Source: Dehalococcoidia bacterium
GTDB lineage: Bacteria > Chloroflexota > Dehalococcoidia > Lucifugimonadales > UBA3495
Assembly: GCA_965203435.1 (NCBI GenBank)
Contig: CBDBCU010000006.1
Span: 366,518 to 430,517 of the forward strand
DNA: 64,000 nt
Direction of reading: 5' to 3'
The first letter of the stretch is position 1. Each line of letters begins with the position of its first letter. The notes under the pieces are model-generated. The model worked only from the letters and a program-made list of their open reading frames with translations, was not told the DNA's origin and made no database searches. Of this stretch, positions 1-64,000 are shown piece by piece. The translations under genes were made by a program, and so were the position numbers.

Positions 1-1459
1 CCTTAATCGGCGTCATTTCGATGCCCAGCAAATCCAGGGAAAGGGGTTTCAGCCCCAGGGCGTTGCGGCTGAGCAGATGCGCCCCAATCATCGTGTCGAA
101 GTCCACCCGGCGGGGGGCGATGCCGTAGTTCGCCAGGATCATCAGGTCAAAGTTGACATTATGGGCGCACTTCGCCAAATCCGGAGATTCCAGCAACGGC
201 TTGAGTTGGGACAGGGTAGTATCCAAGGGCAGCTGCGGCCCTTCCTGATGGCCTACCGGCACATACCAGGCCCGGCCCGGCTCCGTGGCGAAACTCAACC
301 CCACCAGGTCGGCCCGCATCGGGTCGGTATCGGTGGTTTCGGTGTCAAAGGCAAAACCGCCGGCGGCCTGCAAAGCGGCCACCATTTCCGCCAACTGCGC
401 CGCCGTCTGTACCGTAACATAGTTGACCGCCGCGGCGGCCGGCCCCCTATCCGGGATCGCGGCGGCGGCATCAGTAGCGGCGGCAGTAGCGGTAGCGGTA
501 GCCGCCGCCGTTGCCCTTTCCCCTACCGGGTCCGGCAGGCGCTGGATAATGCTGTGGAACTCCAATTCGGTAAGCAGGCGGACGACCTGCTGGCGGTCAA
601 AACGGCCGCTGCGGGCCGCCTCTAAAGAAAGCTCCACCGGCGCCTCCCGGCAAATGGTGGTCAGCAGCCGATTGGCAAAGGCCAATTCCCGGTTTTCCGC
701 CAAGGAATGGCGGACGCTGGGCGGTTTCACTTCCTCTAATCGTTCATAAATGCCCTCGAGGGTGTGATATTCCCGCAGCAGGCTGACCGCCCGCTTTTCC
801 CCAATGCGGGGTACGCCGGGAATGTTGTCGGAATTGTCCCCCATCAGCGACTTGAAATCCGGCTGCTGCGCGGCGGTCAGGCCGCCGTAGCGGGCCGCCA
901 GTTCCGCCTCGTCATAAACCTTGCGATCCTGGGTACTGTGGAACAAATCCACCCGTACCTGAGGGGAAATCAGCTGAAAGGTATCCCGGTCGCCGGTAAG
1001 AATGACCGTGTCCAGTCCCAACGCGGCGGCCTGCCGGCACAAAGTCCCGATCACATCATCGGCCTCATAGCCGTCAATCGCATAGACCGGCACGCCAAAG
1101 GCGACCATCAGCTCCTTGGCCCGGCCGAACTGAGGGCGCAGTTCCGGCGGGGCCGGCTCCCGCTGCGCCTTGTAGTCGGGAAACTGCTGATGACGGAAAG
1201 TGGGCGCGGGCGTGTCAAAGGCAATGGCGCAATAAGCCGGCCGCCAGTCTTTCAAGGCCCGCAGAAAGACATTGGCAAAGCCATACACCCCGGTTACATC
1301 CTCCCCGGTGCGGGAAATCGTCATATTCTGCCGCAGGGATATGGCCCGGAAGGAGCGATGCACCATGGCATGGCCGTCCATCACCATCAGCAAGGGCTTT
1401 TCCGGCCCCGGATTTTCCGGGGTGAACAGGGGCAGGGCGGCCTCTTGAACCGCAGCCAT
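1..1459 (-). CDS. polA: DNA polymerase I, N-terminal part (5'-3' exonuclease plus start of 3'-5' exonuclease domain); runs off window start
   Basis: Manual translation from ATG 1459 (GGAGG upstream): LLMVMDGHAMVHRSF, AIAFDTPAPTFRH, GYEADDVIGTL, TGDRD, GDNSDNIPGVPRIGEKRA, FAFDTET. Absent from the ORF track because it is open-ended. Confidence 0.96.
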   Translation of the reverse strand, partial: MAAVQEAALPLFTPENPGPEKPLLMVMDGHAMVHRSFRAISLRQNMTISRTGEDVTGVYGFANVFLRALKDWRPAYCAIAFDTPAPTFRHQQFPDYKAQREPAPPELRPQFGRAKELMVAFGVPVYAIDGYEADDVIGTLCRQAAALGLDTVILTGDRDTFQLISPQVRVDLFHSTQDRKVYDEAELAARYGGLTAAQQPDFKSLMGDNSDNIPGVPRIGEKRAVSLLREYHTLEGIYERLEEVKPPSVRHSLAENRELAFANRLLTTICREAPVELSLEAARSGRFDRQQVVRLLTELEFHSIIQRLPDPVGERATAAATATATAAATDAAAAIPDRGPAAAAVNYVTVQTAAQLAEMVAALQAAGGFAFDTETTDTDPMRADLVGLSFATEPGRAWYVPVGHQEGPQLPLDTTLSQLKPLLESPDLAKCAHNVNFDLMILANYGIAPRRVDFDTMIGAHLLSRNALGLKPLSLDLLGIEMTPIK

Positions 1460-1565
1460 AGCAGCGCCTCCGCAAATCGCCTTTCCCGGCAGGTTGCCCC
1501 CCATTATACACCCCACCGCCACCCCCATAAACCGCCGCCAAACCGCAATTTAACCGGAAAAGGGC

Positions 1566-1691
1566 GGGAATTAACATGGATAGACAGGATAAACAGGATT
1601 CTTGTATCTGGTTAGAAAGGTACTGGCGGTAGATAACCTTTCCCGGCAGACCACAAAATCCTGTCTATCCTGTCTATCCATGTTAATTCCC
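1566..1691. repeat. MITE-like element with 35-bp terminal inverted repeats
   Basis: GGGAATTAACATGGATAGACAGGATAAACAGGATT (1566-1600) is the reverse complement of 1657-1691 with one mismatch. Confidence 0.75.
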
Positions 1692-1714
1692 CCAAAAACC
1701 GCCCCTTTACCCCC

Positions 1715-1743
1715 TTGCAATCCCCTAAACCATCGGATAAAAT
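1715..1743 (+). promoter_or_regulatory. sigma70-type promoter for the gene at 1824
   Basis: TTGCAA-N17-TAAAAT. Confidence 0.6.
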
Positions 1744-1749
1744 TTTTTC

Positions 1750-1795
1750 GCGTCGGGGACGACATCTCGCCAGGGCGAGATGTCGTCCCCGACGC
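1750..1795 (+). other. Near-perfect long hairpin in the 5' leader
   Basis: GCGTCGGGGACGACATCTCGCC-AG-GGCGAGATGTCGTCCCCGACGC. Confidence 0.85.
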
Positions 1796-1823
1796 TTTCG
1801 TTCGGGGGCCTGGGAGGTCCCCT

Positions 1824-2603
1824 ATGCCGCGGCTCTTTATCCCCGGCCTCGTCCTTATCCTGCTATTGGGCGCCGGCTATAGCCTTACCCAAGCCGCCCG
1901 GGCCATCCCCTGGGACTGCACCGACTGGCAAGCCTTTGCCCACGACGACCGGACTATCGCCATCCTGGAATCCCTGGCCGAAAACCGGGGCAAGACCCTC
2001 TACTGCGGCATTGACCAGTCGGACACCTTTACCAAGGCGGAAACTTGGGAAGCCGGCAAAGACCGCAACGAGCGGGATGATACCATCTATTCCGGGGAAC
2101 GCGGCATTTTCCGCGGCTTTATCGCCGCCCAAGAGGGCTGGCTGACCGAGGGGGAATCGGGGATTACCGGCGTCAGCATCGACCGCATTTTTGAGTTTCC
2201 CCGGGAGAAAAAGAAACGCCGCCGCTATAAGACGGTGATCATCGAGGTGGAAATCCCCGCCGATCCCAGCCGCCTGCTGTATACCGACTTCGGTCAAGCC
2301 TCCGGTCAGCTGCAACCCGAAAGCTCGGCTGAATATGATGCCCGAGGCCGTTTCGCCAATCCTGTCGGCGGCGGAACGGCGGTCAGCTACAACTGGCAAA
2401 CCTTGGCGGAGGCCGCCGCCAGTGCCTATTGCCAGGAACCGCGTTACATCCGAGTGACCGGAGTCGCTCCTTCTCCGGAGGCCAGCGAGGGCTGGGATTA
2501 TGGCCCCAATACTGCCGTGACTCCCGGCTACTATCAGTTTCAGGCCCGTAAAACCAACACTTGGACGGCTACTTGCGAAAAGAAAGTGCGCCGCCGCCGT
2601 TAA
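1824..2603 (+). CDS. Hypothetical secreted protein
   Basis: GGAGG then ATG 1824; signal-peptide-like N-terminus MPRLFIPGLVLILLLGAGYSLTQAARA; no recognised family. Confidence 0.7.
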   Translation: MPRLFIPGLVLILLLGAGYSLTQAARAIPWDCTDWQAFAHDDRTIAILESLAENRGKTLYCGIDQSDTFTKAETWEAGKDRNERDDTIYSGERGIFRGFIAAQEGWLTEGESGITGVSIDRIFEFPREKKKRRRYKTVIIEVEIPADPSRLLYTDFGQASGQLQPESSAEYDARGRFANPVGGGTAVSYNWQTLAEAAASAYCQEPRYIRVTGVAPSPEASEGWDYGPNTAVTPGYYQFQARKTNTWTATCEKKVRRRR

Positions 2604-2719
2604 ATCCGTGCAATTGTTGCGCTACCGCCCCTTGCCCGCCGTGCTACAATAGGCGGGATTGACCGGGGCGGTAGCCGCGCCGGTTAGGTTAACGGAAAGG
2701 ATTAAAGGAGCGGCGGTCA

Positions 2720-3079
2720 ATGCCCCTTTACGAGTTTCGCTGCGCCGACTGCGGGCAGGTGGTTTCCCGGCTGATTTATAGCTGGTCGGCGGATGCGGCC
2801 CTAACTTGCGCCCACTGCGGCGGCGTTAATCTGGAACGGCTGGTTTCTAGTTTCTCCTTTCGCCGTTCCTGGGGGGACAGCCTGAACTGGGCTCCCGGCG
2901 GCGAAACGATGCGGGATGTGGATGAGGATAGCCCGGCCAGCCTGGATCGCTATATGGGGCGCATCAAACAGGAAATGGGCGGCCAGGTAACTGGGGACTT
3001 TGAGGAAATGCGCCGGGAAATCCGCCACGGCCCCCGCACCTTTGACAATCCGGATGCCGCCGCCCCGGCCGGGGAATAG
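2720..3079 (+). CDS. FmdB-family zinc-ribbon protein
   Basis: MPLYEFRCADCG...CAHCGG...RLVSSF; AAGGAG RBS. Confidence 0.9.
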   Translation: MPLYEFRCADCGQVVSRLIYSWSADAALTCAHCGGVNLERLVSSFSFRRSWGDSLNWAPGGETMRDVDEDSPASLDRYMGRIKQEMGGQVTGDFEEMRREIRHGPRTFDNPDAAAPAGE

Positions 3080-3102
3080 CCGGCTTTGCCGCCGGATTAT
3101 TC

Positions 3103-3390
3103 GTCCTTCAACAAGTTCAGGATGATCGTCCTTCAACAAGTTCAGGATGAGCGGAGGGTTGGGCCGCCGGCCCGGCCGGGGAATAGCCGGCTTTGCGGAT
3201 ACAATTCTCTTTGCCGCCGAACTATAATCCCGCCCATCCTGAACTTGTTGAAGGGTCATCCTGAAGTATAATTCCGCTCACCCTGAACTTGTTGAAGGGT
3301 CATCCTGAAGTATAATTCCGCTCACCCTGAACTTGTTGAAGGGTCATCCTGAAGTATAATTCCGCTCATCCTGAACTTGTTGAAGGATGA
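3103..3390. repeat. REP-like repeat cluster (family A, TCCGCTCAYCCTGAACTTGTTGAAGG) including a 44-bp tandem array
   Basis: Two reverse copies at about 3103-3155; 44-bp period with unit starts at 3266, 3310 and 3354. Confidence 0.9.
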
Positions 3391-3448
3391 CCCGGCAACG
3401 CTTGCCGGAGGAATACGCCGCCGGCAAAAGCAAGCATCGCGAGGGTTA

Positions 3449-3790
3449 ATGCCGATTTACGAATATCGCTGCGGCGACTGCGAACGGGTTACTTCCTTTT
3501 TTACCCGGTCGATCAACGCCGCCCTAACCCCGGTCTGTTCCCACTGTCAAAGCGGGAATATGCGGCGGCGGATGTCCTCCTTTGTCCAGGGCAAAACCGC
3601 CGCCGCCGTTCACGAAAGGTATCCCGCCGGTAGCGATGCCGCGTCCCTGGACTACTACCGCGATCCCCGCAACATTGGCCGCAATGTCGAGGAAAGCTAT
3701 CAGCGGCACGGCTTGGCAATGCCGGAGGCGGTGCGGGATAATATCGCCGCCGCCCGGGAAGGAACTTTGCCCCAGGACCTGGAACTATGA
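3449..3790 (+). CDS. FmdB-family zinc-ribbon protein (second paralog)
   Basis: MPIYEYRCGDCE...CSHCQS...RRMSSF; start moved to ATG 3449. Confidence 0.9.
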   Translation: MPIYEYRCGDCERVTSFFTRSINAALTPVCSHCQSGNMRRRMSSFVQGKTAAAVHERYPAGSDAASLDYYRDPRNIGRNVEESYQRHGLAMPEAVRDNIAAAREGTLPQDLEL

Positions 3791-4776
3791 TGACCGCCTC
3801 CGAAACTGCCCCCGATTTCCTGGCCGCCGCCTTGCGCGGCTGCTTGGACACGCTGGCCGCCGGCTCTCCCGATTTGCCGGAACTGGCGGAAACGATTAGC
3901 CGGCTCAAGGAATTGGCGGCCGCCGCCCATCCCGGCGGCGGCTACCAGCCGGCCCTGCCGGCGGCCCCCTTGACCCTCCCCCAAGCCTTGCAGTTGACGG
4001 CGACGGCCCAGGCTTTGCTGGCAACCCAAGCCGCCCTGGACATCCCGGCCGCTTTGCCGGCCGAAACCGCCGCCGCCCTGGCCGGCCTCTTGGCGGAATT
4101 GGCTGGGCAATTAGGCGCGGCCCTACGGCGGGAAAAGGCCGCCGCCATCCGCGGCCTCTATGTTATTATTGACCCGGAAGTAACCGGCGGCCGGGAACCC
4201 TTGACTATTGCCCAAGCCGCCATACGCGGCGGGGCTAAAATGCTCCAGCTCCGGGACAAGCGGCGCGACAAGGGGGAAATCTTGCCCCTGGCTCAGTCCT
4301 TGCAGGCATTGTGTCAAGCCAATGCCGCCCTGCTTATCCTCAATGACCATGCGGATTTGGCGGCGGCGGTCGGTTCCGGCGGCGTGCATATCGGGCAAAC
4401 CGATTTGCCGGTAGCCCAGGCCCGGCAAGTCTTGGCCCCGGAGCAGGTAATCGGCCGTTCCAACCGGGAAATTGACCTGCTGATTGAATCCCAGGAAAGG
4501 GGCGCCGACCATGTCGCCTTTGGCGCTATCTATCCCACTACCACCAAGCCCGGCGGCCGCGGCCCCCAGGGGCCGGAACGCTTGCGGGAAGCTCGGGCGG
4601 CCGCCAAAGTCCCCCTGGTCGCCATTGGCGGCATTACCGCGGCCAATGTAGCCCCGGTAATCGCCGCCGGCGCCGATGCGGTATGCGTAACCGCCGCCGT
4701 CGGCTTGGCCCCAGAGCCGGAAGCCGCCGCCGCCGGTCTAGTTGAAGCCATCCGTCAAGCCGGAGGTAAAGTTTAA
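3787..4776 (+). CDS. thiE: Thiamine-phosphate synthase with Ala/Leu-rich N-terminal extension
   Basis: LYVIID, LQLRDK, ILNDH, GVHIGQTD, GAIYPTTTK, VAIGGIT. Confidence 0.92.
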   Translation: MMTASETAPDFLAAALRGCLDTLAAGSPDLPELAETISRLKELAAAAHPGGGYQPALPAAPLTLPQALQLTATAQALLATQAALDIPAALPAETAAALAGLLAELAGQLGAALRREKAAAIRGLYVIIDPEVTGGREPLTIAQAAIRGGAKMLQLRDKRRDKGEILPLAQSLQALCQANAALLILNDHADLAAAVGSGGVHIGQTDLPVAQARQVLAPEQVIGRSNREIDLLIESQERGADHVAFGAIYPTTTKPGGRGPQGPERLREARAAAKVPLVAIGGITAANVAPVIAAGADAVCVTAAVGLAPEPEAAAAGLVEAIRQAGGKV

Positions 4777-5426
4777 TGCCCTCCCGCTACCAGCAGGAAT
4801 TAGCGGACATCGCCGCGGCGGCCAATGATGCCCTGGCCGACCGCCACCGGGCCCGGGAGCAGGCCCTGGCCGTTTCCCGGGAGGTCATCCGCTTTTCGGC
4901 CAACGCCATCCGCGCCGTCCATCGCGGCGAATTCGATGAAGCCCGCCGCCTCTTGACCCAAGCGGCTCCCCGGCTGGAATCCACCCAGACGATCCGCGCC
5001 GACAACCCGGAAATCTACTTTGCCGGTTTCCTCTCCGACGCCCGCAAGGAATACGCCGAAGCCCACATCACCCTGGCCGTCATCGCCCGCAGCCCTATCC
5101 CCCGCCCGGAGGAACTGGCCGTCGACCCGCCGGCTTACCTGAACGGAATGGCTGAGGTGATTGGCGAGCTGCGCCGTTACATCCTGGACACCCTGCGGCG
5201 GGATTCCTTTGCCCGCTGCGAGGAATATATGGAAGTGATGGATGAAATTTACGGCTTGCTGGTTACGATCGATTTTCCCGAAGCCGTAACCGGCGGCCTG
5301 CGCCGCAGCACCGACGCTATGCGTGGCGTCCTGGAACGCACCCGCGGCGATTTGACCATTTCCTTGCAGCAGCGGCGGCTGGAGCTGCGCCTGGCCGGCC
5401 TGGAAACCGCGGAAGGAGCCGATTAA
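4776..5426 (+). CDS. Translin/TRAX-family protein (predicted RNA-binding/RNase)
   Basis: REQALAVSREVIRFSANAIRAVHRGE, KEYAEA, YLNGMAEVIGELRR, GLRRSTDAMRGVLERTRGD. Confidence 0.88.
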   Translation: MPSRYQQELADIAAAANDALADRHRAREQALAVSREVIRFSANAIRAVHRGEFDEARRLLTQAAPRLESTQTIRADNPEIYFAGFLSDARKEYAEAHITLAVIARSPIPRPEELAVDPPAYLNGMAEVIGELRRYILDTLRRDSFARCEEYMEVMDEIYGLLVTIDFPEAVTGGLRRSTDAMRGVLERTRGDLTISLQQRRLELRLAGLETAEGAD

Positions 5427-5428
5427 CC

Positions 5429-6250
5429 ATGGTCAAGGTCGACCTGACCTTTCTCGGCACCGGGGCCGGCAACTGCATCCACCGCGCCCACACCGCCATC
5501 GTGCTGGATTGTCCCGATGGCACCCGCCTGCTGCTCGACGCCGCCTCCGGCAATTCGGTGTTGCGGCAGGGCGCGCCGCTGGGCCTCTACGCTGAGGATT
5601 TTACCGATGTGCTGCTGTCCCACCGTCACGGCGACCACATGGCCGGCTTGCCGCATATCCAGGGCCGCCGCACCCAAATGGCCCCGGCCGCGCCGCCGCT
5701 GAAAGTCCATAGCCTGGAGCCGACTATTATCGGAGTGCAGAACCTCTTTCGGGCGGTAAGCATTACCCATAAAGTCGATGCTGACGGTGTCGCTACTGCC
5801 GAGGGCCGCCCGGTAATGGCGTGGAATGTAGTGGAGACGGAGCAGTGGATTCCGTTGAGCCCGGCGGTGCGGGCCCGGGCCTTTGCGGTAAATCATATCG
5901 GCGGCGCGGTAGGTTGGCGGGTCGAAGCCGGCGGCATCGCGATTGTATTCTCCGGGGATACCCGTTACTGCGAAAACCTGGCGGCGGCGGCCCAAGGAGC
6001 CGATTTGCTGATCCACGAAGCCCTCAGCACCGAAGCCGATAAAGAGGGCACCGACCGCCGCGGCCATTCCACTGCCGCCGAAGCGGCCCGGATTGCCGCT
6101 TTAGCCGGGGCCAAGCAGCTAATCCTGACCCACATTGACACCCCCTTTCACCGGGATACCCAACCGCTGCTTGCGGAAGCCCGGCCGGTTTATGACGGCC
6201 CGATTAGCGTGGCTGAGGACCTTTTAACGGTCAGCATCCGCCCTTCCTAA
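5429..6250 (+). CDS. RNase Z/ElaC-like metallo-beta-lactamase-fold hydrolase
   Basis: LTFLGTG, SHRHGDHMAG (HxHxDH), FSGDT, LIHEA, HST, LILTHI. Confidence 0.85.
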   Translation: MVKVDLTFLGTGAGNCIHRAHTAIVLDCPDGTRLLLDAASGNSVLRQGAPLGLYAEDFTDVLLSHRHGDHMAGLPHIQGRRTQMAPAAPPLKVHSLEPTIIGVQNLFRAVSITHKVDADGVATAEGRPVMAWNVVETEQWIPLSPAVRARAFAVNHIGGAVGWRVEAGGIAIVFSGDTRYCENLAAAAQGADLLIHEALSTEADKEGTDRRGHSTAAEAARIAALAGAKQLILTHIDTPFHRDTQPLLAEARPVYDGPISVAEDLLTVSIRPS

Positions 6251-6411
6251 CCGCCCTTTTGCCCCCATTTCCGGCCGGCTAACCGCCTTTTTGCCCCGAT
6301 TTCCGCCGTACTGACGCCCGCCCCCTTGCCGCCGGTTAGATTATCCGTTCTATACTTTGACCGATTTCTCAAACTATTCCCGGAAAAGTCCGGGAATTCT
6401 CGGGGGGTGCG

Positions 6412-7935
6412 ATGTTAGCCAAAAGTCAGACCTGCGCCGTGGTCGGCCTGGACGGGTTCATCATTCAGGTGGAAGTGGACATAGCCCCCGGCCTGCCCAC
6501 TTTCAACATTGTCGGCTTGCCCGATACCGCGGTGCAGGAAGCCCGGGAACGGGTGCGCGCCGCCCTCCGCAACAGCGGCTGCGAATTTCCGATGCGCCGC
6601 ATCACCGTCAACCTGGCCCCGGCCGACCTGAAAAAAGCCGGGCCGGCCTACGACCTGCCCATCGCCGTGGGCATCCTGCTCAGCTCCGGGCAGATTGACC
6701 TGCCGCCGGAACCCTCCCTTTTCCTGGGCGAGCTTTCCCTGGACGGCAGCCTGCGCCATACCAACGGCGTCTTGCCCATGGTTTCCGTAGCCCGGGATCA
6801 GGGCTTTGCCGTGGTCTATGTTCCTACTGCTGACGCTACCGAGGCCGCCCTGGTCGAGGGTATCCGGGTCTATCCGGTGCCGACCCTGGCCGCCCTGGTC
6901 AGTCATCTGCTGGGGGAATCGCCCATTGCCCCGGCCCGCAACGGCGGGATACCCATAGCGGAAAACGGCAAAGCGGCCAACGGCGCTAACCTGGCCCACA
7001 TCAAAGGGCAAGAACACGCCAAGCGCGCCCTGGAAGTGGCCGCCGCCGGTTTCCATAACATCCTGTTCAACGGGCCGCCGGGTAGCGGCAAAACGATGCT
7101 GGCCCGGGCCTTGCCCTCCATCCTGCCCCGGATGACCCCCCAGGAAGCCCTGGATGCTACCAAGATTTACAGCGTCAGCGGCGCCTTGCCCGCCGACTGC
7201 CCGCTGATTGCCCACCGCCCCTTTCGCGCCCCCCACTACAGCATTTCCAACGCCGGCTTGGTCGGCGGCGGCCGCAACCTGCGCCCGGGGGAAATCACGA
7301 TGAGCCACCGGGGCGTCCTGTTCCTCGATGAACTGCCGGAGTTTGACCGCACCGCCCTGGAATCTTTGCGTCAACCCCTGGAGGACAAGGTCGTTACCAT
7401 CAGCCGGGTAACCGGCACCGTTACCTACCCGGCCAGTTTTATGCTGGTGGCGGCCCAGAACCCCTGCCCTTGCGGCTACCATTCCCATCCCCGCAAACAA
7501 TGCGTTTGCAGCAATTCCGCCGTGTCCCGCTACCAGAAGCGTATCAGCGGCCCCTTGATGGATCGGATTGATATTTTCGTGGAAGTGCCGCCGGTGGAAT
7601 ACGAAAAACTGGTGGACGATGGGCCGGCCGAGGATTCGGCGGTAATCCGGGAACGGGTAGAGCAGGCCCGCACGCTCCAATCCGAGCGCTTTCAGGAGGC
7701 TCCCTTTCTGTGCAACTCGGAAATGGGGGCGGCCGAAGTCTGGAAAGTCTGCAATCTGGACGAAGGCGCGCGCAACCTGCTCCAATCGGCGACCACCCAA
7801 CTGAGCCTATCGGCCCGGGCCTTTCACCGCATCGTAAAGGTATCCCGCACCATCGCCGACCTGGCCCATTCCGAGACCATCCAGGTATCCCACTTGGCCG
7901 AGGCCCTGCAATACCGTTCCCGGGGGGTGAACTGA
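6412..7935 (+). CDS. comM: ComM/YifB Mg-chelatase-like AAA+ ATPase
   Basis: IVGLPDTAVQEARERVRAA, ITVNLAPADLKK, GPPGSGKTMLA, GVLFLDELPEF, NPCPCG. Confidence 0.93.
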   Translation: MLAKSQTCAVVGLDGFIIQVEVDIAPGLPTFNIVGLPDTAVQEARERVRAALRNSGCEFPMRRITVNLAPADLKKAGPAYDLPIAVGILLSSGQIDLPPEPSLFLGELSLDGSLRHTNGVLPMVSVARDQGFAVVYVPTADATEAALVEGIRVYPVPTLAALVSHLLGESPIAPARNGGIPIAENGKAANGANLAHIKGQEHAKRALEVAAAGFHNILFNGPPGSGKTMLARALPSILPRMTPQEALDATKIYSVSGALPADCPLIAHRPFRAPHYSISNAGLVGGGRNLRPGEITMSHRGVLFLDELPEFDRTALESLRQPLEDKVVTISRVTGTVTYPASFMLVAAQNPCPCGYHSHPRKQCVCSNSAVSRYQKRISGPLMDRIDIFVEVPPVEYEKLVDDGPAEDSAVIRERVEQARTLQSERFQEAPFLCNSEMGAAEVWKVCNLDEGARNLLQSATTQLSLSARAFHRIVKVSRTIADLAHSETIQVSHLAEALQYRSRGVN

Positions 7936-7994
7936 AGTTAGGGGGTGTTGGCCTACCGTCATCCACACCCCCGCCGTTATTCCCGCCCCCTAAC

Positions 7995-8092
7995 CGTCAT
8001 TCCCGCGCAAGCGGGAATCCCGAACGGTACTACTAATAACCCGCCCCTTTCCGGCCGGGGAAGTCCTGGATTCCCCCTTGCGCGGGAAGGAC
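7995..8092. repeat. REP-like pair (family B, GTCATTCCCGCG-AAGCGGGAATCC) in inverted orientation
   Basis: Copy at 7995-8020 and inverted variant at about 8068-8092, between convergent comM and aroA. Confidence 0.8.
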
Positions 8093-8099
8093 AGCAATC

Positions 8100-9380
8100 C
8101 TACCCCCCGGCAATGGCCCGGAAAATATCAAAATACTCCGGGAAAGTCTTGGCAACGCAGCCGGGATTGAGGATGGTAATTTCGGCATTGCCCAGGGCCG
8201 CCAGAGAAAAACTCATCGCCATCCGGTGGTCGTTGTAAGTTTCAATGACCGCCGACTGCAATTGCGGCGGCGGCGTGATTTCCAGATAGTCCGGCCCCTC
8301 GACCACCAGGCCGCCCACCTTGCGAAGTTCCGCGGCCATCGCCGCCAGCCGATCCGTTTCCTTGACCCGCCAGTTGCCAATGTTGCGGATAACGCTTTTG
8401 CCCTCAGCGAAAAGGGCGGTAACGGCCGCGGTCATCGCGGCATCCGGAATATGATTCAAGTCCAGGTCGCAGCCGTGCAGCGCGCCCCGGGTAACTTCAA
8501 TCCAATCCGGGCCGCGCTTTACCTGGGACCCCATCTGCTCCAGCACCTCGGCATAGCGGATGTCGCCCTGAATGCTGTCGGCCCCGACGCCATTGACCCG
8601 CACCGGGCCGCCGGCAATGGCCGCCGCCGCCAGAAAATAGGTAGCCGAGGAAGCGTCCCCCTCTACCAGTACCCGGCCCGGCGATTGGTAAGTCTGCCCG
8701 CCGGCCACCCGGAAAGAGCGGTAGCCGTCCGATGCCACCGCCACCCCGAACCGGCGCATCACATCAATGGTCATATCAATGTAGGGCTTGGATACCAGTT
8801 CCCCCTCTACGGCAATCAGCAATTCCCTTTCCGCCAGGGGGGCCGCCAGCAGCAGGGCAGTCAGGTATTGACTGGAAACATTGCCCTTGATGGCAACCCG
8901 CCCGCCGCGCAGCCCGTTGGCCTTTAGGGTCAGCGGCGGATAGCCCTCCGCCTGCTGATACCGAATATCCGCGCCCAAGGGCCGCAGGGCCTCGACCAAG
9001 TGGGCAATGGGCCGTTCCCACATCCGCGGCTCTCCGGTCAAGGTATAGATGCCTTGCCCCAGGCAGAGGGCGGCGCACAAAGGGCGGATGGCCGTGCCGG
9101 CATTGCCCAGAAACAAATCCGCCGCCGCCACGGCAAAGGGGCCGCCTTGGCCGGCCACCCGGCATTCGGTGCGCTGCTCGGAAAATTCCAGGGACACCCC
9201 CAGGGTTTCCAGAGCGGCCGCCATATAGCGGGTGTCGTCGCTGTCCAGCAGATTCCGCACCTCGGTAGTCCCGGCGGCCAACGCCGCCAGCAGCAGCAGC
9301 CGGTTGGACAGGCTCTTGGAACCGGGCAACTGCACCGCGCCGGCTACCCGGGCGATGGGCGACAAGGTTAGCTGTTCCAT
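8100..9380 (-). CDS. aroA: 3-phosphoshikimate 1-carboxyvinyltransferase (EPSP synthase)
   Basis: [57 protein letters not shown]. Confidence 0.97.
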
Positions 9381-11059
9381 AATTCCCCTCTGAAAGGTAT
9401 GACGGTTGAGAATGGGCTGAGCCGAGGCGATTGTCTTACTTGCACATCTACCGCCCGGTAGATAGTTCCTCTGATCGTTACCAGCAGGTCACCCTCCGGT
9501 GACCAAGTGCCGGTGTAGTGGCACGCGTCCCGGGTTTGAAAGTAAAAGCCGCCGCGGGTAGTTTGGTCATTCCTCTGCAAGGTAGTGGCGCAGGGCCGGC
9601 CGTTTCCATCGGAGGTTAGCACCCACTTGCCGCCTTCCTCCCAAGTATAGTAGCCCAAGAACTCGCCGTTGGGCCAGTGGGCCTCGGGCTTTTCCCGATA
9701 GCCGTACCACCGGTCGATGATGGCCCAAGCATTGGAATAGTAATAGGCTTGGCGGACTTGGTGGACGCCAGCCAGTTGGTTCTTTCCCGAGGCGTAAAGC
9801 TCCCGGAAAGACTGCCGGAACACGGTTGCGGGCATATCGTCATACAGGTCGACGAACAACCCTTCCCCCAGGCTGTAGTTGCAGCGGAAGCCGGCATCGG
9901 CAGTCTCATACCGTTGGCCTTCCAGCTGGCTGATGTTGGATACTTGAGAACAGCGCCGATTTTCCGGGCGGATGGGCGCGCCCGTCCGGCGATTCTCGGA
10001 GTAAAGGGCTAGAAAGTCGGCCGCCCCTTCGTGAAGCCAATTCCTTTCGCCGCTCCAGTAGTAGTGGGCTACTTCGTGGGCGATTATCGACCCCAAGCCA
10101 GCGCGCTGCCAAGATTGTCCCGATTCGTATTCCTGTAAAATCTCCATGTGCGTCCCTTTGTGGACGCCGCCAAAATCCCCGTCCAGTCCCAGTTCCTTCA
10201 CGAAATCGAGGCGTATCTCCGGGCTTTGCAAGGGTATGGGCTGGCCCATATACTCCTCGAGGGTTCGTACTGCGTGTTCCAGGATGTCCATGCTCTGGCC
10301 GGAGCCTATTCCCCCGGAACGGTATATTTTCAGCGTAACCCGTCCGGTCTGTGGTAGGTCTATGGCCCGACTTTCCCCTTGAGTAGTTGGAGAGGGTGCG
10401 GTTCTCCTGGATACGCAACGGAGTTGTCCACTGATGGACGTGTAGTAGTTGGTGCTGCAAGTCGGTACTAGCACCCGCTGGCTTAGGGAACTTCGCAGGT
10501 TGGCAATGGTTCTATTCTGCCGGGTGATTTGATCGTTCTGCTGGTTGATTTCACCGGACAGCTGGGTAATCCGGCGGTCTTTGCTACTAAGGTCGCTGGA
10601 CTGTTCGGCGATAGTGGCGCGCTGGCGCAGTGTCGTCAGCTTTTCCGCCGCCAGGTTTTCCCGTTCTAGGGCGAGGGAGTTCTGGGCAGCGTCCCTTTCG
10701 CTGAGCGTGGCTTTCAACCGGGCGTTGGTAACATTCAGCTGATTGCTCTGCTCGACAATGGTGGCGTTGGCTTGGCTGATTTGGTCGTTGGCCGCTTGCA
10801 GGGCATTGCGGCGAATTGCCAGTTCCGCGGCGGTGGAGTCTAGCTTTCTGCTCTGCTCGGCGATAATGGCGTTGGTTTGGACGATGTTGGCGTTGGCCTG
10901 GCTGAGGGCATTCTTGGTCTCGAGGAGAGAGTTGTTGGACTGCGCCAGAGCGGCTTGCCAAGTCGGGAGGGCGTTGGCGTATCCGAAAAGTTGCAGGGAC
11001 AGAAAGATGATGGCCGCGATCGCCGCCAGAAACAGGGGATACAGGATGAAGCGATCCAT
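9368..11059 (-). CDS. Membrane-anchored coiled-coil protein with gluzincin-type metallopeptidase domain
   Basis: AAGGAG RBS, ATG 11059, N-terminal TM, about 190-aa Q/N/A-rich coiled coil, [11 protein letters not shown]...WLHEGAADF (HExxH plus E). Confidence 0.75.
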
Positions 11060-11205
11060 TGTTTCTCCTTTGAACCGGTTTTGCCGGGAATGTCCCGGCA
11101 GACTTTGACACATTCCGTTTAACAATGTAGCATAAAGTTGGCGCGGGCGGGGGCTTGGCGTCGCCGCGGCCGCCCGGAACTTGCAGAGCGACACGAGGAA
11201 GCAAA

Positions 11206-13524
11206 GTGGCTGAGGAAAATACCGACAAGCAAGGGGAAGCGGCCGATAAGTCGCCCCTGGCGCCGCCGCAAATGAACCCGGACTTCAACCGGGCTTTGGA
11301 CGAACTGGTGGCTTTGGCCCGCCAGGGTCAGCGGCCCGACTGCGAAAACTTCAATCCCGCCGACCCGTGGCTGATTGCCAATATGCCGGTCTTTCAGGAC
11401 TTGCCGGCGGCGGAACGGGAGCGGACGCTGGCTGAGGCCGCGGCAATTGTCCTCCGTGGGCAGGAAGCCAACGCCGCCGGCCGGGCCGCGGTCAAAGCCT
11501 GGCCCGGCGTGGCGGTGCGCCTGGACAGCGGCGGGATGGGCTTTTTCAGTCAGTTGGGCGTGGTGCGCCGCCCCGACTTGACCCAATACTATGTGGACGG
11601 CTTTACCCCCAACCGGGACGCCCTGTCTTTCAGCGCGGAAAATCAAGCCCTGTTCACCGCGGTTTTCCAGCGCATCGCCGCCAAAATGCGGGAACACTTC
11701 GCCGCCGGCCGGACGATCATCCAGACCGACCGCCAAATCTGCGACGCCCCGGGCCGCTCTTTCCACGCCCGCCAGCTGCTCTTTGGCGCGGACTATCTCC
11801 AACTGCCCTATATGTGGCGGCAGTTGACCTTTGACCTGCCGGCAAGCCAATACACCGAACCCCCGGACATTGTGGAGGTTTCCGTCCCCCATTGGTTTGA
11901 GGATTTGGACCTGCCGGCGGATTTGCAGGCCCGCATCCGGGAATTGGGCATTACCCAACTGGTGTTCAAGGCCCCCACCAAGGGCTTGTCCCTGCACCTG
12001 GGCTTTGACTACCTGGGGGAACATAAGATGGGGCCGCTATCCATCGCCATGTTCCAGGTCAAACAGAACAACGGCATTGCCATTCAGGCCGCCCTGAGCC
12101 TGGCCCGGGTGAAAACCCTGGCCGGCTCCGTCGCCAACACCGCCCTGGTCACCGTTGGCCCCTCCCTGCACGGCAAAAGCACCTTGACCATTATGATTGA
12201 ACTGGCCCACAGCGAGCTGGCCGGTTTGCTGAATTTGGATACCGATCCCGCCGAAGGGGTCTATCCGATGAACGATGACATTGTGCTGCTCCAGCCCCTG
12301 CGGGAGCCGCTGGTTTCCCATCGCGGCGGCAGCCGCTACACCATTTCCCACAGCATCGACGGCACGGAAAACAACTTTTACGCTATGCCTTTCGGCTTGA
12401 ACGAAGCCGAGGATCCCATCACCTTTGACGCGGTGCGCGGCTCGGCGGCCGCCCCCAATCCCCAGGAAACCCTGGAAAATGTCCCGGTACTGCTGCCGGC
12501 GGAGGGCGGTAGCGCGGCCGCGCCCAACTTCCTCGAAAATCCGGTGCGGAATATGCGGGTTACTCTTTCCCGCCGCCGCCTGCTGGCCCGCAAAGGCGTC
12601 GGCGGCCTGATTGAATCCATCACCGGCGGCCAGTTGACCGATTCGGTTCATGTGCCGATGGAGTTCACCGACCGGGTGTTCTGGCAGGAAGTGATGCGGC
12701 AGAACACCGTCATTCCGCCGCTGCGCCGCCTCAGCCTGGAGCAGTATATCCGGGTGCTGATGTACGGCGAAGCGGTGCAGATGGGCGCGGCCATTGGCGC
12801 GATCGGCCGCCCCTATGTGGAATACTTTTCCGACCCCTTTATCATCGGCTTGGAGGATGAGAACGCCAACCTGATGTACCATATCCTCCAGCAGCTGGCT
12901 TGGGGCGGCCTGCCGCAGGAGTATTATGTGTTCAACACCGGCGGCATCGGCGCCGACAGCAATGAGGAAGCCAGCGGCCCCCACTACCGGAAAATCCCCC
13001 GGGAATTGACCCTGCTGCTCCAGGAAGCCCTGCTGCGGGATGCGGTAAAGTTTGAGTATGACCCCATCCTGCGCTCGGAAGTGGGCGTAGCGGTGGTGGA
13101 CGGCCGCGGCGCGGAAGTGGTGGACTTGCGCCCGGAATGGCTGCCCCGGGAAATCTACGGCGAGGCCGACTATACCCGCCGGGTGGTGGAACTGCGCCGC
13201 CGCCGTTACTACGGCCAGAATGCTGCGGACAAGGCCGGCATCCTGCGCTACACCAAAGTCAACAGCGCCTTGATTGACCTGGCTGATGTTCCCCCGCCGG
13301 CCGACGAGCGGGAACTGGCGTGGCTCCTTTCCTTTTTCTGGAAAGTGGATCAAGCCGCCAATTCCCTGCCGGACCTGGCCCGGCAGATTGGCACCGGGCA
13401 GCGGCCGCTAACCCATCTGCTGCGGGCCTTGCAGGATAAATACCACGCCGGCCGGGCCCAGGGTCTGACCCTTTCTCCGGAAGGCCGGGACGCTCTGGCC
13501 GCCGCCGGTTTGACCGCCGGCTAG
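11206..13524 (+). CDS. Divergent phosphoenolpyruvate carboxykinase (ATP)-like protein
   Basis: YLGEHKMG, P-loop VGPSLHGKSTLT, MNDDIV, GTENNFY, LENV, N(M)R, VFNTG in PEPCK motif order; start GTG 11206. Confidence 0.7.
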   Translation: MAEENTDKQGEAADKSPLAPPQMNPDFNRALDELVALARQGQRPDCENFNPADPWLIANMPVFQDLPAAERERTLAEAAAIVLRGQEANAAGRAAVKAWPGVAVRLDSGGMGFFSQLGVVRRPDLTQYYVDGFTPNRDALSFSAENQALFTAVFQRIAAKMREHFAAGRTIIQTDRQICDAPGRSFHARQLLFGADYLQLPYMWRQLTFDLPASQYTEPPDIVEVSVPHWFEDLDLPADLQARIRELGITQLVFKAPTKGLSLHLGFDYLGEHKMGPLSIAMFQVKQNNGIAIQAALSLARVKTLAGSVANTALVTVGPSLHGKSTLTIMIELAHSELAGLLNLDTDPAEGVYPMNDDIVLLQPLREPLVSHRGGSRYTISHSIDGTENNFYAMPFGLNEAEDPITFDAVRGSAAAPNPQETLENVPVLLPAEGGSAAAPNFLENPVRNMRVTLSRRRLLARKGVGGLIESITGGQLTDSVHVPMEFTDRVFWQEVMRQNTVIPPLRRLSLEQYIRVLMYGEAVQMGAAIGAIGRPYVEYFSDPFIIGLEDENANLMYHILQQLAWGGLPQEYYVFNTGGIGADSNEEASGPHYRKIPRELTLLLQEALLRDAVKFEYDPILRSEVGVAVVDGRGAEVVDLRPEWLPREIYGEADYTRRVVELRRRRYYGQNAADKAGILRYTKVNSALIDLADVPPPADERELAWLLSFFWKVDQAANSLPDLARQIGTGQRPLTHLLRALQDKYHAGRAQGLTLSPEGRDALAAAGLTAG

Positions 13525-13610
13525 CGGGTAGTAGGTAGCGGCCGGCGGCCAAACGGCCCGGCCGCGCCGATTTTGCCGGGGCCGCGTAGCCCCGGAGGGG
13601 AATGTAAGGA

Positions 13611-14141
13611 ATGGAGCAAGGCGGTATCCAATATCCCCTGGGGTCTCTATCCCATATCGGGGCCGAAACTTTTGGTACGCCGGGCCGGCGCACTTTCCGC
13701 CTGACCCTGGAGGCCGGCTTGGCCCGGGTTTATATCTGGCTGGAAAAGGAGCAGCTTTTTCAGCTGGGCGTCGGCTTGGGCGAAGCGGCCCAGCACCAGG
13801 CCGCCGCGGAACGGGACCGCGGCAGCTATCCCACCGCGCCCCCGTGGGACGGCGGCGAAACGACCGTCGAGTTCCATGCCCGGGTCCTTTCCGGCCGCCA
13901 CGATGCGGAAACCAATTCCTTTTACATTCAGGCCCAGGGCGGCGAGGAGGAGGGTTCCCGGGCCGAGCCGCCCTCGGTAAGTTTCTGGATTACCCTAGAA
14001 CAGGCGGCGGCCCTGGCTGAGGAAAGCCTGCGGATTTGCGCCGCCGGCCGGCCGCCCTGTTTCCTCTGCGGCCAGCCCATCAATCCCGACGGCCATACCT
14101 GCCCCCGGGCCAACGGCCACGCCGTCTTTGAGAGCGGCTAG
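13611..14141 (+). CDS. DUF3090-family protein
   Basis: FGTPGRRTFRL, WLEKEQL, CAAGRPPCFLCGQPINPDGHTCPRANGH. Confidence 0.88.
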   Translation: MEQGGIQYPLGSLSHIGAETFGTPGRRTFRLTLEAGLARVYIWLEKEQLFQLGVGLGEAAQHQAAAERDRGSYPTAPPWDGGETTVEFHARVLSGRHDAETNSFYIQAQGGEEEGSRAEPPSVSFWITLEQAAALAEESLRICAAGRPPCFLCGQPINPDGHTCPRANGHAVFESG

Positions 14142-14207
14142 CCCCCGGCCCGCCGATGACTAGAGTGCGGTTTCTGATTTTTCCCGCCCATCCTCAACTT
14201 GTCGAAA

Positions 14208-14362
14208 TCCGCTCATCCTGAACTTGTTGAAGGATGGGAAAGCCCAAGCCGAAAGGAAACCCATTACCGGATGGCAAGGCTGATTGTTTCCGCTCATCCT
14301 GAACTTGTTGAAGGATGGGAAAGCCCAAGCCGAAAAGAAACCCATTACCTAATGGCAAAGGA
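14208..14362. repeat. Direct duplication (about 81-bp period) carrying family A REP and the start region of the next gene
   Basis: TCCGCTCATCCTGAACTTGTTGAAGGATGGGAAAGCCCAAGCCGAAA-GAAACCCATTACC at 14208 and 14289. Confidence 0.9.
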
Positions 14363-15077
14363 TAAGCCCGTGGATTTGCCCCAACCCGCCCCCGACCTGC
14401 TCCTCAACGGCGAGTTCCTTTCCTGCGAACTGACGCCCCTGGGTTCCAACTATACCTTTATCGCCGCCCTGCGCTTGGACGGGCAGGAGGGGCAGGCCAT
14501 CTACAAGCCCCGGGATGGGGAAGTTCCCTTGTGGGATTTCCCCCGGGGTACCCTTTACAAGCGGGAATACGGCGCTTATCTGCTGAGCCAGGCTTTGGGC
14601 TGGGACTTTATCCCCCGCACCATCATTCGGGAAGGGCCGTACGGCATCGGCTCCGTCCAGGAGTATGTGGAACATAACCCCCGGCTGGACTACTACACCC
14701 TCAGCGCCGCCAACGCCGCGGCCCTGCGTAGGATTGCCTGCTTCGACCTGGTCGCCAACAACACCGACCGCAAGGCCAACCATGTCTTGGTGGACGCCGC
14801 CGGCAAGTTGTGGGGCATTGACCAGGGCTTGACCTTTCACGCCGACACCAAAATCCGTACCGTCATCTGGGACTTTGGCGGCAAACCCATCCCCCGCCGC
14901 CTGCTTGCCGACTTGACCCGGCTGTTCAAGCAATTGGACAACCCGCCGCCGCCGCTGCAAGGATTGCTGGACTTGCTGCTGCCGGAGGAAGTTGACGCTT
15001 TCCGCCAGCGCATCGCCTGGGTTTTAAGTGAACGGACTTACCCCGGCCTCCCCGGCCGCCGCCGGCGCCGCCGGTAA
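14352..15077 (+). CDS. SCO1664-family protein (PI3/4-kinase-like fold)
   Basis: GSNYTF, IYKPRDGEVPLWDFPRGTLYKRE, FDLVANNTDRKANH, GIDQGLTFH, RTVIWDF; follows DUF3090 as in the known pair. Confidence 0.88.
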   Translation: MAKDKPVDLPQPAPDLLLNGEFLSCELTPLGSNYTFIAALRLDGQEGQAIYKPRDGEVPLWDFPRGTLYKREYGAYLLSQALGWDFIPRTIIREGPYGIGSVQEYVEHNPRLDYYTLSAANAAALRRIACFDLVANNTDRKANHVLVDAAGKLWGIDQGLTFHADTKIRTVIWDFGGKPIPRRLLADLTRLFKQLDNPPPPLQGLLDLLLPEEVDAFRQRIAWVLSERTYPGLPGRRRRRR

Positions 15078-15115
15078 GAATAGCCGTTTTCCGAATCCGG
15101 GCCATCGTACATAAA

Positions 15116-15283
15116 CCGCCCTTCCCGCCCTCCCTGCACCTACCGTCATTCCTATCGACCGCCATTCCCGCCCCTACCGTCATTCCCATCGACCGCCATT
15201 CCCGCCCCCTTACCGTCATTCCCGCGCAAGCGGGAATCCCGAAATGCCGCGGACTCCGGATTCCCTTTTCCTCGAGGAATGAC
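15116..15283. repeat. Family B REP cluster with degenerate CCGTCATTCC iterations
   Basis: Full copy at 15214-15240, several partial units upstream, inverted variant at about 15258-15283. Confidence 0.75.
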
Positions 15284-15299
15284 AGCAAAGCCCGCAACT

Positions 15300-15968
15300 C
15301 TATCCCCCCGGCCCGTTAGCCAGCAGCGCCGGGTCAAAATCCTCCAGCGTTTCCAGAATGGCATTGGCCTGGCTAACATCCAAATGGCGGGTGTAGTCGG
15401 TGCGGACGGCGATGGTATAGGTTCCGGCGGCTACGGCGGCCGCAATGCCGACCGGCGAGTCCTCAATGGCGATACATTCCGCCGGCGGCAGGCCCAGGCC
15501 GGCGGCGGCTTTCAAGTAAATATCCGGGGCCGGCTTGCCGTTGGTTACATCATCCCCGCCCAGCACCAGGTCAAAGGCCCCGGTCAGTCCCAAGGCCGCC
15601 AGTTTCAAGTCCACCCAGCTATGGCGGGAGGAGGAGGCTACGGCGATAGGCAAGCCCCGCTCCCGGCAAGCCGCCATCAATTCCCGCACTCCCGGCTGCG
15701 GCGCCAATTCCTGCATCATCATTTCCCGGACGATGCGGTCGTAGCGGCCTATATAGGTCGCAAGGGGCAAGGGCAAGGGCCTCCGCAACTTCAGCTGCCG
15801 CCAGGTTTCCTCAACGGTAGTCCCGATAAGAAACTCCTGATTTTCCCCATCGGAAACCGGTTCCGCCCCTTCCTGAATCAGCAGGCGGTTGATGGCGTTG
15901 AAAAACAGCGGCTCGCTGTCCACCAGCACCCCGTCCATGTCGAAAATAATCGCCCGATAGCCGGCCAT
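15300..15968 (-). CDS. HAD-family phosphatase (beta-phosphoglucomutase-like)
   Basis: IFDMDGVLVDSE, VASSS, GKPAPDIYL, IEDSPVGI. Confidence 0.92.
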   Translation of the reverse strand: MAGYRAIIFDMDGVLVDSEPLFFNAINRLLIQEGAEPVSDGENQEFLIGTTVEETWRQLKLRRPLPLPLATYIGRYDRIVREMMMQELAPQPGVRELMAACRERGLPIAVASSSRHSWVDLKLAALGLTGAFDLVLGGDDVTNGKPAPDIYLKAAAGLGLPPAECIAIEDSPVGIAAAVAAGTYTIAVRTDYTRHLDVSQANAILETLEDFDPALLANGPGG

Positions 15969-15997
15969 ACCGTTCAACCCTCCTTTGCCGTCAAATC

Positions 15998-17143
15998 TTA
16001 ACACACCGATTCCTCCGTCCCGCTTTCCCGGACCAGGAAGCAGGAGGATGCCTTGAACACCGCCCACAGATTCATCCCGGGTTCAATGCCCATTTCGGTC
16101 AGGGAGGCGCCGGTGATGTGGCATTTCAGCGCGGCCCCCCGACATTGCAAAGTAACTTCATATCCCGGCGGGCGCAATTCCATTCCGGCCACTACCCCCG
16201 GCAGCCGATTGCGGGCTGAGGAACCGGCCGGCTCTCGATGGGACAGGATGATGTCCGCGGCCCGCAAGCCAATGGTTACGGTATCCCCCGGCTGTTCCAA
16301 TCCGCCTAAGGGTACTTCCAATTGCAAGCCCTCGGCCCCGGCGCAAAGCATTGTGCCATCCCGGGGTTGCCGGGACACTACCCGCATCGGCATCAGATTT
16401 TCCACTCCGACCAGCCGGGCTACCCGGCCCTGCCCTGGCTGCCCCAGAACTTCCAGCGGATTGCCCACCGCTTGGGTTTTGCCGTCGGCGATTACCTGCG
16501 CCCGGTCGCCGATATTGAGAGCTTCCTCAATGTCGTGGGATACCATAATGGCCGGGATGTTGGCATAAGCCAGGGCGGTTCGCAATTCCTCTCGCAAGGC
16601 CCGGCGCAGTTGGGTATCCAACGAGGTAAAGGGTTCGTCCAGTAGCAGCGCCGCCGGACGGGGAGCCAAGGCCCGGGCCAAGGCGGCCCGCTGCTGCTGC
16701 CCGGCGGAAATCTGATGGATCCGCCGGTTTTCCAATCCCTCCAATCGCAAGCTCTGTACCAATTCCCACACCCTTTCCCGGCCGGCGGCCGTGGTGCGGT
16801 CGGGCAGCCCATAGGCAATGTTGCCGGCCACGGTCAAATGGGGAAACAGATGGTACTGCTGGGTCAGCAACCCGACCCGCCGCCGGTGCGGCGGCAGCCA
16901 TACCTGACTGGCGGCGTCAAAGACCACCCGGCCGCCGATTTCAATGTGTCCCGCCGCCGGCCGCAGCAGCCCGGCAATGGCCCGTAGCAGGGTAGTTTTG
17001 CCGGCCCCGGACGGCCCGAAAATCACTAATACCTGGCCCGGCGCGGCGGCCCACTCCGTTTCCAGCGCAAAGCGGCCTATGCGGTACTGCGCCCAACCCC
17101 AAGTCGGGCCGCCGGTCAATTCCGGCAGACGGTCGGTTGTCAT
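15998..17143 (-). CDS. modC: Molybdate ABC transporter ATPase with TOBE domains
   Basis: GPSGAGKT, ISAGQQQR, LLLDEP, SSARNRLPG, AVFKASS. Confidence 0.92.
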   Translation of the reverse strand: MTTDRLPELTGGPTWGWAQYRIGRFALETEWAAAPGQVLVIFGPSGAGKTTLLRAIAGLLRPAAGHIEIGGRVVFDAASQVWLPPHRRRVGLLTQQYHLFPHLTVAGNIAYGLPDRTTAAGRERVWELVQSLRLEGLENRRIHQISAGQQQRAALARALAPRPAALLLDEPFTSLDTQLRRALREELRTALAYANIPAIMVSHDIEEALNIGDRAQVIADGKTQAVGNPLEVLGQPGQGRVARLVGVENLMPMRVVSRQPRDGTMLCAGAEGLQLEVPLGGLEQPGDTVTIGLRAADIILSHREPAGSSARNRLPGVVAGMELRPPGYEVTLQCRGAALKCHITGASLTEMGIEPGMNLWAVFKASSCFLVRESGTEESVC

Positions 17144-17943
17144 AATCCCGCCCCCCGGCCGCGCCGGGCAATCAACCCCAGGGCGGTCAAAGCCAGCAAT
17201 GCGCCGACCAGCAGCAGCACCGCCAGGGCTACCGCCGTATCCAAGCCGGTCTCCATCGCGCTCATTATCGCCAGCGGCATCGTTTGCGTTTTCCCGATAA
17301 AGTTGCCGGCAAACATTATCGTCGCCCCGAACTCAGAAATAGCCCGGGCCCAAGCCAGAGCTATGCCGGTCAAGATGGACGGCCCGGCCAGCGGCAAAGT
17401 CAGCCGCCGAAAGGTTCCCCACGGCGATACGCCCAAAGTTTGGGAAATATCCTCGTACTCCCGGGCTACCGACTGAAATCCCAACTTGGCCGCCCGAATG
17501 TAAAAGGGGGCGGCGACGAATAATTGGGCAAAGATGACGGCGGCGGTGGTAAAGGGCAAGTTCAACCCCAAAGTCGCCAAGGGAGACCCAAGGATGCCCT
17601 GCCGCCCGAAAGCCATCAGCAGGGCTACGCCGGCCACCACCGGCGGCAGGATGATGGGCAATTCTACCAAATGGTCAATAACCCGCAGCAGGCGGGAGTC
17701 GCTGCGGGCCAGCAGCCGGGCCAAAGGCGTGCCCACCGCAACGACAATAATGATACTGATAAGGCTGGTCAGCAGGGACAGGCGCAGGGCTTGAAAGGCC
17801 GTGGGGCTGGTCAGACTGGCGATAAAGCTGTCCTGCTGGGCCGCTTTAATCAGCAGGGCCAGGATGGGCAAGCCGATGAACAGGACATAAAGGGCGGTAG
17901 CGGCCGCGCCCAGCGTCCCCCCATAATCGGCGGCCGGCCGCAA
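17140..17943 (-). CDS. modB: Molybdate ABC transporter permease
   Basis: ELPIILPPVVAGVALLMAFGR, ARAISEFGATIMFAGN, TQTMPLAI. Confidence 0.94.
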   Translation of the reverse strand: MRPAADYGGTLGAAATALYVLFIGLPILALLIKAAQQDSFIASLTSPTAFQALRLSLLTSLISIIIVVAVGTPLARLLARSDSRLLRVIDHLVELPIILPPVVAGVALLMAFGRQGILGSPLATLGLNLPFTTAAVIFAQLFVAAPFYIRAAKLGFQSVAREYEDISQTLGVSPWGTFRRLTLPLAGPSILTGIALAWARAISEFGATIMFAGNFIGKTQTMPLAIMSAMETGLDTAVALAVLLLVGALLALTALGLIARRGRGAGL

Positions 17944-18005
17944 GTTACCCCTCTTTCCGGCGGCGGCCGGCCGCCACGCCGGCCGGCATCAAGGCATTGC
18001 GGCGG

Positions 18006-18863
18006 TTAATGCAAATCGGCATTGCCCTCCGGCGGCGGCTCAAAGCCATGACGCTCCAGAATTGCCTGCCCCTCAGCCGACAAGACAAAGTTGATAAAAG
18101 CCCCGGCCCGTTCCGGGCGGGCCGATTCCCCCAGGGCGGCGATAGGATAGCGGGCGGTTAAGTTGACTTCCGCCGGGATGGGCAGAACCGCAACCCGTTG
18201 CGCGGTATAGGCCGGCAAGGCGTCGGTGCGGTAGGTTAGGCCGGCATCGGCTTCCCCCAAAGCCACCTTTTGCGCCACGCTCCGCACATTAGGCTCCTCG
18301 GATACCACATTGGCGGCCACCCCGGCGGCCCAGGCCGGGCCAAACCGGGGATGAATTCCCATTCTTGCCAGTACCCGGCGGGAATAGCGGCCGGCCGGCC
18401 CTTCCGGCAGAGCCAAGACAATTTTAACCCCCGGCGCCGCCAAATCTTGCAGTGTTGCCGGATTCCAGTCCCGGCGTACCAGAAAGACCATCCGATTGCC
18501 GGCAAATTCGACTGGCGCCCCGGCGGTTAATCCGGCCCGGCGGACGGCGTCCATCTGCTCCCAATCGGCGGCGGCGAATAAATCCGCCCGCGCCCCGTGT
18601 TCCAGCTGCGTCCGCAAGCGCTGGCTACCGTCAAAGTTGACCGTTACCGCCGTTCCAGGATGGGCTTGCTCAAAGGCCGCCGCCATTTCCGCAAAGGCTT
18701 GGGTCAGCGAGGCGGCGGCGAATATAGTCAATTCCCCCCGTAGCGTCCCCCCATCCGGCCCCTTTCCCGGCTCTGCATCTGCGGCGCAGCCCACAAGGGC
18801 GGCCGCCAGCAATCCCCATAAAATCCAGCATCCGGCCCTTCGAATCGCATCGACCGGGTTCAC
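18006..18863 (-). CDS. modA: Molybdate-binding lipoprotein
   Basis: Lipobox ALVGC, IFAAASLTQAF, NFDGSQRLRTQLEHGA, GEADAG; start uncertain (GTG 18863 or ATG 18911). Confidence 0.93.
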   Translation of the reverse strand: MNPVDAIRRAGCWILWGLLAAALVGCAADAEPGKGPDGGTLRGELTIFAAASLTQAFAEMAAAFEQAHPGTAVTVNFDGSQRLRTQLEHGARADLFAAADWEQMDAVRRAGLTAGAPVEFAGNRMVFLVRRDWNPATLQDLAAPGVKIVLALPEGPAGRYSRRVLARMGIHPRFGPAWAAGVAANVVSEEPNVRSVAQKVALGEADAGLTYRTDALPAYTAQRVAVLPIPAEVNLTARYPIAALGESARPERAGAFINFVLSAEGQAILERHGFEPPPEGNADLH

Positions 18864-18964
18864 TGCCGCCCTGCCTTTCTCCTGTCGGTCTTTCCCGCCA
18901 TGCCGGGACAAGGGGAATTGTAGGTTGGGATGGCTAGGGCTGTCAACGGCGGGCTAATAAAGTT

Positions 18965-18989
18965 GGGGGCATCCAACTTGGATGCCCCC
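18965..18989. terminator. Hairpin downstream of the DUF11 gene
   Basis: GGGGGCATCCA-ACT-TGGATGCCCCC, followed by AACTTTATT on the minus strand. Confidence 0.6.
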
Positions 18990-19025
18990 TGGGGGATTGC
19001 CGTCCCGTTTGCCGCTGCTTGGCGG

Positions 19026-21701
19026 CTAGCGGTTGATGATGGTGGTGCCTTCCTGGGAGGTAATGGACTGGCCGAACTCGTCGTACTGCATTGTGGCCGA
19101 GGCTACGACATCGCCCTCCGCATTGGCCCGCACCGTGATGTTAAAGGTTTGCGTGTCCCCGGCGGCCAGGGAAGTGATGGGCGAGTAAGTTACCTGGTTG
19201 CCGCTGACAACGCCGCCGGCCGCCGCCAGGATGTCCAGTTGGGTGGGTACGCTGACCGTTACCCGAACATTGGTGATCGGCGAGTCCGCGCTCTGGTTTT
19301 CCACCGTGATGGTGTAACCGCCCTCCTCGCCTACCGCCAGCGGGTCGCTGGTGTCAATGATGGACAAGTGCGCCCCCGGCGTCGCCAGCACCTGGATGCT
19401 CAGGCTGGCCTCCGCCTCGGTGTTCTGATCGGCGGTTACCCGGGCCTGGTTGCTGACCGTGCCGGCGGTAACGCCGCGCAGGGTTACTGTTACGGCGACC
19501 GATTCGTCGATGGCCAGGTCGCCGATGTTCCAGGTAATGACTCTGCCGTCCCGGGTGCCGTTGTCGCTGTTGCTGACATAAGCCATGCCCTCCGGGAAGG
19601 TGTCGGTGATGGTTACGCCGGTCAGCGGAGCCTCGCCGCTGTTGGTGGCGGTGATGGTGTAAGTCCGCTCGCCGCCGATATACACCGCCGCGCTGCCGGT
19701 CTTGACCAGACTCAGCTCCGGCGTCACCGCCCGGGACAGGGCTTCGACCCGCACGGTCTTATCCCGATCCGTTACCTGGCTGACATTCTTAATCAGCCCC
19801 GGCGTCTGGGTGTCGGCGCTGACGGTAAAGCTGGTCGAGGCCCCGGCCGCCAAGGACGCAATCGTCCACAGCAGGTTGCCGTCCTCGTCCGTGCCGGCCG
19901 CCGGCTGACTGGCGGTGACCGACAAGCCATCGGGAATCAAGTCCACTACGCGCACATTGGTGGCTACGCCGTCGCCGTTGTTGGTAACGGTGATGGTGTA
20001 AGTCAGGGATTCGCCCAGGATTACCGTATCCAGATTGACCGCCTTGGCCACGCTGACATCGGACGCCACTACCCGGGTAACGGCGCTGGCGCTGGCCGTA
20101 GCCCCCTCGTCGGAAGTGGCCGCCACCGTGTTGGTCTGATTGCCGGCCGCGCTGGCCGTGGCGCTGACACTAAAGGTTTGAGAAGCTCCGGCATCCAGCC
20201 GGTCGATGTTCCACCGCACCGGCAGGGCCGTCCCGGAACTGGCCCCCGGGGCCGCCGCCAGCGTTACCCCCTCCGGCAGGGTGTCGGTAACAACCACATT
20301 GGTCAGCGCCCCCTGCCCGTTGTTGGTCAAGGTGATGTTGTAGGTCACCGAGCCGTCCAGGTTCACCTGGGACGGAGCCGTCTTGGTCAAAGACAGGGAG
20401 CCGGGGATGACGGCAGTGGTGGACTGGCCCGCCCCGGTAAAGCCCTCTTGGGAAATGGCCGTAGCCCGGTTGACCTGATCGCCGACTACCGTCGCCGACA
20501 GGGTCATCGTAATCCGCACCGAATCCCCCGGTTCCAGGTCGCCCAGGTTCCAGGTGGCCGTGGTCGCGGTGGCGCTGGAGGGCGCCGGATCCGAACTGAC
20601 CAGACTCAAGCCGGTCGGCAGGTTGTCGGTCAAGGTAACGCCGGAGGCTACGCTGTTGCCGGAGTTGGTAACGGTGACCGTGTAATCGGCCTGTTTCAGC
20701 AGGCCCAGGTTGCTCGGCCCCTGCTTGTTGACTTCCAGGGACGGAGCCCGCCACTCCTTGGTTAAGGTGTGGCTGAACATCGTATCGCCGGAATCGTGAA
20801 CTACCGCGATTTGCACCTGATTGTCCCCGGTGGCCGGCGTGGCCTGCCGCAGCACTACCGCCGCCACGCCGTTAGCGTCGGTGCGGACACTGACGCTGTT
20901 GCCGGTACCATTCAGGCCGCCATCCGGGTTATCCTCCGTGATGGCAAAGACCACCTCCACATCCGGCAACGGCGCGCCATCGGTAACCCGGAAAATCCGC
21001 ACCTGCATGGGATGATCGGTACCCACCAGGTTCACCGCATCCCCGGGAAACTCCACCTGCATATCGACCCAATGCTTGACCGCAAAAACCTTGTGGTCGT
21101 CGGCATCGGCAATCTGCGGCACATAGGCGGTGACATCGGTGTCCCCGGCCCGGGTCGCCGTAATGGTCAGGGTAGCCTGCCCATCGGCGTTGGTCATCAC
21201 CCGGCCAAAGGTATTGTCCACCTTGCGGGGATTGTTGCCGTCCAGGGATACGATGTCGCCTACCGCTTCCCCGAACCGATTGAGGATGATTTCCACTTCG
21301 GCCCCGTCGGCCGGGGCGCCGGTTTCATCCCGCACGGTGATGGTGAAAGAGTGCTGGGTGCGGATGGGATTCCAGTCCTCGCCGGGGGTAATGCCCACTT
21401 GCGTTGGCGTCCCGGCCTCAGTTTGCGGCTGGAAAGTGGCTACGCCCTGAACCCGGGGCGCCGGGTCGAGCACGAGGGCGGGCGCTATGACCGTGGTACT
21501 CGGCGGCGGGATAACGTCCGGCCCCGGCCCGGCCGCTTCGTATTCGGCGGACGGGTTGGTAAGCAGGGATTTAACTACCCCCGGTTCGCCGCCGGGGCCA
21601 TCCCCGCCGACCCAGCCCAACGCAGCCGCCAAGCCGGCCACGGCCAGCAGGGCGGCGATACCCAAAATCCAGGAAATGGTCTTTCCGGCAAAGAGCCGCA
21701 T
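19026..21701 (-). CDS. Large surface protein with Ig-like (Big_1-like) domains and 5 DUF11 repeats
   Basis: N-terminal TM/signal; TNADGQATLT and TDANGVAAVVL; repeated K..P.....YT(I/V)TVTN.G......V.(V/L)TD.LP.G. Confidence 0.85.
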   Translation of the reverse strand: MRLFAGKTISWILGIAALLAVAGLAAALGWVGGDGPGGEPGVVKSLLTNPSAEYEAAGPGPDVIPPPSTTVIAPALVLDPAPRVQGVATFQPQTEAGTPTQVGITPGEDWNPIRTQHSFTITVRDETGAPADGAEVEIILNRFGEAVGDIVSLDGNNPRKVDNTFGRVMTNADGQATLTITATRAGDTDVTAYVPQIADADDHKVFAVKHWVDMQVEFPGDAVNLVGTDHPMQVRIFRVTDGAPLPDVEVVFAITEDNPDGGLNGTGNSVSVRTDANGVAAVVLRQATPATGDNQVQIAVVHDSGDTMFSHTLTKEWRAPSLEVNKQGPSNLGLLKQADYTVTVTNSGNSVASGVTLTDNLPTGLSLVSSDPAPSSATATTATWNLGDLEPGDSVRITMTLSATVVGDQVNRATAISQEGFTGAGQSTTAVIPGSLSLTKTAPSQVNLDGSVTYNITLTNNGQGALTNVVVTDTLPEGVTLAAAPGASSGTALPVRWNIDRLDAGASQTFSVSATASAAGNQTNTVAATSDEGATASASAVTRVVASDVSVAKAVNLDTVILGESLTYTITVTNNGDGVATNVRVVDLIPDGLSVTASQPAAGTDEDGNLLWTIASLAAGASTSFTVSADTQTPGLIKNVSQVTDRDKTVRVEALSRAVTPELSLVKTGSAAVYIGGERTYTITATNSGEAPLTGVTITDTFPEGMAYVSNSDNGTRDGRVITWNIGDLAIDESVAVTVTLRGVTAGTVSNQARVTADQNTEAEASLSIQVLATPGAHLSIIDTSDPLAVGEEGGYTITVENQSADSPITNVRVTVSVPTQLDILAAAGGVVSGNQVTYSPITSLAAGDTQTFNITVRANAEGDVVASATMQYDEFGQSITSQEGTTIINR

Positions 21702-21896
21702 AGTTCAGTTCTCCCTTGGCAAGGATAAGGCGGCGGCCGCTTGAAAAACTTGCCGCAACGGGCCAAGGCCGCCAGACTACCGGATAGTTGTAAAATCAAC
21801 TTGCCCATTGTTTCATCAGTTTTATGGAAAGTCAAGTAAAGCGGCCGCTTGGATTTAGGGCAATCGCTATAGAAACCGTCCTTCCGTTATAGAAAC

Positions 21897-21922
21897 CGTC
21901 CTTCCCGCGTAAGCGGGAATCC
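21897..21922. repeat. Family B REP copy
   Basis: CGTCCTTCCCGCGTAAGCGGGAATCC. Confidence 0.75.
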
Positions 21923-22018
21923 CGAAAGGCAACGGATGAAATGCCTTGCAACAGAACGGAGCCGGGAAATAGGCCGCAATCCGTGGTAAAAATTCCCCGA
22001 AAATTGCCTTTTCGGGTA

Positions 22019-22046
22019 TTGACAAGCCGTGTTATGCCTTTATAAT
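22019..22046 (+). promoter_or_regulatory. sigma70 promoter of rpoBC
   Basis: TTGACA-N16-TATAAT. Confidence 0.7.
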
Positions 22047-22187
22047 AGTAAGTTACTGAAATTATGCCGCAAGCATATTTTTGCCTTTCCCGAAACCTTT
22101 TCCAACCCAGGCCCCCTTTTGCCCAAAATTAAGGCGGTCCTTCCCGCCCCGGCGTCGCAACCGGCATCCGCATAAGGAGATTGGAGC

Positions 22188-30916
<8,729 letters not shown>

Positions 30917-31041
30917 CGGCCTTTGAGAGGGTGCTGGTGTTAGCAATAGCGCCGGCGCCCAATTTTCCTTGACTTGACAATAACATTTGCGGCTGAGGCA
31001 ATTGCCCCTTATAATGCCTGAAATGGTAAAGGGGCGTTTCT

Positions 31042-32022
31042 ATGTTAGCGACAGAAACGGTAACCACCCGCCTTGCGGTGGACTTGGCCCCGGAACATCC
31101 CCGCGGTTTGGAATTGTCCAACCCGGTAATGATTGCCTCCGGTACCCTGGGCTATGACGGCTACGGGCGGGGGCTGACCCCGGAAATGGACTTGCGCCGC
31201 TTGGGGGCGGTCATTCCCAAGACCGTTACCCGCTGGCCTAGGGCCGGCAACCCGGAACCCCGCTGGTATCCTGAATCCTTTCGGGTAGCCCGGGAGCAGG
31301 GCGAGCCGGTTATGCTCAATGCTATCGGCCTGACTAACCCCGGCATTGAGGCCGCCCTCTCCGATTTGGCCCCCCAATGGGCGCAATGGGACGCCACCGT
31401 CCTGCTCAGTATGTCCGCCGACAGCGCCGAGCAGTTCGGGGAAATGGCAAAAATGACCCGGGGCGTGGCCGGCTTTGCCGCCATTGAGTTGAATCTCAGC
31501 TGCCCCAATGTGGAAGCCGGGGAACTGTTTAGCCACAGCGCCGATGGCACGGCCCGGGCCGTGGCGGCCGTCAAAAAGTATGCCGAAGTTCCGGTACTGG
31601 TCAAACTGGCCCCCAATGTGCCGGATATTGCCCCCATTGCCCAGGCCGCGGCCGTCGCCGGCGCGGATGCCCTGACTATCTGCAACACCATCCCGGCGAT
31701 GACCATTGCCGTGGACACCGGCCGGCCGGTCTTGGGCAACATAACCGGCGGCTTGTCCGGGCCGGGCCTGCATCCCATCGCCGTGGCTCTGGTCTATCGC
31801 GCCGCCCAGGTAGTAGAGCTGCCGATCATCGGCGTCGGCGGCATTTTCACCGCTCAAGACGCTCTGGAGTTCATCTTGGCCGGGGCTACGGCGGTGCAAA
31901 TCGGCAGCGCCAACCTGGCCGACCTGCGCGCGCCTTGGCGGATTTTGGATGAACTGACGGCCTGGCTGGGCGAGCGGGGCGTAGCGGACATAAAGGATTT
32001 GGTGGGGAAAGTGCGGGTGTAG
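31042..32022 (+). CDS. pyrD: Dihydroorotate dehydrogenase, class 1 catalytic subunit
   Basis: NPVMIASGT, NAIGLTNPG, ELNLSCPNV, VKLAPNV, GGLSGP, IIGVGGI. Confidence 0.93.
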   Translation: MLATETVTTRLAVDLAPEHPRGLELSNPVMIASGTLGYDGYGRGLTPEMDLRRLGAVIPKTVTRWPRAGNPEPRWYPESFRVAREQGEPVMLNAIGLTNPGIEAALSDLAPQWAQWDATVLLSMSADSAEQFGEMAKMTRGVAGFAAIELNLSCPNVEAGELFSHSADGTARAVAAVKKYAEVPVLVKLAPNVPDIAPIAQAAAVAGADALTICNTIPAMTIAVDTGRPVLGNITGGLSGPGLHPIAVALVYRAAQVVELPIIGVGGIFTAQDALEFILAGATAVQIGSANLADLRAPWRILDELTAWLGERGVADIKDLVGKVRV

Positions 32023-32092
32023 GTCAAGGCGGCCCCGCAACAGATTCCGGGTGACCCTTTAACAAGTTCCGGGTAAGCGGTGGCACTGAAAA

Positions 32093-32127
32093 CCGGGGCG
32101 GGACCTAAACCCGCCCCGGCTTTTTAT
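32093..32127. terminator. Probably bidirectional intrinsic terminator between pyrD and clp
   Basis: CCGGGGCGGG-ACCTAAA-CCCGCCCCGG followed by CTTTTTATT and preceded by AAAA. Confidence 0.8.
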
Positions 32128-32142
32128 TGGCGGTTGCCCGGT

Positions 32143-34587
32143 CTAGGCGGCGATTTCGGCGGCCGCCGCCTTGCTGATGTGCAGACCCTCCGGCCCGGCA
32201 TCCACCCGCAGATGGTCGTCCGTTTGGAAATCCCCGGCCAGGATACCCTTGGACAAGGGATTTTCCAGATGCCGCTGAATGGCCCGGCGCAGCGGGCGCG
32301 CCCCATACACCGGGTCAAAACCCTCCTGGGCCAGCCAGTCGGCGGCGGCGTCCGTCAGCTCAAAGCTGATGGTGCGTTCCTCCAGCCGCTGCGCCACATC
32401 CTGCGCCATCAACCGCACCACCTGCACAATCTGCGCCCGGGTCAAGGGGCGGAAAATGATGGTTTCGTCAATGCGATTCAAAAACTCCGGGCGGAAAGCC
32501 TGTTTCAGGGCGGCGTTGACCGCCTGATCCAGCCGGTCATCGGCAACCTCCGGCCGGCCATCGGTATGGAAACCGACGCCGGGACGATTCAGGTTGCCGG
32601 TGCCCAGGTTGCTGGTCATTATGATGACCGTATTGCGAAAGTCCACGGTGCGGCCGTGGCCGTCGGTCAGCCGCCCATCCTCCAAAATTTGGAGCAGGAG
32701 GTTGAACACATCCGGATGGGCTTTCTCAATTTCATCGAACAGGATGACCCGGTAGGGCCGCCGCCGCACCGCCTCGGTCAACTGCCCGCCCTCATCGTAG
32801 CCCACATAACCCGGCGGCGCGCCAATCAGCCGGGCCACGGTGTGCTTCTCCAGATACTCCGACATATCCAGCCGCACCATATTGCTCTCATCGTCAAAGA
32901 GAAACTCGGTCAGGGCTTTGGACAATTCCGTCTTGCCCACGCCGGTCGGCCCCAGAAAGATAAAGCTGCTGATGGGCCGGCGGGGATTGCTGAGGCCGGA
33001 ACGGGCGCGGCGGATGGCTTCGGAAACCGCCGTTACCGCCGCTTCCTGCCCAATCAGCCGCTGATGCAAAGTTTCCTCCATATTGACCAGCCGCTCGGCC
33101 TCCCGCTCCAGCAGGCGGCCGGTGGGGATACCCGTCCAGCTGGAAACCAGCTCGGCAATATCCCGCTCCTCGACCACCAGGTCGATTTTGCGATCCTGCC
33201 GCAGCTCGGCCCGTTCCGCTTCATACTCGGCTTCCAGCCGCAGCCGTTCCGTTTTCAGCTGCGCCGCTTCGGCGTATTCGGAACACTGGGCGGCGGCCTC
33301 CTCCTGGTCGGCCAGTTGGCGGATGCGGTTTTCCAGTTCCTGCAAGTTGTCCGGCAGCCCTTCGGCGTCAATCCGCAACTTGCTGGCCGCTTCATCGATG
33401 AAGTCAATGGCCTTGTCCGGCAGCTGCCGGGAAGTGATGTAGCGGTCGCTGAGGCGGGTCGCCGCCTGCAAAGCCGAATCGTCAATCTTGACCTTGTGAT
33501 GGGCTTCGTAGCGCGGCCGCAGGGCTTCCAGAATCCGCACCGTATCCTCCGGGCTGGGCTCCTCCAGATAGATGGGCTGGAAACGCCGTTCCAGGGCGGC
33601 GTCTTTCTCGATGTGACGGCGGTACTCGTCGGCGGTGGTAGCCCCGATGCACTGGAGTTCGCCCCGGGCCAGGGCCGGTTTCAGCAGATTGCTGGCGTCC
33701 ATCCCGCCCTCGCCGGCCCCGGCCCCCACCATAGTGTGCATTTCATCCAGAAACAGGATGACCTCGCCGTGGGCCTGCTTCACTTCATCCATAACCGCCT
33801 TGAGCCGTTCCTCAAACTCGCCGCGGAATTTGGAACCGGCCACCAGCGCGCCCATATCCAGAGCCAGCACCCGCCGCCCCTTCAGGGAATCGGGCACATC
33901 CCCGGCCGACACCCGGGCCGCCAGCCCCTCGGCGATGGCCGTCTTGCCCACGCCGGCCTCGCCGATGATGACCGGATTGTTCTTTTTGCGGCGGGTCAGG
34001 GTCTGCATCACCCGCCGAATTTCTCCGTCCCGCCCGATAACCGGATCCAGCATCCCATCGGCGGCCAAGCGGGTCAGGTCAATGCTGTATTTTTCCAGAG
34101 AGCGGTAACGGCTTTCCGCTTCCCGATCAGTAACCCGGTGGCCGCCGCGCACCCGTTCCAGGGCTTGATACACCCGTTCCGGGTCAATGCCGAACTCCCG
34201 GTTGACCTGCGCCGTATCGCCATTCGGTTCTTTGACCGCGGCGATAAAGAGATGCTCGACGCTGATGTATTCGTCGTTGAGATGCTGGGCTTCCTCCCGG
34301 GCCGCTTCCAGCAGCTGCTGGGCCCGGGGGGTAATGTAAATCTGCTCCGTGGCCGTAACCAGCTTGGGCGCCGCTTCCAGCAGCCGATCCAGGCGGGACT
34401 TGACCGCTTCCGACGAAACGCTCAGCTGCGCCAGGATGCGGGCCGGAATGTCCTGATTGTCGCCCAGCAGGGCCAGGTAGATATGCTCCACATCCCACTG
34501 GCTGTTGCGGTAGCGGCGCACCAAGTCCTGAGAGTTCTGGATGGCCTGCTGCGCCCGCTGGGTAAAATCCTCGGCTTTCAATGGCAT
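32143..34587 (-). CDS. clpC: Class 1 Clp/Hsp100 ATPase (ClpC-like: short middle domain, VGF loop)
   Basis: [48 protein letters not shown]; 814 aa. Confidence 0.85.
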
Positions 34588-34672
34588 TGTCTTGCCTCCT
34601 GATTGACGGCGTCGCGGCGGCCGTTAAGCCGGGCCGCCGCCGCCGGCGATTCCACTAGGGAAAAAGGCCGGA

Positions 34673-35014
34673 CTACCGGCCGGGTTCGGAACGGTGGAGG
34701 GCGGCCTGGGCGGCGGCCAACTGCCGCCGCAATTCCCGCCCTTCCCGTTCCAGTTCATCGATGCGCTGCATCAGCTTCAAGGCTACCTCGGCCCCGGCCA
34801 GGTTGACCCCCATATCCTCGGTAAAGGTCTTGATGCGGCGCAGCCGCTCAATGTCGGCTTGGGAATAGAGCCGCTGCCGCCCCAGGGTGCGGGAGGGGCG
34901 GATGATGCCCACCCGCTCGTAGTAGCGCAGGGTCTGGGCGTGCAGCCCCACCATCCGGGCGGCGATGCTGATGACGAAACAGGGTTCATCCTGATGCTCG
35001 CGCTGATAAGCCAT
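34673..35014 (-). CDS. hspR: Heat-shock repressor HspR (MerR family)
   Basis: FVISIAARMVGLHAQTLRYYER, RLYSQADIERL, GVNLAG; lies between dnaJ and clp. Confidence 0.9.
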   Translation of the reverse strand: MAYQREHQDEPCFVISIAARMVGLHAQTLRYYERVGIIRPSRTLGRQRLYSQADIERLRRIKTFTEDMGVNLAGAEVALKLMQRIDELEREGRELRRQLAAAQAALHRSEPGR

Positions 35015-35016
35015 AA

Positions 35017-35928
35017 TCACTCGCTCCGGGACTGCCGCAATTCCTTGAGCTGACGGAACAGGGCCGTCTCCTCCGGGGTCAAATTAGTAGGCAGCACCGC
35101 CTTGACCGTGGCGTAGAGACTGCCCTTGCTTTCCGGCTGATTCAGTTCAGGCATACCCTGGCCGGCCAGGCGAAACCGCCGCCCATTCTGCGTGCCGGGC
35201 GGGATGGTCAAAGCCACCTTGCTCCGCAGCGTCGGCACGGTAACCTCGGCCCCCAACGCCAGATCGGTCAAGGGAACGGCAATCTCCGCATAGAGGTCTT
35301 TGCCCTGCCGCTCAAACCGGGGATGGGCCATCACCGTTACATTCAGGTAAAAGTCCCGGCCGCCGCCGCTACCCCCGGCCGGGATATGCACCCGGGAGCC
35401 GTTAGCCACCCCCGGCGGAATTTTCACTTCCAGCCGCCGCTCGTCGGGCAGGGTTATCAGGCGGGTTGCGCCCTCGGCGGCTTCGGCCAGGGTAACTTCT
35501 ACCGGATACTCGGCCGGCGGCCGGGAGCGGCCGCGCCCTTCCGCCCCAAACCCACCTCCGGCCCAATGGAACCGGTCGGTATTGAGCAAATCCCCCAGGT
35601 CAAATTCAAAACCGCCGGTCGCCGGGTTGTAGTCCCCGGCGGTGTAAAAGGAAAAGCCGCCGCCCCGACTGCGGGCCTGAGCTTCCGCTTCCTCGATGCG
35701 GTCGGCCTGCATCCAGCGGTCGCCGTACTTGTCGTACTTGCGCCGCTTTTCCCCGTCCGACAGCACTTCATGGGCCGCGTTGATTTCCTTGAACTTTTCC
35801 TCGGCTTGGGTATCCCCCGGGTTCACATCCGGATGATACTGGCGGGCCAACCGGCGGTAAGCCTGCCGAATCTCCTTATCCCCGGCATCCCGGGCCACCC
35901 CCAGCAGGTCATAGTAGTTCGTCGCCAT
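35017..35928 (-). CDS. cbpA: DnaJ-class chaperone lacking Zn finger (CbpA-like)
   Basis: J domain NYYDLLGV...YHPDVNPG; C-terminal IPPGTQNG; no CxxCxGxG. Confidence 0.88.
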   Translation of the reverse strand: MATNYYDLLGVARDAGDKEIRQAYRRLARQYHPDVNPGDTQAEEKFKEINAAHEVLSDGEKRRKYDKYGDRWMQADRIEEAEAQARSRGGGFSFYTAGDYNPATGGFEFDLGDLLNTDRFHWAGGGFGAEGRGRSRPPAEYPVEVTLAEAAEGATRLITLPDERRLEVKIPPGVANGSRVHIPAGGSGGGRDFYLNVTVMAHPRFERQGKDLYAEIAVPLTDLALGAEVTVPTLRSKVALTIPPGTQNGRRFRLAGQGMPELNQPESKGSLYATVKAVLPTNLTPEETALFRQLKELRQSRSE

Positions 35929-35963
35929 AGCGATACCCCGGTTTCAATTTAACTTATGTTGCT

Positions 35964-35992
35964 ATTGTAAGTTGTTTTGTTGCAAAAGTCAA
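35964..35992 (-). promoter_or_regulatory. sigma70 promoter of dnaJ-hspR-clp
   Basis: Minus strand TTGACT-N17-TACAAT. Confidence 0.75.
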
Positions 35993-36019
35993 TAAAATTA
36001 TTGATTTCAAATAAAATCC

Positions 36020-36048
36020 TTGACAAATCCAACTCAACTATATACAAT
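36020..36048 (+). promoter_or_regulatory. sigma70 promoter of hsp20
   Basis: TTGACA-N17-TACAAT. Confidence 0.8.
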
Positions 36049-36060
36049 AGCCTTAACTAG

Positions 36061-36081
36061 ATTGATACAAGGCGTATCAAG
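36061..36081. promoter_or_regulatory. HAIR-like HspR operator
   Basis: ATTGATA-N7-TATCAAG; same TTGA-N11-TCAA geometry as HAIR CTTGAGT-N7-ACTCAAG. Confidence 0.6.
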
Positions 36082-36122
36082 ATAGTTAGACCAACCAAGC
36101 AAACCGCAAGGAGGTACCAATT

Positions 36123-36605
36123 ATGGCAATGCGACCTTTGGAACCCTTTAACGAACTGCTCCGGATGCAGGACACCCTCGACCACTTCCGGCGGAGTTTC
36201 AACCCGGCTCCCGCCGGCGTCCCGGCGCCGGAAAGCTGGGCCATTCCCCTGGATGTGGTGCAGGGGGAGGACGCGATTATCGTCCACGCTTCCCTGCCCG
36301 GGGTGAACCCGGAGGCCATCAGCGTCGCCATCGACAACGATGTGCTGACCATCCGGGGACAGACCGCCGAGGAACGGGAACGGCGGGAGAGCAGCTTCCT
36401 GATGCGGGAACGGCGCGCCGGCCGTTTCCACCGCGCCCTGCGCCTGCCCGACACCTTGGACACGGAAAAGGCCCAGCCGCGCTACGACAACGGGGTGCTG
36501 ACCATTGCCTTTCCCAAGTTGCCCGCCCGCCAGGCCCGCCAACTGAAAGTCCAGGTAGGCAGCCCGGCGGAATCCCCGGCCACCACTGCGGACGAACCGG
36601 CCTAG
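36123..36605 (+). CDS. Hsp20/alpha-crystallin small heat-shock protein
   Basis: [38 protein letters not shown]. Confidence 0.95.
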   Translation: MAMRPLEPFNELLRMQDTLDHFRRSFNPAPAGVPAPESWAIPLDVVQGEDAIIVHASLPGVNPEAISVAIDNDVLTIRGQTAEERERRESSFLMRERRAGRFHRALRLPDTLDTEKAQPRYDNGVLTIAFPKLPARQARQLKVQVGSPAESPATTADEPA

Positions 36606-36790
36606 AACGGCCGCGCCAACCGGCGGCAACAAAACGGGGGCGGGTTCAGCAACCCGCCCCCAAGTTTTTCCGCCTTATTCCCTTTGCCCCCGGTTCTTTC
36701 CGCGCACCCGGAAATCGTTGCCGGATTATCCGTAACCCGTTGCCGGACAAATACGCCCCGAGCAAAAAGAAATTTCCGCCGCAAAACCCC

Positions 36791-36819
36791 TTGCCAAGCC
36801 CGAAATGAAGTGATATACT
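36791..36819 (+). promoter_or_regulatory. Promoter of tRNA-Asn
   Basis: TTGCCA-N17-TATACT. Confidence 0.7.
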
Positions 36820-36858
36820 AACCTTGTTGTCGACCACAAAGGCGCGGCAACGCAGTGT

Positions 36859-36933
36859 TCCTCAGTAGCTCAGCGGTAGAGCGGGCGGCTGTTAACCGCT
36901 AGGTCGCAGGTTCGAATCCTGCCTGAGGAGCCA
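36859..36933 (+). tRNA. tRNA-Asn (GTT)
   Basis: TCCTCAG acceptor stem pairs with CTGAGGA; D arm AGCTCAGCGGTAGAGC; anticodon loop CTGTTAA; T loop GTTCGAATC; encoded CCA. Confidence 0.97.
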
Positions 36934-37004
36934 CTTCCCCTCCCGTTTCCCCCTTGCCCCCATCGGCTTTCGCCAAGTGTTGCGCCCAGTCAAAAACCTG
37001 CACT

Positions 37005-37135
37005 TCCCCTTGCTCCCGGTTCAGGTTAGAGACGACTCCGTCGCTTTTCTCAAAAGTAATGCGCTAGGTGCCGGATGCCGGAATGCTCCACCCTTTGCCC
37101 CGGTTGCCGGCCAAGTGCTGAACGCACCGACCATG
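37005..37135 (-). pseudogene. Decayed higB toxin fragment
   Basis: Reads GRCVQHLAGNRGKGWSIPASGT*RITFEKSDGVVSNLNREQ, aligning to the intact HigB GWRVHRLYRNRGDEWSVSVSGNWRITFREENGSIYNLNLED; Trp codon replaced by TAG at 37066-37064. Confidence 0.75.
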
Positions 37136-37155
37136 GAGAATCGTCCGTTGCCTGA

Positions 37156-37500
37156 TTACCGTTTCAGCTCGGCCGGCTGGTCGGCTTGGGCCGGCCAAGC
37201 CGGGGGATAAGGCTGCACTTCCACTTCATCCCACCGGGCGCGCATCTGCACCGCGTCATACCACCCTTGGAGCCGCAGGAGCAGCTCCATTTTCAGGTCA
37301 AAGGCTTTCTCGATACGCAGGGCCGTCTCCGGCGTCAGGCCGGTTTTGCCATTCACCAAGTCGGCAAGGGCCGCCTCGGGCAAGCCCAGGATTTCCGCGG
37401 CCGCGCCGATGCTTAACCCGAACTCCTCCAGGGCTTCCCGCCGGAGGAATTCACCGGGATGGCAAGGCGTCAGTTTTACCTTGATACCGCTATCGGACAT
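37156..37500 (-). CDS. higA: HigA-family antitoxin
   Basis: PCHPGEFLR, HTH, LTPETALRIEKAF, LLRLQGWYD; start overlaps higB stop. Confidence 0.92.
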   Translation of the reverse strand: MSDSGIKVKLTPCHPGEFLRREALEEFGLSIGAAAEILGLPEAALADLVNGKTGLTPETALRIEKAFDLKMELLLRLQGWYDAVQMRARWDEVEVQPYPPAWPAQADQPAELKR

Positions 37501-37790
37501 CAGTGGTAATCCTCCAAATTCAGGTTGTAGATGGAGCCGTTCTCCTCTCGAAAAGTAATCCGCCAGTTGCCGGATACCGAAACGCTCCATTCGTCGCCCC
37601 GGTTGCGGTAAAGACGATGTACCCGCCAACCGCCCGAGGACCTGGCGATGAAATGGGAAATATCCTCAGCGTCCAGCAAAGCCAGTACCACGTCCTCTAC
37701 ACGCCCGGCTAGATCGCGGCGGAGAAAACGCGAGCTATGGTCCTCAATCAGCTGACGTAATCCCCGGTGGCGGACGGACTCGATAATCAT
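37500..37790 (-). CDS. higB: HigB/RelE-family toxin
   Basis: IESVRHRGLR, WSVSVSGNWRITF, LNLEDYH. Confidence 0.92.
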   Translation of the reverse strand: MIIESVRHRGLRQLIEDHSSRFLRRDLAGRVEDVVLALLDAEDISHFIARSSGGWRVHRLYRNRGDEWSVSVSGNWRITFREENGSIYNLNLEDYH

Positions 37791-37899
37791 CCCATCATTC
37801 TATAGGGTATCCCCGGCTAGGGCAATATGAAACCGCCCCTTTTAATTCCCCCTTTGGCCTGCTATCCTGTCCGTCAGCTAACGATCCCCGGAGGCTTGG

Positions 37900-38292
37900 A
37901 TGCGGGCTTTGAGCATCCGCCAGCCTTGGGCTTGGCTGGTGGTCAGCGGCTACAAGGATATTGAAAACCGCACCTGGCCCACCCGGTTTCGCGGCCGGGT
38001 GTACGTCCACGCCGGCCAGTTGGCAATGCCGCCGGGTTCCTTTCCGGCCCAAGAGGATTATATCCGGCAGGCCGGACTTGGGATACCCGAGGATTTGCCC
38101 CGGGGCGCTATCGTGGGCGAGGTTTCCATTGTCGACTGCGTAGTCTCTGCCGCCAGCCCCTGGTTTTGCGGTCCCTATGGATGGGTAGTAGCCGATCCCC
38201 TGCGCTACGCAATCCCTATTCCCTGCCGCGGCCGATTGGGCTTTTTCCGGGTAGATGAAAAGGCGATCAGCGGTTATAATGGCAATCCCTGA
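37900..38292 (+). CDS. ASCH-domain protein
   Basis: ALSIRQPWAWLVVSGYKDIENRTW, RGRVYVHAG, GAIVGEV, CRGRLGFF. Confidence 0.92.
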   Translation: MRALSIRQPWAWLVVSGYKDIENRTWPTRFRGRVYVHAGQLAMPPGSFPAQEDYIRQAGLGIPEDLPRGAIVGEVSIVDCVVSAASPWFCGPYGWVVADPLRYAIPIPCRGRLGFFRVDEKAISGYNGNP

Positions 38293-38314
38293 TTAGCGCT
38301 GAAAGGAGGCGGCT

Positions 38315-38908
38315 ATGGAAATTGCGCCGACGACGCCGGCCAAGGGGATGGTTTCCTTTCCCCAGGCGGTAATGCTGGCCCTGCGGAAGTATTCGGACTT
38401 CAGCGGGCGGGCCAGCCGCGCCGAATACTGGTGGTGGGTGCTGGCCCTGTGGATTGGCAATTCCATGGTTTCCGCCCTGGACGCCACCATCCTGTCCGTT
38501 TCCGAACAAGGGACTTTCAGCCCCTTCGGCTCCATATTCTTTCTGGCGGTCTTTCTGCCCTCCCTCGCCGTTACCGCCCGCCGCCTCCACGACCTCGGCC
38601 GCACCGGCTGGTGGCAAGTGGCTTGGGAAGCCCTGTTCACCCTGGGCTGGATCCCCTTGCTTATCGGCGCCATCGTGGGCCTGATTGGCGGTATCGGCGC
38701 GCTGATTGGCGGGATTCCCGACCTGATTTCCACTTGGGACTTCGGGGAGTTTTTCGGCAACCTGCTGGCCGCCCTGATTGGGCCGGTGCTGGTGGGCTTT
38801 GTCATTACCGCCCTGCTCTATCTGGGTACCTTTATCTGGTGGATCGTTTGGATGACCAAGCGGGGAACGGCCGGCCCCAACCGCTTTGGCCCGGATCCCC
38901 TGGCCTAG
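38315..38908 (+). CDS. DUF805 membrane protein
   Basis: YSDFSGRASRAEYWWW, LAVTARRLHDLGRTGWW, GPNRFGPDP. Confidence 0.92.
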   Translation: MEIAPTTPAKGMVSFPQAVMLALRKYSDFSGRASRAEYWWWVLALWIGNSMVSALDATILSVSEQGTFSPFGSIFFLAVFLPSLAVTARRLHDLGRTGWWQVAWEALFTLGWIPLLIGAIVGLIGGIGALIGGIPDLISTWDFGEFFGNLLAALIGPVLVGFVITALLYLGTFIWWIVWMTKRGTAGPNRFGPDPLA

Positions 38909-39002
38909 ACCGGGCGGCCCCGGCTAAAGCCCGGCGGCCGCTCCCGTTGCCGTGCCGGCCCGCCGGCGGCCGGCCCATTCCAATAGCCGGGCAAGGAGAA
39001 TT

Positions 39003-39533
39003 ATGACCGAAACCAAACCGATGCTGCCTTTCCCGGAGGCCATCAAATCCTGCCTGCGCCAGTATGTCGGGTTCACCGGCCGGGCGACCCGGGCCGAATA
39101 CTGGTGGTGGGTACTGGGCACCGTGGTGATGCACATCCTGCTGTCCCTCCTTGACCGGATTATTTTCGGCTTTGGGCCGGATAATTTCGGGTTGCTGGAT
39201 CCCCTGTTCGGCTTGGCGACGGTGTTGCCGAGCTTGGCCGTTACCGCCCGGCGGCTCCACGACATCGGCCGCACCGGTTGGTGGCAACTGGTGTGGCTCG
39301 GCGTCGGCATCCTGGGCGCGCTACCCTTTGCGGTTATGCTGGTGGTGGCCCTGGTCGGCGGCATCAGCGGCGATTTCAGCTGGGGCGCGGCTATCGTGCA
39401 GGCCCTGGTCGGACTGCTGATTTCCCTGGCGGTCTGGATTGGCTTGGCCGTCTGGCAAATCTGGTGGCTGGTTACGCAAGGGCAAGCCGGCCCGAACCGG
39501 CACGGCCCGGATCCCCGGGCCTGGACCGCCTAG
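39003..39533 (+). CDS. DUF805 membrane protein (tandem paralog)
   Basis: FTGRATRAEYWWW, LAVTARRLHDIGRTGWW, GPNRHGPDP. Confidence 0.92.
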   Translation: MTETKPMLPFPEAIKSCLRQYVGFTGRATRAEYWWWVLGTVVMHILLSLLDRIIFGFGPDNFGLLDPLFGLATVLPSLAVTARRLHDIGRTGWWQLVWLGVGILGALPFAVMLVVALVGGISGDFSWGAAIVQALVGLLISLAVWIGLAVWQIWWLVTQGQAGPNRHGPDPRAWTA

Positions 39534-39547
39534 TCGCGAGGGAAAAG

Positions 39548-39967
39548 ATGCCCAAAGTAATCCCGGTTCCCGACGAACTCAGCCAGCCCTTTTGGGAGGG
39601 GGTGCAGCAGCGGCGTTTGCTGTTGCAGCATTGCGCCGCCTGCGCCCGGTTTCAGTATCCGCCGCAGGCCATCTGCCAGTTCTGCGATTCCGCCGCCGCC
39701 CTGACTTGGCAGGAAGTGGTCGGCAAAGGCCGCATTGCCACCTACATTGTCATCGAGGACGGTCGGCTGAACCGGCGGATGCCCGACCAGCCCTATAACC
39801 TGGCCCTGATAACCCTGGACGCTGACCCCACCGTCAACTTCTACTCCAACCTGCCCGGAACGCCCCCTTACCAGGCACCGGTCGGGGCGGCGGTGGAAGT
39901 TTGCTTTGAGGAAGTAGCCCCGGGGCAGCTGATTCACGAATGGCGGGTGACCGGCAATGACCAGTAG
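39548..39967 (+). CDS. DUF35/ChsH2-type Zn-ribbon OB-fold protein
   Basis: SQPFWEG, LQHCAACARFQYPPQAICQFC, VGAAVEVCFE. Confidence 0.9.
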   Translation: MPKVIPVPDELSQPFWEGVQQRRLLLQHCAACARFQYPPQAICQFCDSAAALTWQEVVGKGRIATYIVIEDGRLNRRMPDQPYNLALITLDADPTVNFYSNLPGTPPYQAPVGAAVEVCFEEVAPGQLIHEWRVTGNDQ

Positions 39968-41273
39968 CAGCAACTTTCCCTGGCGGCGGGATAAAGACGG
40001 CTTGGGTGTTTGGGAACATCGCGGTCAGGTAGCCATCGCCGGCTACGGCCATTCCCCGGTGGATCGCCGCTGGGATGGCGTAAATCTGGATACGAGCCTG
40101 GGCGCCTATTCCCTTCTGGCCTGCCAGCGGGCGATGGCTGACGCCGGGGTGACGCCGGAGCAGGTTGACGGCGTAATCTGCTGCGACAGCCACATTGCCG
40201 GCGGCAGCGGCGGCTCCGCCTCCCGCTGGGCGCCGCGTACCTACTTTGCCCCGCCCTACGATTCCGAATACGGCCTGACCCTGGTCAACGGCGATTGGCT
40301 GGTCAAGACACTGGGCCTGCCCAATGTAAAGTTTGCGCCAACGGGAGTGCCGACCATCGGGGAAATGATGGGAATGGCGGCCCAAGCGGTCGGGGATGGG
40401 ATTTGCAACACTTGCCTGGTGATTTACCCCACCGGCAACTTGGCCGGCCGCTACCGCCGCGGCGGCGAAAATGCCGACGACTACGCCCGCGGCCCCCGCC
40501 AGTGGACGGTGCCTTGGGGCAATCACGGCGGCAACGATTTCATCAACATCTTTCCCCATAACCAGTATTGCCTGAAATACGGCGGGCAGCACGACGACCT
40601 GGCCCCCTTTGTCATCAATCAGCACAAAAACGGAATGTTGACCCCCTGGGGTTTCAACTACAATCACGGCATCGATCCCATCACGGTAGAGGACTATGTC
40701 AGTTCCCGCTACATCCTGAATCCGTTGCGGATTTGGGACTGCGATCGGCCGGTGAATGCGGCGGCGGCTTACCTGTTCACTACCGCGGAGCGGGCCCGGG
40801 ACCTGAAAGCCCCGCCGGTCTATGTGCTGAATCATTCCCAGCACAACTTTAAATTCCGCACCACCCAGCCCGATTTGGCCGAAGTCGAGGAATGGACCGA
40901 CCGGGCGGCGGCGCGGATGTACGAGGGGGCCGGCCTCGGCCCGGCCGATGTGGACATTTTCAATCCCTATGACGGCTATTCCATAATGACCCAGTTCTTT
41001 CTGGAGGGCTTTCAGTGGCACGGGGTCAAGCGGGGCGATGCCTTTGCCTTTTATGCCGGCGACCTCAGCGTCAAGGGGCCGCATCCTTTCAGCTCCAGCG
41101 GCGGCAACCTGGGCAATGGGCGCACCCGCACCGCTATGTATACCGACAGCATCGAGCAGCTGCGGGGAACGGCCGGGCCGCGCCAGGTAACGGTGCGCGC
41201 CGAAACCGCCTTGTGCGCCTTTACCACCCCCAGCAGCGGCGGCTGGCTGATGTTGGGCAAACACCCCCGCTGA
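39957..41273 (+). CDS. Thiolase-superfamily protein (SCP2/Ltp2-like)
   Basis: VAIAGYG, DYVSSRYILNPLRIWDCD, DVDIFNPYDGYS, SSGGNLG, EQLRGTAGPRQV. Confidence 0.85.
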   Translation: MTSSSNFPWRRDKDGLGVWEHRGQVAIAGYGHSPVDRRWDGVNLDTSLGAYSLLACQRAMADAGVTPEQVDGVICCDSHIAGGSGGSASRWAPRTYFAPPYDSEYGLTLVNGDWLVKTLGLPNVKFAPTGVPTIGEMMGMAAQAVGDGICNTCLVIYPTGNLAGRYRRGGENADDYARGPRQWTVPWGNHGGNDFINIFPHNQYCLKYGGQHDDLAPFVINQHKNGMLTPWGFNYNHGIDPITVEDYVSSRYILNPLRIWDCDRPVNAAAAYLFTTAERARDLKAPPVYVLNHSQHNFKFRTTQPDLAEVEEWTDRAAARMYEGAGLGPADVDIFNPYDGYSIMTQFFLEGFQWHGVKRGDAFAFYAGDLSVKGPHPFSSSGGNLGNGRTRTAMYTDSIEQLRGTAGPRQVTVRAETALCAFTTPSSGGWLMLGKHPR

Positions 41274-41326
41274 AAGCAATGGCGCAAGTGACCTGGATGG
41301 CGCAATGCCCCCGGCCCGCGCCAAAC

Positions 41327-41672
41327 CGTCATTCCCGCGTAAGCGGGAATCCCCGCGCCGGCAAGTGGGGATACCTATAGCCTATCATTCCGCTCATCCT
41401 GAACTTGTTGAAGGGTCATCCTGAACCTGTCGAGGGACGAATACGCCACAGCAGAACTGAACCGACTGACCGGGATGGGGCAATGCCGCCTTACCCACGC
41501 CAGACCGTCATTCCCGCGCAAGCGGGAATCCGTCCGCCGGCAATGCGGGATCCCTAATGGAGCGGAAATCCTTCGCCAGACCGTCATTCCCGCGTAAGCG
41601 GGAATCCCCACGACGGCAATTCGGGATACCCAAAGGCCATCATTCCGCTCATCCTGAACTTGTTGAAGGATG
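41327..41672. repeat. Mosaic cluster of family B (41327, 41506, 41582) and family A (41389, 41644) REPs
   Basis: GTCATTCCCGCG(T/C)AAGCGGGAATCC three times, TCCGCTCATCCTGAACTTGTTGAAGG twice. Confidence 0.88.
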
Positions 41673-41706
41673 AATACGCAGCAACCGAAACCTCGGGAGG
41701 AAACCC

Positions 41707-42054
41707 TTGACCAAACTAATCAGTTTTGACATCGACGGTACCCTGGAAGTGGGCGACCCGCCCGGCTGCATCACCCTGGATCTGGTGCGCGCCGCCCAGG
41801 CCCACGGCTGCATTATCGGCAGCTGCTCCGACCGCACCGTCAGCAATCAGCAGCGCCTCTGGCGGGAAAATGCCCTCCCCATGCAGTTCACCGTCCTGAA
41901 ACACCAACTGCCGCAGGTCAAAGCTGAGTTCGCCGCCGACCAGTATATCCACATTGGCGACACCGAAATTGACCGCCAGTACGCCGAGCGTTCCGGCTTT
42001 CAATTCCTGTTGCCGGATGCCCCGGTAGCCCAGCTGTGGGAGGGTTCGGATTAG
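41707..42054 (+). CDS. Minimal HAD-family hydrolase
   Basis: ISFDIDGTL, IGSCSDR, HIGDTEID; GGAGG RBS. Confidence 0.85.
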   Translation: MTKLISFDIDGTLEVGDPPGCITLDLVRAAQAHGCIIGSCSDRTVSNQQRLWRENALPMQFTVLKHQLPQVKAEFAADQYIHIGDTEIDRQYAERSGFQFLLPDAPVAQLWEGSD

Positions 42055-42868
42055 CTGTCCCATCCGCAACGGCCAAGCCCTGATCGACCGGTTCCGCCAG
42101 GCCCGCAGCGACCCGGCCCTGGCGGTACTGGAGGGTTTTCATCCCTTGAAACACGCCCTCCGTTTCGGCGCGGCGGTACAGGAAACGGCCGCCGTCGATG
42201 CCGGAGAACTGGCCCGCTTGACCCAAGCCCTGGCCCCGGATTTGGCCGGCCTATTGGATCGCGATTTGACCCTTGTGCCGCCGGCCCTTTTCCGCCAACT
42301 TTCTCCGGCACCCCCGCCCACCGGCGTTATTGCCTTGGCGCAACGGCCGGCGGTCGACCGGGCGGCAATGCTGCATAACCCCGGCCCGGCCCCGTTGGTA
42401 CTCCTGGAAAATCCCCGGAGTCATGGCAATGCCGGCGCCGCCATCCGGGCCGCCGCGGCCGCCGGAGCCGCCGGCGTAATTGCCACCGGCGAACATGACC
42501 CCTGGCATCCTTCAGCGCTAGTCGGCTCCGCCGGCTTGCACTTTGCTTTGCCGGTAGCCGGCTGGCCCGATTTTGCGCCGGGCTGGACTGATTTTGCGCC
42601 GGCTGAGGTTGACCGGGAACAATGGGGAAAGCGGCCGCTAGTGGCCTTGGATCCGGCCGGCGCGCCGCTGCGGCCCGGCGGGATCCCCGACCGGGCTTTG
42701 CTGATTTTCGGCTCGGAAAGAGAGGGTGTCAGCCCGGGATTGCTGGCTTTGGCTGACGACCGGATAGCCCTGCCCATGATGCCGGGCGTGTCCAGCCTGA
42801 ACCTGGCCACGGCGGTGGCCGTAGCCCTATACACCTGGCGGCTGGGTCAGGAAAGTCCCTCATCGTAG
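42050..42868 (+). CDS. TrmH/SpoU-family RNA 2'-O-methyltransferase; start codon uncertain
   Basis: LENPRSHGNAGAAIR, IFGSEREG, SSLNLATAVAV; the frame stays open and protein-like upstream of TTG 42146 (RFRQARSDPALAVLEGFHPLKH). Confidence 0.85.
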   Translation: MSCPIRNGQALIDRFRQARSDPALAVLEGFHPLKHALRFGAAVQETAAVDAGELARLTQALAPDLAGLLDRDLTLVPPALFRQLSPAPPPTGVIALAQRPAVDRAAMLHNPGPAPLVLLENPRSHGNAGAAIRAAAAAGAAGVIATGEHDPWHPSALVGSAGLHFALPVAGWPDFAPGWTDFAPAEVDREQWGKRPLVALDPAGAPLRPGGIPDRALLIFGSEREGVSPGLLALADDRIALPMMPGVSSLNLATAVAVALYTWRLGQESPSS

Positions 42869-43965
42869 CGGATGGCCCGGTGCGGAAAGAGAGCCGACCA
42901 GTCAAAATCCACGCCATGCCCCGGCGTTTCCCGGGGAGTGTAAAAACCTTTTTCCGGCAGTAGCGGATTGACGATAAAGCCGCTGTTGTTCAGGTTTAGG
43001 GCCGGCAGATGTTCCACCAGAAAGCCGTTGGCCGCGCCGCAGCACAGGTGTACCGACAATTCCTCGACCAGATGCGGGGCCATGGGCAGATGATAGGCAT
43101 CGGCCAGCCGGGCAATCCGCATCCAGGGGGTAATGCCGCCGACCCGACACACATCCGCCTGGACGAACTGCACCGCTTCCCGTTGGAACAAGTCCAGAAA
43201 CTGCTCTACCTGCCATTCCCCTTCCCCGCCGGCCAAAGCTACATTGACCGTGCGGCTCAAGCGTTGATAGCCGGCGTGATCCTCGGAAAGGATTGGCTCC
43301 TCCAGCCAGAACAGGTTGAACTCATCCATTGCCCGGGCCCGGGTTATCGCTTCGCCCACCGCCCAGCGTTGATTGGCATCCACCATCAGCGGCGTATGGG
43401 GGCCAATGGCTTGCCGGACGGCCCGCAGCCGTTCCAGATCCTCGGCCGGCCGTTCCCGGCCCACCTTGATTTTGACGCCCCAATAGTCCTGGTTGACAAA
43501 GTTCTGTACCGCGTCCACCAGTTCCTCCGTGGAATAGGCCAGGTCAATGCCGCTGCCATAGGCCGGAATCCGTTCCCGATAGCCGCCCAGCAAGCGGAAC
43601 AGCGGCTGCCCGGCGGCCTTGCCGGCCAAATCCCACAGGGCAATATCCAGGGGGGCCAGGGTAACGGCGGTCAGGCCGGCCATAGTGATGTTGGGAAAGA
43701 CGCTGCGCCACAGCTTATCCCACAGCCGCTCGATGTCCGCCGGATTTTCCCCCAGCAGGCGCGGCCCCAGCAGGGAATCAATGGCGGCTTTCATCCCCCG
43801 GCCGCTGTCGCCATGGCTGTAAGTCCAGCCAATGCCCTCCAGCCCGTCGTCGGTGATGATGCGGCCCAGCAGCAGGCTGGTCGCTTCAATCTGCGCGCTG
43901 GAGTTGGACAACCCCGGCGACCGGGGTATCCGGTATAAAGCCGTATCTACCTGCTCGATCCGCAA
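42847..43965 (-). CDS. Mandelate racemase/muconate lactonizing enzyme family protein
   Basis: DIALWDLAGK, VKIKVG, LMVDANQ, WLEEP, GE, QADVCRVGGIT, APH. Confidence 0.93.
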   Translation of the reverse strand: MRIEQVDTALYRIPRSPGLSNSSAQIEATSLLLGRIITDDGLEGIGWTYSHGDSGRGMKAAIDSLLGPRLLGENPADIERLWDKLWRSVFPNITMAGLTAVTLAPLDIALWDLAGKAAGQPLFRLLGGYRERIPAYGSGIDLAYSTEELVDAVQNFVNQDYWGVKIKVGRERPAEDLERLRAVRQAIGPHTPLMVDANQRWAVGEAITRARAMDEFNLFWLEEPILSEDHAGYQRLSRTVNVALAGGEGEWQVEQFLDLFQREAVQFVQADVCRVGGITPWMRIARLADAYHLPMAPHLVEELSVHLCCGAANGFLVEHLPALNLNNSGFIVNPLLPEKGFYTPRETPGHGVDFDWSALFPHRAIRYDEGLS

Positions 43966-43995
43966 TGCGCAATCCCCCTTTCCGCTAAATTCCCG

Positions 43996-44841
43996 TTAGA
44001 CCGCCGCCGCCGCAACCGGGGCCAACTGCCGGGCCACAAAGGTTTTCATCAGCCCGATCGCCCGGTCCGACTCCGCCCCGGGAGTGTTGCCAAAGCCGTG
44101 CGGCATATCCGGGAAAATCTCCAGTTGAATGTCCCCGCCGGCGGCTTGATAGGCGGCGGCGAACCGCTCCGGGATGGACAAGGGTACATTATCGTCCCGG
44201 GTGCCTTGAATAATCAAAGTCGGCGGCAACCGTGCCGGCTCGCCCCGTTCCAGAATGTGCTGGGGATTGCCCTCTCGCATCGTATCCTGGCTCAGGAAAT
44301 AGGCTTCGGTCGACTCGGCCAGCCGTTCATTGTTGGCTTCTTGGGCGTAAAGATAGCGGGCATAAGGATCCAGCACCGGCCAGCAGCAGATGGTATAAGC
44401 CATCGCCGCGTCAAAGCCGGTAGGCAAATCCAGGGCGGCGTAGCGGGAATCCGCCGGCCGCATCCCATTGAGCATCAGGGTATGGCCGCCGCTGGAGGAG
44501 CCGATGCCGCCCACGCTGGCCGGGTCAATGTTAAACTCAGCGGCGTTAGCCTTGAGCCAACGGGCCGCGTAGTTCACATCCTGCACCTGGGCCGGATAGG
44601 GATGGGCCGGGGCCAAGCGGAAATCCACGGCCGCCACCACAATGCCGCTGGCCGCCAGAGCCGCCGCCATCACCGCGTCATTGCTGCGGTCGCCCCGATT
44701 CCACGCGCCCCCATGAACATCCAACAGGCCGGGAAAGGGGCCAATCCCCTGCGGCCGGTACAGGGTCACGCCCCAACCGGCCTGATATTCCCGCTCCTCG
44801 ACCTTAACCTCAAACTGCTGCGCCGGGTTGTAATCGGCCAT
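43996..44841 (-). CDS. Alpha/beta-hydrolase (esterase)
   Basis: HGGAW, FRLAPAHPYPA, GSSSGG, QGTRDD, PHGF. Confidence 0.92.
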   Translation of the reverse strand: MADYNPAQQFEVKVEEREYQAGWGVTLYRPQGIGPFPGLLDVHGGAWNRGDRSNDAVMAAALAASGIVVAAVDFRLAPAHPYPAQVQDVNYAARWLKANAAEFNIDPASVGGIGSSSGGHTLMLNGMRPADSRYAALDLPTGFDAAMAYTICCWPVLDPYARYLYAQEANNERLAESTEAYFLSQDTMREGNPQHILERGEPARLPPTLIIQGTRDDNVPLSIPERFAAAYQAAGGDIQLEIFPDMPHGFGNTPGAESDRAIGLMKTFVARQLAPVAAAAV

Positions 44842-44860
44842 GCCATACTCTCCTTGGCTC

Positions 44861-45622
44861 TTAAATCAGGGCTTCCGGGGTGAAAATCCCCTCGAAATCG
44901 GCGGCCGTGGCCGGGTTTGCCGGGGCCACGCCCAAAGTGGTTTCCATAAACCAATAGACCTGCTTGAGATGATGGGTGCTGTGGCTGAGGATGATGTTCA
45001 GCAGTTCCTCGACCGTTACTTCCCCGCCGTAATGGGCCGGCACCACCCGGTTCAGGGCGGCATCATCCTTGCCGTTCAGGAAAGCGGTAATGCTGCTGAT
45101 AACCCCCCGGCCGTAGTCGGCAATTTCCGCCGGCTGATTCACCCCGGTCAGCCGTTCCCGGCACGCCTGCATATCCTCCGGGGTCATGCTGCCGGTGCGG
45201 TGGCTCAGCCAAGCCAGTTCCGGGAAGGACAGGATGTGGACGATGGTGTCCCGCAAGGTTTCCGGCCGCCAAGCCACTTCCCGCTGCAACTGCGCCGGGG
45301 AAAGCTGGAGGGTAGCCCGGATGGTAGCGTTCAGGATGCGGTCGTACTTGTCCGCCATCCACTCGGCCCGCCCGGAAAGCTCCACCTGCGCCGTCAGCTG
45401 CAAGAGGTCAATCAGCTTCCGGGGGTAGTAGCCGATGATGATTTCGGTATCGTCCACCACCGTAACCGGGGCCGACTTGATGCCGTGACGGATCAGGAAA
45501 GCCTGGGCCGCCGGTTCGCTGGCAATGTCGTGGTGCTCATACTGAACACCGTTGGAGGCTAGAAACTCCTCTAGCGTCCGGCAGCTGAATCAACCCGGGT
45601 TGGTATAGACATCTACTTTCAT
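44861..45622 (-). CDS. Putative selenoprotein: UxxC glutaredoxin fused to DinB-family domain (253 aa, Sec at codon 11)
   Basis: GGAGG RBS, ATG 45622: MKVDVYTNPG-UGA-FSCRTLEEFL...HDI...KSAPVTVVDD..IIGY, in frame with ORF 45460-44861 (TIVHIL, HSTHHLKQV). Confidence 0.85.
45554..45579 (-). promoter_or_regulatory. Candidate bacterial SECIS hairpin
   Basis: mRNA GGA-C-GCUAGAG-GAGU-UUCUAGC-C-UCC; loop begins 21 nt after UGA, with G first in the loop. Confidence 0.65.
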
Positions 45623-45821
45623 TTCTTTGCCTCCGGCGGCCGCTGTAATTCGGCCGCCCCGTTCAGGATAGCGGAAACCGGGAAACATAGCAAGGGCGGA
45701 AAAGCGGCTTTTTCCGCCGCCATCATCCTTTGCCCCTTAGCCGCCGGAAAGTTATATAATGGGATTAGGCAAGGGATTTTGCCGGGCCGGGTTTGCCGGG
45801 CCGGAGCAGGGAGGGCCAGTT

Positions 45822-46766
45822 ATGGATCCGGACGGGATGACGATTTGGCAGGAAACTCCGGCCGCCGACTATCTGATTGCCGGCTGGAAAAACCAGTGGT
45901 CGGACGGCGGCAACATTTCCAGCGGCCTGCCCGCCTATCTGATTGAGCGGCTGAACGCCCGCAAAATCGGGCGCTTGGGGCCGGAAATTGAGCGGATGTG
46001 CTATCCCTTTCAGATTGCCGGCACCCACGACGCCTTTCGGCCGGCGGCCGCCTTTTACGAGGGTCTGCCCAGCGTGCCAATGCACTGGGACAACGAGTTT
46101 TATGACGCCGGCAACGGGCTGATTGTCTTTCTCGGCGAGGAACCGTGGTTCGAGCTGGATTTGTACGGAGATGCCCTCTTTGCCGCTATCCGGCGGCTGG
46201 GCATTAAGCAGACCGCCGCCGTCGAGGGCTACAACGGCCCGGCCCCGCCGGATTTGGAACGGCGGGTGGGCTGCGTGTTCAGCCAGCCGGAAATGCAGGA
46301 TACCCTGGAACGCCACGGCATCCAGTTTTCCAACTATGGCAGCGGTACCCGCCAGGGGCCGACCATTGGCATGGCCCTGGTAACGATGGCCCACTATCGC
46401 CACCCGGACTTGTCGGTGTTCCGCCTGGGGGCTATGGCCCCGATGTATCCCTTTTCCACCTCGGGCAATCGGCAGGTGGGCATAGTCACCGACTACCGGG
46501 CTTTCTTTGACCTGATGCGGCGCCTCAAAGCCATGTTCCGCCTTTCCATCGACCTGTCGGATTTGGAAAGCCGGGGCAACGCCGAATCGGCTCGCTTGCA
46601 GGAAACCCTGGAACGCATCAGCAATTCCAATTCCAACGCCCGGGAAATCATCGACCGGGTGCGCGCCGATTACCGCTACATCCCCTTCGAGGAACCAGTG
46701 GAATTGCCGCCGCAGCTGGATCAAGCCCTGGATGACATCCTGCGCGAAGGGCCGGAACCGGCGTAA
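45822..46766 (+). CDS. PAC2 (proteasome assembly chaperone-like) family protein
   Basis: LIAGWKNQWSDGG, FLGEEP, YGSG..GPT, IDLSDLE; similarity judged by motif pattern. Confidence 0.75.
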   Translation: MDPDGMTIWQETPAADYLIAGWKNQWSDGGNISSGLPAYLIERLNARKIGRLGPEIERMCYPFQIAGTHDAFRPAAAFYEGLPSVPMHWDNEFYDAGNGLIVFLGEEPWFELDLYGDALFAAIRRLGIKQTAAVEGYNGPAPPDLERRVGCVFSQPEMQDTLERHGIQFSNYGSGTRQGPTIGMALVTMAHYRHPDLSVFRLGAMAPMYPFSTSGNRQVGIVTDYRAFFDLMRRLKAMFRLSIDLSDLESRGNAESARLQETLERISNSNSNAREIIDRVRADYRYIPFEEPVELPPQLDQALDDILREGPEPA

Positions 46767-46868
46767 AAACCCGGTTTGCCCGGAAGTAACAATCCGCTCA
46801 CCCTGAACTTGTTGAAAGGCTATCCCGAACTTGTTTAGGGATGAAACAACCAATAGGAGGAACCCGCC

Positions 46869-47651
46869 TTGCGCCTGGCCGGAAAAACCGCCCTGATTAC
46901 CGGAGCCAGCCGAAACATCGGCAAGGAAACCGCCTTGACCTTTGCCCGGGAAGGGGCCGACCTCATCCTCAGTTCCCTCAACAGCCCGGAGGAACTGGCC
47001 GCCGTGGCCGCCGAATGTCGCGATTTGGGGGTCAGCGTCTATACCGCCCTGGCCGATATTGCCGATGCGGCCCAATGCCGGCAACTGGTCGCCGACGGAC
47101 TGGCGGCCTTGGGGAAAATCGATGTGCTGGTCAGCAACGCCGCCATTCGGCCGCATCATCCCCTGCTGTCCGTTACCGAGGCCGACTGGCATCGGGTTTT
47201 CGCCATCAACCTGCACTCCAGCTTTTACCTGTGCCAAGCGGTTCTGCCGGGGATGATGGAACGGGAAACCGGCAGCATCATCGCCATCGGGGGAATGGCT
47301 GCCCTTACCGGCCGGCCGGACACCGCCGCCGTTACCGCCGCCAAAACCGGCCTGTGGGGACTGATCCGCGCCGTAGCCGCCGAGTTCGCCCCCTACAACA
47401 TCCGGGCCAATATGGTCAATCCCGGCACTATTGACACCGCCCGCCGCAATCCGGAGTGGTTTGCCCGGGAATCCCGGCGGCCGGACGGCAATTCGGAACA
47501 GTTGCGCCGCATCCCCCTGGGCCGGCAAGGCGCTGTTTCCGACATTGCCAACGCCTGCCTCTTTCTGGCGTCTGACGAATCCGCTTACATCACCGGCGAC
47601 CAGCTTAATGTGGTCGGCGGCCGCTATATGGTAGCCGCCGCCACCGACTGA
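46869..47651 (+). CDS. SDR-family oxidoreductase
   Basis: TGASRNIG, VSNAA, VTAAK (catalytic Tyr replaced by Val), VNPGTIDT, YITG. Confidence 0.92.
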   Translation: MRLAGKTALITGASRNIGKETALTFAREGADLILSSLNSPEELAAVAAECRDLGVSVYTALADIADAAQCRQLVADGLAALGKIDVLVSNAAIRPHHPLLSVTEADWHRVFAINLHSSFYLCQAVLPGMMERETGSIIAIGGMAALTGRPDTAAVTAAKTGLWGLIRAVAAEFAPYNIRANMVNPGTIDTARRNPEWFARESRRPDGNSEQLRRIPLGRQGAVSDIANACLFLASDESAYITGDQLNVVGGRYMVAAATD

Positions 47652-47803
47652 GGACGGCGGCCGAACCGCCTAACGGAATCGCCGCCAGTTCATCCGGTTA
47701 CGGCCTATTCCATCCGCTCATCCTGAACTTGTTGAAGGATGAACACGCCGCAATGGGATGAACCGGCGGCAGTAAAAGCCAATGCAATCAGGAGGTTAAA
47801 GTT

Positions 47804-48220
47804 ATGCCGCAAATCCAGCGCCATGTAGTCAATACTGCCGCCGCGCCGCAGCCCCTGGGCGCTTACTCCCAAGGCATAAAGGTGCGTTGCGGCGAGCTGC
47901 TGTATGTGGCCGGGCAGGTCGGCCTCGACGCCGCCGGCAACTTGGCCGGGGATGGCAGCGTAGCCGCCCAAACCCGTCAGACCTTTGCCAATATCGGGGC
48001 CATCCTGACCGCCGCCGGAGCCGATTTCAGCAGCGTCGTCGAGTTCACCACCTACCTGGTGGGCCGGGAAACGGCGCAACCCTTTATGGCGGCCCGGGCC
48101 GAAATTTTCCCGACCCTGTTTCCCGCGGGCGACTACCCGCCCAATACCCTGCTGATTATTGAGGGACTGGTGCGGCCGGAGTTTCTGGTGGAAATCAAAG
48201 CGGTGGCGGCCTTGCCCTAA
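47804..48220 (+). CDS. RidA/YjgF-family protein
   Basis: GAYSQG, LYVAGQVG, YPPNTL, LVEIKAVA. Confidence 0.92.
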   Translation: MPQIQRHVVNTAAAPQPLGAYSQGIKVRCGELLYVAGQVGLDAAGNLAGDGSVAAQTRQTFANIGAILTAAGADFSSVVEFTTYLVGRETAQPFMAARAEIFPTLFPAGDYPPNTLLIIEGLVRPEFLVEIKAVAALP

Positions 48221-48658
48221 TCAGTAATAATCCCGTTTCTGCCGCTCAAACTCCGCCAGAGCCGGTTGGATGATGCGGGCATAGACCTGCCGGCGGCCGC
48301 GCAGCCGAAAGACCAGCTCTTTGACCAACGCCGGCAAGCCCCGGGCCTGCGGCTGCCAGGTCAGCGTCCACCGCGTCCCGTCCCCCTCCGGCTCGAAAGT
48401 GTCGGTGCGATCCGACCAAGTGGATTCTACCGCCGCCATCACCCGCTGCCGCGGCGGATTAAAAGTGCAGCGCCACCGATTGGCCGACGGCGTATTATCC
48501 AAAAAAGTATAGTTGTTTTCCTCTTGGGCCAGCAGGCGGCCGTACTTGGCTGCCAAGGCCGCCAAATCCGGCTCGCCGCTGACCGGAAAGGCGGTAACAT
48601 AGACAAAAACCTGTTCCGGGCGGGCCGGCACATAAGCCTCTATCTGCATTGGCGGCAT
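48221..48658 (-). CDS. SRPBCC-like protein
   Basis: VPARPEQVFVYVT, FNPPRQRV, TFEPEGDGTRWTLTW. Confidence 0.65.
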   Translation of the reverse strand: MPPMQIEAYVPARPEQVFVYVTAFPVSGEPDLAALAAKYGRLLAQEENNYTFLDNTPSANRWRCTFNPPRQRVMAAVESTWSDRTDTFEPEGDGTRWTLTWQPQARGLPALVKELVFRLRGRRQVYARIIQPALAEFERQKRDYY

Positions 48659-48664
48659 AGCCCC

Positions 48665-49621
48665 TTACCCCCGAAAATAGGGCAGCACTTCCCGGGCGGC
48701 AATTTCCATTTGCCGATACAGCCCGGCGGCATCCGCAGCCAGAAAGCCGAACAGGAAATGCCGCACGCCGGCATCAATCCGCTCCTCAATAGCCTTAATG
48801 CAATCCGGCGGCGTGCCGGCGATGCACAGGGCTTGGGCAATATCCTCGGCGCTGCGTTCCGGGGTAACATAACGCTGCCCCACATGGGCGGCGGCCGTTG
48901 CCAGGGCCGTAGCCCGGTCGGCGGCGATAGCGGTCGGCTGATTCAATCCCCAATGAAAGTTGGACAAATCCCGGCCGGCCTCCGTTGCCATTTGACGGAC
49001 GGTTTCATTGCTGGCCTTGAGCCGCCGGGTGGTAAAGAGATAGGGATACCAGCCATCGCCGTGCAAGGCGGCCCGGCGCATCGCCGCCTCGCTGCGTCCG
49101 GCCACCCAGATTGGCGGGTAGGGTTGCTGCTGCGGCCGCGGCAACAGCGTAACCTCCTCAAACTCAAAGAACCGCCCCTTATGGGTAACTCGTTCCTCCG
49201 TCCAGAGCCGTTTCATTACCGCCAGCATTTCATCGGTGCGCCTACCCCGGGTCTGCACCGGAATCCCCAAGGCGTCGAACTCCACCCGAGTGCCGCGCTG
49301 CCCGCTGACCCCGATGCCGAAATCCAGCCGCCCGTTGGACACCAGATCCAGGGAAGTCACCAGCTTGGACAGCATTACCGGGTGATAGAGCGGCGCGATG
49401 ACAATGCCGGTCATTACCCGCAGGGTTTGCGTAGCCCCGGCCGCCGCGGCCAGCGCCGGAATGTTGAGCAGGGTCGGCCGCGGCGGATTGCCGTCCATGA
49501 TATGTTCCCCGGTGGCAATGCGGTCAAAGCCCAACGCCTCGGCCTTGCGGGCAAACGCGGCAATGTCCCAGGATTCCTCCACGGAAAAGTTGCAGCCAAA
49601 GGTAACCGGCGGCGTAGGCAT
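48665..49621 (-). CDS. LLM-class (luciferase-like) flavin/F420-dependent oxidoreductase
   Basis: AEALGFD...GEH, LDLVSNGRLDFGIG, PPIWVAG, GDGWYP. Confidence 0.92.
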   Translation of the reverse strand: MPTPPVTFGCNFSVEESWDIAAFARKAEALGFDRIATGEHIMDGNPPRPTLLNIPALAAAAGATQTLRVMTGIVIAPLYHPVMLSKLVTSLDLVSNGRLDFGIGVSGQRGTRVEFDALGIPVQTRGRRTDEMLAVMKRLWTEERVTHKGRFFEFEEVTLLPRPQQQPYPPIWVAGRSEAAMRRAALHGDGWYPYLFTTRRLKASNETVRQMATEAGRDLSNFHWGLNQPTAIAADRATALATAAAHVGQRYVTPERSAEDIAQALCIAGTPPDCIKAIEERIDAGVRHFLFGFLAADAAGLYRQMEIAAREVLPYFRG

Positions 49622-49773
49622 AACTGCTCCTGATGCGGCGGGAAGTTTCCTGCATTTTAGGGCAATGGAGCAGGACTGGCAATAGCCGCCGCGGCCGATT
49701 ACAGGGCAATCGCATATAGAAACCATTCCCGTAGCTTGTTGCCCCCACCCGCCATAACTGCTAATATATCCGG

Positions 49774-50070
49774 GTGATTGCGGATTTTGCCGACCAGGGG
49801 ACGGAGGATATTTTCGACCAAGTCAACAGCCCGGCGGCCCGGCGTACCTGTCCGCAACGGCTTTGGCCGGTAGCCCGGAGCAAGTTGGATGCCCTTAACC
49901 GGGCCGGCGAGCTGCAGGACTTGGCCCAACCCCCGGGGAATCGACTGGAAGCCTTACGGGGCGGCCGGCAGGGTCAGCACAGCATCCGCATTAACGACCA
50001 GTACCGCCTTTGCTTTAGCTGGCGCTATGGGCAAGCCACCGCCGTAGAGATTGCCGATTATCACCGGTAG
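49774..50070 (+). CDS. higB: HigB-family toxin
   Basis: PPGNRLEALRGGRQGQHSIRINDQYRLCF, VEIADYH. Confidence 0.94.
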   Translation: MIADFADQGTEDIFDQVNSPAARRTCPQRLWPVARSKLDALNRAGELQDLAQPPGNRLEALRGGRQGQHSIRINDQYRLCFSWRYGQATAVEIADYHR

Positions 50071-50100
50071 CCGTTCTTGGCCCGATCAGGAGATTCTCTT

Positions 50101-50472
50101 ATGCCCATACGATTGCCGGCCCACCGGCCGCCCACCCATCCCGGCGTAATGCTGCGCGAGGAGTTTATGCAGCCCTTGGGCCTGACCCAACGGGCGGTGG
50201 CCGATGCCCTCGGATTGTCTTGCCGGCGGGTCAATAAAATCGTCCACGGCCAAGGGCCGGTAACGCCCGGCATTGCCTGCCGCCTGGCCAAATATACCGG
50301 CACCACCCCGGATTTTTGGGTGAACGGCCAACTGCATTGGGATCTGTACCATGCCCTGCGCGCAGAGGCGGCGGCTTTGGAACGGATTCAGCCGCTGGAG
50401 TGGTCGGATGTTCCCGAAGGAGAGGAATTGACCGCGGAGCCGGCGGAAAAAGCGGAAGTTGCCGCCGGCTGA
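50101..50472 (+). CDS. higA: HigA-family antitoxin
   Basis: PTHPGVMLREEFMQPLGLTQ, GTTPDFWVNGQ. Confidence 0.93.
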   Translation: MPIRLPAHRPPTHPGVMLREEFMQPLGLTQRAVADALGLSCRRVNKIVHGQGPVTPGIACRLAKYTGTTPDFWVNGQLHWDLYHALRAEAAALERIQPLEWSDVPEGEELTAEPAEKAEVAAG

Positions 50473-50497
50473 ACCCGACGGGAGTCGTCCTCTCTCT

Positions 50498-50620
50498 ACC
50501 GTCCTTCCCGCCGCCCTCCCTACCGTCCTTCCCGCGCAAGCGGGAATCCAGAACGGCGCGGCCCTATGCCGCTGCCCCCGGCAAGCAACCTATGGATTCC
50601 CCCTTGCGCGGGAAGGACGG
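50498..50620. repeat. Family B REP inverted pair
   Basis: CCGTCCTTCCCGCGCAAGCGGGAATCC (50523) and GGATTCCCCCTTGCGCGGGAAGGACGG (50594). Confidence 0.82.
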
Positions 50621-50658
50621 TTTCTATAGGCGATAGCCCGGAAAGAAAACCGCCCCCT

Positions 50659-52071
50659 TTACTCCCCGCCGGCAACCACTTCCGTATCCGGGCGGAAAGC
50701 GGCCCAGGCAAACCAGAAGTGATTGGCATGGACGATGGGCGTCAGCTGCCCGCCGGCCAGAGGGCCGGCGGTGGCCTGCCCCAGGATGTTCCAACGGCTG
50801 CCGGTTTCGGCATCGGTAAAACCATCTCCATCCCACTGGAAAGTCAGCCGCTGCCCCTCGAAATCCCGGTCAAAAACGCCGGTAGCCCCCACCGCTTTAG
50901 AGGCGGCAATGGATGGGCCGTCCAGGGCGGAACGGGCCCCGGGCTGAAAAAAGACCGCCAAATCCTGCCCGCCCACGCGGTAATGCACCACGCCCTCCCT
51001 TTCCAGCAGGGCAAAGGGAAAGGCCGCGGCCGCATCCCCCACCGTCAAAGCGGCCACCCGTTCCATGGGCAACAGGCGGTCATCCTGTCGGCCGAAAAAT
51101 AGAAAGGGCGGCTGATCCACCCGGTCATAGCCCACATAGGGATTAGACCCGTAATTCCGGCGGTATCCCGTATCCCGGGAAAGAACGGCGGCCTCCGGAT
51201 AGGCGGCCTTGAAATCCTGCCAGGCCACGATGCTGGAGGGCAGCAGGCGCAGTTGCTGGCCGGTCAATTCCCCCACAATGGCCGCGCCGGTCAACTGCTG
51301 CCACCAGGATTCGGTCTGCCGATCCCACATAATCAAATCGCTGTTGCGGAGCTTGCCGGAAACGCCAAAATCATAGACCACGCCGTCCAGCGTCCGCTCA
51401 AAGACGATGGCCGAATTGCACAGGGGGCAAAAGGTAGCCACCACCGGAACGCCGCCCACCGTGTCATTCACAATTTCATGCCAGGTCAAAATCTGCAAAG
51501 GATAGGCTTTGGCCGCGCCGTTCAGCTCAAAAGCGATAACCGGCTCCTGAGCCTCCAGCCATTGATCGGCGGCGGCTACGGTAGTAAAGTTGGGATTATC
51601 CAGGGGCGGGATGCCATCCCGGGGAACGCCGCCGGAAAAGATTTCGGCATAGGGTACACTGCGTTTGCTGAAATCCGTTTGCCACTCCCCGGGATAAAGG
51701 CCGGCGGCCCGCAATTCCTGTTCCCAATCCCCGGCCGGCGGCGGTGTGGGGATTGGCGTGGCCGGCGGGATGGCGGCCGCTTGGGTTGGCGTGGCCGGCG
51801 TTTGCGGCGGGATGGCGGCGGTGGCGGTAGCGGTAGGCGTCTTAGCAGGGGGCGTACCGGCCACTGCTGCTGTAGCCGGCGCCGGCGCTGATTCGTCAGT
51901 CCGGGCCGCCGCCGCCGGATTTGCCGTTGCCACGGTCGTTGCCGTAATCGGCGCGGCGGTAGCGGTCGGTTCAACCGGCGCGGCCGCCGGCCCGCAGGCC
52001 AAAGCCGCCAGCAATCCAACGGTCAAAGCCCCGCCCACCACAATGCGACGCAAAATTCGTCCCCTTGCCAT
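50659..52071 (-). CDS. DUF3179-domain lipoprotein (CxxC form)
   Basis: Lipobox ALAC, Pro/Ala/Thr linker, RDGIPPLD, AYPLQILTWHEIVND, TFCPLCNS, GVSGKLRNSDL, FWFAWAAF. Confidence 0.9.
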   Translation of the reverse strand: MARGRILRRIVVGGALTVGLLAALACGPAAAPVEPTATAAPITATTVATANPAAAARTDESAPAPATAAVAGTPPAKTPTATATAAIPPQTPATPTQAAAIPPATPIPTPPPAGDWEQELRAAGLYPGEWQTDFSKRSVPYAEIFSGGVPRDGIPPLDNPNFTTVAAADQWLEAQEPVIAFELNGAAKAYPLQILTWHEIVNDTVGGVPVVATFCPLCNSAIVFERTLDGVVYDFGVSGKLRNSDLIMWDRQTESWWQQLTGAAIVGELTGQQLRLLPSSIVAWQDFKAAYPEAAVLSRDTGYRRNYGSNPYVGYDRVDQPPFLFFGRQDDRLLPMERVAALTVGDAAAAFPFALLEREGVVHYRVGGQDLAVFFQPGARSALDGPSIAASKAVGATGVFDRDFEGQRLTFQWDGDGFTDAETGSRWNILGQATAGPLAGGQLTPIVHANHFWFAWAAFRPDTEVVAGGE

Positions 52072-52290
52072 TTGCCGGCCTCCGGATTGAGGATAGCGGC
52101 TTGCCGGCCGCGCCCCCTACTACGCCCCAAGCCGGCCGGCGGATTGCCCGGCGTCGGGTCTAGGGGGAAAGTTGCAAGGCATTCGTACCACCACCCGTTC
52201 CGGGCAATCCTTTAACCAGTTCCGGATGACCCTTCAACCAGTTCCGGATGAGCGGACAAATAATCCGCAACGCAACGGAAACCCTTTCCC

Positions 52291-53478
52291 CTAACCCGCC
52301 TGGACCGCCGCCAGCTTTTCCGTATAGTGCGGCATCACTTCCGTGGCGAACAGCTCAATGGAACGCATCGCCTGCTCGTGGCTCAGGCTGCCCCACTGGA
52401 AAGAGCAGACGAAATAGTTGGCCCCGGTAGCCACATATTCATCCATATATTCCCGGATGGTGGCCGGGGAGCCGGCAATGGCCCCGAAACCGGCCCCGGC
52501 CCCGCTGCTGTGGCCGTCGCCAATGCCGCCCCGGAAATTGGCCCGCCGCTGCCGCCGTTCCAGTTCCTCAAACGAGGCATCCAAATCCCGCCGTTCCTCC
52601 CGGGGCAAGTCCCGCGGCGGGGCGGCCGCCGGCCGGGGATTCATCCGGTCGCCATAAAACTGGGTCAACCCCCGCCGTTCCGCTTCCAGCCGCCGCGGCG
52701 TCCCCAGATTCCACTGGTAGGATTCCCACGCCGGTTGGGCTTCCCGCTGCGCCGCTTCATCCGTTTCCGCCAACAGCAGATGGTTGACCAGCCCGATTTT
52801 CGGCTCCGTTCCCTGGGTGGTCAAAGCCCCCTTGCCCTGATGCCGTTCCCACTCCTCCCGGTAGCGCCGCACATTGGCCTCAAAGCCGTCCAGCGACCCC
52901 ACGATGATGGTGTTCATCCCGTCAATGGCCGCCGTCTCCACATTCCGCATATACCAGAAAGGCGGAAAGGGCCGCTGCTGCGGCCGCAGGCGCATGGGCA
53001 GCTCGTCAAAGTTGTAAAACTCCCCGTGAAAGTTCAGCTCGTCATGGCTCAGCCCCTCCTGAATGCAGCGCAGGGTTTCCCCATAGCGGGCCGCGTTCAC
53101 CTCCACATCCGAATCCTGCCCCCAGAAAAAGGCTTCGAACACCCCGCCCCGGCCCACGCCCAGCTCCAGCCGCCCGCCGCTCAGGTGATCCAGCATACTG
53201 ATTTCCTCAATCAGCCGGATGGGATGGTGCAGCGGCAGCACATAGACGCAGGGGCCGAAACGCAGGGTGCTGGTGCGCTGGGACAAGGCCGCCAGAAAGA
53301 CATTCTGGGACGGGGCCAGGCTATGCACCGCCGGCGTATGGTGTTCCGCCAGGTGATAGGAATAGAACCCGGCCGCCTCCAGCCGTTCCAGCTGCAGCAG
53401 CCGCAGGTCATAGATTTCCTGCAAGGTCATCCCTTCGCAGGGCTCGATGTGGTCAAAAACGCCGAATTGCAGGGCCAT
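52291..53478 (-). CDS. LLM-class flavin-dependent oxidoreductase
   Basis: FGVFDH, LAEHH, HPIRLIEEISMLDHLSGGRLELGVGRG, FATEVMP. Confidence 0.92.
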   Translation of the reverse strand: MALQFGVFDHIEPCEGMTLQEIYDLRLLQLERLEAAGFYSYHLAEHHTPAVHSLAPSQNVFLAALSQRTSTLRFGPCVYVLPLHHPIRLIEEISMLDHLSGGRLELGVGRGGVFEAFFWGQDSDVEVNAARYGETLRCIQEGLSHDELNFHGEFYNFDELPMRLRPQQRPFPPFWYMRNVETAAIDGMNTIIVGSLDGFEANVRRYREEWERHQGKGALTTQGTEPKIGLVNHLLLAETDEAAQREAQPAWESYQWNLGTPRRLEAERRGLTQFYGDRMNPRPAAAPPRDLPREERRDLDASFEELERRQRRANFRGGIGDGHSSGAGAGFGAIAGSPATIREYMDEYVATGANYFVCSFQWGSLSHEQAMRSIELFATEVMPHYTEKLAAVQAG

Positions 53479-53504
53479 CAGTCGCTCCTTTTCCGGTTGG
53501 GGGA

Positions 53505-53624
53505 TTCCGTTCTGTTGCGGGATATTCGTATCCGCTCACCCTGAACTTGTTGAAGGGTCACCTTGACTTGTTGAAAGGTCATCCTGAACTTGTTGAAGGA
53601 CGAATACCCCACAACAGAACGGAA
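53505..53624. repeat. Family A REP triplet bracketed by 25-bp inverted repeats
   Basis: TTCCGTTCTGTTGCGGGATATTCGT ... ACGAATACCCCACAACAGAACGGAA. Confidence 0.82.
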
Positions 53625-53679
53625 CGATTGGGGGAAAGTTGCCTCTATTCTATAACAGCGGTCAACTGGCCGGCGCGGC

Positions 53680-54546
53680 CTATTCCTCGGCCGCCCGGCT
53701 CCATTGCCGCCCCTCCCGTTGGATTAGGCCGCGTTTTCTCAAATGTACCTGGGCATTTCGTACCATGTGTTTCCAGCGGCGGCCAAAGCTCACCCCATTG
53801 ATTACCCGGTCAATGGAATCGTCGCAAAGGTCGGGATGGATGGCGGCGATGTATGTTTCTATCTGCCGGGTGGTCAGGGAACTGTCGCGCAGCAGGTAAA
53901 GGATGGTACGGGCAAAAATGGAATTGGTGGACTCCCCGGCCTGCGCCCGTATCGACCGCAGGGATTCCCGGACCGCTTCCCTTTGCCGCTCAAACTCCCG
54001 TCGGACCTCTCCGCGTGCTGTTTTGACCGTGTCATCGTATCGGGCCTGCAAAGTGGCGGCGATCGCCGCCACCTGCTCCAGTTCCGGCAAGGCTACCGCC
54101 GCGCCCAAGCTGCCGTATGCTTGTAAATCCTGAGCGATTTTCCGCACCATATCCCCATCGGTAATCCGAATGCCATATTCGTAGTTGCGATGTAGAGAGG
54201 AACGGGTAAGGTTGCCCGAGGTGATTATAGCCAGCCGATCGTCGGCTACATAAACCTTGGCGTGGAGTCCCGGCAGATGCCGGACCGTAGTCAGCGGATT
54301 CCCCTGGCAAAAGGATACTATCGCCGCCAGGTCAATAGTCCCTTGCAACATACTGTCCACCGCCAGATTGGTCAGGAGGTTCACTTGGGGCGGCGGGCTT
54401 TTCCCCAGAAGTTCCGACAACCGTTCCAGCGGCTCCCGGGCCATAAAGGGAGTGACTAACAAGGCCCGCTCCCGGATAGAGCGGCCGAAAGCGTCAAACT
54501 CCTCGGCCCAGGGCGAAACTACCGTTGCCACGCTTGGGAGCGCCAC
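53680..54546 (-). CDS. Phospholipase D-family (HKD) nuclease with C-terminal putative winged-helix domain
   Basis: VTPF, LHAKVYVADD, ITSGNLT, NYEYGI; C-terminal LTTRQIETYI...WKHMVRNAQVHL. Confidence 0.8.
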   Translation of the reverse strand: MALPSVATVVSPWAEEFDAFGRSIRERALLVTPFMAREPLERLSELLGKSPPPQVNLLTNLAVDSMLQGTIDLAAIVSFCQGNPLTTVRHLPGLHAKVYVADDRLAIITSGNLTRSSLHRNYEYGIRITDGDMVRKIAQDLQAYGSLGAAVALPELEQVAAIAATLQARYDDTVKTARGEVRREFERQREAVRESLRSIRAQAGESTNSIFARTILYLLRDSSLTTRQIETYIAAIHPDLCDDSIDRVINGVSFGRRWKHMVRNAQVHLRKRGLIQREGRQWSRAAEE

Positions 54547-56076
54547 CTACCGACCCTCCTTGATAAAATCCGCCACCCGTTCCGCCAGCATAATGACGGT
54601 GGCATTGGTGTTGGCCCGGGTTACTTCCGGCATTATGGACGCGTCCACTATCCGCAAGCCCTCTAGGTTATGCGCCCGCCCGAACTGATCCACTACCGCC
54701 ATTGGGTCGCTAGCCGGCCCCATCCTGGCGGTGACGCTGGTGTGGCCGGCAATGCCGGCATTTCGTATCAGCCAAGTGTCCAGGGCCGCATCCGATTCCA
54801 AATCGGCGTCCGTCGGAGACACTCGTTCCCCCACCAGGCCGGCAAAGGCCGGATGCTCAAAAATTGCCACGCATTGCCGCACCGCCGCCCGCAGCCGGGC
54901 CAAATCCCGCCGGTCGGTCAGAAATCGGTAATTCAGCCTAGGATGGGCGGCCGGGTCGGTCGCGGTCAAAGTCAACTCTCCGGCGCTGTAGGGCAGTTCC
55001 AGCCGACAGCCGATGCGGAGGTCGGTCTCCGCCGGGTTCTCCGGATAGGAAGTGGTGGGCTGCACCTGAATATCATTGCGGGCATCCGACCCGGCGGCGG
55101 TAAAGCGCAGCCCTACCTGATTGCGCGGAGCCTCCGGCCCGGGTTTATGTTCCGGCCCGGCTCGATAAACCAGCCCCACCGACGGATGATTTTTCATATT
55201 CCGTCCCACCCCGGGCAATTCCTGCACCAGCTCAATCCCCCACCGGCCCAATTCCTCGGCCGGCCCTACCCCGGAAAGCAGCAGCAATTGCGGCGAGGCA
55301 ATGGCCCCGGCGCAAAGCAGGATTTCCCCGCCGGCAACCGTAAAAATCTCCCCACCACTTTCTACTTCTACCCCCACCGCCCTTTTGCCCGCAAAGATAA
55401 TGCGGCGGGCCGTGCAATTGGCCCGGATGGTCAGATTCAGGCGATGGCGGCAGTCGTTCAGGTAAGTCAAGGCCGTGCTTTGGCGGACGCCGCCGGGATT
55501 GTTCAAGGGAAAAGCCCCCACCCCGGTGGCCTCCGGATGGTTCATATCCGGATCCTCGGGAAAGCCCAGATCCCGGCAGGCTTGGTAAAAGGCTGCTTGC
55601 AAAGGCAGCCAGCCCTCCCGGCTATGCCGGCGTACCAGTATCGGGCCGTCGCCGCCGTGAAAATCATCCCGAATATCGGCATCGGTTTCCAGTTTGCGGA
55701 AATAGGGCAGGACTTTCCGGTAATTCCACTCGTCATTGCCGGCCGCCGCCCAGGAATCAAAATCCTCCGGCAAGCCGCGCAGAAATATCTGGTGATTGAT
55801 GGCGCTGGTGCCGCCGGTTACCCGCCCCCGGGCTATCGGCGCCGCTTCCGGGCTTTGCGGCGTAGCCCGCCCCACAAAAGACCAGTTATGGGCCGCCCCC
55901 GGCCGGGATGCCGCCTGATTTAGGTCGTACCTCAGTTCCGCCGGCAGCGTTGCCGGGTCGGGATAATCCGGCCCGGCTTCCAGCAGCAGCGCTGACCGGG
56001 CGGCATCCTCCGTCAGCCGGGCCGCCAATACGCAGCCGGCGGAACCGGCCCCGATGATGATGGTGTCGTACTGCAA
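54547..56076 (-). CDS. GMC-family oxidoreductase (choline dehydrogenase/MftG-like)
   Basis: IIGAGSAG, LLEAG, RGRVTGGTSAIN, GAIASPQLLLLSGVGP, VDASIMP, ANTNAT; TTG start after GGAGG. Confidence 0.93.
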   Translation of the reverse strand: MQYDTIIIGAGSAGCVLAARLTEDAARSALLLEAGPDYPDPATLPAELRYDLNQAASRPGAAHNWSFVGRATPQSPEAAPIARGRVTGGTSAINHQIFLRGLPEDFDSWAAAGNDEWNYRKVLPYFRKLETDADIRDDFHGGDGPILVRRHSREGWLPLQAAFYQACRDLGFPEDPDMNHPEATGVGAFPLNNPGGVRQSTALTYLNDCRHRLNLTIRANCTARRIIFAGKRAVGVEVESGGEIFTVAGGEILLCAGAIASPQLLLLSGVGPAEELGRWGIELVQELPGVGRNMKNHPSVGLVYRAGPEHKPGPEAPRNQVGLRFTAAGSDARNDIQVQPTTSYPENPAETDLRIGCRLELPYSAGELTLTATDPAAHPRLNYRFLTDRRDLARLRAAVRQCVAIFEHPAFAGLVGERVSPTDADLESDAALDTWLIRNAGIAGHTSVTARMGPASDPMAVVDQFGRAHNLEGLRIVDASIMPEVTRANTNATVIMLAERVADFIKEGR

Positions 56077-56080
56077 AGCC

Positions 56081-56365
56081 CTATTCCTCCCGGCTGCGAT
56101 CCATAGCCTTCCGCCCCTGCCACCCGTACAGGCCAATCCAGGCCACGGCGGCCCCTACGGCAAAGCCGAACAGCTGCCCCCAGTGGAACCCGTCCCGAAA
56201 CATACTGGCAACGCTGTTGGCGATGCACCAGCCGCCCATTACAATGTAGGTGCAGCACCACAGCCGCCACGCCAGGGGACTGCGGGTTTTGCTGTACCAG
56301 TAGTTGAACCCGACCAGAGTCCCCACGCCTATGCCGGCCCCCAGAGCCAAAATCAGAAAATCCAA
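56081..56365 (-). CDS. Small membrane protein (3 TM)
   Basis: GGAGG then TTG 56365; three hydrophobic segments; stop abuts the GMC RBS. Confidence 0.65.
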   Translation of the reverse strand: MDFLILALGAGIGVGTLVGFNYWYSKTRSPLAWRLWCCTYIVMGGWCIANSVASMFRDGFHWGQLFGFAVGAAVAWIGLYGWQGRKAMDRSREE

Positions 56366-56376
56366 AGGCCACCTCC

Positions 56377-56582
56377 CTTGCTCGCAGTTTCCGCTCACCC
56401 TGAACTTGTTGAAGGGTCGCCCTGAACCGGTTGCCGGGGTATCCTGAACCGGTTGCCGGGGTATCCCGAACCGGTTGCCGGGGTATCCTGAACCGGTTGC
56501 CGGATGAATCCGCTCTTGCTCGCAGTTTCCGCTCACCCTGAACTTGTTGAAGGGTCGCCCTGAACCGGTTGCCGGGGTATCT
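56377..56582. repeat. Duplicated family A REP with 22-bp tandem units
   Basis: CTTGCTCGCAGTTTCCGCTCACCCTGAACTTGTTGAAGGGTCGCCCTGAACCGGTTGCCGGGGTATC twice; CCTGAACCGGTTGCCGGGGTAT iterated between. Confidence 0.88.
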
Positions 56583-56644
56583 TGAGCCGCTTGCCGGGCG
56601 TATCCGCCGCCGGGCAAGGGAGCTTTCCCGCCCATTATACCGGC

Positions 56645-57523
56645 TTAATGCGGCAAACTGCGGTGTTCGCCCCGCTCAATGGAAATCAGCGCCTCGCAGC
56701 CGGCCGCCGCATCGCTGCCCTCGCTGCCGTTGCACTCGTCCATACTCCCGGGGCCGCCGTCCAGAAAATCATCCCCGTAATGCCCAATCAGAGCATCATT
56801 CCCCTCCCGGCCCAGCAGAATGTCGTTGCCGCCAAAGGCCAGCAGGGCATCATTTCCCTTGTCGCCAATCAGCACATCGTCCCCGGTGCTGCCCAGCAGC
56901 ACATCCCGCCGGTACAGACCAAACAGTTGCGCCAGCAAATCGTCCTCCTCCGGCAGCAGCGACCCGCCCACCAGGATGTTATTGCCGGCATTTCCGGAAA
57001 GAAAATCGCCGCCGCCCTGCCCAATCAGCAGGTCATCCCCCGCATCCCCCCGCAGAAAATCCTGCCCGGGGCCGCCCAACAGCTGATCTTTGCCGTCGCC
57101 GCCCAACAGGTAATCATCGCCGGGGCCGCCGATAATCAGATTGCTGCCGGAGCCGCCGCAGAGAATATCGTTCCCGCCCTTGCCGTTGATGCGGTCATCC
57201 CCGGCCCGGCCCAGAATTACATCCGGCCCGTCAGTGCCAACCAGCACATCATCCCCCGGCCCGCCGACCAGGGTAGCCTGCGCCCCCAAGCAAAAGACGT
57301 GTTCCTGTTCGTCCCCTTCCTCTTGCTGCGGAGCGTGGGTTATGCTGTCCAAATCATCCTCCTGCCAGTATTCGGTCAAGGGAATGGTAGGGATGATGGC
57401 GGGATTAGGCGGCGGCCGCAAATCCTCAGCCCGGGTAGCCCCCGCGCCCCCGTCCAGCGCTAGCGCCCCGACCATCAGGGCCAGGATGGCGGCCATTATC
57501 CAAATCCGCGCAGCTGGCGGCAT
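56645..57523 (-). CDS. Secreted RTX/hemolysin-type Ca-binding repeat protein
   Basis: Signal peptide; many GGxGxDxLx nonapeptides. Confidence 0.88.
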   Translation of the reverse strand: MPPAARIWIMAAILALMVGALALDGGAGATRAEDLRPPPNPAIIPTIPLTEYWQEDDLDSITHAPQQEEGDEQEHVFCLGAQATLVGGPGDDVLVGTDGPDVILGRAGDDRINGKGGNDILCGGSGSNLIIGGPGDDYLLGGDGKDQLLGGPGQDFLRGDAGDDLLIGQGGGDFLSGNAGNNILVGGSLLPEEDDLLAQLFGLYRRDVLLGSTGDDVLIGDKGNDALLAFGGNDILLGREGNDALIGHYGDDFLDGGPGSMDECNGSEGSDAAAGCEALISIERGEHRSLPH

Positions 57524-57644
57524 CTTTCCCTCAACGGATCAACCGGTTATTGGAACGGCTTTATTATAGCCCCAACCGGGGCGGAATGGTAGAATTAGAC
57601 GGATTTCCCGGCCCCTTGGGATAAAAGAAATCCGGAGAGAGACA

Positions 57645-59216
57645 ATGTTGGACTTGCTGATTAAGAACGGACTGGTTATTGACGGCAGCGGCAGCCCCGG
57701 TTTCTATGCCGCCGTCCTGGTGGCCGGCGAAACCCTAACCCTCCACCGCGGCGATACCGATGGCTTGGAATCCGCCCGCACTATCGACGCCGCCGGCCAT
57801 GTCGTCTGCCCCGGCTTTATTGACCTGCATTCCCACGCCGGCTTGACCATCCTGGGCGCGCCCCATCACGACCCCAAGGTGCGGCAGGGCGTCACCACCG
57901 AACTGATTGGCATTGACGGCATTTCCCACGCCCCCTTTAAGTCCCAAGCCGAACTCCACCGCTACATCTGGCTGGACTCCGGCCTCAACGGCTACCCGCC
58001 TATGCCCGCCGACTGGCTGACCGTGGCCGAACTGCTGAATAAGTACGACAATGCCGTGGCCGTCAACATTGCCTACATCCTGGGCAATGCCCCGGTGCGG
58101 ATCTGGGGCCTCGGCTGGAACGACCGGCCGGCCACGGCGGCGGAATTGGCCGATATGAAAGCCGTAGTCCGCGAGGCTATGGAGGAGGGCGCGTGGGGTC
58201 TGTCCACCGGCCTGGACTACCCGCCCGGCTCCTACGCCGACACCAATGAACTGGCGGACTTGGCGGCGGTAGCGGCCGATTTGGGCGGTTTCTACCATAC
58301 CCACACCCGGGCCAGTCTGCTGGCCCAGGGCCCTTTGGCCCCTTGGCAGGAGGCGGTAGAAATCGGGCGGCGCGGCGATTGCCCGGTGCATCTCACCCAC
58401 TACCGCCAGGGCGCCCAAGGGCAAGGCAGCCACCTGGATTACCTTGGCTTGGTGGAAAAGGCCCGGGATGAGGGCTTGGATGTTACCTTTGACTGCTACA
58501 CCTACCCTTACTCCGGCACTACCATCACCATTGGCCTGCCGCCTTGGGCCAAAGACGGCGGCCCGGAGCGGTTAATGGCCGCCCTGCAAGACCCCGCCGA
58601 CCGGGCCCGGATGAAAAAGGAAATCCCGTCCGCGCGGCTGGAAAGCAACTGGCTGACCAACTTTACCCAACCCCAGAACCGGCAATACGATGGCCGGCTG
58701 ATTACCGACATCGCCGCAATGCGCGGCCAGGAACCGGCCGACGCCCTTTTTGACCTGCTGGTATCGGAAAACCTGGGCCTTTCCACCGTGGGACTAGGCA
58801 CCAACCCCCAGACCTTGCCCGCTTTTGTGGCTCACCCCTGCGGAATGATTGCCAGTGACGCCATCCTGTTCGGCGAATATCCCAATCCCCGCACCTACGG
58901 CTGCTTTCCCATCGTCCTGGCCGAGTTCGTCCGGGCCGAAAAGCAGCTGCGCCTACCGGAGGCCCTTCGCAAAATGACCTCCTTTCCGGCCCAGCGGCTG
59001 GGCCTGCCCGATCGCGGCCTGCTCCGGGACGGATTCAAGGCCGACATCGTAATTTTCAACCCGGATACGGTGAAAACCTACGCCACCCGGGAAAGCCCCA
59101 AGCACTACCCGGTAGGCATAGAATATGTCATCGTCAACGGGCAGGTGGTCATTGAGCGCGGTGAAAACACCGGCGCCCTGCCCGGCCGTTCCCTGCGCCG
59201 CGGCCGGCGGGATTAG
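57645..59216 (+). CDS. N-acyl-D-amino-acid deacylase (D-aminoacylase)
   Basis: PGFIDLHSH, QGVTTE, GLSTGLDYPPG, PNPRTYGCFP, KADIVIF. Confidence 0.92.
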   Translation: MLDLLIKNGLVIDGSGSPGFYAAVLVAGETLTLHRGDTDGLESARTIDAAGHVVCPGFIDLHSHAGLTILGAPHHDPKVRQGVTTELIGIDGISHAPFKSQAELHRYIWLDSGLNGYPPMPADWLTVAELLNKYDNAVAVNIAYILGNAPVRIWGLGWNDRPATAAELADMKAVVREAMEEGAWGLSTGLDYPPGSYADTNELADLAAVAADLGGFYHTHTRASLLAQGPLAPWQEAVEIGRRGDCPVHLTHYRQGAQGQGSHLDYLGLVEKARDEGLDVTFDCYTYPYSGTTITIGLPPWAKDGGPERLMAALQDPADRARMKKEIPSARLESNWLTNFTQPQNRQYDGRLITDIAAMRGQEPADALFDLLVSENLGLSTVGLGTNPQTLPAFVAHPCGMIASDAILFGEYPNPRTYGCFPIVLAEFVRAEKQLRLPEALRKMTSFPAQRLGLPDRGLLRDGFKADIVIFNPDTVKTYATRESPKHYPVGIEYVIVNGQVVIERGENTGALPGRSLRRGRRD

Positions 59217-59223
59217 GTATCAC

Positions 59224-59667
59224 TTAATCGGCGGGATGGCCTTGCGCCGCTGGTGTTTCGGCGCTGAACTCAAGGATGCCGTTGCTGAATTCCCCAGATT
59301 GCTGCCCATCCCGGCCATCCTCCGGAAAGCCGTCCAGGACAAAGCCCGGTTCCGGCAGGAACTCCTCCCTTTCCGCCAACGGGCCGGCTTGGGGCTCCAG
59401 CGTCAGAGGATCGTCAATCGTACCGTCAGCCACGGTAATGTACCACTCGCCGCCGGGAGCCTCCAGCAACAGCGTCCGCATATCCAAGCCACCGGAGCGA
59501 AACTGTTGCAACCGCTCCGGAACAGCCCCGGTAACTACATAGCGTTCAAGGCCGTCGACCGGGTCGATAGCCAACGCAATGTAAGGGCTGCCGCCGATGT
59601 CCTGCGCCGCAAACACCTCGATACCGTCGTAGTAGTCGAGGACTTCGGTAAGTTTGATGGTTTTCAT
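59224..59667 (-). CDS. Hypothetical protein, YYDG motif (resembles DUF6575), paralog 2
   Basis: MKTIKLTEVLDYYDGIEVF...PERLQQFRSGGLDMRTLLLEAPGGEWY...EFLPEP; ATGA overlap with paralog 1. Confidence 0.8.
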   Translation of the reverse strand: MKTIKLTEVLDYYDGIEVFAAQDIGGSPYIALAIDPVDGLERYVVTGAVPERLQQFRSGGLDMRTLLLEAPGGEWYITVADGTIDDPLTLEPQAGPLAEREEFLPEPGFVLDGFPEDGRDGQQSGEFSNGILEFSAETPAAQGHPAD

Positions 59668-60053
59668 AATGCCGCCTGACAGTGGGTTGGCGCGGCCAAA
59701 TCGTCCATAGGATCGTCGTCCAGGAACAAATCGGGAAGCGGCAAAAACTCCTCCCTGGCCGCCAGCGGCCCCTCTTGAGGATGCAAAATCAGCTCCTCGC
59801 CGCCGCTGCCATCGGATCGAGTCAGATACCACTCGCCGCCGGGGGCTTCCAGTAGCAAAGTCCGCAAATCCAAGCTACCGGAGCGGAATTGGCGCAGGCG
59901 TTCCGGCGCTGCGCCGGTCACCAGGTACCGGTCAACCCGGTCAACCACGTCCACCAGCACGCCAACATAATGTCCCCCGAGGACATCCCGGCCCTCGAAA
60001 ATTTCCACCCCGTCATAGTAGTCCAGGACGGCAGTAGGACGGATGGTTTTCAT
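59664..60053 (-). CDS. Hypothetical protein, YYDG motif (resembles DUF6575), paralog 1
   Basis: MKTIRPTAVLDYYDGVEIF...PERLRQFRSGSLDLRTLLLEAPGGEWY...EFLPLP. Confidence 0.8.
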   Translation of the reverse strand: MKTIRPTAVLDYYDGVEIFEGRDVLGGHYVGVLVDVVDRVDRYLVTGAAPERLRQFRSGSLDLRTLLLEAPGGEWYLTRSDGSGGEELILHPQEGPLAAREEFLPLPDLFLDDDPMDDLAAPTHCQAAL

Positions 60054-60119
60054 AAGACCACCAAACAGCCGGATGCTGGATGCGCCCGGATCATCCATCG
60101 GGAAGTATGCTTACTCCGT

Positions 60120-61028
60120 CTAACCCTGGTAATTGGTCAGGTTATTAGGAGTGGCAACTACCGATACCGTCATTTTTAGAGAACCCGTGATGTCGCTGTT
60201 GCCGTTCTTTACCCGAAGGTTGAACCGCCAACCCCTGCTGGTAAGCAACTCGATGGTATCACGAGAGTTAGCCATCTGCCGGACAAAATCCAACGTTCCA
60301 TCGGTACGAACGGTACGACCCCACCGGAGGGTGCCGGCAAAGTTATAACTTTTCGCCATCCAATGGCCGTTCTCCCGTTCCAGCAGGTAGTAGTCGTGGT
60401 TTCCGAGGAAATACCTGGTCAAGTTCCCGATGTTATGCTGTTGCCGGTCAATTTCGGCAACGAGCAAGTTCAAGGCCGGGGCGTAGAAATCGTTTTCTTT
60501 CTGGAAATTATGAGCCTCGCCGGCTATTTGATTCCAGCGTTCCACGCCTTGCTCTACCAAACCGGGTATAGGGGCGTAAAGATTACGGATGGCAGCTCGG
60601 CATTCTGCCGAGAGGGGTTCTCCAAACCACTCGCGACCGAAATCTTTCCACTTGGCTATGCGCGGCCCTTTTATTTCAGGGCTCCGGTTCTTGGCTGAGA
60701 TACCAATGATGCGGTTCTGGCGGGTGGTAAGGATGATGTCCCGCGGGTCTCCCCGCGCGCCCGCATTATCTTCGGGCATCGTCAGGGTACCCGCTTGCCG
60801 TATGCTGTCATCCTGCTGGGACAAGAAACCCACGACAGCAACGGCCGCCTCTTGGCAGCGATTGCGCTCCCGTTCCGTTACTAATTGGTAGGACTCAGCG
60901 CATCGCTGCACCTTGGCGTTATTCGCCAAGCGGACATCCGGGTTTATGTTGCTAATCTCGGTTAGCAAGGCATATTCCCACGCCCGGCCATTGTCGACGT
61001 GCGCTCTGCGGTTGGGATTCCTATTCAC
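60120..61028 (-). CDS. HaeIII-family-like PD-(D/E)xK restriction endonuclease
   Basis: NGRAWEY, GARGDPRDIIL, IGISAKN, PRI...DFGREWFG, YFLGNHDYY, FNLRVKN, LKM. Confidence 0.72.
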   Translation of the reverse strand: MNRNPNRRAHVDNGRAWEYALLTEISNINPDVRLANNAKVQRCAESYQLVTERERNRCQEAAVAVVGFLSQQDDSIRQAGTLTMPEDNAGARGDPRDIILTTRQNRIIGISAKNRSPEIKGPRIAKWKDFGREWFGEPLSAECRAAIRNLYAPIPGLVEQGVERWNQIAGEAHNFQKENDFYAPALNLLVAEIDRQQHNIGNLTRYFLGNHDYYLLERENGHWMAKSYNFAGTLRWGRTVRTDGTLDFVRQMANSRDTIELLTSRGWRFNLRVKNGNSDITGSLKMTVSVVATPNNLTNYQG

Positions 61029-61893
61029 GGATGATTAGCACCTCCTTGCCGTTGCGATTGCCTTTGGCACTCATCCCGTAGGTCCAGTCAACCTTAACTA
61101 TCCGTGCAAAGTCGTACCGCTTGCGGATTTCGGGGCTGTCGTTGTAAGACATAACCCAGCCTTGCCGCTCGCGCAAGACTTCGGCTAACTGCTCGTGTCC
61201 GAACCCGTCATGATGATTGCCACGCTCTCCATAGAGGCGTTGGTCGATTTCGTACGGCGGGTCAAGATACAAGAAAGCGCCAGGGTGTTCGCACAGAGCG
61301 TCACGGTAGTCCCGCAAAAGGACTGACATTCCAGGACACTGGAACTGCCGTAATCGCTCTATGGCGGACTTCGTGAAACGGGGGTGTCCTGGCGACATTC
61401 CGCCAGACAAAGTAGTCCCACTAAAGGACGCCCGGTTAAGCACGTAAAAGACTACGGCTTTGTTGAAGCCTCCCTCCAAGTCGTTATAGGTCCGTTGCAG
61501 TTCGTAGAACCGTTCCTTGGGCAACGGGTTGTAAAGCGAAGCGTTGTCTGCAAGCCTTACCGGGTTATGCAGGGCGCACTGCCAAAAGTTGACAAGCGGC
61601 TGAAAAGCGTCAGAAGCATAGACGCAAGTGCCCTCGCTGGCAAGCATAATTTCTATGCTTGCCCCTCCGGCAAACGGCGAGCATAGCTCGTCAAGCCCGT
61701 CAGGAATGAACTGCCGGATTGTTCTGAAGGCTTTAGTTTTACCGCCAGGATACCGGAGCGGCGACGGGGACGCAAAACCCGCAATTGAAGTCCGCTTGCC
61801 GCACCGGTGATTGCCGTCAACGGCTGCGGTTTCCTCAGGAAACAAGGGAGCCGCGACGGGCCATTGCTGGCTTGCCAGACTCTCGCTGACCAC
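61021..61893 (-). CDS. D12/Dam-class N6-adenine DNA methyltransferase
   Basis: SPLRYPGGK, SPFAGGAS, LNRASFSG, FLYLDPPY, WVMSYND, EVLI; GTG start after GGAGG. Confidence 0.92.
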   Translation of the reverse strand: MVSESLASQQWPVAAPLFPEETAAVDGNHRCGKRTSIAGFASPSPLRYPGGKTKAFRTIRQFIPDGLDELCSPFAGGASIEIMLASEGTCVYASDAFQPLVNFWQCALHNPVRLADNASLYNPLPKERFYELQRTYNDLEGGFNKAVVFYVLNRASFSGTTLSGGMSPGHPRFTKSAIERLRQFQCPGMSVLLRDYRDALCEHPGAFLYLDPPYEIDQRLYGERGNHHDGFGHEQLAEVLRERQGWVMSYNDSPEIRKRYDFARIVKVDWTYGMSAKGNRNGKEVLIIRE

Positions 61894-62133
61894 GATCAAC
61901 CTCCGCCTTGAATAGGGAAAGAGTATCAATAGAGCATAGGTTTGTCAATAGCTAGTTTCCTGATTTGTGGTTCATCAGAGCGTTGCAAGATACTGCTGCC
62001 GAGTAACCGGCGATTTCAACCGAAATCGCCGCCAACATCTCCATCCCCCAAACTTTCCCCAAACCGCCCCCTCCGGCTATAATAGGCTAAACTTGCCCCA
62101 ACATCCCCCACCGCCGGTTGCCGGAGCCTGGGA

Positions 62134-63273
62134 ATGAATGCCCTTTATCTGGACTACAACGCCACTACCCCTATTGACCCGCAGGTAGCGGCGGCTATGC
62201 TTCCCTATATCCACGAATCCTTTGGCAATCCCTCCAGCGGCCATAGTTTCGGCTTGGCGGCCCGGGCCGCCGTGGATCAAGCCCGGGAGCAGGCCGCCGC
62301 CCTCTTGGGTTGCCCTGCCGACGCCCTGATTTTTACCAGCGGCGGCACCGAGGCCAACAATCATGCCCTCAAGGGCGTGGCGGCCGCCTATCGCCGCCAG
62401 GGCAATCACATCATCACCTCGGCGGTGGAACATCCGGCGGTAACGGAAGTCTGCCGTTGGCTGGAAAGCCAGGGCTGCCGGGTAACTTACCTGCCGGTGG
62501 ATGGCGACGGCGTGGTGGACGCCCGGGCCGTGGCCCAAGCTATCACCCCCCAGACCATCCTGATTACAATAATGCACGCCAACAACGAAGTGGGCAGCAT
62601 CCAGCCCATCGCCGAAATTGCCGAAATCGCCCATCATCACGGGGTCTTGCTGCATACCGACGCCGCCCAATCCATTGGCAAAATCCCGGTGAAAGTGGAT
62701 GATTTGGGCGTCGACCTGCTGTCCGTAGCCGGCCATAAGCTCTACGCCCCCAAAGGCATTGGCGCGCTCTATATTCGGCCCGGCGTCCGACTGGATAAGC
62801 TGATGCATGGGGCTAACCACGAACAGAACCGCCGGGCCGGCACCGAAAATGTTATTGAACTGGTCGGCTTGGGCGCGGCCTGCGAACTGATTGACCAGAA
62901 CCTGCCCGCCTATGCCCGGCGGATGGCCGAAACCCGCGACCGGCTGGAAACCGGCTTGTTGGAATACTATGACCCGGCGGTGCGGCTCAACGGCTCGCGC
63001 CAGCAACGGCTGCCCAATACCGCCAGCGTCAGCTTTAAGGGCCGGGCCGCCGACGCTATCCTGGCCGGCCTGAAACGGGTAGCGGCCTCGGCCGGGGCGG
63101 CCTGCCACAGCGACCGGGTGGAAGTTTCCCATGTCCTGGCGGCGATGGGCGTTCCCGAGGAGTATGCTATGGGCACCATCCGCTTTTCCACCGGCCGCTA
63201 TACTACTACAGAGGAAATTGACGCGGCCTTGACCGAGCTGCGGGCTGCCCTCGGCGGCGCCGCCCCGGTTTAA
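62134..63273 (+). CDS. Group I cysteine desulfurase / selenocysteine lyase-like PLP enzyme
   Basis: YLDYNATTP, FGNPSS, SGGTEANN, HANNEVG, HTDAAQ, AGHKLYAPKG, RAGTENV, GAACHS. Confidence 0.93.
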   Translation: MNALYLDYNATTPIDPQVAAAMLPYIHESFGNPSSGHSFGLAARAAVDQAREQAAALLGCPADALIFTSGGTEANNHALKGVAAAYRRQGNHIITSAVEHPAVTEVCRWLESQGCRVTYLPVDGDGVVDARAVAQAITPQTILITIMHANNEVGSIQPIAEIAEIAHHHGVLLHTDAAQSIGKIPVKVDDLGVDLLSVAGHKLYAPKGIGALYIRPGVRLDKLMHGANHEQNRRAGTENVIELVGLGAACELIDQNLPAYARRMAETRDRLETGLLEYYDPAVRLNGSRQQRLPNTASVSFKGRAADAILAGLKRVAASAGAACHSDRVEVSHVLAAMGVPEEYAMGTIRFSTGRYTTTEEIDAALTELRAALGGAAPV

Positions 63274-63315
63274 GGCCGGGCTACCCGACCCTTCCCAAAC
63301 AGCAAGGAGCGATTT

Positions 63316-64000
63316 ATGACTACGCAGGTTAATCCCGGCGCCCTGGACGCGGCGACCCTGGCCGCTTTCCAGGCGGATTTTGACGACCAGCCCGGCTATC
63401 GGCTGATGCAGAATGTCGTGGCCCAGCACGATGTCAACGCTGTGGCTCTGAACCGCCGCATCGTTACCGAAGCCGACCACAGCTTTTCCACCGTCCTGGA
63501 CGATTGGAAAGTTACCAATCAGGCCCGCTCCGGCCGCTGCTGGATGTTCGCCGGCCTCAACCTGTTCCGGGCCGAAACCCGCAATCAGCTCCAAGTCAAG
63601 GATTTCGAGTTCAGCCAGAACTATCTGATGTTCTGGGACAAGCTGGAACGGGCCAACTACATCCTGGAAGCCATCATTGAAACCGCCGACCGGCCCATTG
63701 ACGACCGGGTGGTGGCTTGGCTGCTGCGTCAGCCCCTGGGCGACGGCGGCCAGTGGGATATGTTCGTCAGCCTGGTGCGGAAACACGGCGTCGTCCCCAA
63801 AACCGCTATGCCCGAAACGGAAAGCTCCGGCAACTCGGCTCGGATGAACGCCAGTCTCAACTATCAGGTGCGGCAGGGGGCGCGCAATATCCGCAATCTG
63901 TTCGCCGAGGAAGCCGGCCTGGACGCTATGCGGCAGGCCAAGCAGGAAACTTTGCAGGCCGTCCACCGCATCCTGTGCATCCACCTGGGGCCGCCGCCGC
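63316..64000 (+). CDS. pepC: Aminopeptidase C / bleomycin hydrolase (C1B), runs off window end
   Basis: AAGGAG RBS; VTNQARSGRCWMFAGLN, FEFSQNYLMFWDKLERANY, DGGQWDM. Confidence 0.93.
   Translation, partial: MTTQVNPGALDAATLAAFQADFDDQPGYRLMQNVVAQHDVNAVALNRRIVTEADHSFSTVLDDWKVTNQARSGRCWMFAGLNLFRAETRNQLQVKDFEFSQNYLMFWDKLERANYILEAIIETADRPIDDRVVAWLLRQPLGDGGQWDMFVSLVRKHGVVPKTAMPETESSGNSARMNASLNYQVRQGARNIRNLFAEEAGLDAMRQAKQETLQAVHRILCIHLGPPP

Follow-up and report, generated by a model that had tools for sequence, protein, structure and literature searches.

We found that one gene in the 64,000-nucleotide stretch of Dehalococcoidia DNA analysed here (the window) very probably encodes a 253-residue selenoprotein, in which a UxxC glutaredoxin/NrdH-like domain is joined to a DinB domain with a histidine triad and an in-frame UGA is decoded as selenocysteine (Sec). 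The frame, as read from the minus strand, comprises 253 codons from an ATG to a TAA at 44863-44861, and its sole interruption is a TGA at codon 11 (Table 1). Translated with TGA as U, it begins MKVDVYTNPGUFSCRT. For this gene, the list of open reading frames made with translation table 11 holds only the 199-aa ORF that starts with GTG at residue 55 of the full frame, inside the glutaredoxin domain. The initial annotation had observed that the ORF track begins late and that the frame continues upstream, through this single TGA, to an ATG with a GGAGG ribosome-binding site, and the ORF list and our translation agree with it on these points. The same start is used by most orthologues: in 16 of 19 the ATG is aligned with that of the window gene, the other three begin at or upstream of it, and most of them have a GGAG-like site about as far from the start.

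Table 1. Positions in the window of the predicted selenoprotein gene and its features.
Feature	Position	Strand	Basis
Ribosome-binding site GGAGG	45630..45634	-	7-nt spacer to start codon; read from sequence
True start codon ATG	45620..45622	-	Translation and orthologue comparison
Full CDS, 253 codons + TAA, one in-frame UGA predicted to be selenocysteine	44861..45622	-	Translation
Predicted Sec codon UGA, U11 of U-F-S-C	45590..45592	-	Orthologue, paralogue and Cys-homologue columns
Cys14 codon, resolving Cys of UxxC	45581..45583	-	Invariant in full-length homologue alignment
SECIS-like stem-loop	45548..45585, core 45558-45575	-	7 bp, loop GAGU; outer helices extend core
Glutaredoxin/NrdH-like thioredoxin-fold domain, residues 1-80	45383..45622	-	PF00462 and Foldseek
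cis-Pro P52 codon	45467-45469	-	P52 invariant in alignments
DinB_2 four-helix-bundle domain, residues 95-222	44957..45340	-	PF12867, PF05163, Foldseek and profile matches
His129 codon, first putative metal ligand	45236..45238	-	Conservation
His214-His218 codons (H-S-T-H-H), putative HxxxH metal ligands	44969..44983	-	Conservation
Short ORF of table-11 gene calling, GTG, 199 aa	44861..45460	-	ORF list

Full-length matches were recovered from 20 related genomes, each with exactly one TGA at the same codon, and the gene was found in 20 of the 24 genomes sampled from the family of the source organism. Judging by name, the closest database relatives are SAR202/Dehalococcoidia-type Chloroflexota from sponge and marine metagenomes. 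In the 19 orthologues that were extracted, which come from related genomes and are not independent samples, the TGA is always at codon 11, the surrounding residues read YT[NQH]PGUFSCRT, and the Cys14 codon is TGC or TGT. The TGA is also present in all 11 deeper paralogues, with the motifs UFTC, UATC, UFHS, and USSC. All 28 distant full-length homologues, most of them Proteobacterial, instead carry Cys in the Sec column, with a second Cys at +3. Homologues of both kinds sought by the initial annotation, with Cys or with TGA at this column, therefore exist, and their tree needs at least two Sec/Cys switches. Over the eight codons that precede the TGA, the 19 orthologues have 3 extra states at first, 2 at second, and 16 at third codon positions, and this concentration at third positions marks the stretch upstream of the TGA as translated.

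The genome also contains the components for selenocysteine decoding. By profile score we identified selA (450 bits), selB (SelB wing domain, 75.6 bits), and selD (390 bits, with one in-frame TGA of its own), as well as two tRNA-SeC(tca) genes, which completes the selA-selD set that had been marked for checking. TGA is otherwise an ordinary stop codon here, ending neighbouring Pfam-supported genes and 302 of 1456 long open frames genome-wide. Comparative sequence evidence strongly supports decoding of UGA codon 11 as selenocysteine by the SelA/SelB/SelD/tRNA-Sec system. With its conserved UGA, Cys homologues, Sec machinery, and SECIS-like hairpin after the UGA, the gene is, judged from sequence, a genuine selenoprotein gene, as first proposed.

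This hairpin has the stem GCUAGAG/UUCUAGC and the loop GAGU and spans nucleotides 18-35 in a numbering that starts at the U of UGA; from the UGA it is 14 nt to the stem and 21 nt to the loop. The 7-bp hairpin with a G-initiated tetraloop at this distance had been seen correctly in the first reading. Its minimum free energy is -15.8 kcal/mol (z = -1.80 against dinucleotide shuffles, 8 of 200 of which fold as well). Across the 19 orthologues, 83.5% of cells pair in the hairpin, compared with 33-53% in slid controls, and 30 of 30 Sec sequences fold a hairpin with its loop over the same three columns. Measured against synonymous recodings, the mean z is -1.49 in Sec forms (n = 30; 28 below 0 and 8 below -2) and -0.23 in Cys forms (n = 70; 36 below 0 and 2 below -2), so that an excess of stability is present in the former and absent in the latter. 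The protein sequence accounts for some of this folding, because the codons for T-[LK]-E-E-F-L form a near-palindrome by themselves. We conclude that the stem-loop 14-32 nt after the UGA probably helps decoding as a bacterial SECIS.

Orthologues and paralogues form the hairpin in two registers offset by about 1.5 nt; with either register alone applied to all 30 Sec sequences, the share of paired cells was 71% in one case and 68% in the other. A single SECIS consensus across these 30 sequences was unsupported, given the two registers and an RNAalifold energy of just -8.06 kcal/mol, and no covarying consensus emerged from them, double changes being hardly or not at all in excess: in one register zero pairs were changed on both sides, a result that the shuffles equalled, and in the other there were four such pairs, a count reached by 285 of 500 shuffles.

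Just 3 of the best 120 database matches reach the N-terminus, with W at the Sec column in two and R in one, and entries of 199-201 aa with 91-96% identity correspond to the short ORF call. The truncation by standard annotation that had been predicted is therefore what we observed, and public gene calls nearly always cut off the active site, so that the catalytic residue is missing from the protein as given in hundreds of entries. Most database entries are either the short call or begin at a Met after the TGA, which, together with the 199-aa ORF that table 11 yields from the GTG at 45460, could be taken to mean that the TGA is a real stop separating a ten-codon leader peptide from a downstream DinB-only protein, as annotated. 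We consider this very improbable. The ten upstream codons encode strand beta-1 of the glutaredoxin fold (residues 3-7 of the structural model) and are under purifying selection, the glutaredoxin Pfam match crosses the TGA, homologues carry Cys at this column in an uninterrupted frame, and the short call would start within the glutaredoxin domain. Had the in-frame stop been seen in a single assembly only, it might have been put down to a sequencing or assembly error, or to a pseudogene, but here there is next to no chance of this: all 19 orthologues and all 11 paralogues, from separate genomes, have the same TGA, and the frame is otherwise intact and conserved. Contigs of four public runs from four studies span the site with no difference there among the matches listed, which likewise speaks against the sequencing error that the initial annotation had considered. 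None of the public runs listed was an RNA run. An altered genetic code, with TGA read as Trp or Gly, would account for the W in two database entries, which presumably come from code-4 gene callers. This reading is extremely improbable in view of the TGA stops of neighbouring genes and of long frames genome-wide, the termination of this same gene with TGA in some relatives, the full Sec machinery, and the aligned homologue residue, which is Cys rather than Trp or Gly.

The N-terminal part of the Sec-containing protein matches the Glutaredoxin family (PF00462) over residues 3-59, a match that spans the TGA codon, with 32.5 bits against a gathering cut-off of 22.9. In an AlphaFold2 model of the whole chain (pLDDT 95.5, pTM 0.90), U11-F-S-C14 lies between a strand (3-7) and a helix (12-23), and the cis-Pro P52 is invariant in both protein alignments. 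Foldseek matched this domain to 7c12 (target TM-score 0.95, rmsd 0.8 A), 3zit (0.89), NrdH 1h75 (0.88), and also 3zij. It is not a member of the NCBIfam families YruB (54.2 vs. a cut-off of 88.55), NrdH (43.4 vs. 85.75), mycoredoxin (35.9 vs. 89.5), or Uxx-star selenoproteins (33.9 vs. 66). U/C11 and C14 are the sole conserved redox residues of the protein.

The C-terminal part matches DinB_2 (PF12867, residues 95-222) with 37.1 bits against a gathering cut-off of 24.8 and DinB (PF05163) with 25.3 bits against 23, so that both halves of the fusion recognised in the first reading, a glutaredoxin-like UxxC domain and a DinB-superfamily domain, exceed their Pfam cut-offs. Long helices at residues 86-105, 123-143, 164-183, and 204-228 of the AlphaFold2 model form a four-helix bundle, for which Foldseek returned 2p1a, 1rxq (YfiT), 3dka, 6iz2, and 2nsf; a profile search also matched DinB structures, and a single-sequence PDB search with the DinB part gave nothing relevant, with weak matches alone. 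The domain is not a member of the mycothiol transferase family (MST; NF047843, MST_Rv0443), scoring 21.8 bits against a cut-off of 170. The DinB/YfiT-type His ligands suggested earlier (VH...HSTHH) correspond to conserved residues: H129, in IVH, is invariant in the full-length homologue alignment and at least 90% conserved in a 65-sequence alignment. Within SHSTHH, H218 is the same throughout the latter alignment, and H214 in at least 90% of it. We take these three to be the ligand positions on the basis of the Pfam match and the H...HxxxH pattern, and not of a residue-level superposition. It is strongly supported that the triad is of the kind that binds divalent metal in the DinB superfamily, and its members are putative ligands here.

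In DinB members the His triad holds the metal, and DinB/STL enzymes are metal-dependent thiol S-transferases, as described in passages of PMC10950700. Taken on its own, it is possible, though short of probable, that the protein is a DinB-type thiol transferase/reductase with its own UxxC as nucleophile or recycling partner and thioredoxin reductase as the re-reducing enzyme. The coupling of thiol conjugation to Sec-dependent reduction that the initial annotation proposed is likewise an inference. The DinB domain would bind metal together with a substrate that is electrophilic or oxidised, and the U11 selenolate would be the nucleophile, replacing the low-molecular-weight thiol that is normally activated by DinB S-transferases, or would alternatively act on a thiol adduct. 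The selenenyl-sulfide would then be resolved by C14, and the oxidised UxxC would be re-reduced by thioredoxin reductase, as in NrdH-type redoxins; a thioredoxin reductase gene is present on contig 3 of the genome. There is no conserved Cys in the DinB domain that could be recycled, and so the target of the UxxC would have to be the substrate itself or a thiol adduct.

A stronger form of this proposal, that the tethered Sec redoxin stands in for the free small thiol (bacillithiol, mycothiol, or glutathione) needed by all characterised DinB S-transferases, is rather unlikely in our judgement. If it were true, selenium would offset a missing millimolar thiol pool in a lineage where no known small-thiol pathway was found, and the Proteobacterial Cys forms would be less reactive versions of this self-contained chemistry. 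With single family models, BshC, MshD, GshB, E. coli-type GshA, and EgtB all failed to score above cut-offs in this 91%-complete genome, a result compatible with cysteine, CoA, or another thiol; the EgtB model gave a weak DinB-domain match alone (23.7 bits vs. a cut-off of 360). The fusion as such does not appear to be tied to the lack of a small thiol, because the hosts of the Cys form are glutathione-producing Proteobacteria.

Gene neighbourhoods suggest a role in small-molecule catabolism or detoxification. No constant partner gene beyond close kin was found in 20 Sec loci and 15 Cys-form loci. Alpha/beta-hydrolase and enolase-superfamily neighbours are kept in the six closest of the 20 Sec loci alone, and a PAC2 gene is nearby in 6 of 20. 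Around the Cys form, a crude ORF clustering and a Pfam search of 141 flanking ORFs from the 15 loci returned varied catabolic genes, among them SDRs adjoining the gene in 5 of 15 loci, acyl-CoA dehydrogenases, ABC transporters, GSTs, and hydrolases. The same protein could be a genuine selenoprotein with another job, in which Sec11/Cys14 and the His triad bind a soft metal or metalloid, making it a chaperone, sensor, or detoxifier, or in which the redoxin serves purely as a redox switch and the DinB domain acts without thiol chemistry. A His triad with a selenolate and a thiolate nearby would suit soft metals, several known bacterial selenoproteins bind metals according to Table 1 of PMC13188914, many DinB proteins are annotated in PDB titles merely as putative metal-dependent hydrolases, and no conserved partner gene indicates a thiol pathway. 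We nevertheless consider such a role unlikely: no metal-resistance or transport genes adjoin the gene in the window or in the 15 sampled Cys-form loci, the N-terminal domain is closest to the catalytically active redoxins cGrx1 and NrdH, and the characterised DinB members in these passages of PMC10950700 are thiol transferases.

As a Sec-dependent fusion, the gene adds a two-domain family to the list of bacterial selenoproteins. No DinB selenoprotein was listed in the searchable curated families and selenoprotein reviews, the glutaredoxin-DinB fusion is absent from the selenoprotein inventories open to checking, and no DinB/YfiT member has been reported as a selenoprotein in the literature that we searched. 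The initial annotation did not recognise the architecture as characterised, which holds insofar as we did not find it described as a selenoprotein; the fusion itself is not unique, however, as its Cys form (CxxC) is widespread yet uncharacterised in Proteobacteria, including Ramlibacter, Paraburkholderia, Caballeronia, Rhodospirillales, and others. At least 16 protein-atlas clusters carry both Pfam domains when a natural Cys homologue is the query, and the database names are 'glutaredoxin' or 'hypothetical protein'. Sec Chloroflexota and Cys Proteobacteria together provide a clean set of Sec/Cys pairs for studying why selenium is chosen, and the fusion links a built-in redoxin to the poorly understood DinB/S-transferase-like superfamily, most members of which have no known substrate.

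Several known systems resemble parts of this protein. Its redoxin domain shares the thioredoxin fold, a U/CxxC motif starting helix 1, and the cis-Pro with cGrx1 of Clostridium oremlandii (7c10/7c12), NrdH, BC3987, and YruB, and the likeness to cGrx1 extends to Foldseek target TM-scores of 0.92-0.95 with 34-36% identity over 73 residues and a match of the family profile to 7c10 at E 5.8e-22. Table 1 of PMC13188914 includes UxxC Sec-glutaredoxins among the accepted selenoprotein families. Whereas these redoxins are stand-alone proteins of 75-85 residues, a DinB domain of 170 residues is attached here. In this respect the protein is like the peroxiredoxin-glutaredoxin hybrid HI0572 (1nm3), in which a glutaredoxin shares one chain with the enzyme it serves, and residues 170-233 of 1nm3 match the redoxin profile of the window protein. 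The partner domain of HI0572 has its own catalytic Cys, which is recycled by its Grx, while the DinB partner domain here has no conserved Cys. With the DinB/YfiT superfamily (BstA/YfiT, MST, and mycothiol-dependent maleylpyruvate isomerase) the protein shares the four-helix bundle, with Foldseek target TM-scores of 0.76 to 2p1a and 0.70 to YfiT (1rxq), and the placement of the three-His set; the sequence similarity is detectable by profiles and not by single sequence. Known members use a free small thiol and lack a fused redoxin, in contrast to the fusion described here.

The Cys form of Pseudomonadota ('DinB superfamily/glutaredoxin domain-containing proteins') falls in a clade separate from the Sec form at 21-29% identity to the window protein. 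Around the triad, it reads LERTxWHxAQHTRQL where the window protein has ELLNIILSHSTHHLKQ, and because near-triad residues differ (N209, I210, and S213 in the Sec clade vs. E, R, and W in the Cys clade), the chemistry of the two clades may differ as well. Both forms have the same two-domain architecture of about 250 aa, with the cis-Pro, the His triad, and a conserved C-terminal G-x-x-x-P tail in common, and the CxxC of the Cys form (CSSC or CTSC) lies exactly at the position of the UxxC.

A mechanical listing of open reading frames represented the Grx-DinB gene just by a 199-aa piece starting at GTG 45460. The initial annotation had extended the frame upstream of this start, and we confirmed the extension: a ribosome-binding site and an ATG precede it, and a single TGA lies in frame (see table). 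Translating TGA as U gives the N-terminus MKVDVYTNPGUFSCRTLEEFL. The proposed fusion of a Sec-glutaredoxin to a DinB domain also held, with both Pfam domains scoring above their gathering cut-offs. None of the NCBIfam models reached its cut-off for this protein; the best below it were YruB-type, NrdH, mycoredoxin, and Uxx-star redoxins, with a weak mycothiol transferase match.

Features of the Grx-DinB gene, its surroundings, and selenocysteine genes of the same assembly
Feature	Location	Strand	Remarks
Ribosome-binding site GGAGG	45634-45630	minus	7 nt before ATG, read from sequence
Start codon ATG	45622-45620	minus	opens 253-codon frame
In-frame TGA	45592-45590	minus	codon 11; sole interruption of frame
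Core hairpin	nt 18-35 from U of UGA		7-bp stem, loop GAGU
Outer helices	nt 8-45 from U of UGA		widened structure
Stop TAA	44863-44861	minus	end of 253 codons
Glutaredoxin (Pfam)	residues 3-59		32.5 bits (cut-off 22.9)
DinB_2 (Pfam)	residues 95-222		37.1 bits (cut-off 24.8)
Alpha/beta-hydrolase (BD-FAE/Abhydrolase_3)	19 nt after Grx-DinB gene		followed by enolase-superfamily gene
PAC2-family gene	45759-46766	plus	divergent, precedes Grx-DinB gene
SDR (short-chain dehydrogenase)	46869-47651	plus	divergent, precedes Grx-DinB gene; nearby
tRNA-SeC(tca)	contig 1, 286622-286718		ARAGORN
tRNA-SeC(tca)	contig 2, 77349-77446		ARAGORN
selD	contig 6, 13582-14502		one in-frame TGA; ~350 kb from window

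In keeping with a selenocysteine reading of this TGA, the assembly (3.62 Mb, 8 contigs, 91% complete) encodes the machinery for it, namely selA, selB, selD, and two tRNA-Sec(tca) genes. Most bacteria have one tRNA-Sec gene, and the second copy could be a real duplication or stem from the 2.5% contamination. As selD carries an in-frame TGA, selenophosphate synthetase is also a selenoprotein in this genome. Elsewhere TGA is a normal stop, terminating the neighboring enolase-superfamily and SDR genes. A crude count over 1456 open frames of at least 400 codons, spurious antisense frames included, gave 302 TGA, 673 TAG, and 481 TAA stops; TGA is thus the rarest although the window is 62% G+C, which is only a hint that the genome avoids it.

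When 40 related genomes were searched in six frames, the protein turned up in 20 of the 24 from the same family, each full-length match having exactly one TGA; the lone match that lacked it breaks off at residue 24, where its contig ends. The N-terminus was included in 19 of the 20 loci fetched, and all 19 have TGA at the Sec column within the motif YT[NQH]PGUFSCRT, while 16 share the ATG start position. Over the eight codons 5' of the TGA, extra states numbered 3, 2, and 16 at codon positions 1, 2, and 3. Eleven deeper full-length relatives (27-36% identity; same family, order, or phylum) all have U at this column, in the motifs UFTC, UATC, USSC, and one UFHS. The last belongs to a paralogue (L115, contig 7 of genome G008) reading C-A-U-F-H-S, which retains Sec but has Ser for the resolving Cys and a Cys two residues before Sec, and may represent a different redox arrangement. 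Elsewhere in the phylum, 400 evenly sampled genomes yielded just three with matches at E <= 1e-15, with one TGA each. Two related genomes also contain a short glutaredoxin-like frame (~75 aa, a single TGA in frame) at a distance of 3-4 kb from their Grx-DinB orthologue (G007 contig 1, 1741516-1741743; G013 contig 22, 8173-8394). These are possibly Uxx-star-type selenoproteins; the window's own genome gave no match of this kind.

More distant homologues place cysteine where the TGA stands. When 1.84 billion representative sequences were searched exhaustively with HMMER, 428 scored at E <= 0.001. From the 150 listed, we chose the 28 with a match that starts no later than query residue 6 and extends through the DinB domain, leaving out shorter matches and those to a single domain. 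In each of these 28, Cys occupies the Sec column and a second Cys follows at +3, mostly as QPGC[ST]SC; the initial annotation had proposed to look for Cys or TGA at this column. P52, H129, H218, G199, and P249 are also invariant in the alignment. A species-genome scan with one Cys homologue found 112 relatives, of which the 80 kept are mainly Burkholderiales (Ramlibacter, Paraburkholderia, Caballeronia, Burkholderia), Rhodospirillales, and other Alphaproteobacteria. Their source names are "glutaredoxin" or "hypothetical protein"; the ESM atlas auto-names the Cys-form clusters "DinB superfamily/Glutaredoxin domain-containing protein". A quick maximum-likelihood tree built from 30 Sec and 28 Cys sequences places the window protein within an all-Sec clade of 19 (SH-aLRT 100). 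The Cys clade has three Sec forms at its base, a single Cys form on a long branch groups with the Sec forms, and the tree requires at least two Sec/Cys switches.

A sequencing error at the TGA is not supported by public data. Contigs from four runs of four studies cover 45575-45605, and the differences listed for them include none at 45590-45592 and many elsewhere; one contig covers the whole stretch with 40 differences. All four runs also have contigs of other loci or organisms whose match is confined to 45528-45610 (83 nt). This piece comprises the codons 5' of the UGA, the UGA itself, and the hairpin, indicating that it is the best conserved DNA of the gene. The public runs listed include no RNA run. 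Among the best 120 public protein entries, only three reach the N-terminus, and none of the eight sequences inspected has U or C at the Sec column. One full-length metagenomic protein (P0071, 61% identity) has Arg there (HPGRFSC); its codon would be one base off TGA, as a loss-of-function variant or an error.

The predicted 7-bp hairpin with a G-initiated tetraloop was found 3' of the TGA, with an MFE of -15.8 kcal/mol (z -1.80 against dinucleotide shuffles). Imposed on the 19 orthologues, the window structure pairs 83.5% of cells, versus 33-53% with slid partners, and its covariation score was matched by 22 of 500 shuffles. The paralogues form CGAAAG-AGUUU-CUUUCG, with the loop over the same alignment columns and the register shifted by ~1.5 nt; neither register, forced on all 30 Sec sequences, gave convincing covariation. 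More telling for coding sequence is a synonymous-recoding control (300 recodings per sequence, 48 nt from the UGA). Sec forms (n=30) had a mean z of -1.49 (below 0 in 28, -1 in 20, and -2 in 8), compared to -0.23 for 70 distinct Cys-form genes (36, 20, and 2, respectively), the motif having been located in 75 of the 80 loci. This contrast is supportive of a SECIS function, though not conclusive, because the sequences are related and the peptide T-[LK]-E-E-F-L is near-palindromic.

An AlphaFold2 model on a 65-sequence alignment had a pLDDT of 95.5 and a pTM of 0.90 with no weak segments, placing U11 between strand 3-7 and helix 12-23. Foldseek matched the N-domain to Clostridium cGrx1 (7c12, target TM-score 0.95), BC3987, and NrdH, and the C-domain to DinB-fold 2p1a (0.76), YfiT 1rxq (0.70), 3dka, 6iz2, and the mycothiol-dependent isomerase 2nsf; the family profile recovered the same two groups by sequence. 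No solved chain among the matches spans both domains, and whole-length matches to GSTs and CLIC were not meaningful (rmsd 14-18 A). Gene context is of no decisive help on function. The window order is retained only in the closest relatives, and Cys-form neighbors are varied catabolic genes. Of 20 related loci, 6 have a PAC2-family gene adjoining Grx-DinB, in three arrangements (divergent, or on the same strand upstream or downstream), a linkage surviving rearrangement that may be meaningful. Among the 15 Cys-form loci sampled, an SDR gene lies beside Grx-DinB in five (L073, L088, L090, L104, and L107), ending directly upstream on the same strand in three; one is also nearby in the window and three Sec loci.

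DinB/S-transferase-like enzymes are described as metal-dependent thiol transferases, most holding the metal by three conserved histidines (PMC10950700), and the putative triad H129/H214/H218 is conserved in the Grx-DinB family. The alignment has no conserved cysteine in the DinB domain, so the partner would offer the fused redoxin no catalytic Cys to recycle, and the redoxin must act on the substrate or a thiol adduct; U/C11 and C14 are the sole conserved redox residues. The 91% complete genome had no match to the models of the BshC, MshD, GshB, and E. coli-type GshA families, and EgtB gave a weak match to its DinB domain alone, while thioredoxin reductase was found at 359.5 bits, above the cut-off. 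Our best reading, a tentative one, is that the DinB pocket would take up metal and substrate, the U11 selenolate would attack, C14 would resolve the selenenyl-sulfide, and thioredoxin reductase would restore the UxxC. The main functional rival, that the Sec/Cys and the histidines instead bind or sense a soft metal, seems to us rather unlikely.

Literature searches on selenoproteins or selenocysteine with DinB, SAR202, or Chloroflexi found no description of such a protein, and those on DinB with glutaredoxin, S-transferase, or bacillithiol returned general thiol reviews and no Grx-DinB fusion. In the portions available to us, a 2026 inventory of 119 prokaryotic selenoprotein families (PMC13188914) has no DinB, PF12867, or PF05163 entry, and a 2022 review (PMC9312934), the GOS survey (PMC2398784), and a 2006 survey (PMC1794560) do not mention DinB. 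The GOS table does list 42 short sequences as a "Grx-like" UxxC family, which could include N-terminal fragments of the Grx-DinB family. We rate the Grx-DinB protein as a selenoprotein of the UxxC thioredoxin-fold type whose conserved fusion is new: selenoproteins of this fold are a known kind, and the DinB partner is the new element.
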